DNA of 64,000 nt, from positions 32,001-96,000 of the forward strand of contig CAVRJG010000051.1 in the NCBI GenBank assembly GCA_963721455.1, given 5' to 3'. Every line of letters starts with the position of its first letter. Position 1 is the stretch's first letter. The translations under genes were made by a program, and so were the position numbers. The DNA is from an uncultured Methanosarcinaceae archaeon. GTDB lineage: Archaea > Halobacteriota > Methanosarcinia > Methanosarcinales > Methanosarcinaceae. Positions 1-64,000 of the stretch are shown here, one piece after another. Under the pieces are notes generated by a model. The model was not told the origin of the DNA. It did no database searches and saw only the letters and a list, made by a program, of their open reading frames with translations.

Positions 1-1301
1 CCTGTTTTTCCGTTGCCGGAGGTGAAAACGTCTTCATAGAGGACCTTCCCGTTGTAGTAGGTTGTGTAGGTGAGAGCCAGAGGGTCAACCGAATCAAAAA
101 CCTTTTTCTGGGTATAAAGTGTGGCCCCGTTAATTGAGCTTGAAAGGGCAGGGTTGGTCAGGATGTTTAGAGGGCCGTTTGCATAATGCTGCCAGGGACC
201 GTAAACGAAAGTCCTCAGGTTTGTCGCTCCGAGCACGAGATTGGATGTCGAATCAAGGCCTGAGGAATTTCCAAGTTCGGTTTCGTATTCCCTGACAAGC
301 TCTTCCAGAAGCGGTTCCCTTGATGTGATCAGCGTGGAAAGGTTCATGCTGCTGTTGAATCTTTCTCCGGATTCAAGGTTCACAAGGGTATAGTTAAGGA
401 CAGGAATTTCAAAAACGTAATAAATAGTGTAATTTCTGTCAGCACTGGTGGTTTCCCGCTGCAGAGTTCCCCTTACCTGTCTTACTTTTATCTGTTCGGG
501 TTTTATGTCAGGTTCTACATTGACTGCATATTCCATGAAGGTGTGGCTATTTCCCTGGTAATTTGCAGAGAGCAGCCTGTTAAAAGAGTCCACTGTGATA
601 TCTTTTACAGGGCTTACTTCAACCAGGAACCAGTCGGAGGCTTTGAGTTCGTCCCCGTAATAGAGTTCGATTGATGCGTATCCTGATTCTGTGGAATCCG
701 GAATTTTAGCATATTCCTCGAAGGAAACTTTTTGAAAAAAACCGGTTGCCTGGCCGTAGTTCAGGTTTTTGATTTCACGGCCTGTGGAATCTTTGACAAT
801 CAGCTTAATATCCCGGTTCTTCCAGAGAGCTTCGATTCTGCCCCAGATATCGGAAGGCAGGTTTATGGAAATTTGAAGCATGTCACCTTTTTCAAGGTTC
901 TGGTTTTCTGGGATTGCCAAAAAGCCGTCCTCAGAAAACCTGTTAACAGGATTGCCTTCAGGCAGGATCACAGGATGTTCTCCCTGCCATTCAAGGGCTT
1001 CCATTCCTGCATAGTTCAGGCAGCGAGCAAGATCGGATGCGGCAAGATTGATAGCAGTCTGCCTGGGATCACTGTTCTCTGTCGTGTAAATGGTTTCGGC
1101 TACTTCACTGTCTATTTTCAGAAGGTAAACTGAGGTAAAGGTTGCAGCAAGGATTATGAAAATCCCGATTACGGCATAGGGAATATACGCACACGTATCC
1201 TCAATGAACGATGAAAATTCCCCGGATAATTTTCCAGCCGTAGACCCTGCCCCCGGAAAAAAACATCTAAACTGTATATAAAAAATAAATAAGTTTTTCA
1301 C
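1..1301 (-). CDS. Large hypothetical exported/membrane-anchored protein, partial (runs off window start), pilin-like N-terminal hydrophobic segment
   Basis: Not in the ORF track. The minus frame reads ...FIEDTCAYIPYAVIGIFIILAATFTSVYLLKIDSEVAETIYTTENSDPRQTAINLAASDLARCLNYAGMEALEWQGEHP... An in-frame GTG lies at 1301; the ATG at 1266 is out of frame by one T in a T7 run. I did not translate it fully to position 1. Confidence 0.65.
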   Translation of the reverse strand, partial: MKNLFIFYIQFRCFFPGAGSTAGKLSGEFSSFIEDTCAYIPYAVIGIFIILAATFTSVYLLKIDSEVAETIYTTENSDPRQTAINLAASDLARCLNYAGMEALEWQGEHPVILPEGNPVNRFSEDGFLAIPENQNLEKGDMLQISINLPSDIWGRIEALWKNRDIKLIVKDSTGREIKNLNYGQATGFFQKVSFEEYAKIPDSTESGYASIELYYGDELKASDWFLVEVSPVKDITVDSFNRLLSANYQGNSHTFMEYAVNVEPDIKPEQIKVRQVRGTLQRETTSADRNYTIYYVFEIPVLNYTLVNLESGERFNSSMNLSTLITSREPLLEELVREYETELGNSSGLDSTSNLVLGATNLRTFVYGPWQHYANGPLNILTNPALSSSINGATLYTQKKVFDSVDPLALTYTTYYNGKVLYEDVFTSGNGKT

Positions 1302-2251
1302 CCATAAATATTTTACTTCTAATTGGAAAAACGTAATAAGATAAAAAATAAGCCAAAAATAAAAAATAGTGAAATCTTTCTGCTCAGGTTTAACGATTTC
1401 CTTAATTACTTCCATTAATAATAGGTGCCTTGAACTCAAGACAAATTTTTATACAAATTTTTATACAAATCTCTCAAATAAACCTCTTAATACAAATTTC
1501 TCATCTTACATTTTCTAGTACAGTCTTCTTTTTGTCAGTTTCGTCTCTGATTTTTAAATTTAAAGGCTAACATTGAAAGTCCGAAAGACGACTCTATAAA
1601 TTCTTCAGTTATTTTTCTTTGAACCCTGAGAATATTGAAAACTCCAGATAGAAGCGCGACAGATATAAATTACTCATCTAATGTTCCTTAATAAAGATCC
1701 TTAATATAGGGGCGGCTTCAGAAAAATTTAAGGTTATATGCACCGGAAAAATCTCTCCGGATCATATCAAATCAAAAAGTTTAATATTTCTTCATTTGTA
1801 TTCGGTTAAGGATTCTGTTAACATTAAAATGACTACTGCAATGATCTACGCATCTCGATTTACATTTATAGGTTTACAGAAACGGCAACAAGAATAACAC
1901 ATTTATTATAGATTGTATCTTAACCGAATACAAATGAATATTTCTTATAGCAATTCCCGTTTGCAATCTTAGCCCATTCAGGTAAGGAGATATTGATAAT
2001 ATATCGCAAGAGATGAATATATCATCCTTTTCGATCAACCTTACAACCTTTTACACATAAAACTAATTTAATAATTCATTGAGATTTGCTTTCATCCGAG
2101 TTAAAAACGCAAGAATAATGAATGTCTGGCAGTTAAAAAATCTTAAAAAACGTTCTTTCAAACATCCGGCTAAACGAGCCTTAAAAGGAAGCCGGAATCT
2201 TACATGGGGGAGCGAGATTTCCGCAAAAAAGAAAAAAGCAGGGTGGCTGAA

Positions 2252-4672
2252 TTGAAAAAGATAATTGTAACATTAATGCTTCTATTCTCCGTATTCTCGG
2301 CTTCAGTTTTAGCTTATGGAGAGCCGACACAGAATTCAAACGACAATACAACCGTCACTTTAATTGCAGACTTTACCATGAATCCGGCTTCTGGAACTGG
2401 GGAAGCACCACTCAGTGTACAGTTTACTGATACATCAACAGGTACACCTACAACCTGGCAATGGGACTTCAACAACGATGGTACAGTAGACAGTTCTGTA
2501 CAAAACCCCTCGTATATCTACACTACAGCCGGTACATATACAGTCAGGCTCACTGTAACGAACGCTGGAGGTAGCGATGATGAGGTGAAAAACGGATACA
2601 TCGTTATAAGTGCTCCCCTCCCTGCAACACCTGTTGCAGCGTTCACCGCAACACCGACTTCCGGCAATTCACCGCTTACTGTCACTTTCACAGATCAGTC
2701 AACAGGTACACCTACAATCTGGCAATGGGACTTCAATTCTGACGGAAAAGTGGATTCAAATAAACAAAACCCTGTTTACAAATTTAAAAACCCCGGAACT
2801 TACTCTGTCAATCTCACCGTATTCAACGGTGTCGTGTGGGATTACGAACGAATAGATGACTGTATCACTGTAGAAAATTCTCTACAGGCAGGTTTTACTG
2901 CTTCTCCTAGAGAAGGGAAAGCCCCGTTGACCGTTCAGTTCACTGATACTTCTACAGGAGCTGCAACTGGATGGTTCTGGGAATTTGGAGACGACCTTAC
3001 CTCAACTTCCCGGAATCCCAGTCACGTATATTCCGAAGCCGGCACCTATACAGTGAAGCTGACAGTGACGGATAGTTCTGGGTCGAATACCCGGGAAGTT
3101 CCTTCTTCAGTCAATGTGCTTTCCAGCACTGATCCGGTGGTCGATCCCCCTGTTAACCCTCCTGTCAATCCTCCTGTTAATCCTCCGGTAGTCGATCCTC
3201 CGGCTGTTGATCCCCCTGTTAATCCTCCTGTTGATCCTCCTGTTAATCCTCCGACTGTTGATCCTCCTGTTAATCCTCCAGCAGTCGATTCTCCTGTTAA
3301 TCCTCCGGTAGTCGACCCTCCGGCTGTTGATCCCCCTGTTAATCCTCCAGCAGTCGATACGCCGATTGTTGATCCTCCGGTAGTCGATTCTCTGTTAGTC
3401 GATTTTAAATCCGACATAACTTCTGGCAAAGCCCCTCTTATTGTCCAGTTTGAGGGCAATTCTGGTGTAGATACAGTAGCCTGGGAATGGGACTTCAATT
3501 CTGACGGACAAGTAGACTCAAAAGAAAAGAATCCTGTTTATGAGTTCAAGGACCCGGGAGCCTATAGCATTACCCTGAGAGCAGGCAATGGAACTTCTTG
3601 GGAAGATGTTACAAAAACGAATTATATTATAGTCGGAGATGGCCTTCAGGCAGGTTTTACTGCTCTCCCGACAGAAGGGAAAGCCCCGCTGACAGTTCAG
3701 TTCACTGATTATTCTACAGGTTACGTTACTTCGTGGCTGTGGGACTTTGGAGACGGCAATACATCTACCTCCCAGAACCCAATCCACACGTATTCCGAAA
3801 TCGGCAACTACTCCGTAATTCTTAACGCCAGTAACATGTACGAGTACAATGTTCTCGCCTGGACGGATTATATCACAGTCACTGAAGAAGGCGAGAGTAA
3901 TGGAGATGGCACTGGAAGCTCGGATAAAGATGGTTGGGGTTACACTGAAACAGGCGCAATTACTGGTGGAGGAGGTTCCCCTGAGCCAGCAAGTAATATT
4001 GATACCACGGTACTGACCCAGAGATTCATTACAGCTGGGAGCCGCATCAGGTACAATTTCACACAAAATGCTACCTGCATTGACTTTGTTGAATTTGATG
4101 CAAAGAGAACTATCGGAAAAACTACAACGATCATTGAACAGCTCAACGGAAGGTCAGTCCTGACTCCGGCCGAACCCGGAGGAACAGTTTACAGGTACAT
4201 GAATATCTGGGTGGGAAATAAAGGCTTTGCAACTCCGGAAAATATAGAAAATGCCGTTATAGGTTTCAGAGTCAGCAAGGCTGAAATCCCGGTGAATGAA
4301 ACCGATAATTCAACAGTTGTTCTTCACAGGTATGCAGACGGAGAGTGGACCCCCCTCCCTATCCAGAAAACGGGGGACGATGACCTCTATGTCTATTTCC
4401 AGGCCATGACTCCTGGCTTTTCACCGTTTGCAATCACTTCCGGCAGGGTAGAAGAAATTGTGCCTACAGAAGTGGATGAAGGAGTTCAGGAAGGTATCGG
4501 GCTTTCCGCTGAGGGCAAGCAGCCTGGGGAGCCTGAGAGGCCTGAGACAATTTTTGAATCCGGACTGATATCTGAAGAAGACTGGCCAGGATTTTCGAGT
4601 GCTATAGGGCCCTTTATCGGATTCATGCTAATACTTTTTATAGGCCTCGTCGTAAGAGAAAAAAGAAAATAA
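2252..4672 (+). CDS. Cell-surface protein: about 5 PKD domains, Pro-rich linker, PGF-pre-PGF domain, C-terminal TM anchor
   Basis: Signal peptide from TTG 2252 (ORF track starts 2204); repeated PLTVQFTD...W.WDF(G/N)...NP.Y.Y...GTY PKD motifs; GGGGSPEP...TPGFSPFAI PGF-pre-PGF domain; PGF-TM-REKRK tail. Confidence 0.9.
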   Translation: MKKIIVTLMLLFSVFSASVLAYGEPTQNSNDNTTVTLIADFTMNPASGTGEAPLSVQFTDTSTGTPTTWQWDFNNDGTVDSSVQNPSYIYTTAGTYTVRLTVTNAGGSDDEVKNGYIVISAPLPATPVAAFTATPTSGNSPLTVTFTDQSTGTPTIWQWDFNSDGKVDSNKQNPVYKFKNPGTYSVNLTVFNGVVWDYERIDDCITVENSLQAGFTASPREGKAPLTVQFTDTSTGAATGWFWEFGDDLTSTSRNPSHVYSEAGTYTVKLTVTDSSGSNTREVPSSVNVLSSTDPVVDPPVNPPVNPPVNPPVVDPPAVDPPVNPPVDPPVNPPTVDPPVNPPAVDSPVNPPVVDPPAVDPPVNPPAVDTPIVDPPVVDSLLVDFKSDITSGKAPLIVQFEGNSGVDTVAWEWDFNSDGQVDSKEKNPVYEFKDPGAYSITLRAGNGTSWEDVTKTNYIIVGDGLQAGFTALPTEGKAPLTVQFTDYSTGYVTSWLWDFGDGNTSTSQNPIHTYSEIGNYSVILNASNMYEYNVLAWTDYITVTEEGESNGDGTGSSDKDGWGYTETGAITGGGGSPEPASNIDTTVLTQRFITAGSRIRYNFTQNATCIDFVEFDAKRTIGKTTTIIEQLNGRSVLTPAEPGGTVYRYMNIWVGNKGFATPENIENAVIGFRVSKAEIPVNETDNSTVVLHRYADGEWTPLPIQKTGDDDLYVYFQAMTPGFSPFAITSGRVEEIVPTEVDEGVQEGIGLSAEGKQPGEPERPETIFESGLISEEDWPGFSSAIGPFIGFMLILFIGLVVREKRK
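3131..3390 (+). repeat. Coding tandem repeat PP(V/A/T)V?(D/N) stalk
   Basis: Many 12-15 bp units such as cctcctgttaat and cctccggtagtcgat. Confidence 0.9.
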
Positions 4673-4801
4673 TACAAGCAGGAAGGTTTGAATATAGGAA
4701 TGTTTGAAAAATAAAAGCTATCAGGTGACAAATCTGTCCAATTATTTATTTTTTATAATTACTTTATATGAAATGACAAACGATTCTTAACGGGGATAGG
4801 T

Positions 4802-5092
4802 ATGAGTTTCATGCTTAAAATAGAAACCGATTTCTCGCCTCAGGAAGTGAGTGAGGCTATTCGCTCGGCTCTGGAACACGAAAAGCACGTTGCAAAGTAT
4901 AAAGTCAGGCGTTATTCTATAATCTGTAAGGATTTCGAAGCGAAATTTGGGATCAGTTCTTTTGAACTCCAGGCAAAGTTCGAAACTGGAAGTATAGGAA
5001 AAGAAAGTAATTTTTTCGAATGGTGTGCAGCAAAAAGAGGGATGGACCACTGGAGCAAAAGACTTGAGATTCTTTCGGGCATTTCTCTTTAA
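4802..5092 (+). CDS. Hypothetical protein resembling small archaeal antitoxin-like proteins
   Basis: 96 aa, GGGGATAGGT upstream, FEAKFGISSFEL...FFEW motif. Confidence 0.55.
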   Translation: MSFMLKIETDFSPQEVSEAIRSALEHEKHVAKYKVRRYSIICKDFEAKFGISSFELQAKFETGSIGKESNFFEWCAAKRGMDHWSKRLEILSGISL

Positions 5093-5434
5093 ATAGTGAT
5101 TATAAGGGTTCAATGATTTTATCCAATGATTTTATCGGCACGGTTATGCCTTCCGAAGATTTGCTTGAGTACTCTTAACGATTCTTCTATGAAAGTTTAC
5201 TTATGCCTTGATCCGGAGCACCTATCTTCGTTTATGCTGTCGAGATACAACTGGCAAATTATTTATGTATGTGTATAAGTATTACAGGCTTAACTATTCT
5301 TTATGATCGAAATAATCGTGCTTAATACCCTACTTGTTATCTGATTTATTGATTAGCGGATATGAAGATAAATTCACTTCTCTGTATCCGGGAATTTTGG
5401 GTATCAGGCTTTCTGTTGTAGAATATAAGCTGAG

Positions 5435-5950
5435 GTGTTTAATCTGGTCAAAAATATTCTAAAAAGTATGGTAGGAGAAGCTCTCATAGGTTCCGGTCCG
5501 GAAATTGCACACATAGACCTGGTTATCGGGCCTAGAGGAGGACCCGTAGAAGCAGCATTTATAAATTCGCTTGCAATGCCCAGACAGGGCCACACACCAC
5601 TTCTTGCAGTTCTTGAGCCAAATGTCCAGCCAAAGCCTGTTACCCTGCTTGTAAACAAGGTAACTATAAAGAACGTGTCGCAAGCTGCCCTTATGTTCGG
5701 GCCGGCTCAGGCTGCGGTTGCAAAGGCGGTCATGGATTCCGTAGCTACTGGCGTGCTCCCTGAAGAACAGGCTGATGACACTTTTATTATCGTTTCTGTC
5801 TTTATTGAATGGGACGCAAAAGACAAGGACAAAGTTTACGAATACAATTATGAAGCAACAAAGCTTGCAATAGCACGAGCCATGGAAAACAGGCCGACTG
5901 TTGAAGAAGCGCTCGCTAAGAAAGACTCGGCAAAACACCCGTTTGCGTGA
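5435..5950 (+). CDS. fae: Formaldehyde-activating enzyme (5,6,7,8-tetrahydromethanopterin hydro-lyase)
   Basis: GEALIG.G.E.AHIDL.IGPRGGP, GHTPLLAVL.PN, FGPAQAAVAKAV, HPF C-terminus; true start may be the ATG a few codons in. Confidence 0.92.
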   Translation: MFNLVKNILKSMVGEALIGSGPEIAHIDLVIGPRGGPVEAAFINSLAMPRQGHTPLLAVLEPNVQPKPVTLLVNKVTIKNVSQAALMFGPAQAAVAKAVMDSVATGVLPEEQADDTFIIVSVFIEWDAKDKDKVYEYNYEATKLAIARAMENRPTVEEALAKKDSAKHPFA

Positions 5951-6375
5951 GCCTGTGGGTTCAGGGCAGTTTAAATTTAAAACGCAATTTATTCCGGGTT
6001 TAAACCTGATAGATTTACTTTAAATTGTGGGCAGGGTCCCGGGGCATCTCACCTTTTCAAAGAGGACTCTGCCTGCAGTTTTTTCTAAAGAATTCTCGGA
6101 GATTCTGGTAAAGAAGAAACGCCTGGGAAATACTTATTATGTATGCTCTTCAGACCCTTCTTTTTTCTTGTTTTTGGGGTGCCTGAGAATAAAAATAATC
6201 CCCGGAAGGTAACACATGCGAGCCTGAAGCAAGTGTAAAACTGAATATAAGAAAGGGGATATAATATAAGGTACAAAATATCCGATAAAAAATTTCTATT
6301 GGTGCAGTAATGTAACCTGTATGGTTATTTACAGGAACATTTCAGGTATAATCTGGCTATCTGGGGGAAAATGGT

Positions 6376-7833
6376 ATGCAAATAGCTCAGTTTTTTGTAA
6401 AAGGTATAGCTCACAGTTCATATATCCTTGCAGGAAAACAGAATTGTGCGGTTATTGATCCGCGCAGGGACACAGATATTTATCTTGAAGAGGCAAAATC
6501 CAGGGGCTTGAAAATTACCCACATTCTGGAGACTCACCTGCACGCTGATTTTATCTCCGGGCATCTGGATCTTGCAGAAGCAACAGGGGCAAAAATCTAC
6601 GCTCCCAGAGCTTCGAACTGTGAGTTCGAGCATACCGGGCTGGCCGAAGGAGATACCTTCGAAATCGAAGACATTGCTATAAGGATACTTGAAACTCCAG
6701 GGCATACGCCCGAGCATATCTGCTATGTTGTTTCAGATACTTCGAGAGGTCCTGATCCGGTTGCGGTATTTTGCGGGGATACCCTTTTTGTCGGGGACGT
6801 GGGCAGGCCAGACCTGTTTCCCAACCGGGCAGAAGAACTTGCTTCAAGGCTTTATGACAGTTTGCACGAAAAATTGCTTTTCCTTCCTGATTCTTGCGAG
6901 GTTTATCCTGCTCATGGCGAAGGTTCCCTTTGCGGAAGAGCCCTCGGGGCCAAACGCTCAAGCACAATAGGCTATGAACGCAAATACAACTATGCCCTGC
7001 AGATTCCTGACAGGGTCGAATTCATAGATAACCTTACAACTGATATGCCGCCTGCACCCGACCACTTCAGCCGCTGTACTGAAATCAACCGGAAAGGGCC
7101 GACAAAACTCAAAAGTCTTCCGCCTGTAAGGGAAATCCCTCCAAAGGAATTTCTCAAGCTTTCAGGAAGGGATGACATTGTTATTCTTGATACACGCTGC
7201 TATGAAGGGTTCGGGGGAGAACATGTTCCGGGTTCCTGGTGTATTGATCTTCGGAGCAATTTCGCAACCTATGCAGGCTGGCTCCTGCCCCCGGATAAAC
7301 AGATCCTGCTCGTATCAGAAAGCGAAAGCCATGCTCTGGGATCTGTTGTCTGGCTGCACAGGGTGGGGCTTGATAATATTATCGGTTTTCTGGACGGGGG
7401 GACTTTTGCGTGGGTGACTGCCGGTCTCAGGGCTGCCCATGTGCCCCAGCTCTCAATCCCGGAGCTTCATGAATGGATTATAAGTGGAAATCCACTTGTA
7501 ATTGTCGATGTAAGGACCTCTTCCGAGTATGAGATTTTCCATATAGAAAATTCCATTCATATCCCGGTCCAGGATCTCAGGGAAAGGTACACCGAACTTG
7601 ATCCTGAGGCTGAGAAGGTTGTTATATGCAGTACAGGACACAGGTCCAGTATGGGCTGCAGTATTCTTAAACAGCATGGTCTTTCCAGGGTGAATAATGC
7701 CGCAGGAGGAATGACGGGTTATAATGCCGCAGGTTTCGGGCCCGAATGCCCGATATGTGCCCTTTCCTGGGCTGGAAAAGCCGGAAAAGAGGGGAGACCA
7801 GAATTCTTCGAAAAGCGGGATCAGAAAAAGTGA
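6376..7833 (+). CDS. MBL-fold hydrolase fused to two rhodanese domains (persulfide dioxygenase-like)
   Basis: THLHADF, TPGHTPEH, GDTLFVGDVGRPDL, PAHG; rhodanese CSTGHRS. Confidence 0.9.
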   Translation: MQIAQFFVKGIAHSSYILAGKQNCAVIDPRRDTDIYLEEAKSRGLKITHILETHLHADFISGHLDLAEATGAKIYAPRASNCEFEHTGLAEGDTFEIEDIAIRILETPGHTPEHICYVVSDTSRGPDPVAVFCGDTLFVGDVGRPDLFPNRAEELASRLYDSLHEKLLFLPDSCEVYPAHGEGSLCGRALGAKRSSTIGYERKYNYALQIPDRVEFIDNLTTDMPPAPDHFSRCTEINRKGPTKLKSLPPVREIPPKEFLKLSGRDDIVILDTRCYEGFGGEHVPGSWCIDLRSNFATYAGWLLPPDKQILLVSESESHALGSVVWLHRVGLDNIIGFLDGGTFAWVTAGLRAAHVPQLSIPELHEWIISGNPLVIVDVRTSSEYEIFHIENSIHIPVQDLRERYTELDPEAEKVVICSTGHRSSMGCSILKQHGLSRVNNAAGGMTGYNAAGFGPECPICALSWAGKAGKEGRPEFFEKRDQKK

Positions 7834-8818
7834 TAATCCGGGCTTGGACATAATCTCTTTATGAGGTTGTAACGGGTGCGGGGAGTCCGGGCTGGCCTCC
7901 TTTTCTGTTCCCTAAAACGCTTAATGCTTCAATTGGTTGAACACGGGATCCTCAAGAAATTTTTCAGGGAAAAAAGCCAAAAAGATTGAATATTTTGCAA
8001 AGTTCTGGCTAATGATGAATTGGGAATGAATATTTGCAGCAGGCTTATCTCTTGCTTTTTCTTTCCCTGGGCATTTTCCTGTATCAATGGATATCTTTTT
8101 TCTCGGAACTGTTTTTTGCTCCCTGTCGTTTATTCCTGAATTCCTCTGGCTCTTTCCTCTGGAGAGTAAAGTTGCCAGGCGGCTTATAATCTCGAGTATT
8201 ACATAATAATAGGACAGCTTTCCCTTGCCCGTTTACAATACTGAAGATTATACTCGCCATTTTATATTACCAGAGTAGATCTCTTAAACTTCCTGAGGTT
8301 AATATACCTGTATTCGAAGCCGATTTATTTTTATGAATATTCCTGAGTTATATATTTCTCGATAAGCAATTCGGAGTATCGCGGTCTGGCAAAGTGCCAT
8401 TACGGATGTTGCAGTAAATTTTTTCCAATCTGACTCTCAGGGTAGAATGCCATGAGTTTTTTCTAAGATGTAACGCTCTGTAAAACTTACTGCAAGTTAA
8501 AAGATTAATTCCGGAAAAAGGCGGATTAAAGGCATAAAAACCTTCCAGAATTTTATAGGTCCGCTCCCATGATTATTTTTTTTCTTGGTTTTCTTTGCTG
8601 AGAACATTCCTGCAGGGATTAATATTTCTGAGTTATGGTTATTTTTGCAGGTTTATCTCTTCCAGGCTTTTTCCAGCATTTAAGGGTATCTAACAGGAGA
8701 TAGAAAACCCGGAGTACTGTGTGAAAAATAAAAGTGCTGATAGATAAATATTTATAATCTGTATAAGTAGTTTATATTAAGGTAAAAACGTAAAAGAACT
8801 TTATAGTGGGGGAAAAGT

Positions 8819-9226
8819 ATGAAAATTAGAGTAGTTAGTTCCAGAGAGGAAATTTTCACTCTCAATCCTAATGAACGTGTCGTTCATCTGGCTTTCAGGC
8901 CTTCGAACAAGGATATCTTTGCACTGGTTGAAACATGCCCGAAAATTGAGGTAATTCAGTTACCTAAATCCTACAGGCGCACGGTCTCAAAATCAATAGA
9001 AATGTTCCTTGAGATGCAGAGAATCCAGCTTATTGAAGGAGATGTCTGGGGTCACAGGAAGGACATTAACGAATATTACAGTATTCCTTCCTCAGTGATT
9101 GAGAAAATAAGGGAACTAAAATCGGAGGGTACACCTGCTGAGAGAATCGAAGAAAAGGTCTCAAGGGAAAGCAAACTCAATCCTGAGATGGTTGCTTATA
9201 TCCTGACCAAGGAAGCTCCTGCCTGA
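8819..9226 (+). CDS. DUF1699 family protein
   Basis: MKIRVVSSREEI..LNPNE..VHLAFRPSNKD...GDVWGHRKDINEYY family signature. Confidence 0.85.
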   Translation: MKIRVVSSREEIFTLNPNERVVHLAFRPSNKDIFALVETCPKIEVIQLPKSYRRTVSKSIEMFLEMQRIQLIEGDVWGHRKDINEYYSIPSSVIEKIRELKSEGTPAERIEEKVSRESKLNPEMVAYILTKEAPA

Positions 9227-9344
9227 ATAGGTGTCAGGCCAGAATTTCCACTAAATTCTTGAACGCAGATAAAACCACGCAAATAGTATCAAATCTTTGA
9301 GAATTCATTCATTATCCAATTTCCAGCTAAAACATTAAACTTAA

Positions 9345-9418
9345 GGAGCCCAAAAGGCCCCCTGACCTTGGACAATAGCATTAGCTTTCCAGGTCAGGGA
9401 GACTCCACATGTTTTTTA
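9345..9418 (+). terminator. Long hairpin followed by T-tract
   Basis: ccctgacct/aggtcaggg 9-bp stem with outer ggag/ctcc, then gtttttt. Confidence 0.45.
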
Positions 9419-9644
9419 ATCGTCAACTCTTTTGTTTTGCCAACTCTTTTTTTGTTTCCTGTTTATATGATAAGTAGTTTTTTATTTACTCTTTGTTTCC
9501 TACCTTATTTTCGATACCGGGGAATAATATGGGAAAAGCCTCTGCAGTCTATTTAAACAAAAGGCTGGCGGACAGTAATAACTTATATACTTTTGAAGGC
9601 TGTAATCTTTTTAGTCACATAAAACTCGAGAGGAGACTGATGGG

Positions 9645-10442
9645 TTGCAATTAGAACTTCTAGAGTTGATTTTTCTTTCCGATAAGCGAAAACAGTTATT
9701 GCTTTTTCTGAAAAACGGGCCGAAAAACATGGATGAAATCAGGGAAGCTCTTCAGGTAACTTCCACAGCCATTCTACCTCAAATTAAAAAATTAAAGGAA
9801 AAGTCCCTGGTTATTCAGGAGGACAAAAACTATACACTCTCCCGTATAGGAAAAGTCCTTGTTGAAAAAATGCAGCCGCTTGTCAGTGTAATTGATGTTT
9901 TCGAGGACAATTTTGAGTACTGGGTTGAAAGGGACCTGCATGGAATTCCCCCTTCTTTTCGAAAGCGGATCGGAGAACTCGGGAATTGTAAACTGATCCA
10001 GCCCGATCTGGACAGGATGTTTGAACTTGATCCGGAAATTGTGGAAAACCTCTTTGAATCGAAATATATTCTTGAATGCATAGCTTATTTCGATCCCTCG
10101 CTCATTTCTATATGCCAGAAGCTTTCAAAAAATGGGGCAGAGTTCTCCTTTCTTATGTCTGAACCTGTTTTTCAGCGCTATTCTAAGGATTACCTCGAAG
10201 ATTTCAGGAATTTGCTGGCCTTCGAAAACATGAAGTTTTTCCTGTATTCCGGAGAACTCAGGATCGCGAACCTTACTGTTACGGATAAGTTTTTTTTGAT
10301 CTCGCTTTTCCCGAAGAATCAGAAGCATTTCGATAGGGAAAGCCTGATTAGTTATGAACCTTCAGCTCTCATATTCGGAAATGAGCTTTTTAACGAGTTA
10401 CTCAGGAGTTCTACCCGCATTACTCGAATGCCATATGAATAG
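9645..10442 (+). CDS. Winged-helix transcriptional regulator (ArsR-like HTH + DUF1724-type domain)
   Basis: IFLSDKRKQLLLFL..GP...EI...L......ILPQIKKL, W...DL.GIP..F..RIGEL. Confidence 0.85.
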   Translation: MQLELLELIFLSDKRKQLLLFLKNGPKNMDEIREALQVTSTAILPQIKKLKEKSLVIQEDKNYTLSRIGKVLVEKMQPLVSVIDVFEDNFEYWVERDLHGIPPSFRKRIGELGNCKLIQPDLDRMFELDPEIVENLFESKYILECIAYFDPSLISICQKLSKNGAEFSFLMSEPVFQRYSKDYLEDFRNLLAFENMKFFLYSGELRIANLTVTDKFFLISLFPKNQKHFDRESLISYEPSALIFGNELFNELLRSSTRITRMPYE

Positions 10443-10611
10443 ATTAAGAATCCTGCCTGCACAGACGTGCACAGGACTATGTCTCCGGAACTTTTGAGCT
10501 TTCTGTTCCAGTTTACTTTGTGACAATGTCCTCAATTAGAGTTCTAAGTATAATTTCAATAGGTTCTTCTCTCCTGAAATTCCTTGGTTAATCTCAAAAA
10601 AGGTAAACTGC

Positions 10612-10780
10612 CGCCCGAGTTTTGCTCCCCGAGTTGCGCCAGCAGAGTTGCGGCTCTGCAGTGCGCTGTCCTTCTCGCTGAGCTCGAGAGGACTAATTTC
10701 AAAGAATTGCTTTTCAACTCGCTCAAAAGGACTAATTTATAGATAAGTAGTATTGTTTTGCTCAGGCGGGTTAATTTACA
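10612..10780 (+). repeat. Methanosarcina-type REP/MITE-like hairpin repeat, copy 1
   Basis: 36 bp (10631-10666) identical to 20202-20237; decaying copies of the gctcaagaggactaattt end motif. Confidence 0.8.
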
Positions 10781-10981
10781 AAATTACAACGTTTCCGTGA
10801 GGTCGGTGCTTTCTGCGGTTATAGAAAATGAAGTGAACCAAAACTGCTGAAAACACCTGCAACCCGGAAGAAAAAGAGCATTGTCAAAGCTTTTTCGTGC
10901 TCTCCGTGCTATATAACGTCGATTGAGTTACGTACGGATATCAGGTTCGAAACTACAACGTCCGCTTGCTGTTTCCTGCGG

Positions 10982-11428
10982 TTACCCTGTTTTTCTCCTG
11001 TGTTTCAGCTTTTCGGCAATGTCAATACCGAGCCTTTTGCATTCCTGGACATCCTTATCTGTGGGCTTGTGAAGAATCCGGAGCACAGGGTCTATAACAG
11101 TCATTCCCATCTCTCGCATCTTTTCGGCTATCAGTATGGGCGCTTCTCCGCTCCATCCGTAAGACCCGAAAGCAGCTCCTAATTTGCCTTTTGGGTTTGT
11201 GGCAGCAAGAGTCTCATTCATGAATTTTTCCATGGGCAGTAGCATTTTGTAGTAAAAAGTCGAGGAGCCAACTGCAATTGCATCTGCTTCATCAAGGTCT
11301 TCGGGCTTTATGTCATAAAAGCTGACAGCTTTTACATCCACATTCTTTGATTCGATTCCACTAGCTATAGCTTCGGCCATAGCTTTTGTATTCCCTGAGG
11401 TACTGAGATAAACCACTATTGCTTTCAA
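10982..11428 (-). CDS. Flavodoxin
   Basis: VYLSTSGNTKAMA, GSSTFY, AFGSYGWSGEA; TTG start at 11428 behind GGGGATAAGG. Confidence 0.9.
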   Translation of the reverse strand: MKAIVVYLSTSGNTKAMAEAIASGIESKNVDVKAVSFYDIKPEDLDEADAIAVGSSTFYYKMLLPMEKFMNETLAATNPKGKLGAAFGSYGWSGEAPILIAEKMREMGMTVIDPVLRILHKPTDKDVQECKRLGIDIAEKLKHRRKTG

Positions 11429-11643
11429 CCTTATCCCCCATCCGATGTAAGATTTGATATTAACGCCGGTTACGGACAAAAAGTGAGCGAAAATACGCAA
11501 TTGCATATCTACCCGAAGCCCAGGGAGAATAAAAGTGAAACCTGAGGCTTTCTCACTTTCCGATCCTGCATTAATTATAAAAATTATTTTAAATAAGGAT
11601 TTCGTCCAGGGTCAGATTTACTTCAGGCGTGAAAGAAAATCCT

Positions 11644-13422
11644 TTATCCCAGGTCTGCCGCAATACGGATGGGGGCTATATAGTTCACTACCTGGAGAGC
11701 TACGCTCTCAAGAAAGTTGCGGACATTCTGGGAAATCCTGTCCGTAGTATGAGAGGCAAAGTTAAGGCTGCCTATAATTTCTCCTCTGTATTTCATAGGA
11801 ATCACCGCTACCGAAGTAATTTTTTCCTTCCTGATCAGGTCTGCCATTTTCTCTGAGAAAAAATCAAGCTTGTAAACAGGTTTTTCAGTCCAGATCTGCC
11901 GTGCTTCAGGGGAATCTGCCTTATATGTGGAAACACTTTTCACAAATTCGGGGGAAAGTCCTCTTTGTGCAACCAGATTAACCTGGTCGAGGAGCTCATC
12001 TTTCAGGTATATGCCTGCTGCATCTATCTCTTCTATCTGCAGGCAGGCATCAAGAATCCTGTTAAGCATAGTCTGAAGGTTCCAGGTGGTACTCAGGGAT
12101 ATTCCAAGTCCTCTCTGGATCTCAAGCATTTTCTGCGCCTCTTTTCTTTCAGTAACATCCACAACTATCCCCTGGAAATGAGCTACATCGCCTTTATCGT
12201 CTCGCTGGATAAATGTCCGCTCCTCAACCCAGTGCATACGGCCGTTCCCGGTAAAAATTCTGTACTCCATCTCGAAAGAATCGTATCCTTCTCTTATCGA
12301 ACGCGCAAGTTTTTCGATAACTGCTTTGATATCGTCTTTATGGATTATATTCCCGTAAAGTACATTTCCGGAAGTGAAGTCCTCTACTGTATACCCGAAT
12401 TGCGTTACATTTTCGGAAACAAATTCTGCAGGCCAGTTTTCCATGTTTTTCCATGTAAAAGCTACTGCCGGACTTTTGTTAATTATGGTTTTCAGCAATT
12501 TCTGCGTTTCAAGAGATTTTCTCAGGGCCTCTTCAACTTTTTTTTTGGGAGTTATATCAAGCACTATCCCCTGAAAACAGCTTACTTTCCCGTCTACCTC
12601 TCTCTGGATAAAAGTTCTTTCGTTTATCCATCGCACGTCTCCGGCTTTAGTAAATATTCTGTATTCCGAATTGAAGCTTACCTCTCCTTTCTGGATGCTC
12701 CTTTCAAGCTCCTCTTCTACTTTTTCCAGGTCATCGGGGTGTATGATTTTACCGTACTGAATTGTCTGTGATAGAAAATCATCAACCGTATATCCAAACC
12801 GTATCACGTTGTCTGAGACAAAAACCGCAGGCCAGTATTTCTCGTTCCTCCAGAGAAAGATCACTGCAGGGCTATTATTGATTACCGTGGTCAGCACTTT
12901 CTGCATCTTAAGGGTTTTTTCCAGTTCTTCTTCAATTTTCTTCCGCTTAGTGATATCGAGCACTACGCCCTGAAAGTGTGTTGCCTCTCCGCCTGTATTT
13001 CTCTGAATAAAGGTCCTTTCATTTATCCATCGAATGTTCCCGGATTTCGTAACAATTCTATACTCCATGTTAAATGCAGGAACCCCACTTTTTACTCTCT
13101 TCTCAAGTTCCTTTTCAATATTCTCGAGGTCATCGGGATATATTATATCCCTATACATTACCCTGCCAGAAGTGAAATCTTCTACCGCGTATCCGAAATT
13201 CGCTACGTTTTCAGAGACATATTCTACAGGCCATTTATCTTCGTTCTTCCTGAGAAATAGCACAACCTGGCTGTTATTGATTATCATTTTCAGGGCTTCT
13301 TCTTTTTCCAGGGCTGTGTGAAGGGCCTCTCCTCTCGTGTTATTTCTACTCTCTGTCGCCTGGAATTGCGTGTTTAAAGCTCTTTTATCTTCCGAACCCT
13401 CACCATCCATTTCTCCAACCAC
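11644..13422 (-). CDS. PAS/PAC x3 + GAF sensor protein without output domain
   Basis: Three repeats of WP.EFVSENV..FGY.VEDF.SG...EYRI.T..G..RW..ERTFIQR...FQG.V.D.T followed by a GAF-like C-terminus. Confidence 0.85.
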   Translation of the reverse strand: MVGEMDGEGSEDKRALNTQFQATESRNNTRGEALHTALEKEEALKMIINNSQVVLFLRKNEDKWPVEYVSENVANFGYAVEDFTSGRVMYRDIIYPDDLENIEKELEKRVKSGVPAFNMEYRIVTKSGNIRWINERTFIQRNTGGEATHFQGVVLDITKRKKIEEELEKTLKMQKVLTTVINNSPAVIFLWRNEKYWPAVFVSDNVIRFGYTVDDFLSQTIQYGKIIHPDDLEKVEEELERSIQKGEVSFNSEYRIFTKAGDVRWINERTFIQREVDGKVSCFQGIVLDITPKKKVEEALRKSLETQKLLKTIINKSPAVAFTWKNMENWPAEFVSENVTQFGYTVEDFTSGNVLYGNIIHKDDIKAVIEKLARSIREGYDSFEMEYRIFTGNGRMHWVEERTFIQRDDKGDVAHFQGIVVDVTERKEAQKMLEIQRGLGISLSTTWNLQTMLNRILDACLQIEEIDAAGIYLKDELLDQVNLVAQRGLSPEFVKSVSTYKADSPEARQIWTEKPVYKLDFFSEKMADLIRKEKITSVAVIPMKYRGEIIGSLNFASHTTDRISQNVRNFLESVALQVVNYIAPIRIAADLG

Positions 13423-14121
13423 CTGCAGAGGGCTCTACAATATCCCCCTTTTATGTGCTCCTGCATTGTTTTTCCGTGTCTTTCATCTATATTCCATTTA
13501 TATAATTATGTTTCTATCAAATATCAGTTTTCTTGATTACTGTCTCTTATTTTTCATATTTCTATTAGTGCTGAAAAACCGATAACTATAAACTGGTCAG
13601 TTTTTTAGCTCCCAAAAGTCAGGCTTTAGGTATTGAATTCCGTTTTCGTGTCGCTTCCGGAATCCATATATATTAAAACAAAGGTAATAAGATTCCGTAC
13701 TCCGTATTTCAGGTACGCCTCTGCCAGTCAGAAAAGCTCCTTTATTATGCAACCACCAAAGAAAATCGGCTGGACATAAGGCTTTAAAATCCGCGTGCCT
13801 ACCATGAACCCCATTATGAACCCAACAGGTGAATAGCTAAGATCTCAAAGGAATATTTGTCGGCAAAAATTAGTTAAAGCGGATTTTAGAAGACCATATT
13901 GTAACTCAATAAGACCTGTAAATACGGAATACGATAAAGAAAAATGGCAAAAGTCTAAAAATGGCAAAAGTCTAAAAAAGCAAAAATGGCAAAAAGGCCT
14001 GAAACGACATAAACCTCCATAAAAGGGCTTGCGGTAAGGTATGAGGGAGACTTTACTGCAGTTCCTTTGCTTTTTACCCATTCCTTTGATTAGCTCTTTA
14101 TAATATCATTTGCTTGAAGGT

Positions 14122-14940
14122 TCATTTCTCAGCGTACGCTTCGATTTCCAGCCTTATCATCTGGACATGGATATGCCCCTTATTATCCGGGGGGCGGAAA
14201 CTGACAAAAAGATTAACAAGCTCATCTATAAATTTATAAAAGATTAACAAGCTCCTCAAATTTATTTTCAGACTTTCAGGTACTTGCTGTGTGAATGGGT
14301 GCCAGGTTGAAGCGATTGAGGCAAAGAGACTTTCTTTTCCCGCAAGAGCCATATCTTTTGAGTTCATTTCCAGGCGTTTCACTCTAAAACCTGCATTCTT
14401 GAGCCATTCCCGATATTCTTCAGGTCCGTAAAACCCGTATGGAAAAACAAAATCCCTGAAATAACAGCTCCATTTTTCATCTTCAAGCATTCAATCAATG
14501 ATTTTAAGGATTTCTGCAGCGTTTCCCCTCCCTCCAAACTGCATCAGCAACGCTCCACCGGGTTTCAGGCTTCTCCAAAAACCTTTCAGGACAGGTTCCG
14601 GGTCCTTTATCCAGTGAAGAGCAGCATTGGAAAAGATAATGTCGTATTCGGAGTCAAAAGGAAGTTCTCCCGCATCCACCTGCATAAAGGCAAGGTTTGG
14701 GAATTGCTCGGGAGGATAATGAGCCTTTGCAAAATTAACCATTGTTTCTGAAATATCTATTCCGAGAATCGAGCCTTCAGGCAGGTTCTTTGCTATTTCG
14801 GCGCTGAGTCTTCCGTCTCCGCAACCTACATCAAGAACTCTTTCGTTTCCGTTGAGGGACAGTTTTGTGAGAAGTTCGAGTCCCCAATTATTCTGGGCCG
14901 AAGAACTGGAAGCGTAAAGTCCGGGGTTCCAGCAGTACAT
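14122..14940 (-). pseudogene. Class I SAM-dependent methyltransferase (trans-aconitate methyltransferase-like), split by in-frame TGA
   Basis: VLDVGCGDG, IIFSNAALHW; ORFs 14491-14940 and 14122-14490 abut in frame across TGA; ~30-bp internal duplication at 14207-14262. Confidence 0.8.
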
Positions 14941-15085
14941 AAAAATACTTCGTCCCGTTCTGAGATAAATATTTTCGGCGAAAATAGAGGTTAACTCTTA
15001 AGAAAGAAAGTTTTAAACAGGAAATATCAAAAGAATTAAATGGAGAAACAAAAATGGGTAATATAAATAGGAGTAATAAAATTTG

Positions 15086-15186
15086 GTGAACGGGTGCAAC
15101 TCTGTCGTGGTTAAGTGTCTGTGGTATGTCCTTTTATTTGGGTGTGATCTTGTAGATGTGGTCCAGAGCAGGCCCGTTCACTATGC
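15086..15186 (-). ncRNA. Candidate sRNA A (closing stem GTGAACGGG/CCCGTTCAC)
   Basis: 9-bp perfect terminal IR, inner ctctg/cagag; minus-strand TATTTATATA at 15211-15220; T-rich after stem. Confidence 0.5.
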
Positions 15187-15571
15187 TATTGGTTCAAGAC
15201 TCGGACTGGCTATATAAATATTTGGGCATTATTATATTAAATTGCCTTTTTGTGAAATTACGTGCAAGTTTTAAGAGCTAAAATAAAGATTTCTATCCGG
15301 ATTTACTTTTATTGTTCGAAATGAAACTATCTTTCTCCTTCTAATTTTCTTACTTATATTTTTCAGTCAGCCTTCTGTACCTACCATTTTTTAATTAATT
15401 TTATCGGTTCTTTTCAGTAACCTTCCCGTTCTTTTTCATCCGATATTCCCAGTACTTTTTTCTGCCCTCTTCGCAGCTTTTTCTTCCCCAACCTGTTTAT
15501 ACTATGAAGTTTTTTCCTATCTATACATTATAACTCTTAACTCTCACCATAAAATTCGAAGGAGATTTACA

Positions 15572-17233
15572 ATGAGAAGCGCTATTATCAAAGAAGGACC
15601 GGAACGTGCTCCCAACCGCTCACTTCTAAAAGCGACCGGGGTCACAGATTCCGAGATGAAGAGGCCGTTCATCGCAGTCGTCAATTCCTGGAACGACATA
15701 ATCCCTGGCCATATCCATCTGGATAAACTTGCGGAGGCTGTGAAAGCCGGGATCAGGAATGCCGGGGGAGTTCCTTTTGAATTCCACACTATAGGGGTTT
15801 GCGACGGAATCGCAATGGGGCACGAGGGTATGAAATATTCCCTCCCCAGCAGAGAGGTTATTGAGGACACAATCGAAATTATGGTCAAAGCCCACCAGTT
15901 TGACGGCATGGTCCTTATTCCTTCCTGCGACAAGATAGTGCCAGGGCACCTTATGGCAGCAGGCAGGCTTGACATTCCTTCAATCGTTGTAACCGGAGGG
16001 CCGATGCTTCCGGGCTATGTGGATGACAGGTATACGGACCTCATATCGGTCTTCGAAGGGGTCGGAGCTTACAGGGCAGGCAAACTCTCCGAAGCCGACC
16101 TTAAAAGGCTCGAAAATCTTTCCTGTGCAGGAGCCGGGTCGTGTGCAGGAATGTTTACCGCAAACACCATGGCCTGCATGACCGAAGCTCTGGGGCTGAG
16201 CCTTCCGGGATGTGCAACTGCCCATGCAGTAGATGCGAAAAAGACCCGCATTGCCAAGGAATCTGGAGAGCGTATTGTGGAGATGGTCAGAGAGAACCTG
16301 ACTTCCAGAAAGATTGTCAATTTTAAATCCTTTGAAAATGCCATAATGGTGGATATGGCAATCGGGGGGAGCACAAATACTACACTGCACCTTCCTGCCA
16401 TTGCCCATGAATTCGGGCTAAAGCTCCCTCTCGAGGTTTTTGACGAACTGAGCCAGACGACTCCTCATCTCATCTCCCTGCGTCCGGGAGGCCCTAATTT
16501 CATGCTGCATTTTGACAGGGCAGGTGGAGTTCAGGCAGTCATGCAGAGACTTGCTCCTAAGCTCTATCTGGATCAGCTTACGGTTAACGGCAAAACTATC
16601 GGGGAAAATCTGAACGAATTCGATATCGTTAACCCAAAGCTCAATAAAGAGATCATTGCAACTCTCGAAAAGCCTATCCACGCTCAGGGAGGAATTGCAG
16701 TTCTGAAAGGCAGCCTCGCTCCTGACGGCTCGGTTGTGAAACAGACAGCAGTTGACCCCAGAATGCATGTTCACACAGGCCCTGCCAGGGTTTATGACTG
16801 TGAAGAAGACTCTATGAAGAGCATTCTTGCAGGTGATGTAAAGCCTGGAGATATCCTTGTTATCCGTTATGAAGGCCCTAAAGGCGGCCCTGGTATGCGG
16901 GAAATGCTTGCAGCTACAGCCGCAATCGGAGGCATGGGCTTGCTGGAGTCTGTGGCTCTGATAACTGACGGGCGCTTCTCCGGAGGCACCCGTGGGCCAT
17001 GCATAGGACACGTCTCTCCCGAAGCCAGTGAAGGAGGGCCGATTGCCCTGGTAAAAGATGGAGATATGATAGAAATCAATATTCCTGAAAGGGTTCTGAA
17101 TCTGAAGGTTTCAGAAGAAGAGCTTAAGCAGCGGAAAGCTACCTTCGTACCTCCGAAAAAGGAAGTTACAGGTTACCTTGCCAGGTACCAGCGTTCCGTA
17201 CATTCAGCAAGTACGGGCGGGATAGTGGACTGA
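15572..17233 (+). CDS. ilvD: Dihydroxy-acid dehydratase
   Basis: [51 protein letters not shown]. Confidence 0.97.
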
Positions 17234-17380
17234 GCTGCCCGATGGTTATATTTTAAAAGATTTTTATTTCTGGAGGGTTTTATCCCTCCCTGGTTTTTTA
17301 GCTTTTTTCAAGCCTGAAATCTATCTTTTCTGAAGAATCCTGTGAATAACTTTATCGAAAAAATTGGAGAGGTGGAACTT

Positions 17381-17560
17381 TTGGAAGTAAAAGGACTATG
17401 TTCAATCTGTGGACTTCCGGCTAAACTTTATACATGCCAGTTATGCGGAAAAACCGTATGCAGCCAGTGCATGGATCGTAATAAGAGTTTCTGCATCAGG
17501 TGTGCCAGCGGCAGGACAGGTCCTGTACCTGGCTCTGAAGATATAGGGACACTTAAATGA
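17381..17560 (+). CDS. Small 8-Cys zinc-finger protein
   Basis: GAGGTG RBS then TTG; CSIC-x8-CQLC-x4-CSQC-x7-CIRC. Confidence 0.75.
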   Translation: MEVKGLCSICGLPAKLYTCQLCGKTVCSQCMDRNKSFCIRCASGRTGPVPGSEDIGTLK

Positions 17561-17657
17561 TTGAATCAAAAATGGAAGTATTTCTGAAAGTAGTGGTCTG
17601 GACTTTAAAACCTGCAGGTCTTACCAGCCGTGAATTCCTCCCTCAGGTTCAGGTAAA

Positions 17658-18590
17658 TCATACAAGCAGGTTTATAGGGTGTCGGGAGGCAGGTTCTATG
17701 TCGAGGTCAGCTACAGCTTCCGCAATCATTATGTCGCTCATGGCAGCCATGGGAAAAACATGTGGAGCATACTCGATAGGTCCATAAAGGATAAAATCTC
17801 CGGCTGCTGCCTGTTGCAGGCAGATTGAGCCAATATCGCAGATCCTGTACAGGATAGGGTCTTTTTCTTTCTTCCGATTCAGCCAGCTCCAGGCCGAGGG
17901 CGCATTGTGTATCCCTGAGCCTGTTGGGTGTCCCCATTTTGCTTTTGCGGTGATGGTCATCCTGAGGGCAACGCCTGCTCCGTTTCCCATAGGGGTGATG
18001 CTCGGGTCTATGAGCTTGTTAACTATTCCGCAACTGTCTGCTATTGAAAGGAGCCCTTCTTCCAGAAGTCCGGCTCCGTTTTCCAGCAGTTCCATCCTGC
18101 CCTGAAGGGTTGAGTCCATTGCATTGAAGCCAAGGATAATCGAACTGTCTATATCGGATAGAGCAAGAGCCTCCATTTCCGAAGCGTTTATGCTCAGATT
18201 TATGGAGTTATAGATTGCTCTGTCTGCAAGCCCTACCTCGCTGACATATTCTGCTGCATGGGAACGTACAGCTCCTTCGGGGGAGTCGATAAGAAAAGGA
18301 GCTTCTGAAATTTCTGTCACAAAGTCAATATAGCGAGTAATGCTTTTAGGGGTAGTACCGAAAATATGGATTATATGGGGGTTTCCTGTTTCTTCCGAAC
18401 TTGCTTCCTGCAGGTTTATCAGTCCTTCGGCAGCAGTCCGGTCAAACAGGCCTTTTGCAACGTCTTCTACGATTTCATGCTTATCATAAAAAATAGTTCC
18501 TGCAAGTACGGTCGGGAGTTCTCCTGGCTGTCCGCCTACTTTTACCCCTGCAATGTTAACTATTTCCTGTTCTTTCTGGAACTTAAACAT
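17658..18590 (-). CDS. mtxH: MtrH-like methyltransferase subunit MtxH
   Basis: MFKFQKEQ...GGQPGELPTVLAGTIFY, G.PTGSGIHNAPSAW, DF.LYGPIE. Confidence 0.9.
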   Translation of the reverse strand: MFKFQKEQEIVNIAGVKVGGQPGELPTVLAGTIFYDKHEIVEDVAKGLFDRTAAEGLINLQEASSEETGNPHIIHIFGTTPKSITRYIDFVTEISEAPFLIDSPEGAVRSHAAEYVSEVGLADRAIYNSINLSINASEMEALALSDIDSSIILGFNAMDSTLQGRMELLENGAGLLEEGLLSIADSCGIVNKLIDPSITPMGNGAGVALRMTITAKAKWGHPTGSGIHNAPSAWSWLNRKKEKDPILYRICDIGSICLQQAAAGDFILYGPIEYAPHVFPMAAMSDIMIAEAVADLDIEPASRHPINLLV

Positions 18591-18674
18591 CTTTACGCCC
18601 TCAAAATCTACAGGTTACTATTTTACTTTAAAATATCGTAATATACTTTCAAAGTGAGTCTCTTCCATTGAAGG

Positions 18675-19268
18675 TCAGAGACTTTCGGCATGGCAGACAA
18701 TTCCTGCAGCTGCGTCCATAACAAATTCTTCGGAAATGATTACATCGCCTGAGATAGGGACTGCAAAGGGAGATTGCCTTCTTTTCGGGGAACAGATGAT
18801 AAAAGGCTCATCCGGGTAAGCTTCTCCTCTGCCTTTATATTTTTTCACAATCCTCAGGATTTCTTTGGGGTCGACAAGTCCTATTCTGTCAAGGAGTACG
18901 ACCTGCTGCTGAAAGCGTCTGACTGCTGCTCTGGATATATTCTCTATGAAAGGGATTGCTCCCTCAGAGCCAACGATCCTGCCCTTTTCGTCAACCCCGT
19001 TTTCATGAATTGCAAGCAGGGAATGGCCTGCCAGGTGCCCCCTTGACTCTGCCCCACAGACAAGGACATACCGGATATTAGAATTTGAAATAATATTTAC
19101 GATTATTTTTTCGACTCCGAGATTTTCGGTTTTTGAACTTCCCCAGATGGCCGCTTCAGGTGAGGGATTGATCTGGCTTGCAAGAGTTACAACCGCAATC
19201 CGGGATTCTGGATTCCCTACGATGTGGTCTCCTTTTACTACCGGCCATGTCTCTGCAATGGTTTTCAA
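18675..19268 (-). CDS. mtxA: MtrA-like corrinoid protein MtxA (no C-terminal TM anchor)
   Basis: WP.V.GD..VGNPES..AVVTL.S, KTENLGVEK, GHLAG (His ligand region), GAIPFIEN. Confidence 0.88.
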   Translation of the reverse strand: MKTIAETWPVVKGDHIVGNPESRIAVVTLASQINPSPEAAIWGSSKTENLGVEKIIVNIISNSNIRYVLVCGAESRGHLAGHSLLAIHENGVDEKGRIVGSEGAIPFIENISRAAVRRFQQQVVLLDRIGLVDPKEILRIVKKYKGRGEAYPDEPFIICSPKRRQSPFAVPISGDVIISEEFVMDAAAGIVCHAESL

Positions 19269-20128
19269 TGGATCACCTTTTTTCTTTCCTTATTCAGGTA
19301 GGATAGTGCACTTGCAAGCATTATGGCTTTAGTGAAATGTCCGCCTACTCTTGATGTGTCCACAAAAACGTAATCGTCCATCAGCACTGGAGCCCCGAGT
19401 CCATCGCCCCCACCCAGGAAAGCAATTGTTCGGAAGATCAGGTTTCCTGAGATCCCGTCAGGGGCAACGATAAAGTTCGATTCTTTTATGGCATCTTCAA
19501 TAAGAATGGTGTGGTGTTTAGCATTGATCCCCAGTTCCACAGCTCGCCTTGTCACGAATTCCCCTTCCGCAAGGGTCCGGTCCACACGTCTGTCCCTTCC
19601 TATATCTCCAATCCTGCCTCCGGAAAGCACACCGACCGCAGGCTCGATCCCGAACCTCCTTATATATTCGGCACCAAGAGTTACCATGTGGAGCTTATCT
19701 GCAATGGTATTCCCTTCATCGATTCCTACAGGGGCGAGAAAGAAAGGCGTCCCGTCAACCGTCAGGAGGAGGGCAAGCCGGCAAATTCTTTTCGTTCCAA
19801 GGGCTTCTTTAAGGTGGGCAAGAGCTCCGGATGCCTTTGCAGTGCCCCTAATAGCAGCATCGACTTTTCTTGAAATCAGGAGTTCTGTAAGAGTCTTTTC
19901 GGGATCGTCTGTATCCATTACCTCAAGTTCTGTCCCGATCTCATCGATTTCTTTTTTGCTTCCAACAAGGACGACCTGTGCATATCCCAGTTCCTGGGCT
20001 TTCCACGCACTCTCGAGAATTTTGGGAGTTGGCTCTCTTATTCCCATAGCTACTCTGGCCCTGTTCGTCCTGGCTCTTATTTCGATAGCCTCAAGGAGGG
20101 AATCCATGCTATTTTTTTCCATATCCAT
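19265..20128 (-). CDS. mtxX: MtxX (phosphotransacetylase-fold methanogenesis marker protein)
   Basis: DAAIRGT, FFLAPVGIDEG, GVLSGGR..D.GR, APDGISGNLIFR, VDTSR; start trimmed because the ORF-track extension runs through a repeat. Confidence 0.88.
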   Translation of the reverse strand: MDMEKNSMDSLLEAIEIRARTNRARVAMGIREPTPKILESAWKAQELGYAQVVLVGSKKEIDEIGTELEVMDTDDPEKTLTELLISRKVDAAIRGTAKASGALAHLKEALGTKRICRLALLLTVDGTPFFLAPVGIDEGNTIADKLHMVTLGAEYIRRFGIEPAVGVLSGGRIGDIGRDRRVDRTLAEGEFVTRRAVELGINAKHHTILIEDAIKESNFIVAPDGISGNLIFRTIAFLGGGDGLGAPVLMDDYVFVDTSRVGGHFTKAIMLASALSYLNKERKKVIH

Positions 20129-20194
20129 CCTAACTTTTGTGTAAGATTTTAAGTAGTTCAAAGAAGTACAAACACGATCATTAATTAATTTTGT

Positions 20195-20385
20195 CCCTGC
20201 AGAGTTGCGCCAGCAGAGTTGCGGCTCTGCAGTGCGCCCCGAATTGCGCCTCGGGATCACAGGAAATCGTAGATTTTCTGGGAGTTGCGATGTAATCGCA
20301 ACAGTACGCGGTCCTTTTCGCTGCGCTCCCCGAGTTCCGCTTCGGGAGCACGGGTCCTTTTCGCTGCGCTCAAGCGGACTAACTT
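20195..20385 (+). repeat. Methanosarcina-type REP/MITE-like hairpin repeat, copy 2 (composite)
   Basis: Hairpins gcagag-ttgcgg-ctctgc, cccga-attgcgcc-tcggg, cccgag-ttccgc-ttcggg; two gtccttttcgctgcgctc units; ends caagcggactaa. Confidence 0.85.
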
Positions 20386-20646
20386 CAGGCATTGGCGTTT
20401 CACGCTGAGGTTATCTTAAAATTGAAGAAAAGTTTATACTGTGTCAGGTCGCCAGATTTATTTGACAATTGGAAATTGTCTGTTTTTTATATACGCAAAA
20501 AAATAATGTGCATGCAAATGTAAATTCATTGTTGTCAGTTAAAAAATCAGTATCAGAAGATGATGTGGGTAAAGATTTTTTACATAATAAAAAAATCAAA
20601 ACGTATAAAGTTAATAATTAGTTCATTTTTATTGGTATGGTTTTAG

Positions 20647-22464
20647 ATGATGTCGGCAATTGAATGGGCTGAGAAATACCGGCCCAAGACCCTCAAGGAG
20701 ATCGTGGGAAACAAGAAGGCGGTACAGGATTTGGAGACCTGGGCTGAGGAGTGGCTTTCAGGCATTCCTGAGAGAAGGGCAGTGATCCTTCACGGGCCTG
20801 CAGGTGTAGGGAAGACTTCAAGTGCCCACGCTCTTGCCCGGGATCTGGGCTGGGAAGTAATCGAACTCAATGCAAGCGACCAGAGAACTGCAGGTGTGAT
20901 CGAGAAGATTGCGGGATCGGCAGCGTCGATGAAGACTCTCTTCGGAGGAAAACGCCTGATCATCCTGGACGAAGCGGACAATATCCACGGGACTGCAGAC
21001 AGAGGGGGGATGCGGGCCATTGCAGGGATTATAAAAACCACACTTCAACCAATAGTGCTGATCGCAAACGACGTTTACGGGTTGACTCCTGCTATCAGGA
21101 GCCTCTGTTTTGAAATAAAGTTCGGGTCCGTGCAGAGCCGCTCCATGGTCCCGGCTTTGAAGAAGGTATGCGAGAGTGAGGGAATTTCATGTAGCCCGGA
21201 TGCGGTCCAGAAGATTTCGGAAAGTGCGGGGGGTGACCTCCGGAGTGCAATGAACGACCTTCAGGCTTCTGCCAGCGGAAAGAAAGTGCTGGAGGCGGAG
21301 GACATCAGCACTTCAGGCAGGGACGTCAAGGAAAATATCTTCAAGGCAATGCAGAAGATATTCAAGAGCACTGACTGTAAAAGGGCCCTGGAAGCTGCCC
21401 GTGGGCTTGATGAAAGTCCTGAAGATCTTGTACACTGGATTGATGAAAACCTGCCTATCCAGTATGCCTGCAAAGACGGGGACCTCGGGGATATAAGAAC
21501 CGGTTTTGGTTATCTCTCTAAGGCTGACCTCTATCTGGGGCGCGTAAAGAAACGCCAGAACTATCGGATGTGGAGATATGCCAGTATGCTGATGGTTTGC
21601 GGAGCTGCAATCTCAAAGACAAGGCCCTACCCCGGATTTATCAAGTACCAGCAGCCTTCTCTCTGGAAGAGGCTCGGGCAGACTCGTTCGAAGCGAGATC
21701 TCAGGGACAATCTCGCTTCTACAATCGGAGAACACAGCTTCAAATCCATGCGCTATTCCAGAAATAATCTGCTGGAGCTTTACTCTCACCTGGTAAAGGA
21801 CGAGGAATCTGCGGTTGAAATTACTGCAGGCCTAGGGCTTGAACTTGAGGGATTGATATATCTCTCGGGAAGCACAAAAGCCAGCAAAAAACTGCAGAAA
21901 ATTTATGATGAGGCGCAGGAACTGCTCCTTGAAGGAAAAGAAAAATCTGAAGAAATGGAATTTTTCAAAACTCCTGCTCCTTCAGGAAACGATAAACAGG
22001 TATCCTCCGGTTCCGCAGTTAAAATTCCCGGGGGAAAAGATGTGGAATCTTCTGGCAAATCTGAAATCTCCGCTTCCCTTACTTCCGAAGGCAAGCAGAA
22101 GATCCTTAAATTTGGTTTTGACATTTCTCCGGAGGAGATCTCCGGGGAAAAGAAGAATTCAGGAAGCAATACGTCTGCTACCCTCACATCTGATGATCTT
22201 AAACCTGATACCCTTACATCTGATGAGACTAAGGCTAAGAATATTTCCTCTTTGCCAGAATCCTCTGAGAAGGGTGTATCTGGTGGCCCTGAACCGATGG
22301 CTTTCGCGGCATCTCCTGAGTTTTCAAAGCAAAAGGAACTTACAAACAGCGAACCTGTTATCAGGAAAGTTACTGAACTTAAGCCCGCAGGCCTTGAGGT
22401 CGACGCCACCGAAGTTTCTAGAAAACCCGAGTCGAAATCCCAGAAGACACTTTTCGACTTCTAA
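20647..22464 (+). CDS. rfcL: Replication factor C large subunit
   Basis: [28 protein letters not shown]; low-complexity tail ending in PIP box QKTLFDF. Confidence 0.95.
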
Positions 22465-22843
22465 TTTTTTTTCGCTCTTTGTTCAAAATAATTTACATTT
22501 TTTTCCGGACTGCAGTATCGTAAGAAGGCTTCTTTCAGATTGCATGGGACTGATGAAAAGAGAGTTGAAATGCAAAATTAGAACAAAGTTGAGATAAGTC
22601 CCACTAAGTATTTGTAACGAAATAACTTAGGCAATGAATAATTTAGTTAAAGTTAAATAATCCCTCTTGCGTGTGAAAGTTATTTAATACATCTTTAAAA
22701 ACTGCCTATATTATTTCGCGGTGGGTCCTAAAATGAGATCAACTTTGAATAGATTGAGATAAACTCCGAATAAGCTGAGATAATTTTACAAAAAGTGTGA
22801 TAATTTACAAGAAAATCGAGACACAAAAAAGAGAGAAAAGTTT

Positions 22844-22934
22844 GTGAGCGGGTTGGAGAGTTTTGGGGAATAGTTGGGGAAATAGTTGGGGGAATAGTTG
22901 GGGGTTATACTATGGAAAATAGACCCGCTCACTT
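22844..22934 (-). ncRNA. Candidate sRNA B (closing stem GTGAGCGGGT/ACCCGCTCAC, 4x CCCCAA-type loop repeats)
   Basis: 10-bp perfect terminal IR; minus-strand BRE/TATA GAAAAGC-TATTTATA ~24 nt upstream; T-tract right after stem. Confidence 0.65.
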
Positions 22935-23115
22935 GACATGACTACCTATTCATGCTATAAATAGCTTTTCACTTTATTTTTTATAATTTATAATCGAGGA
23001 TTTATAATTCAAGGCTCGTCTATTTTGCAGGAAATTATACTTCTTTATGTAGAACTCGATAATTAATGGGCGGAATTAAAACCTAAATAAATATTTCTCT
23101 TTTATGAGAATGGAA

Positions 23116-23190
23116 TGAGCGGGTTGGGGGTATGAATTGGGTTGTTGGGTTGTTGGGTGTTTATCTAACAAAAGAGAGACTCGCTCACAA
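23116..23190 (-). ncRNA. Candidate sRNA C (tandem paralog of B, CCCAACAA repeats)
   Basis: tgagcgggtt/gactcgctca IR; minus-strand TATTTATA ~22 nt upstream. Confidence 0.55.
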
Positions 23191-23503
23191 GCTAATCATG
23201 CTAATCCGATATAAATATATTTTGTTTAATGTTTATATTCCTCAAAATTACAGCAGGCTTACCTGTAAATGAAATAAATCTAATTGTCCAAAACAAGTAA
23301 ACTTTATTTCAGTTTTCCTATTTTTTCCTGTACACAAGATAGTAGACGTGAAGGATATACATCAATTTCACTTCGTGTTAATAATAATAATAATTCCTCA
23401 GATAATCTCTTAAGTTCCTCCCCTAACAAAAGAGATATATATAACTAGTGACATTTTGACCCTGCACTTAGAGCAATTCTGCAAATGTAAGCAACGGTAA
23501 AAT

Positions 23504-23580
23504 GGGCTCGTGGTCTAGTCGGTTATGACATCGCCTTTACACGGCGGGGATCCTGAGTTCGAATCTCAGCGGGCCCACCA
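23504..23580 (+). tRNA. tRNA-Val(TAC)
   Basis: GGGCTCG acceptor/CGGGCCC, anticodon arm tcgcc-tt-TAC-ac-ggcgg, T-loop GTTCGAATC, encoded CCA. Confidence 0.96.
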
Positions 23581-23990
23581 TATTTTTTTGAGTTAAATTA
23601 TTTCTAATTTCTATAAATTTCTTAAACAGTATTGGCTCACATATATGCCTCACATATATACTTTTGTGTATCTTTTCAGTTTTTCTCTTATACATTTTTA
23701 GTGTGTATTCTTCCTTAATACTGATTTTTTTTAAAAAGACTAAGCAAGAGTTGTTTCCAATTTTTTCTCTTATAATTGCCCCTTTTCCCCCGCCGCAACA
23801 GGGAATCCATCAGTTATAATCATTTTTCTTTATAACTTGACCTTTTATATAATACTGATATTGTTATATAGAAAGGAAAACGATTAAGATTTAGAATCTT
23901 TGTTACCTACAAAAAGATACGCTTTAATATTTTTAAAGCGTAACTTCATACAAAGATTATTTTCGAATCTACCGTGGGGGAGGAGTCAGT

Positions 23991-24218
23991 ATTAAGAGAA
24001 GAAGCAGGACTGATATTGCAGTAGATATTTTAAGAGTAGCAATGAACGGGGCGAAGAAAACTCATATTGTATATGAGGTAAATCTAAACTTTAATATTGC
24101 CCAGAAATACCTGGAAATGTTGAAAGAGAAAGAGCTTATCAGGCACGAAAATGGGCTTTTTATCACTACCGACAAAGGAAAAGTTTTTCAGGAAATGGCT
24201 AAGGAACTCAAACTTTAA
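23991..24218 (+). CDS. Small winged-helix DNA-binding protein (HTH_45-type), apparent ATT start
   Basis: Missed by the ORF track: IKRRSRTDIAVDILRVAMNGAKKTHIVYEVNLNFNIAQKYLEMLKEKELI...TTDKGKVF...L*; GGAGGAG RBS just upstream. Confidence 0.8.
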   Translation: MKRRSRTDIAVDILRVAMNGAKKTHIVYEVNLNFNIAQKYLEMLKEKELIRHENGLFITTDKGKVFQEMAKELKL

Positions 24219-24460
24219 GCGGTTTTTTATCTCTTTTTAATTTTTTATTAAATCTTCCCATTTTTTTCCTTTTTCAGGTTTACTTTTTTTATTTCACTCT
24301 AAACCGATTTTTCTTTACTCCTACTTTTTTCTTTAACATTTCAATTACAAATTCCAGCCAGGATGATCAGAAAGAGCGCCCGGTAAGTAATTCAGTAATA
24401 ATATTTCTGAATTATCGTGCGCTCCCGTATATATAAAGGCAGATTGGAAACATATACACT

Positions 24461-25108
24461 ATGGCGATGAAGGTACTTTTTTTGAACGGCACACTGAAAA
24501 AATCGCCTCAGGTATCGAACACTCGTGCTCTTGTTGACAAGGCGGCGGCTATTTTTAAAGAATTTGGTGTTGAAGGTGAAGTGATAAGGGTTGTAGATTA
24601 TAATGTAGCTTTCGGAGTTTCCTCGGATGAAGGAGGAGATGAGTGGCCCCTGATCCTTGAAAAAATAAAAGCCTGTGATATCCTGATAATCGCGTCTCCT
24701 ATCTGGTTCGGGGTACGTTCTTCGGTAGCCCAGATGGTTATCGAAAGGCTGGATGGGACATACATGGAGGGGGACCCTCAAACAGGGCAGTATCCCCTTT
24801 ATGGAAAGGTTGCAGGGGTCATAGTTACTGGAAATGAAAACGGGACGCACAATGTCGCCAGCACCACACTTTTCAACCTGACTCACCTGGACTGCACCGT
24901 ACCTCCTAACGTGGATTGTTACTGGGTTGGTGATGCAGGTTCGGGTCCAAGTTACATAGAAGCTGGAGGAGATAGGCACCTCTATACAAATCGGACAGCC
25001 AGATATATGGCACACAACCTGGTATATTTTGCAAAGCTGTTCAAAGAAAACCCTATCCCTGCCAACTTAAAAAAACTTGATGAGGAGGCAAAGAAGGTAA
25101 GCGACTGA
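24461..25108 (+). CDS. Flavodoxin-fold NAD(P)H-dependent FMN reductase family protein
   Basis: LFLNGTLKKSP..SNT, ASPIWFG, GKVAGVIVTGNE.G. Confidence 0.85.
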   Translation: MAMKVLFLNGTLKKSPQVSNTRALVDKAAAIFKEFGVEGEVIRVVDYNVAFGVSSDEGGDEWPLILEKIKACDILIIASPIWFGVRSSVAQMVIERLDGTYMEGDPQTGQYPLYGKVAGVIVTGNENGTHNVASTTLFNLTHLDCTVPPNVDCYWVGDAGSGPSYIEAGGDRHLYTNRTARYMAHNLVYFAKLFKENPIPANLKKLDEEAKKVSD

Positions 25109-25184
25109 TGCTGATCAGCCTGAAAGCCGCTGATTTTTTCACAAAAGTCCTGAACACTCTTACTGCTGGAAATGGGGGTATTAT

Positions 25185-27479
25185 TTGACTGACAAGGATA
25201 AAACAACGATAAAATTGAAAGTTGCAGAAGCCGATCAACGGGATGTTGGAAAAGGCATCGTCCGGATAGACGAAAGCTTCAGGGAAAAGCTGGGCCTAAA
25301 TCCCTTTGACGTTGTGGAAATCAGGGGGGAGAAACCAACTTCAGCCCTCATAGGGCGGCCTTATCCGAGCGATGAGGGGCTTGATATCATTCGTATGGAC
25401 GGGCTTATCCGCACGAATGCAAAGACCAGCATAGGGGAATATGTGGAAATCCGCAAAGCAGAGTGGAAAGAAGCAAAACATGTGACCCTATCTCCCGTAA
25501 CGAGGGGCATGCAGATCTACGCTCCCGGTGAGACTCTGAGTGCGGTCTTCATGAACCGTACGGTTTCAAAAGGAGACTTCATCTCCACCACCAGCTTAAG
25601 GAAGTCCAGGGACAGGGACACCTATAGCAAGGAACTCATGTTCGATGACTTTTTCCAGGACTTTTTCGGGCAGGGTTTCGGCCCCTCCTTCGGGCTTGGG
25701 GAAATCAAGCTGCAGGTTGTTTCCACCTCCCCGTCGGGGATCGTAAAGATCACGGACGTGACTGAAATCGAACTCCTTCCCGAAGCCGTGGAAATTGCTC
25801 CTGAGCAAAACATTCCCACTGTTATGTACGAAGATCTGGGTGGGCTCAAGGATGCCATTACAAAAGTCAGGGAAATGATCGAACTTCCTCTAAAACACCC
25901 TGAACTTTTTGACAGGCTAGGGATTGATGCCCCAAAGGGGGTGTTGCTCCACGGCCCTCCAGGGACGGGCAAGACCCTGCTTGCAAGGGCGGTTGCAAAT
26001 GAGTCTGATGCCCATTTCATCTCCATCAACGGCCCGGAAATAATGTCTAAATATTACGGGGAATCCGAAAAAGCTATCCGTGATATCTTCGATGAGGCCG
26101 AAAAGAATGCCCCTGCAATTATCTTTCTGGACGAGATCGATTCCATTGCCCCAAAAAGAGCTGAGGTCACAGGGGAGGTCGAGAGAAGAGTGGTCGCCCA
26201 GCTCCTTTCCTTGATGGACGGCCTGAAAAGCCGCAAGAACGTGATCGTTATAGGTGCAACAAACCGCCCCGAAGCTCTGGACCTGGCACTGCGCCGTCCA
26301 GGCCGGTTTGACAGGGAAATCGAGCTCCGGGTCCCGGACACCGAAGGCAGGCTAGAAATTTTCCAGATCCATACAAGGGGGATGCCCCTTACCGAGGACG
26401 TAGACCTCAGGGACCTCTCCCAGATTACCTATGGGTTTGTGGGGGCTGACATTGCGGCACTCTGCCGGGAATCCGCTATGAGTGCTCTTCGGCGCATCCT
26501 CCCGAAGATCAACCTGAAAGAACCTCAGATTCCAAAAGAAATCCTGGATTCCCTGCAGGTCACAAGGGCAGACTTCGAAGATGCCATGAAAGAAGTCCAG
26601 CCCTCAGCTATCCGGGAAATCCTGATCGAGATTCCCGATGTCAGCTGGGACGATGTGGGCGGTCTGGAAAATGTAAAATGCCTCCTGAAAGAAGCCGTGG
26701 AATGGCCGCTTAAAAACCCTGAGTCTTACCGGGACATAGGGGTGGAAGCTCCGAAAGGCGTGCTTTTATATGGTCCCCCTGGTACGGGAAAGACTCTCCT
26801 TGCAAAAGCCATTGCCCATGAATCCGATGCAAACTTTATCACTGCCAAAGGAAGTGATCTGCTTTCCAAATGGTACGGTGAGTCTGAGAAAAGGATTGCT
26901 GAGGTTTTTAAGCGGGCAAGGCAGGTTGCCCCTGCCATTGTTTTTCTGGACGAACTTGATTCGCTTGCTCCCATTCGAGGGGCCTATGCAGGCGAGCCTC
27001 AGGTTACGGCTCGGATACTTAATCAGCTCCTTTCCGAAATGGATGGGCTCGAAGAACTCCGGGGTGTGGTTGTGATCGGCGCAACCAACCGCCCTGATAT
27101 CATCGATCCTGCTCTCATCCGGCCAGGGCGTTTTGATGAGCTTATTCTCGTTCCGATCCCTGATGAAGGAGCTCGAAGGGAAATTTTCAAAGTTCACACC
27201 GCGAAAATGGCTCTTGCAGAGGATGTTGATATTGAAAGTCTCATTTCAATGACAGATCAGTATACAGGTGCAGACATTGCAGCTGTGTGCAAAAAGGCAG
27301 GAAGGCATGCCCTGCGTGAGGATCTTCACGCAAAAAATGTCAAACAGAGGCACTTCCTTAAAGCAATTGCAGAATCGGGTCCTTCAGTTACTCCGGATAC
27401 TATGAAATATTACGAAGCGATAAAAGGTGAGCTCAGGACCAGGAAATCTAAGGAAATAGAGAACCCCTCTTATATCTGA
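25185..27479 (+). CDS. cdc48: CDC48/VAT family AAA+ ATPase
   Basis: N-domain DVGKGIVRID; two AAA modules GPPGTGKT / DEIDS and DELDS / ATNRP...RPGRFD. Confidence 0.95.
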   Translation: MTDKDKTTIKLKVAEADQRDVGKGIVRIDESFREKLGLNPFDVVEIRGEKPTSALIGRPYPSDEGLDIIRMDGLIRTNAKTSIGEYVEIRKAEWKEAKHVTLSPVTRGMQIYAPGETLSAVFMNRTVSKGDFISTTSLRKSRDRDTYSKELMFDDFFQDFFGQGFGPSFGLGEIKLQVVSTSPSGIVKITDVTEIELLPEAVEIAPEQNIPTVMYEDLGGLKDAITKVREMIELPLKHPELFDRLGIDAPKGVLLHGPPGTGKTLLARAVANESDAHFISINGPEIMSKYYGESEKAIRDIFDEAEKNAPAIIFLDEIDSIAPKRAEVTGEVERRVVAQLLSLMDGLKSRKNVIVIGATNRPEALDLALRRPGRFDREIELRVPDTEGRLEIFQIHTRGMPLTEDVDLRDLSQITYGFVGADIAALCRESAMSALRRILPKINLKEPQIPKEILDSLQVTRADFEDAMKEVQPSAIREILIEIPDVSWDDVGGLENVKCLLKEAVEWPLKNPESYRDIGVEAPKGVLLYGPPGTGKTLLAKAIAHESDANFITAKGSDLLSKWYGESEKRIAEVFKRARQVAPAIVFLDELDSLAPIRGAYAGEPQVTARILNQLLSEMDGLEELRGVVVIGATNRPDIIDPALIRPGRFDELILVPIPDEGARREIFKVHTAKMALAEDVDIESLISMTDQYTGADIAAVCKKAGRHALREDLHAKNVKQRHFLKAIAESGPSVTPDTMKYYEAIKGELRTRKSKEIENPSYI

Positions 27480-27513
27480 GTAAGGACGGCGGTTTATTTT
27501 CCTATAATTTCCG

Positions 27514-27597
<84 letters not shown>

Positions 27598-27830
27598 TTT
27601 ATTTTTATTTAACTACTTTTCTTACAAACTTAAACACTTTTATGATACTGTTATTGCATTAACTGATCTTTAAAGTCGACCAATTTTTTTAATTAGACTC
27701 TTTCTTACTCACCTATATTACAGAGCTTTTCCAATAACGATTATTTGGTTCAGAGACTCATTTAGATATATACTCTATTAATTATGTTAACCAATGATAT
27801 TAAATATCATAATTACTATCGGTAATATAT

Positions 27831-28394
27831 ATGCAGCTTCCAACACCCGAAGATCTTAAAAAAAGAAGAAATGAACTCGGGCTTACCCAGAGCGACCTGG
27901 CTAAAAGGGCAGGAGTAAGCCAGCCCCTCATAGCTCGTATAGAATCAGGAGATGTGGACCCCAGACTTTCTACTGTCCGGAAAATCCTTGATGCTTTTGA
28001 GGAAGCTGAAAAGGAACAGCAGATTATCATAAGGGACCTGATGCATTCCCCTGTTATTCATGTTTCTCTGGATGACTCCCTGGAAGAGGTAGTAAACCTG
28101 ATGCATGTTCATGGTTTTTCACAAATTCCTGTGCTTGATGGAGGCATTCCGGTTGGAAGCATTTCGGAAGAAATGATCGTGAAATTGATGGGCGAAAGTA
28201 AGAAAAAATCAATTTCCCAGTTGAAAGTCTCCGGAATAATGGGTGAGTCCTTCCCAACAGTATCTCCCGGCATTTCTATCTCAGTAGTTTCGCATATACT
28301 GGAAGGAAATCCTGCCGTACTGGTGGTGGAAAAAGGGGCAGTAGTTGGTGTCGTAACAAAACATGATGTTATGAGGCTCCTTCAGAACCAATAA
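27831..28394 (+). CDS. XRE-family HTH + CBS-pair transcriptional regulator
   Basis: LGLTQSDLAKRAGVSQPLIARIESG.VDPRLST; two CBS repeats. Confidence 0.92.
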   Translation: MQLPTPEDLKKRRNELGLTQSDLAKRAGVSQPLIARIESGDVDPRLSTVRKILDAFEEAEKEQQIIIRDLMHSPVIHVSLDDSLEEVVNLMHVHGFSQIPVLDGGIPVGSISEEMIVKLMGESKKKSISQLKVSGIMGESFPTVSPGISISVVSHILEGNPAVLVVEKGAVVGVVTKHDVMRLLQNQ

Positions 28395-28735
28395 CCGGAA
28401 TCCTTCTTCCTGATAGGGTGACATCTGAAGCTGAACATGGAAAGCACATCAATTATATACTAGGATTCAATTAAACCTGAACTCTAAATTTGATTTAACG
28501 CTTGATCTGTCCAAAGTAACTGAATTTAATAAATCCTGTTGAAAAAAGTACCAGGACATAAGAAGGACATAAGAGATACTGTAGAGCCGTTAGGGCACAC
28601 CGTATCAATACCGATATAACTCTGAGTTATTTAAAAACGGTGGGATTTTAAAGCTACAGAATTTAAATAAATTTCCTTAAACATATAAAAAAACAAAAAC
28701 CTATTAAATATTTCAAAATATGGAGCATAATATAT

Positions 28736-29888
28736 ATGGATCTGGAAGATACCCTTCTCATGATGCCTGGTCCCGTACCTGTTGCACCCAGAGTCCTTAG
28801 AGCCATGTCAAAACCGATGATCAATCACCGGAGTGCGGAATTTGCCGGAATTTATACCGATTGCAGGGAAATCCTTTCCAGCGTTTTCCAGACAAAGAAT
28901 GATCTCTTTTTGCTAAGTGGTTCGGGAACTGCGGGAATGGAAGCTGCTGTCGGGTCTGTGGCTGGAAGCGGGGACAAAGTCATTGCCATAGAAAATGGAA
29001 AGTTTGGAGAGCGCTTTAAAGATATTGCCAGCCCTCTATGCGGAAGTCGTTCCCCTTGTATTCGAATGGGGTCTTCCGATTGACCTTGAAATGGTCAAGG
29101 AAAAGCTTGAGGAAGGGGCAAAAGCCATCACCCTTGTCCACAACGAGACTTCAGCAGGTATTCTTAACCCGGCTGCGGAAATTGGCAAACTTGCCAAAAA
29201 GCATGACGCCCTCTTTATTATGGACGGCGTGACCTCCCTTGGAGGAGATGACGTCAAAGTCGATGAATGGGGAGTTGACATTGCAATTGTAGGTTCACAG
29301 AAGTGCCTTGCAGCCCCTCCAGGGCTTGCAGTCGTTTCCGTAAGTGAAAAAGCTTTTGAGGCTATGAAGGGTGTCGCAAAAAAGCCTTATTATAACGACC
29401 TCATGGCATATAAAAAGAGTGGGGATAAACCCAGGCCAGAAACACCTTACACTCCTGCAATTCCTCTTTTCTATGCACTTCAGGAAGCTCTGCATATCGT
29501 AAAAGAGGAAGGTATGGAGGCAAGAATTAAAAGGCACAGGATCCTTTCAGAAGCCGTAAGAGCGGCAGTTGCCGAGATGAACATCGAGATGTTCCCGCAG
29601 CTTAACGAGTACAGCCATTACTCCAATACAATCTCTGCCATGAAAGCTCCTGAAGGCATTGATGGAGAGGATATTAAGAATGATATGAAGAAGCGAGGCG
29701 TAATTATCGCAGGTGGGCAGGAACGCCTCAAGAGCAAGATTTTCAGAATCGGGTGCATGGGAAATGTCACCGCAAGGGACGTGCTCTCAACCATCCAGCA
29801 GCTGGAAATCGTACTGAATAAACGTGGTTACATTGACAGCCTGGGAGCAGGCACAGAAGCTGCAACCAGGGTTATTGACAGGGCCTGA
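28736..29888 (+). pseudogene. Class V PLP aminotransferase (serine-pyruvate/alanine-glyoxylate type), +1 frameshift near 29029
   Basis: LLMMPGPVPV, GSGTAGMEA in one frame; VHNETS, DGVTSLGG, GSQKCL in the other; one extra C in gatattgccagccctctat. May be a sequencing error. Confidence 0.85.
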
Positions 29889-29897
29889 ATGGGATAA

Positions 29898-30434
<537 letters not shown>

Positions 30435-30473
30435 AGCAATTTAAGTAAAAACAACGACTGGAGACCTTATTAG

Positions 30474-30878
30474 ATGACTATCAGCCTAGGATTTGTTGTA
30501 GCTGAATTTAACAGGGATCTGACCTATCAGATGGAACTGCTTGGAAGAGAACACGCAGAGTTCCTGGGGGCAACAGTTAAAGAGACCATTCTCGTTCCAG
30601 GGGTCTTTGACATGCCCCTTGCAATCAAGAAGCTTTGCCAGAGGGATGACATTGATGCCGTGGTTACTATCGGGTCGGTAATCGAAGGTGAGACTGATCA
30701 TGACCAGGTGGTTATGCAGCATGCTGCAAGGAAGATCATGGATCTTTCCCTTGAGTTCAATAAGCCTGTAACTCTCGGGATTCCAGGTCCGGGTATGACA
30801 CGGATGGCGGCTCATGAGCGTGTGGACTATGCAAAACGGGCAGTTGAAGCTGCAGTAAAGCTGGTGCGGCGGCTGTGA
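30474..30878 (+). CDS. ribH: 6,7-dimethyl-8-ribityllumazine synthase
   Basis: [36 protein letters not shown]. Confidence 0.95.
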
Positions 30879-30933
30879 ATTCCTGTAATTTCTTAAATAA
30901 GCTACCAAAATGTAACAAACCAGGACCATCTCT

Positions 30934-32076
30934 ATGACATCCACAAGGCTCAAGCGTGTAGAAGAATCCGCAACGATCAGGATCTCCAACATTGCAACCA
31001 GAATGATTAAAGAGGGTACAGACGTTATCAATTTCAGCCTTGGTGAACCTGATTTTAATACCCCGAAAAATATCTGCGACGCGGCGGCAAAGGCCATGTA
31101 TGAGGGAAAAACCCACTATGCCCCTTCCGGAGGCGTTCCGGAATTAAGGGCAGCCATTGCCGAAAAATTAAGAACGGAAAACAATCTCGATGTGACTGAT
31201 TCAGGCGTGCTGGTAACTCCGGGGGCAAAGCAGGGAATTTTTGAGATAATGATGGGTGTCCTCGATGATGGGGACCAGGCTATTCTGTTTGACCCTTCAT
31301 GGGTAACTTATGACGCATGCATCCGGTTTGCAGGAGCAGATACTGTCTGGGTTCCAACAGTGCCTGAAAAAGGTTTCCTGCCTGACAATTTTGCAGATTA
31401 CATAAACGATAAAACAAAACTCATTGTTGTAAATAGTCCGGGAAACCCTACAGGTGGGGTATTCGGAAAAAAGACTTTGCAATGTATTGCCGATCTTGCG
31501 ATTGACCACGACCTTACAGTCGTCTCAGATGAAATCTATGAGAAAATTATCTATGACAGGGAGCATATCAGCATCGGCAGTTTTGACGGGATGCAGGAAA
31601 GAACCATTACTGTAAATGGCTTTTCCAAGGCATACGCCATGACAGGCTGGAGACTCGGCTACCTGACTGCTCCTCCTGAAATCTTCAAGCTTCTACTTAA
31701 GATTCAGTCCCATTCAGTAAGCAGTGCGACTACATTTGTTCAGTACGGCGGGCTTGAAGCCCTTCAGGGCCCTCAGGATGGCGTTAAAGCAATGGTGGAC
31801 CGTTTCAAGGTACGGCGCGATGTCCTCATCGATGGCCTTAACAAAATGGGCATCGAATGCAAAAAACCAGATGGAGCTTTTTATGCCTTTGCTAATGTCA
31901 GTGAGTATGGAAATGGCACGGAGGTTGCAGAAAGGCTCCTGAAAGAAGCTCAGGTAGCAGTTACGCCTGGAATCGCTTTTGGTGCGTCTGGCGAGGATTT
32001 TATCAGAATTTCCTATGCGACGTCAATTGACAGAATCAGGGAAGCCCTTGAAAGACTTGAAATAATATTTGCATAA
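30934..32076 (+). CDS. Class I/II PLP aminotransferase (aspartate aminotransferase-like)
   Basis: GEPDF, NSPGNPTG, SDEIYE, NGFSKAYAMTGWRLG. Confidence 0.92.
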   Translation: MTSTRLKRVEESATIRISNIATRMIKEGTDVINFSLGEPDFNTPKNICDAAAKAMYEGKTHYAPSGGVPELRAAIAEKLRTENNLDVTDSGVLVTPGAKQGIFEIMMGVLDDGDQAILFDPSWVTYDACIRFAGADTVWVPTVPEKGFLPDNFADYINDKTKLIVVNSPGNPTGGVFGKKTLQCIADLAIDHDLTVVSDEIYEKIIYDREHISIGSFDGMQERTITVNGFSKAYAMTGWRLGYLTAPPEIFKLLLKIQSHSVSSATTFVQYGGLEALQGPQDGVKAMVDRFKVRRDVLIDGLNKMGIECKKPDGAFYAFANVSEYGNGTEVAERLLKEAQVAVTPGIAFGASGEDFIRISYATSIDRIREALERLEIIFA

Positions 32077-32156
32077 ATTAAATGCAGCAAATAACCTTTC
32101 TAAAAAGGGGTAAGAATAACAGGTATTGATTGAATACAGCAACGGTAGGGGTATGT

Positions 32157-32612
32157 TTATCCGTACCGTTTAAGTACCTCTTTTATGATTGCACCTGTAC
32201 TGCAGAGGGGGCATTCCTTTGAAAGCGGAATCCTTATCACTTTTGCTGGAAGCCCTCTTTTTGTAAGTTCTTTTTCCAGAAGATCGGTGTCGAAGCGCTG
32301 GTCATAGCCCAGAGTAATGATATCCGGCCTGATCTGCTTCAGGGGTTCAAACATATCTTTTTCGCTACCAAGGAACGCTTTATCGACCACGCCGAGTGCA
32401 GTTACCATTTCCAGCCGCTGCTCCTCGGGCACAATAGGCTTTGGCTTGTGAGTTACGTTTGAATCCCTGGCAACAATGACGAAAAGTTCGTCTCCCAGAG
32501 CCCTTGCCTGGGTCAGGAAATAAACATGTCCGGGGTGGAGAATATCAAAAGTCCCGGTAGCAAGTACACGTGTCAACAGATCACCTGGTCTCGGGTAATA
32601 TCCTGCAAGCAT
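32157..32612 (-). CDS. ribL: Archaeal FAD synthetase (cytidylyltransferase family)
   Basis: ATGTFDILHPGH, VARD, PDIITLGYDQ, C-terminal CPLCST; adjacent to ribC/ribH. Confidence 0.85.
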   Translation of the reverse strand: MLAGYYPRPGDLLTRVLATGTFDILHPGHVYFLTQARALGDELFVIVARDSNVTHKPKPIVPEEQRLEMVTALGVVDKAFLGSEKDMFEPLKQIRPDIITLGYDQRFDTDLLEKELTKRGLPAKVIRIPLSKECPLCSTGAIIKEVLKRYG

Positions 32613-32733
32613 AAGAAACTTACTGAAAATAACCCTGTCCCCTGCCTCATAAGAACTCTGCGTTGTTCAAACTATATACTGTATGGACTTTTACAATCTA
32701 TTTATAGCCAGCTATTATAATGATGGAATTTCA

Positions 32734-32889
32734 ATTATCGCAAGTAATATATATGGCTCACAAATATGATTATTGTTCATCGAACTAAGGATGCGAACCG
32801 GGAAGTCGGTAAATAAATCAAATGCGGACACAGCTTTTCGCTTCTTCTGGCAGGGCTGTTACCTTTTACATTATCACAAGTAATATATA
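32734..32889 (+). promoter_or_regulatory. Duplicated 20-bp BRE/TATA-like motif ATTATC(G/A)CAAGTAATATATA
   Basis: Copies at 32734-32753 and 32870-32889, one mismatch. Confidence 0.6.
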
Positions 32890-32939
32890 ATTCTAATAAA
32901 TATTACGATCTAAATAAACTTATAAAAAGAGGAAACCCA

Positions 32940-34442
32940 ATGATTAAAAAATCAATTCATGAGATCAATAGAAAAATTGAAGACGGAAGCGTCAATGTAG
33001 TCACAGCCGAGGAAATGGTCTCAATTGTTGAAGACCTTGGCGCGGAAGGCGCTGCAAAAGAAGTAGATGTAGTTACTACAGGCACATTCGGAGCTATGTG
33101 TTCATCCGGTTTGATGCTTAACCTTGGCCATTCCGAGCCACCTATTAAAATTCAGAAGGTCTGGTTCAATAATGTGGAAGCATACAGCGGACTTGCAGCC
33201 GTGGATGCTTATCTTGGGGCTGCCCAGATTTCAGATACTCGGGGAATTCAGTATGGTGGGGCTCATGTTATTGAAGATCTGCTCAGGGGAAAAGAAATCA
33301 ATGTTCACGCAACTTCATATGGTACGGACTGTTATCCCAGAAAAGTGCTTGATACGACAATTACCCTTGAAGATCTGAATGAAGCAGTCCTTCTTAATCC
33401 CAGGAATGCCTACCAGAAATATGCAGCTGCAACCAACAGTTCCAAGAGGATTTTAAATACCTATATGGGTGAACTTCTTCCCAATTTCGGAAACGTAACC
33501 TATTCCGGGGCAGGAGTGCTTTCTCCCCTCTCAAATGATCCAAATTATGAAACTATCGGTACCGGGACCAGAATTTTCCTTGGAGGGGCCCAGGGATACA
33601 TTATAGGAAACGGAACTCAGCACTCCCCCTCTTCCGGTTTTGGCACCCTGATGCTCAAGGGAAACCTGAAGGAAATGAGCCCTGATTATTTAAGGGCTGC
33701 TTCCTTTAACGGATACGGGACCACCCTTTACATGGGAGTTGGGATCCCTATCCCTATTCTCAATGAAAAACTGGCGGCTGCAACTGCAGTGCGTGATGAG
33801 GATATAACAACCAATATCCTGGATTATGCCGTGGGCAGCCGGGAAAAACCGGTTATCAGACCGGTAAACTATGCTGAACTCAAATCAGGCCTGGTGAAAA
33901 TTGACGGAAAGGATGTGCCTACTTCTTCTCTTTCCAGCTTCAAGAACGCAAGAAAAATAGCCAATGAGTTAAAGGAATGGGTGAAGCACAGAAAATTCTT
34001 TGTCAGCATGCCCGTGGAAAGACTTCTTGGAGAGGGTCTGGCCAAACCCATGAAGCAGACCCAGGCTGTACCTCTTGTAAAGGATGTGATGTCCGACTTT
34101 ATTGTGACCATTAAAAAAGACCAGACCGTTCAGGACGCTGCAAAGAAGATCTGGGAAAATTCTTTTAATCATCTGGCTGTGGTTTCTGATGCCGGTGAAC
34201 TGGTTGGAATCCTGACCGCCTGGGATATCTCCAAAGCTGTTGCAGAAAACAGTTTTGATTCAGTTGAAAGTATTATGACGAAAAGGGTGCTGACCTGTGC
34301 TCCGAACGAACCGGTCGATCTTGCAGCCCGCAGACTGGACCGCTATGGTGTGTCTGCTATGCCGGTAATCGATCCTCAGAGACGGGTTCTGGGAATAATA
34401 ACAAGCGACAATATAAGCAAGCTCTTTGCAAGGAGGTGCTGA
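32940..34442 (+). CDS. Homocysteine biosynthesis protein (aspartate-semialdehyde sulfurtransferase, DUF39 + CBS; MA1821 family)
   Basis: EVDVVTTGTFGAMCSSG, GTDCYPR, NPRNAYQ, C-terminal CBS pair. Confidence 0.92.
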   Translation: MIKKSIHEINRKIEDGSVNVVTAEEMVSIVEDLGAEGAAKEVDVVTTGTFGAMCSSGLMLNLGHSEPPIKIQKVWFNNVEAYSGLAAVDAYLGAAQISDTRGIQYGGAHVIEDLLRGKEINVHATSYGTDCYPRKVLDTTITLEDLNEAVLLNPRNAYQKYAAATNSSKRILNTYMGELLPNFGNVTYSGAGVLSPLSNDPNYETIGTGTRIFLGGAQGYIIGNGTQHSPSSGFGTLMLKGNLKEMSPDYLRAASFNGYGTTLYMGVGIPIPILNEKLAAATAVRDEDITTNILDYAVGSREKPVIRPVNYAELKSGLVKIDGKDVPTSSLSSFKNARKIANELKEWVKHRKFFVSMPVERLLGEGLAKPMKQTQAVPLVKDVMSDFIVTIKKDQTVQDAAKKIWENSFNHLAVVSDAGELVGILTAWDISKAVAENSFDSVESIMTKRVLTCAPNEPVDLAARRLDRYGVSAMPVIDPQRRVLGIITSDNISKLFARRC

Positions 34443-34831
34443 ATATGAAAATAAAGATCAGCATCCCTACAGAAAGGATCCATAACCCGATTATTTCCGA
34501 GTCCATAGTCGAAACCGGAATTCTGATTAATATAATGGTCGCAAATATCGACTCGACTTACGGCGAACTGATTGCGGACGTAAACGATTTACGGTTCGAT
34601 AGGATAAAAAACGCCCTTGAATCCAGGGGAGCGATAGTTTCCATTCTGGATCGGCCAATTCACAGGGATGAGGAAGAATGTGTAGATTGCGGGGCCTGTA
34701 TTTCGGTCTGCCCTATGAATGTTTATTCTTTTGATGAAGCCTGGAGTGTCCATGTGGATGAAAAGAAGTGCATCCAATGCGGCGTGTGCATTAAGATGTG
34801 CCCGCATGGCGCCTTGAAACTGGGAGAATGA
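34436..34831 (+). CDS. NIL-domain 2x[4Fe-4S] ferredoxin (MA1822 family)
   Basis: NIL-like INIM segment; CVDCGACISVCP and CIQCGVCIKMCP; overlaps the upstream stop. Confidence 0.92.
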   Translation: MLNMKIKISIPTERIHNPIISESIVETGILINIMVANIDSTYGELIADVNDLRFDRIKNALESRGAIVSILDRPIHRDEEECVDCGACISVCPMNVYSFDEAWSVHVDEKKCIQCGVCIKMCPHGALKLGE

Positions 34832-35256
34832 AGAGAGGAAAGGAAGATTAAGCCACAAAATCTTTCCTTGACAATTTTTTTGTTTTTTTGTTTTTTTCGT
34901 TACGCTTTCTCCCTATTTTTTTCTTCTTTTCGATCTCTTCCTGGCACTTTTTGTTCTCTTAAAGTATGTATAGAGGTTTAGTTATGGATACTGATTTCTA
35001 TTTAGAAACTCTCATTACTTATACTTTGAATCAAATAATTCTAAAGTACAATAAGAGAATAAGCATTAAAGGAGGGGTGCTGTCAGAACTGAACATTCGC
35101 AGGTTCTCAAGCAGCTTCTCTAATATTTCCGCGTTGGTCTCTGCTCCCTATTCTTTTCTTCCATTGTAAGGGGCAAAGTAACCCGAAATTTTATCTCTAC
35201 AAAGAAATAGAAAATTGCAAAATAATCATTAAAATCCTTAAAAAGTGGGGTAAGTT

Positions 35257-36078
35257 ATGAAGATTCTTGTACTCTATTCAGGCGAACTTGGGAAAAAAGT
35301 GATCCAGAACCTGATTAACTCGAGCAATTTCTGCGTGTCCTGCGGAGAGCTCTGCAACCACTGCAGGCAGGCCAGGAAGTCATACGCAAACTTGATTGTG
35401 GGAATTCATGAATTTCCCGGAGACCTGCCCCCATTTATAGAAGAGCCCGGACAGTACATGCCTACCAAGCTGCCGGAATGTGACCTGATACTGGCTATCG
35501 GCATCCATCCCGACCTCCTTGCAGCCCTTCCGGATGTCGCGCAGAATACGAAGGCAAAAGCCGTAATTGCCCCTGTTGAAGACTCGAAGAAAACCCCTGC
35601 AGGCGTCCTTGAGCAGCTTCGAAAAGAGCTTGAGGCCGTTGGAGTTGAGTTTGAGGCACCAAAGCCCTTCTGCGCTCTTGAAAAAACCGGACAGCCCGTT
35701 ATAGATGCTTTCGTTGATCTCGGCTTCGGAAGGCCTGTGCTCAGGATCGAAATGAGCCCTGATGGGAAGATGTTTATCGGGGCAGGCGTAGTCAGGGATG
35801 CCCCCTGCGGTTCCACATGGTTTGTGGCAAAAAAGCTCGGCTGGACTGATGTTCCAGGATACAAGGAAACCATTTCAGGAGCCCATCACTCTTATCCCTG
35901 CACAGCCAGCATGGACAAAGACCCCCAGCTCGGAGATACTATCCTGCACAAGGCCGGGTATATCATCAGGGAAGCTGTTGAAGACGGAATGGAGTGTGCA
36001 GAAAAGGAAAAGTCCAGACTGTCCCGAATTGCGCCTCGGGAGTACACTGACCTTTTCGCTTCCGCTCAAGAGGGCTAA
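35257..36078 (+). CDS. DUF166 family protein
   Basis: HPDLL, PKPFCAL, G.P...I, R.APCGSTWFVA, HHSYPCTASM..D...GDTILH.AG. Confidence 0.8.
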   Translation: MKILVLYSGELGKKVIQNLINSSNFCVSCGELCNHCRQARKSYANLIVGIHEFPGDLPPFIEEPGQYMPTKLPECDLILAIGIHPDLLAALPDVAQNTKAKAVIAPVEDSKKTPAGVLEQLRKELEAVGVEFEAPKPFCALEKTGQPVIDAFVDLGFGRPVLRIEMSPDGKMFIGAGVVRDAPCGSTWFVAKKLGWTDVPGYKETISGAHHSYPCTASMDKDPQLGDTILHKAGYIIREAVEDGMECAEKEKSRLSRIAPREYTDLFASAQEG

Positions 36079-36079
36079 T
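36023..36079 (+). repeat. REP/MITE-like repeat, copy 3, inside the 3' end of the DUF166 gene
   Basis: cccgaattgcgcctcggga identical to 20238-20256; ccttttcgcttccgctcaagagggctaa end motif. Confidence 0.8.
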
Positions 36080-36221
36080 ATTACAAAGTTACAGCCTTCC
36101 TATACCCTTTTTTTCCGTGGTTATGGATTTTGGGGTGAGTTTCCCCTGCACGTCGGGGTTTTCCGCATTACTGAATCATAAATTGAGTTAAGTGCAGATA
36201 TTTACATTCAAAACTGTATTT

Positions 36222-36914
36222 TCAGGCCTGCGCCTGGAAGTAAACTTCTTCATAAGGTTGGATCACCACAAATCCTTCTCCTTTGAAAGCCATCTGGATG
36301 GACTCTCCACTGCTTCTTCCAACCAGGGTTTTCAGGGAGATGTCTGTTTTTATCTCAGGCTCCAGGTTTCCTGACCAGGCAACTGTAGCATTTGGGTCGG
36401 TGAAGACCGGGTGTCCTGCGCTTACCTGGAGAGTTAGGGGGTCATGGTGAGTTGTGACTGCAACCATGCCTGTCCCTTCAAGTTTCACGTTGAAAAGCCC
36501 TCCTGCCATCATACCGGCAACCTTTCTAAGCAGCCTGATATCCCAGTTTATAGAGTTCTCAAAGGTGAGGAGATCGTTGCCGTTTACAAAAATAGATTCA
36601 TTTTCAAGTTTCAGGACAGAAACCTTCTTTCCTCCGTCTGCGAGATAGAGTTTTCCTTTACCTTCGGCTTTTGTGAGGCTGACTCCTTCTCCTGTAAGAG
36701 ATTTTTTCACGAGTTTGCCAATCCCATGCTCAAAAATCCCTTCCCGTGTAAACATTATGTCCCCTGTGTACGCGACCATTGAGCCTCTTTTTGTCCAGAC
36801 CATACCGTCAAGGTTTACCTCAAGCAGGCGGTCGCGTTCCAGTTCAAAAACTCCCTGATTAAGATCCCTTTCTCCTGTGCTTTGAATAAAATCTTTTATT
36901 GAATAACGTTCCAT
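36222..36914 (-). CDS. AIM24 family protein
   Basis: GSMVAY.G...F, TGEG..L.KAEG.GKLYLAD, GGLFNV.L.G.G, SGES.QM.F.GEGFVVIQP.E. Confidence 0.88.
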   Translation of the reverse strand: MERYSIKDFIQSTGERDLNQGVFELERDRLLEVNLDGMVWTKRGSMVAYTGDIMFTREGIFEHGIGKLVKKSLTGEGVSLTKAEGKGKLYLADGGKKVSVLKLENESIFVNGNDLLTFENSINWDIRLLRKVAGMMAGGLFNVKLEGTGMVAVTTHHDPLTLQVSAGHPVFTDPNATVAWSGNLEPEIKTDISLKTLVGRSSGESIQMAFKGEGFVVIQPYEEVYFQAQA

Positions 36915-37386
36915 TTTACCATCCCTTTTTGCGTTTTATTTTTTAAGACTGTTTAAATGTTATTGTTTATACTGGAATATAAAGTGCTCTCATATTTTTG
37001 GCTATCTTATCGAGCTGAGAATAGAGGTGTGCCGGGCATACCTGCCGTTTACATTAAGCAAGCTGTGTCTTAACAGAACTGATGTTTCTAAAATGCCATT
37101 TTGAGAAAACGGCTAACTCAGAGTTAATGAGCGTATCAAATAATTCAAAATTCACTCCCCTGAATCTCGCCTTTTGAATAACCAGGCAAGTTTCCAATAA
37201 TGAAAGCAAGACAGATAATATCAGTAAACTCTGGTTCTTGTCCTCATTTCCCCATTAGATTTATAAATATTTGCCTTAATATATAATATCGGTTACATGT
37301 TAATGGGCCGCCCGTATTATTGTTTTTACGTTATTCGTTAGCGTCAATAATAACGTACAGGTTAAAGCAAGCTAGAGGGACTAATC

Positions 37387-38352
37387 ATGAATCAAACCAT
37401 TAACTTACTCGAACCAACGACAAGAGCATTTTTGGAAAAAATAAACAAGCAGGATGGAACGCCAATTTACGAACTCTCACCGAAAGACGCCCGTAATGTT
37501 CTTTCCGGTTTGCAGGCTGCTGAGGTAGCAAAACTAACTGCAGACATTGACGATCTCAACATTCCAGTCGGTCCTGAGGGACAGGTTTCGATTCGAATAA
37601 TCAGGCCAAAAGGAAACAGGGAGATATTGCCAGTCGTGATGTACTTTCACGGCGGCGGCTGGGTGCTAGGCGGAAAAGATACGCATGATCGGCTGGTTCG
37701 GGAAATCGCCAATGGAGCCAACGCCGCGGTTGTGTTTGTCAATTTCACGCCGTCTCCAGAGGCGAAATATCCGATACCGATCGAAGAGGCATACGCTGCG
37801 ACAAAATATATTGCAGAGAACGGAAAAAATTACAGCCTGGATACTTCAAGGTTCGCAGTGGCTGGCGACAGCGTAGGCGGAAACATGGCAGCAGCCGTTA
37901 TACTGCTAGCAAAGGAGCGGGGTGGCCCGAGAATTGACTACCAGGTGCTTTTTTATCCTGTTACTGATGCTAATTTCGATACCAAATCGTATCAGCAGTA
38001 TGCAACCGATATATGGCTCACCCGCGAAGCGATGAAGTGGTTCTGGGATAACTATTTGCCCGATGAAGAAACGCGCAGGCAGCCGACAGCATCCCCTCTA
38101 CAGGCACCGATTGATCAACTCAAGGGACAGCCACCGGCTCTTGTGATCACTGATGAAAATGACGTGCTTCGTGACGAGGGTGAAGCGTATGCTCATAAGC
38201 TGATTCAGGCCGGTGTCACTGTTACAGCTGTTCGATACCTGGGAACTATACACGATTTCGTGATGCTAAACGAACTTGCGAACACACCTGCGACTCGCAG
38301 CGCAATCAACCTGGCGAATGATAATCTCAGGAAGGCTTTTGCCAGGTCGTAA
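37387..38352 (+). CDS. Alpha/beta hydrolase, HSL-family esterase
   Basis: HGGGWVLG, GDSVGG nucleophile, DVLRDEG, HDF. Confidence 0.92.
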   Translation: MNQTINLLEPTTRAFLEKINKQDGTPIYELSPKDARNVLSGLQAAEVAKLTADIDDLNIPVGPEGQVSIRIIRPKGNREILPVVMYFHGGGWVLGGKDTHDRLVREIANGANAAVVFVNFTPSPEAKYPIPIEEAYAATKYIAENGKNYSLDTSRFAVAGDSVGGNMAAAVILLAKERGGPRIDYQVLFYPVTDANFDTKSYQQYATDIWLTREAMKWFWDNYLPDEETRRQPTASPLQAPIDQLKGQPPALVITDENDVLRDEGEAYAHKLIQAGVTVTAVRYLGTIHDFVMLNELANTPATRSAINLANDNLRKAFARS

Positions 38353-38724
38353 TCAGGCGGCTGCCCCCTGAATAAATTAGAGTTCATCTACGGTCTTTCA
38401 GCCGGTGCTATTGACTTCCCCATAGCAACTGTTTATTGGCTTCGAGAAAAGCATTAGCTATTGCTTTCTCAATTGGTTCACCGAATTTTGAGAGGCTTTC
38501 CATACTGTCCCGCCGCTTTAGGAGCTGCCATGCTCGGATATTCCACTATTATTAAAAAATCGAATACCTTCTATTGATGTCTTTTATTACTCTCAGTAAT
38601 GCCAGATAATCTAATGCACATAATACCTGAGATAAGTTTGTGCACAACATAAGTATATATGAAGTATGTGTCACAATTGTAAAATATGCAATATCGTCTT
38701 CAACTTTAGTTTTAGAGGTGAACC

Positions 38725-39087
38725 ATGAAGCCAAAGATTGATTCTACGAGTTTTGGTTCGATTACTGTAGATGGAGAGACCTTTGACTATGACATTCTAA
38801 TCCGCCTTAACGGGCAGGTCGAGAAAAGGGAGAAAGCACTATCAAAGGAACTGTACGGAACTTCTCATAAAATCTCACTTGAGGAAGCAAAGCACATCTA
38901 TGAGGAAGGGACAGAAAAAATTATTATAGGAACCGGGCAGACAGGTTTTGTGAAACTGTCTGAGGAAGCTGAAGATTTTTTCACGGGAAAAAAGTGTGGA
39001 ATAGAACTGTTTCCGACGCCGTGGGCAATTGAACGCTGGAACGAACTTGAAGGCAGGATCACTGCAATGTTCCATGTAACATGTTAA
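38725..39087 (+). CDS. Mth938-like domain protein
   Basis: FGSITVDG, IIIGTGQTG, PT..AI..WN, HVTC. Confidence 0.88.
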   Translation: MKPKIDSTSFGSITVDGETFDYDILIRLNGQVEKREKALSKELYGTSHKISLEEAKHIYEEGTEKIIIGTGQTGFVKLSEEAEDFFTGKKCGIELFPTPWAIERWNELEGRITAMFHVTC

Positions 39088-39149
39088 TAAAATGGAGATA
39101 AGGTGGTCAGGCAGGTAAAGGCATGTTATTCAAAAGATAATTGGCTCTG

Positions 39150-40058
39150 CTAATATAGCCCTTCCGCATCGCGCCCTTCTTCCAGTGCTGTTATATTTTG
39201 TTCGATTGTGTGTTTTCCACTTTCTTTTGGTTTAATTTCTTTTATATTTATATCCATCTGTGGGAACGGAATTTCAATTCCTTCTCTCGTGTAAGCCTCA
39301 AATACGCCTGCTATCAGATTACTCTTTACAGTTCCCACATCCCCTGTCTTTGTCCATGCCCTGAGCTGCAAATTTATAGACGAATTCGCAAGTTCGGTAG
39401 TGACTACTGAAGGCTCAGGTTCGGGGAGGATAAGAGGGTGCCCTTTCATGAGGCCAAGTGATATTCCGATGGCTTTTTCAAAGTCTGAAGAATAACTTAT
39501 TCCTACATCCACAGAAACTCTCCTGGTGGGCATACGTGTCATATTAACAATAGAATTTCCCCAGACAAGCTTATTCGGGATTGTTATAAGCTGGTTGTCA
39601 GGGGTCAGGAGTTCAGTTGACATGATTCCTACGGTTTTTACTTTTCCTGTCTGTCCGTTTATGGTTACACTCTCTCCCATATCGATAGGCCTTATTGCCG
39701 CAATACATACCCCAGCAGTCAGGTTTGTAAGGGTATCCTGCATGCCGAGGCCCAGTACAAGACCTATTGCTGCAGATACTCCTACTATATAACCATCCAC
39801 ATCAAAATTCAAACTCTTCAAGAAGGTCAGGATCACAATTACATAAAGGAAAATACCCAGAAAATGGGCGAGAAACTGAATGGTAAGGTCTGGAATCTTT
39901 GTTTTCTGTATCCCTCTTCTGAAAGCATGAACTATATATTTTGATAAAACGAACCCCAGGACCAGCACTACAGTTGCGAAAATCAGTCTGGATACTGTTA
40001 TCTCAGTATACGGAATTACCTGTTCCATTATTTCGTAACTCATTTTTACCCTCCTCAC
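39150..40058 (-). CDS. Small-conductance mechanosensitive channel (MscS family)
   Basis: 3 TM segments, LGLGMQDTL.N..AG, ITIPN, N.TR...RR..VDVGI.Y, GIEIPFPQ. Confidence 0.92.
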   Translation of the reverse strand: MRRVKMSYEIMEQVIPYTEITVSRLIFATVVLVLGFVLSKYIVHAFRRGIQKTKIPDLTIQFLAHFLGIFLYVIVILTFLKSLNFDVDGYIVGVSAAIGLVLGLGMQDTLTNLTAGVCIAAIRPIDMGESVTINGQTGKVKTVGIMSTELLTPDNQLITIPNKLVWGNSIVNMTRMPTRRVSVDVGISYSSDFEKAIGISLGLMKGHPLILPEPEPSVVTTELANSSINLQLRAWTKTGDVGTVKSNLIAGVFEAYTREGIEIPFPQMDINIKEIKPKESGKHTIEQNITALEEGRDAEGLY

Positions 40059-40341
40059 TTTTTGTCTCTTTGTGTGGAGAAGATCAAAAACGATTTCATG
40101 CCGCTTTCCAGTACAATTTATAAAGTAAGATGCAGAATTCTATTAGTCAGATTTGCCGTCAGTATAATATGCATTAATTTCTTTTATAAGTATCTGGTCG
40201 ATGCCGTCTTTCTTTTATCCTGTTTTCTTAATCAGGAATAGTCTTTCATAGAAAAAGTCTTTCATAGGACAAGGTTCAACATATACAGGGATTAAAGAAA
40301 TACATTTCAAATAGTTTCATCAAATTCAGGGAAGGTCCAGG

Positions 40342-41619
40342 TTGAAGTGGATTAAAAAGTTCTTCGGAAAAAAAGAAGGTTCCAGTGAGGAAACTGTCTT
40401 CAAAGAGATCGATTTTGAAGACCTGCCCGCGTGGCTGGATGACAGCTTCCAAAAAATATCTTCCGGAATAGAAAAGGACGTCTCCGGCCTTTTGAGGGAA
40501 CTTGAGGCTTCGCTTTCGGAACTCAAAAAAAGCAATTCCAGGCTCGCAGAAGCGAAAGTAGAGGGAGACTTTGATATCAGGGCTGTAAAGCGAGCGAAGA
40601 GCAATAGGGAAAACGTGACAAAACAGGTCACGATGCTGATAGATAAAATCAGGGTGCAGGAAAACACAGACTTCAGGGCTCTGAGGGAGTTTTATGAGGC
40701 AGCCGCGCAGAATCTCGATACCTGCCTTGAGAATATGAACCGGAGTTTCAGGTATACCAGAGGTGTTTTTCCTCAGGAATCAAAAGAGGTTAGTGATAGC
40801 CTTGCCAGTTTAGGTCATGTCTTCAATGAGCTCAGAGAAACAATTCTGGAAAATAAAAAGGAAATGGATGGCATTGAAGCAGCTTCTTCAGATACGGACA
40901 AAATAAAGGAGCTTTCGGCTTCAATAGTAGCAGAAAAGCTGGAACTTGAATCTCGAAACCGAAAAATCCAGGCTTTGAAAGAGGAAACTTCCAGAGCCAG
41001 TCAGGCTCTCGAAGATTTCAGAAAAGGGGATGTCTGGCAGAGTTTACAGAGCCGGCAGGAAGAATTTGCTGCTGCCGGGGACAGGCTTAAGAAAGCCGAA
41101 GCAAGTTTGAGTTCTCTTGTCCTTCCGCTTTCAGGCCATTTCTCAAGGATTACAAAACTTCACGAAAGTGGCAGGTATACCTTAAAGCCGGAAGTAAAGA
41201 AGCAGCTTGACATTTGCCTTGAAAATCCCATACATGTCGATCCTTCTTTTTTCCCGGAACTTCAAAAGGTCTTTGAGGATAATGCTCTGGATATGCAGGC
41301 GCAGAAAAAGGAAAAAGCCCTGTCGCAGGTAAAAGCTGCAATTTCAAACTTTTCGGAGAGGAAAAAAGAGTATCTTGAAGTCCTGAAGGAATTCGAAGCA
41401 AAAAAAGCTGAAATCGCAGGCTTGGATACCGGAAAACTGGCCGGGCTCGAACATAAAGAAGCAGAACTTCTTAACAGGACTCGCTTGCTTGAAGAAGATA
41501 TCGAAAATTCTGAAAAGAAGCTGGCCGTTTTAAGGGAAGAACTCGATGACAGGAAGGAAAAACTTCTCGCCAGTATCAATTTAGTCGACAGCAGTGTAAG
41601 AGTGAACTTCAGGCCTTAA
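40342..41619 (+). CDS. Hypothetical coiled-coil protein
   Basis: 425-aa ORF rich in E/K/L heptads; no recognisable motif. Confidence 0.75.
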   Translation: MKWIKKFFGKKEGSSEETVFKEIDFEDLPAWLDDSFQKISSGIEKDVSGLLRELEASLSELKKSNSRLAEAKVEGDFDIRAVKRAKSNRENVTKQVTMLIDKIRVQENTDFRALREFYEAAAQNLDTCLENMNRSFRYTRGVFPQESKEVSDSLASLGHVFNELRETILENKKEMDGIEAASSDTDKIKELSASIVAEKLELESRNRKIQALKEETSRASQALEDFRKGDVWQSLQSRQEEFAAAGDRLKKAEASLSSLVLPLSGHFSRITKLHESGRYTLKPEVKKQLDICLENPIHVDPSFFPELQKVFEDNALDMQAQKKEKALSQVKAAISNFSERKKEYLEVLKEFEAKKAEIAGLDTGKLAGLEHKEAELLNRTRLLEEDIENSEKKLAVLREELDDRKEKLLASINLVDSSVRVNFRP

Positions 41620-41764
41620 ATTTTTTAGTTTACATAACAGAATGAAGTGAGTTTTTCCTTGCCATCGGGGTTTTCATCAATTATAAAACCTGAGCTTGAT
41701 TAAGTGTAAATTTATGTTCAAAACTGTATAGTTTATGTATCTGACAGTTTTAATTTCTCCTTAA

Positions 41765-42523
41765 ATGAATTTTAAGAAAAGAGGTTTGGCAATGACAGAA
41801 GCGCTCTACTTCCTTGACTGTTACCTTACAGAGTTCAAAGCAACTGTCGAAAAAGTGACGGATGGTAAATTTGTAGTTCTTGACCGTACAGCCTTTTATC
41901 CCGAAAGCGGAGGTCAACCAGGCGATACCGGAAAGTTAGTACGCGAATCCGATGGTGCTGAATTTGAGGTACTGTATGTGGGTAAGTTCAATGGAGAAAT
42001 CAGCCATGAGATAGCTGGTGAAAATGTCTCTGCAGGATTAAAAGCAGGGGACAAAGTAAAAGGATTCATAGATTGGGATCGCCGCTACAGGCACATGCGT
42101 ATGCATACAGCAACTCACGTAATCGCAAACGTAATTGAAAAAGAGGCAGGAGCCCAGATAACCGGAAACCAGCTCGGCCTTGATCAGAGCAGGGTGGATT
42201 TCAGCCTTGAGGTTTTTGACAGGGACAGGTTCACTGAATATGAGAAAATCGCAAATACGGTGATAGCCCAGAATCGCCCTGTCAACCTCTATCTGGTCAG
42301 CCGTAAAGAAGCCGAAGAGAAGCTCTCAAGGCTTACCACCCTTGCCAAAGGTTTTTCCGAAGAGATAAGTCAAGTCCGCCTTGTTGAAATCGAAGGTGTG
42401 ACAATCGAAGCATGCGGCGGGACCCACCTGAAGAATACAGGAGAGATAAAGGGTATCCGGATTGAGAAGCTTCAAAACAAAGGGAAAAGCAATAGGAGAA
42501 TGTATTTTACACTTGTGGATTAA
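41765..42523 (+). CDS. alaXM: AlaX-M alanyl-tRNA editing protein
   Basis: LDRTAFYPESGGQPGD, MRMHTATH, CGGTH; likely start MTEALY at 41792. Confidence 0.9.
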   Translation: MNFKKRGLAMTEALYFLDCYLTEFKATVEKVTDGKFVVLDRTAFYPESGGQPGDTGKLVRESDGAEFEVLYVGKFNGEISHEIAGENVSAGLKAGDKVKGFIDWDRRYRHMRMHTATHVIANVIEKEAGAQITGNQLGLDQSRVDFSLEVFDRDRFTEYEKIANTVIAQNRPVNLYLVSRKEAEEKLSRLTTLAKGFSEEISQVRLVEIEGVTIEACGGTHLKNTGEIKGIRIEKLQNKGKSNRRMYFTLVD

Positions 42524-42747
42524 GCTCGAAACCGAATTTGCATTTCTTTACTCTTTTTTTTCGATTCTTTTCTCCTTTTTCTTTATCTTTTCTTTATCTT
42601 TTCTTTTTCTGCCAGGGTTCAGGTCTCAAGAAGGCTTATTTCATAGGCAGGATGCATGAGATTGAAATGATGATTTTTAAGTCTGAATATGATTATTTAA
42701 TATAATTTATAATTCTTAAATTATATACGGATCAATGGGGGGTAAGA

Positions 42748-43746
42748 TTGCTTAAACTAGGATATAAAATTGCGCCTGAACAGTTTCCTCCGTCGGAGAT
42801 GCTGCAACAGGCTATAACTGCTGAAAAAGCAGGCTTTGAAAGTCTTGATGCCAGTGACCATTTCCATCCATGGAGTGAAAGCGGACAGGCCTGTTTTATC
42901 TGGAGCTGGCTTGGTGCGGCGGCTGTGAGCACTCAGAGCATAGAACTGGGAACAGGGCTGACCTGCCCGATTCTGCGATATAACCCTGCTGTTATTGCCC
43001 AGGCTGCTGCAACAGTATCTTCGCTTGCCGGGGGGCGAACATACCTTGCCGTCGGAACAGGGGAAGCTTTAAATGAATATCCCGTAACCCTCGAATGGCC
43101 GGAATACGAGGAGCGCCAGATACGGATGGTAGAGGCAATAGGACTCATTCGTGAGCTCTGGACAGGACAAAAGGTCAGTTTTGACGGGTGTTACTACCAA
43201 ACAAAGAAAGCCAAATTATATACACTGCCAAAAAACGATATTCCGATCTATATCTCCTCTCTAGTACCTGAAAGTGCCTATATTGCAGGTTACTATGGAG
43301 ACGGCCTTTTGACTGTAGGAGGGGAATCGGATATGCAGAAATATGAGCAGATTCTCTCCCAGTTCGAAAAAGGGGCTCAGGATTCAGGTAAGAGCACAGA
43401 AAACATGCCAAAGGCAATAGAGCTTTTTGTCGATTATGGGGTAGATCCTGAAGTATCTATTAAGAGTTTTATGGAATTCTGGGCAGGCGCTCTCATCCCT
43501 GCGCTTTTCGCGAATAAAATATATACTCCCGAGATGTCTGCTCAGAACGGGAAAGTTGTGAGCCCGGAGGCAGTTCGAAAACATGTTTGCCTTTCCGAAA
43601 ATCCTGAAGACCATATAAGTTTTGTGAAAAAATATATTGACTTGGGTTTCACACATATTTACTTCCATTCGGCAGCCCCGGACCAGATAGCTTTCCTCAA
43701 AGCTTACGGAAAAGATGTTTTACCCGCATTGAAAGAGATAGGATAA
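42748..43746 (+). CDS. F420-dependent LLM-class oxidoreductase (G6PDH-like family)
   Basis: EQF.P, SDHFHPW, GTGLTCP..RYNPA..AQA, GTGEALNE. Confidence 0.9.
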   Translation: MLKLGYKIAPEQFPPSEMLQQAITAEKAGFESLDASDHFHPWSESGQACFIWSWLGAAAVSTQSIELGTGLTCPILRYNPAVIAQAAATVSSLAGGRTYLAVGTGEALNEYPVTLEWPEYEERQIRMVEAIGLIRELWTGQKVSFDGCYYQTKKAKLYTLPKNDIPIYISSLVPESAYIAGYYGDGLLTVGGESDMQKYEQILSQFEKGAQDSGKSTENMPKAIELFVDYGVDPEVSIKSFMEFWAGALIPALFANKIYTPEMSAQNGKVVSPEAVRKHVCLSENPEDHISFVKKYIDLGFTHIYFHSAAPDQIAFLKAYGKDVLPALKEIG

Positions 43747-44030
43747 ACTCTCTCTGTCTTTCAATTTTTATGAAAATATCTCTTTTAAAGTTTCTTTCGT
43801 GGAATGTATCATTGCCATAAAAATAAACCTCAATTATTCCCTTGAGCCCTCAGGTTCCTACTGTATCTGCTCTGTGAATGACATGAGTTCAGTTCTTAAT
43901 GGTTTCTAATTTACTTTTATTATCTGGGTGCAATAAATAACTTTTTCCATAAATGAATCCTCTAAAGGGCCTTTCTGTCTTTCAAAGTTACTTTATGTTT
44001 TGAAAAATAGATAATTCTGCGAATTTAAAA

Positions 44031-44413
44031 TTACCTAGCTTTTTCGTCATTCTCTCGGAGCCCAAAAGTGTTATTTTCTGTATCCGTACAAATTGCAAGA
44101 TATCCCCAGCCTGGAACAACGGTTTTTGGTATCAGTACTTTGCCTCCGAGTTTTTCAATTTTCGGAAGGAACTCATCCACTGAGCTGATACCTGTATAAT
44201 TCACCATCCTCTGGTCTGCAGTTCCCCTTTTTCCAGGGCCTTCAACCATCCCGGATTTCCCTTCAAGGTCTAGGCCTCAACGAGATAGTATTCCATTGTT
44301 TCTACAGGCTCTTCAAACTTCCATCCGAACAGCCTGGCATAGAAAATCTTCACCAGCTCAGGATCATCTGCCGGGATATCAAAATGAACAATCGTTGGCA
44401 ATTTATTCCCCAT
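44031..44413 (-). pseudogene. VOC/glyoxalase family protein, frameshifted near 44272
   Basis: LPTIVHFDIPADDPE...FY..LFGWKF in one frame; DLEGKSG...KIEKLGGKVL.PKTVVPGWGYLA.C.DTENN.FGL in another. Confidence 0.8.
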
Positions 44414-44734
44414 CAATACTTTTGCATGATTTAGTTCTTAAGGTCGCGGAAGATTTTTAAGAGTATTCCAGTTTAGAATCCGCAAGAAGACAGGTTTAGT
44501 ATCGATTATTAACACTTCCTGCCGGATAAGTCGAAATTGAAAGCCAGATCATCTGTCTAATACTAACCATGTAAACTTATTCTGTATACATTTATATATT
44601 CCAGGAAATATTTCTTTTATTATGCAGAACCACAGAGAATAAGGATTACTTTTCAGGCCTTTATTTTTCAGATATTTTAACTCTGGTTAGTTAGTCGGGC
44701 TCAGGTACGTGTAAGGTCATGAAAGAGTGATTTC

Positions 44735-45400
44735 ATGGTAAACAGATATAACCAGAACTTAAAGTGTGATTACCGCGACAAAAGATCCTCTCTCAAAGGT
44801 GAAGTTGAGCGTCAGTTGATACACCTGTTAACAGGCATAACTTTAATTCTTTTAATTCGGACAGCCGGCGACATGGCACTGGCTGTTCTGCTGCTCCTGC
44901 TTGCTTTCTATGCGACGATTTCAGTCGTAATTATTCTAAATAAACTTCCTCTTTCACTGTCCGCCTTTCTGTGCAGGTGGGGAAGGCCTTCGAAGCAGAC
45001 TATACCGTTTAAAGGAACTATCCTGCTCCTTTGTGGAATAACTATTTCTTTCATATTATTTCCTGAAGAAATCGTTTATGCCTCGATCGCGGTAGTTGCA
45101 TTCGGAGATTCGGTAGCAACAGCAATAGGAGTACTGATAGGCAGGCATAAGCTGCCGTATTCGGAAAACAAAACCGTAGAAGGAACAGTCTCTGGTATAA
45201 TCGCAGCCTTTTTAGCATCCTCTTTTTTTGTGACTCCTGTTCAGGCCCTTCTCGGGTCCGCAGGTGGGATGTTGCTGGAAAGCATTATAGATTTACAGAC
45301 AATCCGTGAATTTAACTCGCAAATGATATTCAAGTTCTTTCTTAACGATAATTTTTTGATTCCTTTATTCTCAGGTTTACTCATGTTTATTATCGGTTGA
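44735..45400 (+). CDS. Polyprenol/phytol kinase family (CTP-dependent) membrane protein
   Basis: RQLIHL, AFGDSVA..IG, KTVEGT, DNFLIP. Confidence 0.85.
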   Translation: MVNRYNQNLKCDYRDKRSSLKGEVERQLIHLLTGITLILLIRTAGDMALAVLLLLLAFYATISVVIILNKLPLSLSAFLCRWGRPSKQTIPFKGTILLLCGITISFILFPEEIVYASIAVVAFGDSVATAIGVLIGRHKLPYSENKTVEGTVSGIIAAFLASSFFVTPVQALLGSAGGMLLESIIDLQTIREFNSQMIFKFFLNDNFLIPLFSGLLMFIIG

Positions 45401-46557
45401 CGTGACACTTGAGGATTTTACCGAAGCGTGCTGCAGATTTAAATTATATTTTATTTATCTATAAATGCAGGTAACTAAAATGCTAGCCTGGATTATAAGA
45501 GTAATTGTTTAATTAATCGCCCTTCTGATTCTGGTATGAATACTGATGAATTTACTTTAATCGGCAGGAAAAATAGTAGTAGTTATCACTACATTGTTAA
45601 TCTTGTTTTTTCGCAGGCAGTTATAATGAATTTAATAATAGGGAATAGCTTCATAGAGGACATAAGGCTTAAGTGCATTATTAGAAGAAAACAGCAAGAA
45701 GTTTGAATTTTTTTTCCAAAACAGTCAACAATCAGTCAATAATTAGACTTATGCCCGCGTTTTGGTAATTTCGATTCCCTATTTTTTCAATTCGTCTTGA
45801 GCATTATAAAAGCGCTATAAGAAAAGCTCCTTGAAAAGCCATCAAAGCTTTCCTTCTCATCTTTTTATTTCTATCCAATGCTGACAAAAACAAGAAGTAT
45901 TACACCTATTCCAGAAGCTTTACATCCGAAACCCCGCCTTGCTGAGATACTACCACCGCAGGTTCCTTGAGGGAAATCTCGACTGATCGCTATGCAACTT
46001 GTAATAATGTCCGCATAAGCGGATAGATCTATCTCCAGATAGGCTAAGCGTGGGTTTTAATATGGTAAAATAAAAAGTCGAAATAGATCTCTTTTTTCTT
46101 TTGTAAATTCTGAAACTCAGTTGCTTTCAAGAAAGTTTTTCTGTCCAGGTGGTGAACTTATTTCTTTATAGAGTGATTCTTCTAATTCGGGAGCCTTTAT
46201 GAACAGACTTTTCCTTTAATTTTCCTGTTTTAAGCCAGACTATATCCGGGGTATGGGTTTCAATCGGAGTTGGCTCAAAAGCCTGGTTCTCAGGTACCTT
46301 CAGTTTCCGATAATAACAAAATATAAAGAGCTGCTGGACCTAAATAATCATCTTCTTCCAAACGTTTGGGTTGAATTCTTTTTTATATTATATGCCACAT
46401 AATACTGAATGGAGGGTGGGCAACTAATCCGGATAGGTAATAGATACCTGAATCTAGGGAGGTGAACTCATCAAGAGGGCTCCAAGCCAGATTAAGGTGT
46501 TTATAAAATGCAGGAAATGTACCAAACCAGAGTACTGAATTCAGTGAGTAGGAGATT

Positions 46558-46755
46558 TTTTAGTAATCCAGTACGGGTTCAGATGGCACGAAAGCATGTA
46601 TTATCCCTGCAAAAGTGATTTATCGAATATAATACAGTCGACATTGTCGATTAGCTGGAAAGTACGGTGCCAGAGGTTTGGTAACAGAAATGTCCAGAGG
46701 AGACTTTCTGACATAAAGTATACCGATATTGAAATAGTTAGTAAGGAACTGAAAA
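46558..46755 (+). pseudogene. Decayed tandem paralog of DUF2795 gene
   Basis: Fragments SNPVRVQMARKH / YP.K / LSDIKYTDIEIVSKEL align by eye with SPIEVQKALKD / YPVNK / LPDKEYTNAADVSKAF of the next gene. Confidence 0.45.
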
Positions 46756-46781
46756 ATACACAAAATATGGGGGAAATTTAA

Positions 46782-46970
46782 ATGCAAACCAGTCCAATTG
46801 AAGTTCAGAAGGCTTTAAAGGATATAGATTATCCTGTAAATAAGAAGCAGCTTATTGAACACGCTAAAAAGCATAAAGCCGACAGTAAAGTACTTGAGGT
46901 TCTTAAGGATCTTCCGGACAAGGAGTACACCAACGCTGCAGATGTCAGCAAGGCATTCGGAGGCAAATAA
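46782..46970 (+). CDS. DUF2795 family small protein
   Basis: QKALKDIDYPV.K..LIEHAK...A...VL..L..LPD.EY....DV. Confidence 0.85.
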   Translation: MQTSPIEVQKALKDIDYPVNKKQLIEHAKKHKADSKVLEVLKDLPDKEYTNAADVSKAFGGK

Positions 46971-47508
46971 CTCTACTTTAGAGTTAGTAAGGCATCAAAT
47001 GGGGAGCGAGCAAAAAAGCTCCCCTTTATCCAGATAAAAGTAGGAGGCTAATAAATCTCCTTTCTTTCTCCGGAAATCGATACCTGACCGAAATTTCCGG
47101 GCTTTTTATATAATAACCCAAGTGCTAAAGTTTTTAGCAAAGCTGAGAAAGGTATTACGAATTTTTTGTCGGAACTCTTAAAGGAACTCTTAAATATTAA
47201 TTATGGAGACTCATGTTCTTTATTGAGATCCTATTGATTGAGATCCAATGCGATAAATGCTGTACTAACATGTGAAGGGAAACAGCATAGCCGATAGAAA
47301 TGGATTGTAATGCATTCGGTTCAAAAGGCAAGAAATTGTTAAAGCTTAATGCAACAAAATTAAATATCATAATACCAGATATTAATAACTCAATTAGTTC
47401 ATCGAGACCCGCAGGGAATAGTATATTCGTAAGTGAGGCTCTTTTTGAATTATTTGATACTTCTCTAAAGTATGAACTTTAACGGGAAATTATACAGGGG
47501 AAAACATA

Positions 47509-47703
47509 ATGGAAAGAAAAGGTTTCCAGAGTAAGGATCGGGGTTCCAGCAGAGAACGCGACTACAGTAAAGGGCCACAAACGATGCACAAAGCAACATG
47601 CGCAGACTGTGGTGAAGAAACAGAGGTACCTTTTAAACCGGATCCCGACAGGCCGGTCTACTGCAGGGAGTGTTACGCAAAGCGCAAACCTAAAAGGTAT
47701 TAA
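47509..47703 (+). CDS. CxxC-x17-CxxC zinc-binding protein
   Basis: MHKATCADCG.ETEVPFKP...RPVYCRECY. Confidence 0.92.
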   Translation: MERKGFQSKDRGSSRERDYSKGPQTMHKATCADCGEETEVPFKPDPDRPVYCRECYAKRKPKRY

Positions 47704-47893
47704 GTAAATGCGATTCAGGTATCAACCCGTGGTGGTTTCATTCTACATTTATAATCTTTAATTGATTTGCCGAGGTTACTATTCTTACCTCAGCTTTTCT
47801 CTTTTTCTTTCTCTATTCTTGAGAAAATCCTTCTTTTCTCAAGATATGATGGAGATCATCTCAAAGATGAAAACGCCTTAAGTTTAAAGGGAT

Positions 47894-48238
47894 TTATTTC
47901 TTTTCCTCGGTTTCGAGTTCTCTTTCTAACTTCGTTATATCCAGCGATACCCGAAAGAAAGCGTCCCTCCCTGTATCTCTTACATTGATCTCTATGGGTT
48001 GAGCTAACGTAGCTTTAACGGCTCTCCATTCTTCCCTGATGACATCAACTATTTCCCATGGGCCGGCAGAGTTGTTTTCCACTCTATCGCGGGCAAGCTG
48101 CAAAAGCAGGTGTTTCTTTTCTGTTCGGGTAAGATTCTCTATTCCCTTGACTTCTAACTCACTTACCGTAGCTTCACCCATTTTGGATTGAGCTACCATG
48201 GGCTCTCCTGTTTCATCTTTAACTCTTTTTTCCATCAA
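47894..48238 (-). CDS. Hypothetical protein
   Basis: 114 aa, GGGGGAA RBS, 22 bp downstream of the TIR gene. Confidence 0.7.
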   Translation of the reverse strand: MMEKRVKDETGEPMVAQSKMGEATVSELEVKGIENLTRTEKKHLLLQLARDRVENNSAGPWEIVDVIREEWRAVKATLAQPIEINVRDTGRDAFFRVSLDITKLERELETEEKK

Positions 48239-48260
48239 TTCCCCCCTACGTTAAAAATAC

Positions 48261-48821
48261 TCACGGTTTCGGGCTGAATGTTCTCGGGTCAAGGTAGATG
48301 TTTCTCTGGCAGTAGCTGCATATGGTTTCAAGGTGTGTCCCTGCAAGAAGAGCTCTTTCTACCTCCTCTTCCGGTGAGATATACTGGGTCATTTCCTCTC
48401 CGCAGTAAGGACACTTTATCTTCAGCCAGTCCAGTTTTGTAAGCTGCCTTATATTCTGTATAAGTTTTCCCAGGGCATCCTCATAGACGTCAGGGTAGAA
48501 GTCAATCGGCTGAAGGTGGCGCAACAGGACCGGCAGCTTTATCCCTTTCTCCAGGAGTGGAATTATTAGCTGATCGGTTCCTACAGCCAGACCTATCTCC
48601 TGGTTCACCTCCGGTGATATTATCCCCTGCTGTGTGAGAATCGGGATAACACAGTCTGATTGACGGATGCCAAAACGTATCCTCTCTGCCAGGGAAATAA
48701 TTCGAGCTTTCCTGTACAGGGATGAAAAGCTCTCCAGTTCCACGGTCCACAGAGCTCGAGCCAGTTCATGGGCAAGCGGTTCATCCTGCTCGCAGTGAGC
48801 TATATAAATTTTTGTGATCAT
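48261..48821 (-). CDS. TIR-domain protein with C-terminal Zn ribbon
   Basis: IYIAHCEQD, I..GIRQSDCVIPILT, SPEVNQEIGLA, LIIPL; CPYC...CSYC. Confidence 0.8.
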   Translation of the reverse strand: MITKIYIAHCEQDEPLAHELARALWTVELESFSSLYRKARIISLAERIRFGIRQSDCVIPILTQQGIISPEVNQEIGLAVGTDQLIIPLLEKGIKLPVLLRHLQPIDFYPDVYEDALGKLIQNIRQLTKLDWLKIKCPYCGEEMTQYISPEEEVERALLAGTHLETICSYCQRNIYLDPRTFSPKP

Positions 48822-48842
48822 ACCTGCTGTACCTTAACGCAG

Positions 48843-48983
48843 TTATCTTTTTTTCTTTGACTTGTTTTCATGCTTCGTTTCTGGCTCCGGGTGAGGTATC
48901 GGTTCAGGTGAAGGAACCGGTTGAGGTTCCGGGTAAGGTATTGGCTCAGGCTGAAAAGATGGTTCTTTGCTTTCTTTTTCCAA
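48843..48983 (-). CDS. 46-aa PEP-repeat small protein
   Basis: AAGGAGGAG RBS then TTG: MEKESKEPSFQPEPIPYPEPQPVPSPEPIPHPEPETKHENKSKKKR* (different frame from ORF-track 48818-49018). Confidence 0.65.
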   Translation of the reverse strand: MEKESKEPSFQPEPIPYPEPQPVPSPEPIPHPEPETKHENKSKKKR

Positions 48984-49182
48984 AATGACTCCTCCTTTAT
49001 CAGTAATATGGCTTTCAAAAGAATTTGCTTTCTTAGATGCCTGTTTTCTTAGAAATTTGCCTTTTTATGAATTTACATTGTTAAATTTTCCTTGTTAAGA
49101 AGTAAGTTAGCGGGAATCTGTTTTAAGCTAGTAAGAATTTTTTTGGTAGGGCTTTCTATCATGCAGTACTAAATCATGCAGG

Positions 49183-49398
49183 TCAGTCAGAAGCTAGCAT
49201 CACGCTTGTTGCTTTTATTACTGCATATACCTCGTGCCCTTCTTTCAAATCAAGATTTTCGGCCGAGTTTTTTGTGATAATGGAAGTAATTTCCACACCA
49301 CCCGGAAGTTCAACTACTACTTCCGAGTTGACGGATCCATGAACTATTCTTTTGACTTTGCCTTTCAGAACATTCCGTGCACTTATTTTCATCTTCAC
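49183..49398 (-). CDS. Molbindin (Mop/TOBE molybdate-binding protein)
   Basis: ISARNVLKGKV, SIIT..SAENL.LK.G.EVYAVIKATSVM. Confidence 0.93.
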   Translation of the reverse strand: MKMKISARNVLKGKVKRIVHGSVNSEVVVELPGGVEITSIITKNSAENLDLKEGHEVYAVIKATSVMLASD

Positions 49399-50101
49399 CC
49401 CTCCCTAATTCAGGTATTTATTTTGTTATCAATAAGGTTAGTCTTGTCAATTATAGAAGCATAGGAATCTTGTTTTCTGAACTCAAATCCGAATTATAAA
49501 ATTTTATTTATATATTTGTGAATCTGGACTTTCCATCAAAATAACCCTTTGAGAACTGCATATCATAGAAAAAGGAAATAAGTAAGTATCCAGCTCTGTA
49601 CTTACATTTTTCGATATGTCGTCTTTGCACGATTATTAGCAAAATATGAATCGAAGGACTGCAAAAAAGCTTTCTTATATTTTTTCCTTTCAATGAGGGT
49701 GGTTTTGATGAATGACAAGCTGATTTCAAATCTTCTTTTTTATTTTTGGCAGTTTCGGGTCACTTGCTAAACTTAGCCGAAGCAAACTTAATTTAGTGCA
49801 AAAACAGAATTTGACATGCTTTCCCCTTCTATTCGTCCCTATCTGTTAGAATTTGATTAATTTTATTACTTGAGGCAGGTAAGAAGTGAAAAAATCTTAA
49901 TCTCCGGCGAGGAGATTAATTTCAAGTCCTTTTCTTCCCCTTTCCTCCCACCAATTCCAACAAGTTTAAAAGTAATGCCCGTAATCAAAATGTGAATTTC
50001 AATGCTTGCAGATCAAGGTTTACAATTCCCTGGTTTATTTCTGGAAAAACCGGGTGGTTTTCCCTAGATTTTCAACCCTAGAAGCTTTATGAGAGATTAA
50101 A

Positions 50102-50887
50102 ATGGAACTCGACGAAGTCATAATCACACGGGCAATTTTTGATGAGTATTCTAAAACCTTCCTCGATTACACGGACATCGATGTGGCACTTGTAGGAGGA
50201 GGGCCTGCAAACCTGGTGGCTGCAAAGTATATCTGGCAGAAGCAGGGGCAAAGGTCGCCATTTATGAACAAAAGCTGTCTCTCGGGGGCGGCATGTGGGG
50301 TGGGGGCATGATGTTCCCGCGCATAGTTTGTACAGGAAGAGGCCTGCCGCATCCTGGATGACTTCGGGATCAGGTATAAGGAGTACCAGCCGGGGTATTA
50401 TGTGGCAAATTCCGTAGAGTCTGTCGGGAAGCTGATTGCAGGTGCAACTTCAGCCGGGGCTGAGGTCTTTAATCTTGTGAGCTTTGAAGATGTCATGATC
50501 CGGGAAAATGACAGGGTTACGGGAATCGTTATCAACTGGGGGCCTGTGACAGCACAGCGCCTGCATGTTGACCCTCTCATGATCCGCACAAAACTCGTAA
50601 TCGACGGGACAGGGCACGATGCAGTTGTATGCAACACGATTCTCAGGAAGATTCCCAATGCAAAGATCGGAGAACTCGGGATGCTCGGGGAAAAACCCAT
50701 GTGGTCAGAGGTTGGCGAGCGGCTGGCTGTTGACGCAACGCAGGAGATTTATCCGGGCCTGATCGTTGCGGGCATGGCTGCAAATGCCGCAACCTGCGCC
50801 CCGAGGATGGGTCCTGTCTTCGGAGGCATGCTCCTTTCGGGAGAAAAGGCTGCAAAACTTGCCCTTGACAGGCTCAAAGAACTCTGA
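50102..50887 (+). pseudogene. thi4: Thiazole synthase Thi4, interrupted by +2 and +1 indels
   Basis: [20 protein letters not shown] (shifted frame), HVDP, DGTGHD, PRMGPVFGGMLLSG. May be sequencing errors. Confidence 0.88.
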
Positions 50888-51050
50888 TATCCGTCCATGG
50901 ATTATTTTTAACCCAATTTTGCTCGTCTTGAGTGCCGGAAAGCAGACCCCTTCCCTTCCCTGAAGAGGGTCTCCTGCCCTTTCCGGCAAAAACTTTATAT
51001 AAAAAAACTCCTTCTATAGGTTGCTTCAAATCTGAAGTACCAGACCCTGT

Positions 51051-51123
51051 GGCCGGGGTAGGGTAGAGGCCATCCTGTGGCCCTGTGGAGGCTACGACCC
51101 GAGTTCGATTCTCGGTCCCGGCC
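51051..51123 (+). tRNA. tRNA-His(GTG) with genomically encoded G-1; CCA not encoded
   Basis: G-GCCGGGG/TCCCGGC-C acceptor, anticodon arm tggcc-ct-GTG-ga-ggcta, GTTCGATTC. Confidence 0.93.
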
Positions 51124-51539
51124 CTAATTATTTCTTTTAACTAATTTTTTTGTTTCTATGGCAGGCGTTTCTTTAATTTTCTTTGAGTAAGTGCCTTTTA
51201 TATCGCTTCTAACATTTATTTATAATTCTGAGCTTAAATATTTACACAACTCAGATTTCTATAACCACATCCCGCGCAGAAAATACCTGCATGCCGGAAA
51301 ACCACTGGCGGGCACAGACACAAGTGGACACGGAAAAACTCTCTTAAGACTCTATAACCACGGAAACTTCCGTCTTTTCCGTGCCTTAAGTGGGTTTTTC
51401 GTTTAGATATCTCTAATAAGACTGTATCATCTGTTAATACCTGTAATTATTCACCTGTAAAATCACCTGTAATTTAATATCTTACCTCATTGCATATGCT
51501 TCCACCTTCGATTATCAAACAAAGGAAACGAGAACTGAC

Positions 51540-53255
51540 ATGAAAGCACTCATTATAGACGGCTATGTGGACGAACCTGCCTGTCTTGGGGTTCCTCCCT
51601 ACCTTTCTCCCTACCCGCGGTACATAGCAGGCGCCCTTCGAGAACGCGGGCTTTCCGAAAAGGACATTTACTACCTGACTATAGACACTCTAAGGGAAAA
51701 CCCGCCCGGCGCCGGGGAACTCATAGGGAAAGCAGACCTCCTTATCATTATTGCAGGCATGACCGTACCGGGAAAATATCTCCGGGCTTCTCCAATCACC
51801 CCTGGGGAAATCGAGGCTATCTTCCGGGCTGCAAACGGAGTAAAAGTTATAGGCGGCCCTATCAGGCTTGGTTTCAGCAATGAAGGTGGAAGGGCTGCAA
51901 AAGGTACGGAAGGTGGAATAAGCCTCGAAGGTGCAGTGCTTGCCAGAATGGATCTCGAATCTTTCGTCTATGACCTCTTTGAGGGTGGGACTGGTAGGAG
52001 CGGAAGCCTTCCTCCCATACTGAAAGCTCCCGACGCCGTAGAACATCGTTTCAGGACAACAGCCGAAATCGGGAGATGGGGACTCAAAGGAGCTTTTTTG
52101 ATCAGGCAGCACCCTGACTTTCCTTACTGCATGTGCGAGCTTGAGACCTACAGGGGCTGCGGCAGGCAGGTACACTGCTCTTTCTGCACGGAACCTTTTT
52201 ACGGGGCTTCAGATTACCGGCCTGTTGAGGACGTGGTATCTGAGGTTTCCTCCCTTTATTCCCATGGAGCCCTCTGTTTCAGGATAGGACGGCAGCCTGA
52301 CCTTTTCTCGTATCATGGGACGGATGCCGGAGGACCTGTCCCGAAGCCCTCTCCTGCCGTTATAGAACGGCTCTACAGGGGGATCCGGAACTCTGCCCCT
52401 GACCTTTCCGTGCTCCATATGGATAATGCAAATCCGATAACGCTTGCAGCTTACCCTGAAGAGTCGGAGCAGATCCTGAAGACGATAATTAGATATCATA
52501 CAGCAGGCGACGTGACCGCTTTTGGAATGGAGAGTGCCGATCCGAAAGTGATTGCAGCAAATTTCCTTAAGGCAACTTCCGAGGAGGTCTTTGAAGCGAT
52601 CAAACTTGTAAACAGGTTTGGGGCCGTGCGAGGGGCAAACGGGCTTCCTGAAATTCTTCCGGGAATCAATTTTGTGCACGGGCTGATGGGAGAATCTAAA
52701 AAAACTTTCCAGCTTAATTATGATTTTCTGAAGTGCGTGCTTGATTCAGGGCTGCTCCTGCGCAGGATTAATATCCGCCAGGTAATGGCTTTCCCTGGAA
52801 CACCTATGTACGGAAAGGACGAAGCTGCGAGGAAACACAAGAAAATCTTTCTGGACTATAAGGGGCAGGTCAGGAAGAATATTGACCTCCCAATGCTGAG
52901 GCGCATTGTGCCAGACGGCACGGTGCTCAGGGGTGTAATGTGTGAGGTACACGAAAAGGGAGTTACTTTCGGAAGGCAGCTTGGTTCATACCCCCTGCTG
53001 GTAGGAATTCCCACTTCTCTGCCTTTGCGGAAATTTGTTGACATTACCGTCACAGGGCACGGGATGCGCTCGATTACCGGTATCCCTTATCCTTTGCCTA
53101 TAAACACCGCTTCTTCTTCCCTTATCAGGGAACTTCCCGGGCTTGGCAGGAAAGCTGCGGATTCGATAATTGCCGGAGCCCCCTATACTGACAGAGACGA
53201 TTTTCTCAGGCGAGTAAGTGAAGGAGATAAATTACTCAGATTTATTGAGATTTAA
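51540..53255 (+). CDS. Radical SAM enzyme with C-terminal TRAM-like and helix-hairpin-helix regions (COG1031-like)
   Basis: DGYVDEPACLGVPPY, ETYRGC-x5-CSFC, G.ESAD, RRINIRQV, INTAS...I..LPGLG. Confidence 0.85.
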   Translation: MKALIIDGYVDEPACLGVPPYLSPYPRYIAGALRERGLSEKDIYYLTIDTLRENPPGAGELIGKADLLIIIAGMTVPGKYLRASPITPGEIEAIFRAANGVKVIGGPIRLGFSNEGGRAAKGTEGGISLEGAVLARMDLESFVYDLFEGGTGRSGSLPPILKAPDAVEHRFRTTAEIGRWGLKGAFLIRQHPDFPYCMCELETYRGCGRQVHCSFCTEPFYGASDYRPVEDVVSEVSSLYSHGALCFRIGRQPDLFSYHGTDAGGPVPKPSPAVIERLYRGIRNSAPDLSVLHMDNANPITLAAYPEESEQILKTIIRYHTAGDVTAFGMESADPKVIAANFLKATSEEVFEAIKLVNRFGAVRGANGLPEILPGINFVHGLMGESKKTFQLNYDFLKCVLDSGLLLRRINIRQVMAFPGTPMYGKDEAARKHKKIFLDYKGQVRKNIDLPMLRRIVPDGTVLRGVMCEVHEKGVTFGRQLGSYPLLVGIPTSLPLRKFVDITVTGHGMRSITGIPYPLPINTASSSLIRELPGLGRKAADSIIAGAPYTDRDDFLRRVSEGDKLLRFIEI

Positions 53256-53462
53256 TATTCTCAGGATCTGGTACTTTATTGGGGTCGGAAAAATTCTATC
53301 TGAACCCGCCAGGTTATGGAGAGTCTTAACCATATCAGTAAGTTCGGGTTTACCGCAGTTTCAGGTAATTCTTAAAAATTCTCTTTCACATGTATATTTT
53401 TCGGGTTCTGATACCTTCATTTCAGATAAACACTTATTTATCCAATTGATAATTATTTTTTA

Positions 53463-53699
53463 GTGGGGATTTTTATAAGGGGGATCTTTTTGAGCGAGAG
53501 CGCGGAAATCTTATACAGAGCAAAAATTGCTCTTCAATTAAGCTTCATTGTCTGGGTCATGCTTGCGATTTTCATGTTTTATGCTACTTTTGAGGCAACG
53601 GCCAGAATGTACGGCACTTTTCTGCTCCTATTTATGGTAATCATTTTTACTCCTTTTCTGCCGGACGGGGCAGGTTATGAAGAAGGGGAACCGGAATGA
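53463..53699 (+). CDS. Small two-TM membrane protein
   Basis: Two hydrophobic stretches and an acidic tail; start may be the TTG at 53490. Confidence 0.6.
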   Translation: MGIFIRGIFLSESAEILYRAKIALQLSFIVWVMLAIFMFYATFEATARMYGTFLLLFMVIIFTPFLPDGAGYEEGEPE

Positions 53700-53742
53700 C
53701 TGCGAGGTAAACTGAACCTTCTCCTGCCAGTGCAGGCAGATC

Positions 53743-56271
53743 TCAAAATTTTACTCTTTTATAAAAAATTCTCTTTATTGTCTCAGCCGTAAGGATGTAC
53801 AGCCCTATTATTGCTCCAAGAATCAAAATAACCTGTATTGGGAGAGGTTTGAAGCCAAAAGGTGCTGCAAAAGGTGTCAGGGGGAAGGCAAGTGCCAGAG
53901 CTCCGGTCAGCACGGTAGCCAGTAGCAGGTATTTTCCTGGTCTGCTCCTGAAAAAAGGTTTTCTGCTCCTGATTACCAGTACTATCATGGATGCTGAAAT
54001 AACGGATTCAACAAACCAGCCTGTCCTGAACTCTTCTGTAATTCCTGGAAGGAGGAAAAGTAAAGTACCGAAAGTCAAGTAGTCGAATACAGAACTGGTA
54101 ATGCCAAATACCAACATAAACCTGCGGATAAAACCTATATCCCATCTGCGAGGCTTTTCGACCATTTCCCTATCCACTGCATCCGTGGCTATGGTCATCT
54201 CTGGAAAATCGGTCAATAAGTTGATTAACAGGATCTGTGTAGGCAGCAGGGGAAGGAAAGGCAAGAAAAGGGACGCTCCTGCCATGCTGAACATGTTCCC
54301 GAAATTGGCACTTGTAGCCATGAAAACGTACTTCAGGGTATTGGCAAAGGTTTTCCTCCCCTCCTTTATCCCCTCCACAAGCGCATCCAGGCTCTTTTCC
54401 ATCAGCACAATGTCTGCAGCTTCTTTGGCGACATCTGCAGCACTGTCAACCGAGATTCCCACATCTGCTGCATGAAGAGCAGAAGCGTCATTAATGCCGT
54501 CTCCCATATATCCGACGACATTTCCGCTTTTCTTAAGCGCAAGGATAATATGCTCTTTCTGGCTCGGCTCTACCTCGGCAAAGACATCATTATCGTTTAC
54601 CTGTTTCATCAGGGCCTCGCTGCTCATCTTATCAAGTTCGCTTCCGGTTAGAACCTTTGAGTTCTTAAGCCCCACCTCCCGACTGATACTGCCAGCCACA
54701 AACCTGTTGTCTCCGGTAATAATTTTCAGAGAAATTCCAAGCTGCCCCATGCTTTCTATCGTTTTTGTAATGTCTGGCTTTGGCGGGTCAAAAAAGAAGA
54801 GGAACCCGAGGAAGATCATCCCTGTTTCCTGTTCTTTTCCGATAGTTTTCTGCTGCCCCATCTCCCTGTACGCAACTCCCAGCGTTCGAAGCCCTTTTTC
54901 GCTGAACTCCTCAAACTGCTGCTCAATCCATTCCTTTAACTCGGAAATTTCTACTGTTTTTCCAGGTTCAGCCTCTGCCAGGGAGCAAATTTCAAGAATA
55001 TTCGGGAGCGCACCTTTGGTTATCATCAGGTTCGTGCCGCTTTTTGAGACGAGGATGCTCAATCTTTTGCGCACAAAATCATAAGGGATTTCGTCCAGTT
55101 TCTCATACTCGGCCAGATCGGGTTTATTCTGTGCAAGAATTGCCCTATCGATCGGGTTTTCAAAGCCTTTCTGATAATAGGCGTTAAGGCTGGAATAAAG
55201 CAGGATTTTTTCATTCTGTTCTCCTTTGAGGTCCTGAAAGGAATGGAGTTGCAGCTCCCCCTCGGTCAGAGTGCCGGTCTTGTCAGAACATAGCAGGTTC
55301 ATGCTGCCAAGGTTTTCAATGGAAGCCAGCCTTTTGACAATCACTTTCTTTTGCGCCATCTCTCTTGCGCCGTGGGAAAGGTTAACACTTATAATTGCAG
55401 GCAGGAGCTGAGGGGTCAGACCCACTGCAAGAGCCAGCGAGAAAAGGAAAGAGTCAAGGATCGGGCGCTGGAGATATACATTGATCGCGAAGATGGTTAT
55501 TACCATCAGCATCGTAACTTCCATTAAAAAGTATCCAAAATGTGAAATTCCCTTTTCAAATTCCGTTTCCGGGGGCCTGAGTTTTAGTTTCTCTGATATT
55601 TTCCCAAACTCAGTTCCCTTTCCTGTGGAAACTGCCAGCACTTTTCCGCTGCCGCTGACCACGCTGGTTCCCATCCAGAGGGAATTTGTGCGCTTTGCAA
55701 GCGGGGTTTCTGCTTTCAGTACGCCGACTATTTTTTCTACGGGATAGGTCTCTCCTGTGAGAGTGGCTTCACTAACGAAAAGGTTCTTTGAGTCCAGAAT
55801 AAGGCAGTCTGCAGGAATTATATCTCCTGCGTTGAGGATTATTATATCCCCTGGCACGATCTCTTCCACAGGGATTTCTTTTTCTTCGCCGTCTCTGAGC
55901 ACTGCCGCCCTTATTTGCACCGCAGCCAGAAGTTTCTCAAAAGCGTTAGATGCTCCCTTTTCCTGCCAGAATCCAAGCAGACTGCTGACCAGAATAATAG
56001 CCGCGATGATTATGGTGTCTGTTGGTTCGTGGAGGAAAAAGGCAAGTCCGGCTGCAAAAAGGAGGATAAGGGTAATCGGACTTTTGAATTGCGAAAGCAG
56101 GAGTGTAAGGGTATCGGACCGTTTTTTTGGTTTGAGAATGTTAGCCCCGTATTTTTTAAGGCGTTCACTGCTTTCGGAGCTTTTCAGGCCTTCAGCCGTT
56201 GTTTGGAGTTCCTGTAACATCCCGGACGCAGAAATACTCCAGAATTCAAGCTTTTTCTCCTTATTGGCCAA
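53743..56271 (-). CDS. mgtA: Mg2+-transporting P-type ATPase
   Basis: TGET, AVGLTP.LLP, DKTGTLT, TGDN, GDGINDA, SANFGNMFS. Confidence 0.9.
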   Translation of the reverse strand: MANKEKKLEFWSISASGMLQELQTTAEGLKSSESSERLKKYGANILKPKKRSDTLTLLLSQFKSPITLILLFAAGLAFFLHEPTDTIIIAAIILVSSLLGFWQEKGASNAFEKLLAAVQIRAAVLRDGEEKEIPVEEIVPGDIIILNAGDIIPADCLILDSKNLFVSEATLTGETYPVEKIVGVLKAETPLAKRTNSLWMGTSVVSGSGKVLAVSTGKGTEFGKISEKLKLRPPETEFEKGISHFGYFLMEVTMLMVITIFAINVYLQRPILDSFLFSLALAVGLTPQLLPAIISVNLSHGAREMAQKKVIVKRLASIENLGSMNLLCSDKTGTLTEGELQLHSFQDLKGEQNEKILLYSSLNAYYQKGFENPIDRAILAQNKPDLAEYEKLDEIPYDFVRKRLSILVSKSGTNLMITKGALPNILEICSLAEAEPGKTVEISELKEWIEQQFEEFSEKGLRTLGVAYREMGQQKTIGKEQETGMIFLGFLFFFDPPKPDITKTIESMGQLGISLKIITGDNRFVAGSISREVGLKNSKVLTGSELDKMSSEALMKQVNDNDVFAEVEPSQKEHIILALKKSGNVVGYMGDGINDASALHAADVGISVDSAADVAKEAADIVLMEKSLDALVEGIKEGRKTFANTLKYVFMATSANFGNMFSMAGASLFLPFLPLLPTQILLINLLTDFPEMTIATDAVDREMVEKPRRWDIGFIRRFMLVFGITSSVFDYLTFGTLLFLLPGITEEFRTGWFVESVISASMIVLVIRSRKPFFRSRPGKYLLLATVLTGALALAFPLTPFAAPFGFKPLPIQVILILGAIIGLYILTAETIKRIFYKRVKF

Positions 56272-56326
56272 CCGGATGTCCCCTTATCTTCTCCTTATCG
56301 CCTGCTCATTACCTGCTTATTTTCCC

Positions 56327-57463
56327 TCAAGCCTCCGTAACCCTCAAGATTTTGGCAAGCTCCTGTCCTTCGCTCCCTATGGTTGAAAGTTCTCTCAAAA
56401 TCTCCGACTTCCCAAGGTATTTTTCTGTTCTGATCCCTTCGGGCTCTTCGATTTTGAGGGTAATTTCCCCTTTAGTATATCCTTTTTCAATGCATTGCGT
56501 TACCAGTTGTCCGTATATAGCAGCAATTAGCTTCAGGCAGTCAAAAACTCTGTTCTCGTCGATTACGTTTTTGCCGTCAAGCATAATACGCCTGAGCCTC
56601 TTTGACCCCACGGATTCCGTGAAGAGCTCTATGAGCTTTATTATGAATATATTGACAGAGTCCCTGTTTAAAGCGGCGGACAGTTCTTCATATCCTGTAA
56701 TTTCATAATCCTTGTGCACAATCAGGAAAGTCTTCCCATCCGCCGACATTATGAATCTGTTTTCCGGGTCTTTGTTGTCTTCAAGTATAGCTCTCAGGTT
56801 ATTTCCTTCGTATTCTATACTCGAGATATAGAAGTCAGATATATCGAGTTTTTTCACCTTTTTTTCCCTGGATATGATTCCGCTCTTTGACCAGACCGGC
56901 AAAGTCAGGTCATGAAGGTCCTTTACCTTTTGCGTGTCCCGCGTGAAATCCAGTTCAAACTCGTATTGAATGCCGTCACCAAAACTAACCTGCTTTCCTT
57001 TCAGTTTTTTATCCTCAACGGAAGCATAATAGGTGCTTTTAGTTCCATAGATACTGTCTTCAAAAAAAGGGCTCAGGGTTGAGAGTATCCTTGTCTCAAG
57101 CTGCTGCACTTCCATGAGGTCCAGTTTATTCCCCCTGTCGAGCTCTTCAAGTTTTTCATTCTTTTTTGCCAGCGCCACTGTCGAGGAGGTCTCAAGAGTT
57201 CTGGCTTTTACCTCAAGAATCTCCGCTGCATCGACTCCAGCTGCACGGCTTTCAATACAATCCCTTATATCTTTCTCAAACATGTCTATTTCTTTAATCC
57301 TTTTTTCGGAAATTACAATCTTTTCTCTGTTCTCGTTTTTGATCTTGATAGCTGATTTTTCCAGAGGTATGACTTCTTTTGAAATTCTTATAAAATCCTG
57401 CAGGTCCTGGATAAAATCTCTCTGGACAGGAAAATCGGTAGAATCCTGAAAAGTATATCTCAT
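56327..57463 (-). CDS. Hypothetical protein
   Basis: 378-aa ORF with GGAG RBS; no motif recognised. Confidence 0.75.
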   Translation of the reverse strand: MRYTFQDSTDFPVQRDFIQDLQDFIRISKEVIPLEKSAIKIKNENREKIVISEKRIKEIDMFEKDIRDCIESRAAGVDAAEILEVKARTLETSSTVALAKKNEKLEELDRGNKLDLMEVQQLETRILSTLSPFFEDSIYGTKSTYYASVEDKKLKGKQVSFGDGIQYEFELDFTRDTQKVKDLHDLTLPVWSKSGIISREKKVKKLDISDFYISSIEYEGNNLRAILEDNKDPENRFIMSADGKTFLIVHKDYEITGYEELSAALNRDSVNIFIIKLIELFTESVGSKRLRRIMLDGKNVIDENRVFDCLKLIAAIYGQLVTQCIEKGYTKGEITLKIEEPEGIRTEKYLGKSEILRELSTIGSEGQELAKILRVTEA

Positions 57464-57849
57464 TTTAAAATCTCCATTCCTTCCGCATTAAAAACGTTTT
57501 TATTTAAATTATGTTTTTTCCCACATTAAGTTTGTGAGCTTACATTTTTGAAAAGGATAATGCGGTTTCCTCTCTTATTTCCAGGGATTTCAAAAAATCT
57601 GAGAAGTCTCTCTAAATATTAAAGTCTTATTCTGTCTGGATTTTCTCTATAACCTTAAATCAAATAACCTATCTTCCCAGGTTTTCAACTTCAAAATTTT
57701 TTCATTAATTAATATTGAATTTCCTTTTTTATTTCATTCAAAATTTTTCAACTTGTATCTTTCAGAAAGATTTATATCAGTTATTGTGCAATCTTAGTTA
57801 TATTATCATCACAAGATAATATATAAAGACGTGTACTCTATGTAAAAAT

Positions 57850-58105
57850 AGAACATTTGCCGTCAGTGGAATTTAGCTTACGATAAATTTACGCTGACGC
57901 TTTGCGATAATAGGTGCATGTCTTATGTTCCGGGCTGATTGTCAGCACTGGTACAAAAACGGGATTAATTCACGGCTTACCTGATTGCAGCAAGAACCAA
58001 TTAGGTTACTGCTTGCCGCACCAGGATCAGAGGTACCGCATTTCTCTCAAAAACGAGTTCATGAGAAGTGTTAGGTTTCTTGTCAACTGAGTAGATAAGA
58101 ATTAT
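57850..58105 (+). ncRNA. Candidate structured 5' leader / ncRNA
   Basis: TAATATATAAA at 57817-57827 followed by four or more hairpins. Confidence 0.45.
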
Positions 58106-58349
58106 ATCAGTTTAATTATGTAGAGGGGGTTGGGCTGAGAAAATAGGGGTAAATTATAAACTATGATTATCCTAACAGTCTTTTCTTATTTAATATGTTA
58201 ATTCCTTATGGGCTTAACATTTATAGACTGTTTGTCGAATGGTATTTTAATATCTGGGTCTGCTATACCTCTTGACTTATAAATATTATTTTATATGATC
58301 TACTATTCAATATTAAATTGGAGTTAAATTGGAAATTTGAGGAATCAAG

Positions 58350-61214
58350 GTGCAGAACATGAAACAAAGATCAATACAATTTAGTGCACTGCTCATCATA
58401 TTCCTTGTCTCAGGGATAGGAAGTGCACTTGCAGAACCATTCTCTTTTCCAGAAGCCAATGTGACCGCTGGTAATATGAGCGTTCTGATCAACTACACCG
58501 TAACCGGTTACGAACCGGGAGACACTGTAAATATCACCGCAGATTTCAATCGATCTGTCGATCACGCAAACATATCGATTGCTCCAGGCAATCTAAGTAA
58601 TTTTAACCGCAGTCGTCCAAATTTAGTGGGCGCTAGTAATGACCTGGGCGTTAGTGACTTTTTAGTAACTGATGCTCCGATGACACCACAAGTAGGTGGT
58701 AATGAACTAGGTGGTAACTCCTTTAGCTTTGACTCTCCGATCCCACAGGACCTGATGGGTCTTTTCGATGTTGAAATCTCTCCATTTGACGCTGAAGGAA
58801 ATCCGCTGAATGGCGGCGGAGATCTTTCAGATCTTGGTGGATTTGAAGTTGATCCGTACATAGATATCATTAGCCCTGACTCCGAGTTCGCCAACAACAG
58901 CTGTGTCAACTTCAATTTCAGTGCATACGATTATGCTGGATACGGTCAAGCTGGAGGGCAAATCACCTACACTTTCTATCTCAATGGTATTGCAAAGAGT
59001 ACCGGGGCTATAGCCTCTGGTGCATATAAACAACTTGAGCTTAATCTGGCTGACGGCTATTACACATGGGAAGTTAAAACCAAGGACAGTATGAACACCA
59101 TACACACAAGTGGCTCTCGTTCTCTGTACGTGGACACTCAATGTCCCAGTGTAACACTTATTTCTCCTGAAGATTGCTTTAAAGAAGTAATAGGTCCCGA
59201 AACAAAATTCAACTTCACCTGTGGAGATGCCTTAACAGCTCAATACCCAAGTGACCTTGATCTCACATACACATTGTATGTAGATGGACAACCTGCAGGT
59301 CTTCCCGGGGACATAGATCTCGAAGATCTGGCTTCTGAGGCCGGCATGGATTTCGCAGATATGCTTTCCCTCATATATCCCGACGGTAAGAGTTCCGGGG
59401 TCATGGACTCTGGAGCCTATAAAGTCGAGGAACAAACTCTCGATGACGGTGTTCACTACTGGTATGTTTCAGTTGAGGATGGAGCTGGAAACAGCGTTAC
59501 AAGTGAAGTCAGGAAATTCTATGTGAGTCTTGACGGGCTTATAGTCACTCTCGTTTCTCCTAACGGAGTATTCGTTCCCTCAAACCCGACATTCAACTTC
59601 AATGTTACGGGACAAGTTATAGGATCTGATAACGGGACCGAAGTCGAGGAAGGAGCAGGGCTGCCTTTCGACGTCAAACTTCTCATTGACGGTAAAGAAG
59701 TAAAGGTAAGTAGCGAATGCGACGGCGACTGCCCCAACTGTGACGAAGAAGAAAATGTCTGCGACGAATGTGGCGAAGACGAAAATGTATGCGACTGCCC
59801 CAACTGTGACGAAGAAGAAAATGGCAAAAACTGTGTGAGCTGCGCCGAAGGAGATTGCACCGGAGGAAATTGCGACGAGTGTGGCTTCTTTGTCGGTGAA
59901 CGCGCCTATTCCGTAACAGCTGCGGTAGCAGATGGAATTAACAAAAACTGGACAGTAATTATTACTGACAGTACAACCGGCAAAACCTACCAGCCTAATG
60001 TGTTCGGTTTCTCAGTTGATAGTGTTGCCCCGGCTGCTGTGGCAAACCTGAATGTTGAAGATGCACTGGGTTCTACCGATTGGACCTCTACGAGAGATTA
60101 TCCCGGGCTGATGGTTAACTGGAATGCAAGCACTGACAAAGATCTTGCCGGTATGCCATATGAAGTCTATATCAGCACATTTGAGCCAAGCTGCATTGAG
60201 GATATGCAAAAGGTAGACACATCTGGGTTAGAGACTCACACAGATGGGACAAAGACTCCAAACCAGAAATTAGAGAATTCAAGCGTTACGGATCTGTGCA
60301 TTGAAGCACTCGACGGAAATGACCTTGTCTACGGCAAGGACTACTGGGTGGCTGTTATTGCTCGGGACAACGCCAGCAACTACAACTCTGCTTTCTCCAG
60401 GTGCGGTCCTGTACGGACATATGAAGATATGGATATTACGCTTGAACAGGGCTGGAACCTGAAATCCGTTCCGAAGAGCCTCGTTGCATCGAATGCCTGC
60501 GCATCGGTCTTTGGTGAAGGTAGTACAGTTCTCTACTGGGACGGCTCATGCTGGCAATTCCCCGAAACCATTGAACCGTGCAAAGGCTACTGGGTCTACA
60601 CTCCGGCAGCTCGCATGACCAACGTCAAGTTCAAGGGAATGTCAGCTGACGGCACCAGTCCTGATGTGCCAGCTTCTCTTGAGCTCACTTCAGGGTGGCA
60701 CATGATAGGGCACACCTCTGCATATGCTCAACCCTGGTCCACAACTTTGGTTTCTCTCAACAATCTCCATACTGAAACAGCCGACGACTACAGTTTCTCC
60801 AACCTTATCACTTATTCTAACGGTGAAGGTTGGGGTGGCATAGTCCCTGTCAAAGAGGAGTCTGCAGGAGAATCCCTTAGTGGTAACAGTCATCCCGTGC
60901 CAGTTGAAGCTCTTCAGTCCAAAGGCTATATGGTTCCCGGACAGGGCTACTGGATCTTCATGAAGGATAAGGGTACCTACGCATCCATCGAAAACGTATA
61001 CAACCCGAATGTAGGCCAGAATACGAACAACAACGGAGGTTTCCCGGAAGGCTTTGATCTGGATAATCAGGGTACGTGGCCTTCAGGCTTTGAACCGTCG
61101 GATGCAGGTACGTGGCCTGTAGGTTTTAATCCGTTGAATACAGATACGTGGCCTGTAGGTTTTGATCTGGCTGATCTTAGCGAGTTACTGAACGTGATGA
61201 ATCTGGAATCCTAA
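58350..61214 (+). CDS. Large secreted protein: Ig-like repeats, acidic Cys-rich insert, GWNL/PGxGYW module, 12-aa TWP repeats; no membrane anchor
   Basis: Signal peptide ...GIGSALA; repeated V.L.SP...FNF / L.DG...W.V beta-sandwich motifs. Confidence 0.85.
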   Translation: MQNMKQRSIQFSALLIIFLVSGIGSALAEPFSFPEANVTAGNMSVLINYTVTGYEPGDTVNITADFNRSVDHANISIAPGNLSNFNRSRPNLVGASNDLGVSDFLVTDAPMTPQVGGNELGGNSFSFDSPIPQDLMGLFDVEISPFDAEGNPLNGGGDLSDLGGFEVDPYIDIISPDSEFANNSCVNFNFSAYDYAGYGQAGGQITYTFYLNGIAKSTGAIASGAYKQLELNLADGYYTWEVKTKDSMNTIHTSGSRSLYVDTQCPSVTLISPEDCFKEVIGPETKFNFTCGDALTAQYPSDLDLTYTLYVDGQPAGLPGDIDLEDLASEAGMDFADMLSLIYPDGKSSGVMDSGAYKVEEQTLDDGVHYWYVSVEDGAGNSVTSEVRKFYVSLDGLIVTLVSPNGVFVPSNPTFNFNVTGQVIGSDNGTEVEEGAGLPFDVKLLIDGKEVKVSSECDGDCPNCDEEENVCDECGEDENVCDCPNCDEEENGKNCVSCAEGDCTGGNCDECGFFVGERAYSVTAAVADGINKNWTVIITDSTTGKTYQPNVFGFSVDSVAPAAVANLNVEDALGSTDWTSTRDYPGLMVNWNASTDKDLAGMPYEVYISTFEPSCIEDMQKVDTSGLETHTDGTKTPNQKLENSSVTDLCIEALDGNDLVYGKDYWVAVIARDNASNYNSAFSRCGPVRTYEDMDITLEQGWNLKSVPKSLVASNACASVFGEGSTVLYWDGSCWQFPETIEPCKGYWVYTPAARMTNVKFKGMSADGTSPDVPASLELTSGWHMIGHTSAYAQPWSTTLVSLNNLHTETADDYSFSNLITYSNGEGWGGIVPVKEESAGESLSGNSHPVPVEALQSKGYMVPGQGYWIFMKDKGTYASIENVYNPNVGQNTNNNGGFPEGFDLDNQGTWPSGFEPSDAGTWPVGFNPLNTDTWPVGFDLADLSELLNVMNLES

Positions 61215-61230
61215 TTTCCGGAACAACTGA

Positions 61231-61270
61231 CTGTTCAGCCTGAACCGGCTGAACGGTTCTTTTTCTTTTT
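61231..61270 (+). terminator. Intra-cluster hairpin plus T-tract
   Basis: ctgttcagcc/ggctgaacgg stem, then ttctttttcttttt. Confidence 0.55.
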
Positions 61271-61298
61271 GTTGTTCGCGTATAATTGGAGGTCTACA

Positions 61299-62027
61299 AT
61301 GAATACAAAATTAAAAAATGGCCTGTTAGGAACATCTATACTACTGTTGTTTTTCCTGGCCTTCTCCCAGACATGCATGGCAGAAGCGGATGTTCCTTCA
61401 GCTCCTCCGACGCTCCCGATGACAGTAACAGGAGTTGCCCTCATTGACGGCACACCTGCTCCCAACGGGACTGTTGTTGCAGCTTACCTTAATGAAAAAG
61501 AGTTTCTCGCAAATACTTCCTCTGGAAATTACTATCTCTTGATTTCTGGAGCTGCTGAGGATGAGGGAAAACCGGTTACTTTTAAAGTGGACGGAAAGAA
61601 TGCTGCAAGCAGTGTTGCCTGGGGATCCGGAGGTATAGTTACCGTCGAACTGCCTGATGGTAAGGTAGTTTATTCGGAGACTACTGAAAGTAATTCAAAT
61701 AGTGACACAAATATTAACACAAATAGTAATTCAAATAGTAATCCAAATTTAAAAACAGGTTCAGAACCTTTGACAGCAAGTAAAGAACAGGGAGTTTCCG
61801 CAGAGGGCCTCAAAGCCGAGAACATTAAAAGCTCAGTCCTTGAGCCGAACATGACGGCTCTGAAAAATACGAGCGCAAACTCCGGAGATAAAGAGGCAGC
61901 AGAATCTTCCGAAGCTTCCCCTAAACCAAAAAGTGCTCCAGGTTTCCCTATTGCTTATGTGTTTGCAGGCATACTTCTGCTCGCTTTCGGATCCGATTTC
62001 GGGAGGGGATCTCGAAGGAATCCCTGA
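61299..62027 (+). CDS. Surface protein with N-terminal PPxxP beta module, Asn/Ser linker and PGF-CTERM-like anchor
   Basis: GGAGG RBS before ATG 61299; signal peptide; SAPGF-hydrophobic-basic tail. Confidence 0.8.
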   Translation: MNTKLKNGLLGTSILLLFFLAFSQTCMAEADVPSAPPTLPMTVTGVALIDGTPAPNGTVVAAYLNEKEFLANTSSGNYYLLISGAAEDEGKPVTFKVDGKNAASSVAWGSGGIVTVELPDGKVVYSETTESNSNSDTNINTNSNSNSNPNLKTGSEPLTASKEQGVSAEGLKAENIKSSVLEPNMTALKNTSANSGDKEAAESSEASPKPKSAPGFPIAYVFAGILLLAFGSDFGRGSRRNP

Positions 62028-62058
62028 AGGACTTTTTTAAAAAAAGTCTACATAATTA

Positions 62059-63981
62059 ATGGTAAAATTTCAAGGTGACACGATGACCATCAAGGACAAA
62101 TATTTAAAAATTTTATCATGCCTGGTTATTCTCCTACTGGGCTTATCCCTTGTTCCGTCTGCATCTGCCAGCAGTCCTCCTACTATCCCCAACGTGTTTG
62201 AAGGAAACCTTAAAGGAGATGCTGCAAATGCGGGTCCCGGAATTACAATATCTGCATATATAGATTCAGAGCTTGTTGGCTCGAACACTCTTAAAGAGAT
62301 TGGAAAGTACAAAGTGACAGTCTCGGGTACTGAGAAATATAATGGAAAAGCGATAACCTTCAAGCTGGGAGGCGTCGCATCCGAACCTGTTTCCGTTACC
62401 TATAAGCACGGAGCTTTGCCAGCGAAACTTGACCTGACTTTCTACGGAGACTTTATACCCCCAACTATAGAAACTTTATCTGCATCTCCCATATTCATCC
62501 TGAATGACGGGAAGGATTTCTCGACTGTCACGGCAAAGGTTGTAGATCCAAAATCCTCTAAAATTCCATTAGTGACCATCGACCTTACCCCCATAGGACA
62601 GGGAGTGGTTTCATTGAATTCAGAGGGTGGAAACCTTTATACCTGCAACGTAAACAGTACTGTACCAGGTGAGTTTAAATTAGCCTTTACGGCTGCGTAT
62701 CCCTCCGGAAGCAGTGTTACAGAGAGGATCTCTATCACCGTATTGAAAGAAAGTGAACTCGCAACCAGGTTTGGAGGCGCTGACGGGGTCTTCTCTCCTG
62801 AGGAAATTAAGACTCTTGTAAATGATAACAATGTATCCAGTGGAATCAAATATGCAGTTCTGAGTGGATACTTTGCTGATGGGTGGGATCGGATTTTATA
62901 TGCTGCTCAGGCTTCGGCAGGCAGTTCAGGAAGGGCTTTTCCTTCTTCGGTCACTCCCAATCAGGAGTTCCAGGTAACGGTCAATGTAGCCGACTACGGT
63001 GCTGCCGGGCAGGTCCTTGAAATGCTTCCTGCTGGTTTCACATTTGTTGGCTCGAATCTTCCGGAAAGAGCTATAACTGTAAATGGCAGCAATGTTTCCT
63101 TCCTGTTGATGAATGAAAAAAGCCTCAGCTACACCCTGAAAGCTCCGGCATCAACCGGTACATACAAAATTGTGGGTCTTTTAAGAGATATCAACAAAGC
63201 TGAATTTGCTATCCTTCCTGCCGACTGTTCCATCACTGTCAGTCAACCTTCCAGTAGCGACTCAGGCGGAAGCAGCTCAGGCGGAAGCAGTTCACACGGA
63301 AGCAGTTCAGGCGGCGGAGCAGGCGGTTCCCCCGAGCCCCAGAGCAACGTCGCTTCCAAGGAGCTGTCCCAGAAGTCTATCATCGCTGGAACACACGTAA
63401 AGTTCGAGTTTCCAAAGGGTACAACCTGCATAAGGTATGTGGAGTTTGATGCCAAAAAGAATCTGGGAAAGATCACTACTGTTGTCGAAATGTTGAAAGG
63501 TCAGTCCAAGCTGGTTTCGAGCCTGCCTGAAGGCACAGTTTACAAAAACGTGAACATCTGGGTAGGTTCAGGAGGAATAGCAAATCCTGAAAACATCGAA
63601 AACGCGGTCGTCGGCTTCAGAGTCGAAAAGACATGGCTCGAAAAATGCGGAGCTAATGCAACGTCTCTGGCTCTCTGGCACTACGATAAAACATGGAGCA
63701 AGCTTGAAACCAAAGAAGTTGGTGAAGACAACACCTACGTTTTCTTCGACGCCAAAACTCCAGGTTTCGGTCCCTTCACAATTGTCGTACCCAATGAGAA
63801 CATAGAACTGAATCCTTCTGATTTGGTAAGTGGCAACTCCCCCATTCCTGAGGTTCCGAAATCGAACCTGGCGTCTGATTCGGAAAAGCCTTCGGACGAG
63901 AAATCATCTATTCCAGGTTTTGAGTCCGTAGCAGCCCTCGGAGTCCTTGGAGCTGTGTACCAGGTCCTGAGACGGAAGTAA
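62059..63981 (+). CDS. PGF-pre-PGF domain surface protein with PGF-CTERM archaeosortase signal
   Basis: Signal peptide; GGGAGGSPEP...TPGFGPF; C-terminal IPGFESVAALGVLGAVYQVLRRK. Confidence 0.9.
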   Translation: MVKFQGDTMTIKDKYLKILSCLVILLLGLSLVPSASASSPPTIPNVFEGNLKGDAANAGPGITISAYIDSELVGSNTLKEIGKYKVTVSGTEKYNGKAITFKLGGVASEPVSVTYKHGALPAKLDLTFYGDFIPPTIETLSASPIFILNDGKDFSTVTAKVVDPKSSKIPLVTIDLTPIGQGVVSLNSEGGNLYTCNVNSTVPGEFKLAFTAAYPSGSSVTERISITVLKESELATRFGGADGVFSPEEIKTLVNDNNVSSGIKYAVLSGYFADGWDRILYAAQASAGSSGRAFPSSVTPNQEFQVTVNVADYGAAGQVLEMLPAGFTFVGSNLPERAITVNGSNVSFLLMNEKSLSYTLKAPASTGTYKIVGLLRDINKAEFAILPADCSITVSQPSSSDSGGSSSGGSSSHGSSSGGGAGGSPEPQSNVASKELSQKSIIAGTHVKFEFPKGTTCIRYVEFDAKKNLGKITTVVEMLKGQSKLVSSLPEGTVYKNVNIWVGSGGIANPENIENAVVGFRVEKTWLEKCGANATSLALWHYDKTWSKLETKEVGEDNTYVFFDAKTPGFGPFTIVVPNENIELNPSDLVSGNSPIPEVPKSNLASDSEKPSDEKSSIPGFESVAALGVLGAVYQVLRRK

Positions 63982-64000
63982 GAATAAAGTACTAAATCCC

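Follow-up and report, generated by a model that had tools for sequence, protein, structure and literature searches.

What are the two short, C-rich inverted-repeat units that stand side by side in the intergenic DNA of an uncultured Methanosarcinaceae archaeon, and what could they do for the cell? The window, by which we mean the whole 64,000-nt stretch analysed here, contains two such units, B and C, which a preliminary description had read as a paralogous pair of unannotated small RNA genes on the minus strand. The sequence features that it listed, namely inverted repeats, TATA boxes, a T-tract and repeat-bearing loops, were all present on re-inspection. We conclude that B and C are two independently transcribed small non-coding RNA genes of roughly 85-110 nt, each with its own BRE/TATA promoter, and put the probability that they are expressed non-coding RNAs at about 0.95. 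The elements of the locus are the following:

22844-22932, minus strand: unit B RNA core, orthologue of Methanosarcina mazei sRNA022
22956-22970, minus strand: unit B promoter, an A-rich BRE-like GAAAAGC followed by TATTTATA at 22963-22956
22839-22836 (T4) and 22830-22825 (T6), minus strand: T-tracts after unit B, read from the minus-strand sequence
23115-23188, minus strand: unit C RNA core, orthologue of M. mazei sRNA021
23210-23224, minus strand: unit C promoter, an A-rich stretch followed by TATTTATA at 23217-23210

Two tandem genes and their counterparts in M. mazei

Unit B is delimited by perfect 10-nt inverted arms, GTGAGCGGGT (22844-22853) and ACCCGCTCAC (22923-22932), which pair as a 10-bp clamp (22932-22923 with 22853-22844) around a G-poor loop of 69 nt; the loop holds three CCCC(C)AACUAUU(U) repeats of 12-13 nt and one degenerate fourth. 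The minus-strand RNA folds into the clamp alone (-16.5 kcal/mol, z = -4.6), a stability equalled by none of 200 shuffles, and RNAalifold over 18 unit B orthologues likewise returns the clamp and nothing else. Homology with sRNA022 predicts a 5' end at about position 22934. Behind the unit, T4 and T6 are likely to be oligo-T termination signals, as predicted from the sequence, and the first T-tract past the clamp is retained by most unit B orthologues; since sRNA022 is annotated with 186 nt in M. mazei, read-through beyond this tract is possible. Among the 18 orthologues, the CCCCCAACUAUU repeats number one to four per unit.

In unit C, the clamp arms TGAGCGGG and CTCGCTCA (23116-23187) are extended by a closing pair, 23188/23115, that is G.U on the minus strand, and the 54-nt loop comprises three CCCAA(CA) repeats and CCCAAUUCAUACCCCCAA. 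The fold of this unit is weak in the source genome (z = -0.97; 32 of 200 shuffles are equally stable), owing to a single A.C mismatch in the clamp. Among 14 C units, A.C occurs at this pair in the source genome only, and one other unit has G.U there. The 14 orthologues align with a mean column identity of 90%, and RNAalifold on the C orthologues gives the clamp only. By homology, the transcript is predicted to start at 23188 and to end about 10 nt beyond the clamp.

The proposal that these are minus-strand genes with promoters of their own was borne out. From TATTTATA to the first clamp base there are 23 nt in unit B and 21 nt in unit C; the block AAAGCTATTTATA at the B promoter is kept in every B orthologue listed, and AAAATATATTTATA at the C promoter by most C orthologues. 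In relatives, the TATA hexamer stands 22-24 nt ahead of the clamp in B (19 of 19 units), 20-23 nt in C (16 of 16) and 22-23 nt in a third tandem unit, D (6 of 6), so that a spacing of 20-24 nt is found in all 41 B, C and D units. Unit D, which 6 of the 19 loci contain, was not found in the source genome. Across the order, a TATA-like box lies upstream in 18 of the 19 matches listed; the upstream region of the remaining one is cut by a contig end. The conservation of stem, TATA spacing and C-rich loops that the preliminary description expected in other Methanosarcina was found. Its predictions for the 5' ends (near 22933 and 23189) agree with the annotation of the M. mazei genes as well: sRNA022 begins 2 nt ahead of the clamp, sRNA021 at the first clamp base.

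These orthologues came to light by comparison with published Methanosarcina sRNA lists, which identified B as sRNA022, C as sRNA021 and sRNA047 as a paralogue. The supplement of an M. mazei Ribo-seq study (PMC11456600), whose sRNA list derives from a 2009 dRNA-seq study (its reference 27), places sRNA021 at 336282-336365 on the plus strand (84 nt; RNA 29,949-142,299 rpkm), sRNA022 at 336727-336912 on the plus strand (19,663-45,761 rpkm) and sRNA047 at 846462-846629 on the minus strand (481,730-698,607 rpkm). One locus of our set, L017, has units that are letter-identical to the printed sRNA021 and sRNA022; compared with it, source-genome B with its promoter is 82% identical over 166 nt and C with its promoter 84% over 116 nt. 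Some 16-18% of positions therefore differ from the M. mazei genes, while tandem order, strand logic, clamp, loop motifs, promoter and 5' end are shared. C lies upstream of B on one strand in both organisms, with a start-to-start distance of 271 nt here and 445 nt in M. mazei, and most of the loci L002-L019 have B and C in tandem. What sets the copies in the window apart is the loss of a AAACCCAUAU segment from unit B and, in unit C, weaker C-runs and the clamp mismatch. Since the M. mazei orthologues are already listed, B and C are nothing new as transcripts, and the novelty claimed for them did not hold. Two other identities were rejected: sRNA41, as the printed sRNA041 (799881-800086, minus strand) has neither clamp nor loops, and sRNA162/sRNA171, with 191 nt and three stem-loops.

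RNA libraries from relatives also cover the locus. Contigs from such libraries span 22833-22971, and unit B is covered by contigs of two related organisms at depths of 569 and 70, with strand and ends not resolved; tRNA-Val contigs in the same runs have depths of 366-857 and 55-351. These are contig-level depths from runs with small shares throughout (0.05-0.11), and because the runs derive from relatives, flanks without RNA cover prove nothing.

An RNA family built on a covarying clamp

How far does this type of RNA extend? A covariance model (R1) matches unit B with 84.2 bits (E = 3.5e-15) and unit C with 55.1 bits (E = 1.3e-8), and with it the family was detected in 56 of the 59 genomes from the genus, in 130 of the 151 from the order and in five of the order's six families; 134 genomes from 24 other families of the phylum gave no match. 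The proposal that the units belong to a paralogous family was supported. B and C are lineage-specific expansions of this family, which is spread through most of the order, and its oldest member is the sRNA047 type. The first scan for RNAs with a clamp and a C-rich loop had returned 285 regions, mostly spurious, from which members were retained by eye.

The covariation check on the clamp, suggested at the outset, supported the helix. When 19 sequences drawn from several genera are aligned, 97.9% of 190 cells are paired and 8 of the 10 clamp pairs show changes on both sides, a result that none of 500 shuffles reached; in the genus alignment of 31 sequences, 97.1% of 310 cells are paired and three pairs show such two-sided changes. 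None of the 31, which represent four paralogue types, deviates at clamp positions 2-7. The recommended Rfam search matched no family, C/D-box sRNAs and Y RNA included: units B and C gave no hit with E up to 10, and unit A, the C15 locus and two order-wide loci none with E up to 1. One family, marked across the order by clamp covariation and an invariant motif, thus has no Rfam entry and could be filed as an RNA family.

Further copies exist in the source genome. Unit A, an unlinked copy, is identical at 73 of 73 positions to the clamp-to-clamp part of sRNA047, and RNAs of the sRNA047 type carry an invariant CCCACUCCC motif. A clamp-variant search of the source genome uncovered one more member within the window:

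15086-15181, minus strand: further family member, counterpart of M. mazei sRNA023

Its clamp, GUGAACGGG with CCCGUUCAC, has pair 5 altered on both sides and encloses a 78-nt C/A-rich loop, with a TATA box upstream. The distance between this gene and B/C is 7.7 kb here and about 11 kb in M. mazei.

The surroundings of the genes are not constant. Across 13 loci from several genera, we found no conserved gene neighbour that would point to a partner protein; depending on the genus, the neighbours are an H+-pyrophosphatase, MnhG and Sua5, or a MarR-like gene and MoaA. A reading of the units as Y RNA-like was rejected because no TROVE (Ro) gene was found in the source genome, whereas control genomes did give matches.

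Functional strand and coding potential

The C-rich RNA might be incidental: the preliminary description had cautioned that the G-rich plus strand could be the functional one, as an RNA with four G-tracts or as a DNA G-quadruplex element. That strand indeed has at least four tracts of G4-5, its folds score z = -2.3 and -2.1, the clamp mismatch of source-genome unit C becomes G.U on it, and the M. mazei list includes one predicted antisense small ORF, sORF_035. Yet the family alignment of 31 sequences contains 16 clamp cells with G.U or U.G that fit the C-rich strand and only one that fits the G-rich strand. Conservation reaches about 60 nt on the side of the minus-strand TATA box but only about 13 nt on the other, the fixed TATA spacing argues for the minus strand, and all three M. 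mazei sRNAs are annotated on the C-rich strand. Given the wobble pairs in the clamp and the conserved minus-strand promoter, the caveat can be dropped; we give a functional plus strand almost no credence.

But could the minus-strand transcripts be messages for small proteins? A GTG at the first clamp base might serve as the leaderless start of a translated small ORF, and the M. mazei Ribo-seq study (PMC11456600) lists sORF_036 on sRNA021 and sORF_037 on sRNA022 (38 and 42 aa as printed), both marked 'yes' for manual curation in its supplement. In the source genome, a GTG ORF of 48 aa occupies 22786-22932 of the minus strand, and the first 11 residues, VSGSLFHSITP, are common to most B copies. 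Against this, the translation efficiencies (TE) are 0.07-0.17 for sRNA021 and 0.10-0.16 for sRNA022, in a study that set its cut-off for translation at 0.5 and found a mean TE of 0.19 for tRNAs, and the proteomics column of its supplement is blank for sRNA021, sRNA022 and sRNA047. Among 16 C units and the B copies, neither the reading frame nor the peptide is conserved: 8 of the 16 C units run into a stop after 6-9 codons, source-genome C encoding VSESLFC before its stop, and the frame shifts among B units, whose lengths range over 74-103 nt, so that the predicted peptides differ in their C-terminal parts. Since 1-nt changes in C-run length shift the frame, B peptides share only what the conserved 5' part of the RNA dictates. 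The GTG itself would moreover be buried in a 10-bp G+C-rich helix. With GTG ORFs that are not conserved, RNAs of the sRNA021/sRNA022 type, though listed with translated small ORFs, are probably not coding, and we consider translation from the clamp GTG very unlikely.

Possible roles of the C-rich loops

What, then, might these non-coding RNAs do? We tentatively propose, at odds somewhat short of even, that the loops act in trans and that their C-runs mask G-run ribosome-binding sites (RBSs). The first and last 10 nt form the G+C-rich clamp and leave a nearly G-free loop of 54-69 nt that is predicted to be unpaired. C-runs within this loop (CCCCCAA, UUCCCCC) could then pair with G-runs in mRNAs, chiefly with Shine-Dalgarno (SD) sequences of the UGGGGGAA type. 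This G-rich SD type precedes about 5% of genes, and pairing there would keep the 30S subunit from binding. With several C-runs in each molecule, more than one gene copy and a very high abundance, the RNAs would act as a stoichiometric, multivalent brake, and the clamp may tie both ends against exonucleases and hold the loop open.

On crude gene calls, GGGGG stands 3-18 nt upstream of 7 of 44 genes in the window, compared with 172 of 3251 genome-wide, and at 4-17 nt ahead of candidate starts its enrichment is 1.9-fold, comparable with that of AGGTG, GAGGT and GGTGA. The 16S tail, CACCUCC, fits the proposal poorly, as C-runs would need an A.C mismatch to pair with the more frequent GGAGG sites. 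The loops pair better at start regions than in gene interiors, the energy for unit B averaging -12.3 versus -9.3 kcal/mol, but start regions are biased towards G because the start codons were picked by SD strength. Start regions at or below -16 kcal/mol number 858 with the real and 765 with the reversed loop of unit A, 762 and 628 for B, and 375 and 391 for C; the reversed loops, which keep composition and runs, thus behave much like the real ones. As the scan admitted long bulged duplexes and used SD-selected starts, it is uninformative, not negative; a specific conserved mRNA target emerged neither from it nor from motif searches of the genome.

One individual site had been proposed at the outset as a partner of the B repeats: atagtgggggaa, at 8803-8814, lies 4 nt ahead of the ATG of a gene for a 135-aa DUF1699 protein. 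Its conservation is partial, which counts against the proposal: the GGGGGAA core is kept in 16 of 17 readable upstream regions of orthologues, whereas its flank alternates between AUAG and ACAG while the CUAU of the sRNA is invariant. A dominant target of the invariant motif was rejected: its complement, GGGAGTGGG, has 24 matches in the genome, of which one lies at a called RBS and two are unit A antisense, and GGGGAGTGGGG has 36 with up to one mismatch, with few matches of either at start codons and some antisense to family members. Pairing with rRNA was rejected as well: against 5.8 kb of an rRNA operon, the longest Watson-Crick matches measure 8-10 nt for the loops of A, B, C and E, which falls within the 8-12 nt of 30 random windows.

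A serious rival to RBS pairing, if on balance an unlikely one, is a protein sponge: a protein would bind to the C/A-rich repeats, to the U-tract that follows the 5' arm, or to both, and would be titrated or carried by this abundant, multivalent RNA. U-rich RNA is preferred by Lsm proteins, and the U-tract could be an Sm-like (Lsm) site. Order-wide members listed have a U-run of at least four behind the 5' arm, the source genome has two LSM genes, and one genome, G186, has an LSM gene at a distance of two genes from its sRNA047-type gene. The CCCCCAACUAUU motif is conserved at variable copy number in B orthologues, the very high RNA abundance fits a sponge, and so do scans that gave no specific mRNA target signal. 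The sequence-conserved clamp could itself be a protein recognition element, as more drift than the invariance of positions 2-7 would be expected of a purely structural stem; the clamp covaries where its sequence changes across the order, however, so the constraint is at least partly structural. Set against a sponge are the gene neighbourhood, which differs between genera, and the fact that no partner protein was identified for the repeats. The literature searched contained no reports of protein interactions of these sRNAs and no functional study of sRNA021, sRNA022, sRNA023 or sRNA047. With the whole RNA conserved, clamp sequence and U-tract included, and repeat copy number varying, the pattern of conservation is no worse a fit to recognition by a protein than to pairing, and may be a better one.

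Sponge RNAs are familiar from bacteria, with CsrB/RsmZ and CrcZ as examples. B and C resemble them in that a short motif recurs many times in accessible RNA, its copy number varies and the abundance is high. Their motif is C/A-rich and not GGA, and no partner gene is conserved alongside, so that membership in this group cannot be claimed.

For masking of RBSs by loop C-runs, the reading that we prefer, precedents come from the same genus. In M. mazei, sRNA162 has been shown to act by RBS masking, and a review reports the same for sRNA154 and sRNA41; according to these accounts, all three act in trans and mask RBSs with single-stranded regions. B and C are not homologous to sRNA162, with its three stem-loops, and the printed sRNA154, like sRNA041, has neither their clamp nor their loops; sRNA041 does carry a CCUCC-type stretch.

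Among bacteria, RsaE/RoxS are C-rich-loop sRNAs. In published descriptions, sX13 of Xanthomonas represses via C-rich loops, 6C of Mycobacterium binds its targets through such loops and is chaperone-free, and LhrC1-5 of Listeria are multicopy RNAs from tandem genes with three redundant CU-rich sites each. As described, sX13, 6C and LhrC all use unpaired C-rich motifs to bind G-rich ones located at the RBS or close to it, and they share redundancy, high expression and independence from chaperones. The parallel is one of analogy only: each bacterial C-motif sits in the apical loop of its own hairpin, whereas here three to five motifs share one clamp-closed loop.

Could the family be what sX13, 6C and RsaE are in bacteria, built in archaea on a different scaffold: a global stoichiometric regulator of translation that pairs with the roughly 5% of mRNAs with G-run SD sequences or titrates a factor reading C-rich strands? 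We regard this broader view as doubtful. RNAs of the sRNA021, sRNA022 and sRNA047 types are among the most abundant small RNAs of a model methanogen, sRNA047 reaching about 0.5-0.7 million rpkm, and if C-runs do mask G-run RBSs, they would add a global level of control over translation in methane-producing archaea. The share of genes with such sites is alike in the two settings: G-rich motifs are reported at the RBS of 5% of Xanthomonas genes, compared with 5.3% here by a crude count.

The tandem units and their M. mazei counterparts

Two small RNA genes, units B and C, lie on the minus strand of one intergenic region. Each is closed by a clamp, a helix of the RNA's 5' and 3' ends:

20647-22464, plus strand: gene for a 605-aa AAA+ clamp-loader-like protein, bordering the intergenic region
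22465-23503: intergenic region holding units B and C
22932 down to 22844, minus strand: unit B, GUGAGCGGGU + 69 nt + ACCCGCUCAC
23188 down to 23115, minus strand: unit C, arms as in unit B except for a G.U pair at the closing position and a single A.C mismatch
23504-23580: tRNA-Val(TAC), the other border

The arms of unit B form a perfect 10-nt inverted repeat around a loop that nearly lacks G and contains CCCCCAACUAUU, CCCCCAACUAUUU, CCCCAACUAUU and CCCCAAAACUCU; in the loop of unit C, CCCAAUUCAUACCCCCAA comes after three CCCAA(CA) units. From the end of TATTTATA to the first base there are 23 nt in unit B and 21 nt in unit C, and a T4 and a T6 tract lie downstream of unit B. The minus-strand RNA of unit B folds into the clamp alone (-16.5 kcal/mol, z = -4.6, 0/200 shuffles equally stable), while our copy of unit C folds weakly (z = -0.97) because of the A.C mismatch in its clamp. 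The 17-nt spacers between TATA box and clamp (22941-22957 and 23187-23203) are 82% alike; the promoter was therefore part of the duplication that made the pair.

A clamp-motif search of the supplements of a Ribo-seq study of M. mazei (PMC11456600) located counterparts in that species (NC_003901.1):

336282-336365, plus strand: sRNA021, 84 nt, 5' end at the first G of the clamp; corresponds to unit C
336727-336912, plus strand: sRNA022, 186 nt, 5' end 2 nt ahead of the clamp; corresponds to unit B
846462-846629, minus strand: sRNA047, 168 nt; corresponds to unit A, an unlinked copy in our genome (C54:15857-15929)

The units of one fetched locus (L017) are identical to the sequences printed for sRNA021 and sRNA022, and our unit A matches M. 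mazei sRNA047 at 73/73 positions. The features that the preliminary description had seen in units B and C were confirmed, and its interpretation is supported in part: the reading as sRNA genes holds, with orthologues catalogued as sRNAs on the C-rich strand; the novelty it had claimed for them as transcripts is gone, the orthologues having already been catalogued as sRNA021 and sRNA022. The same supplements give RNA rpkm values of 29,949-142,299 for sRNA021, 19,663-45,761 for sRNA022 and 481,730-698,607 for sRNA047, none changing significantly with nitrogen supply; according to the main text, the sRNA list was taken from a 2009 dRNA-seq study (reference 27 therein). Among the papers that could be searched, by sRNA names and by motifs, we found no archaeal one discussing these three RNAs. 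What is new here is the orthology assignment, the case against the small ORFs listed on them, and the covariance model, together with the taxonomic range and the covariation that it shows. As identities, sRNA041 (by number the published sRNA41) was ruled out by its differing sequence and sRNA162 by its differing architecture. A further paralogue, sRNA023, has the clamp GUGAACGGG / CCCGUUCAC; its counterpart in the window, another family member, has this clamp too, with both bases of pair 5 altered:

15086-15181, minus strand: 78-nt C/A-rich loop, TATA box ~30 nt upstream

Clamp conservation from genus to order

Of 24 other genomes in the genus, 18 matched a 201-nt query around unit B, with identities of 77-90%. 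Most fetched loci carry B and C in tandem, joined in 6/19 by a third unit, D. Conservation extends ~60 nt upstream, on the minus-strand promoter side, versus only ~13 nt downstream, and the TATA box lies 20-24 nt from the clamp in 41/41 units. The 10-bp clamp is the sole structure predicted by RNAalifold (18 B and 14 C orthologues). When 31 A-, B-, C- and D-type sequences are aligned, 97.1% of clamp cells pair and three pairs show double-sided changes; 16 G.U/U.G cells are permissible pairs on the C-rich strand alone versus one fitting the other strand, though 10 of the 16 represent a single inherited change in the C lineage.

A covariance model trained on these 31 sequences gave three matches and a weak one in our genome, 1-5 copies per genome in 56/59 genomes of the genus, and matches in 130/151 genomes of the order (21/23 genera, 5/6 families). 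A draw across the phylum, which doubles as a specificity control, hit 15/16 genomes of our family and 0/134 from 24 other families. The 19 order-wide matches inspected have the clamp GUGAGCGGG / CCCGCUCAC or one of its covarying variants (AUAAGCGGG / CCCGCUUAU, ACGAGCGGG / CCCGCUCGU, GCGAGCGGG / CCCGCUCGC, UUGCGCGGG / CCCGCGCAA, CUGACGGG / CCCGUCAG), a U-run after the 5' arm and the sRNA047-type motif ACCCCCACUCCC(C)AA; a TATA-like box lies upstream in 18, the upstream region of the 19th being cut by a contig end. In their alignment 97.9% of cells pair and 8/10 pairs show double-sided changes, equalled by 0/500 shuffles. The sRNA047-type match scores an identical 47.4 bits in ~35 genomes of the genus. 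Units B and C thus appear to have arisen by expansion of an old core RNA at the level of the genus.

Coding capacity and candidate function

Two small ORFs passed manual curation ('yes') in the supplement of PMC11456600: sORF_036 on sRNA021, printed as 38 aa, and sORF_037 on sRNA022, printed as 42 aa. That the units encode these peptides is nevertheless very improbable. Their GTG start sits within the clamp, and translation from it stops after 6-9 codons in 8/16 C units (after 7 in ours). Length differences of single nucleotides among B units restrict what their peptides share to the stretch that the conserved RNA 5' end dictates. Average TE in the same source is 0.17 and 0.07 (sRNA021) and 0.16 and 0.10 (sRNA022), under its cut-off of 0.5 and beside a tRNA mean of 0.19. 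We read both RNAs as non-coding.

Our candidate function, at a probability of roughly 40%, is pairing with G-run ribosome-binding sites (RBSs). GGGGG is 1.9-fold enriched upstream of candidate starts and, by crude gene calls, occupies the RBS of ~5% of genes (172/3251 genome-wide, 7/44 in the window), and the loops are predicted to bind start regions better than gene interiors. This mode of action is established for M. mazei sRNA162 and for the bacterial C-rich-loop sRNAs (Xanthomonas sX13, Mycobacterium 6C, Listeria LhrC1-5), which have in common with the RNAs of our units that they are multivalent, abundant and multicopy. However, reversed loops perform almost equally on start regions, no site in our genome stands out as dominant for the complement of the invariant sRNA047-type motif, and rRNA gave no match to the loops above background. 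At the DUF1699 RBS (8803-8814), proposed as a target in the preliminary description, the conserved part is the GGGGGAA core only. A protein sponge or scaffold, with the RNAs titrating or carrying a bound protein, is a serious but somewhat less probable alternative: a clamp kept at sequence level across the genus, a U-tract and a repeat of varying copy number suit protein binding at least as well as pairing. The neighbouring genes are not conserved, and a candidate partner did not emerge. A plus-strand or DNA role is barely credible, and the remaining odds go to something not yet thought of.

The DUF1699 gene itself (8819-9226, plus strand) belongs to a multicopy family with 13 matches in our genome and 5-22 in others. 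Throughout the genus, protein identity among its orthologues is 97-99% and the 5' UTR block AACUUUAYAGUGGGGGAA is kept; the constraint is unusually strong for a protein of unknown function. In one genome from another family of the order, the sRNA047-type gene adjoins a MarR-like gene and then an LSM gene at 3411-3632 (locus L061, G186:C91, 3001-3632), an arrangement seen in one genus only; a second genome (L055, G132) has the same MarR-like neighbour on a contig that stops before any LSM position.

Related RNA-like genes elsewhere

A second set of minus-strand, small RNA-like genes, chosen by eye out of a noisy scan, lies in our genome outside the window:

C15:169589-169672
C15:167518-167595
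C15:79812-79894
C62:13415-13517
~C62:11227-11338

The build is the same (TATA box, 12-bp clamp, C-rich loop) with a different clamp, GGGCAUCUG / CAGAUGCCC. That CCCCAAUUCAUACCCCCA is common to the unit C loop and one loop of this set suggests a single superfamily whose clamps are exchangeable. Also in our genome outside the window, on the minus strand of C52 (~94,150-94,250), a clamp of yet another type, GAACGGGCGAG / CUCGCUCGUUC, encloses a further sRNA047-like loop with ACUAACCCCCCACUCCCAAA after its U-tract, and a TATA box precedes it; the locus was missed by model R1, the covariance model. In M. mazei, the 'hypothetical protein' MM_RS01395 (NC_003901.1:337026-337259), as annotated in the supplements of PMC11456600, is antisense to a D-type unit, and its coding strand includes the reverse complement of GUGAGCGGAUUCC...CCGCUCAC; this CDS may be spurious and the D-type sRNA the real gene.
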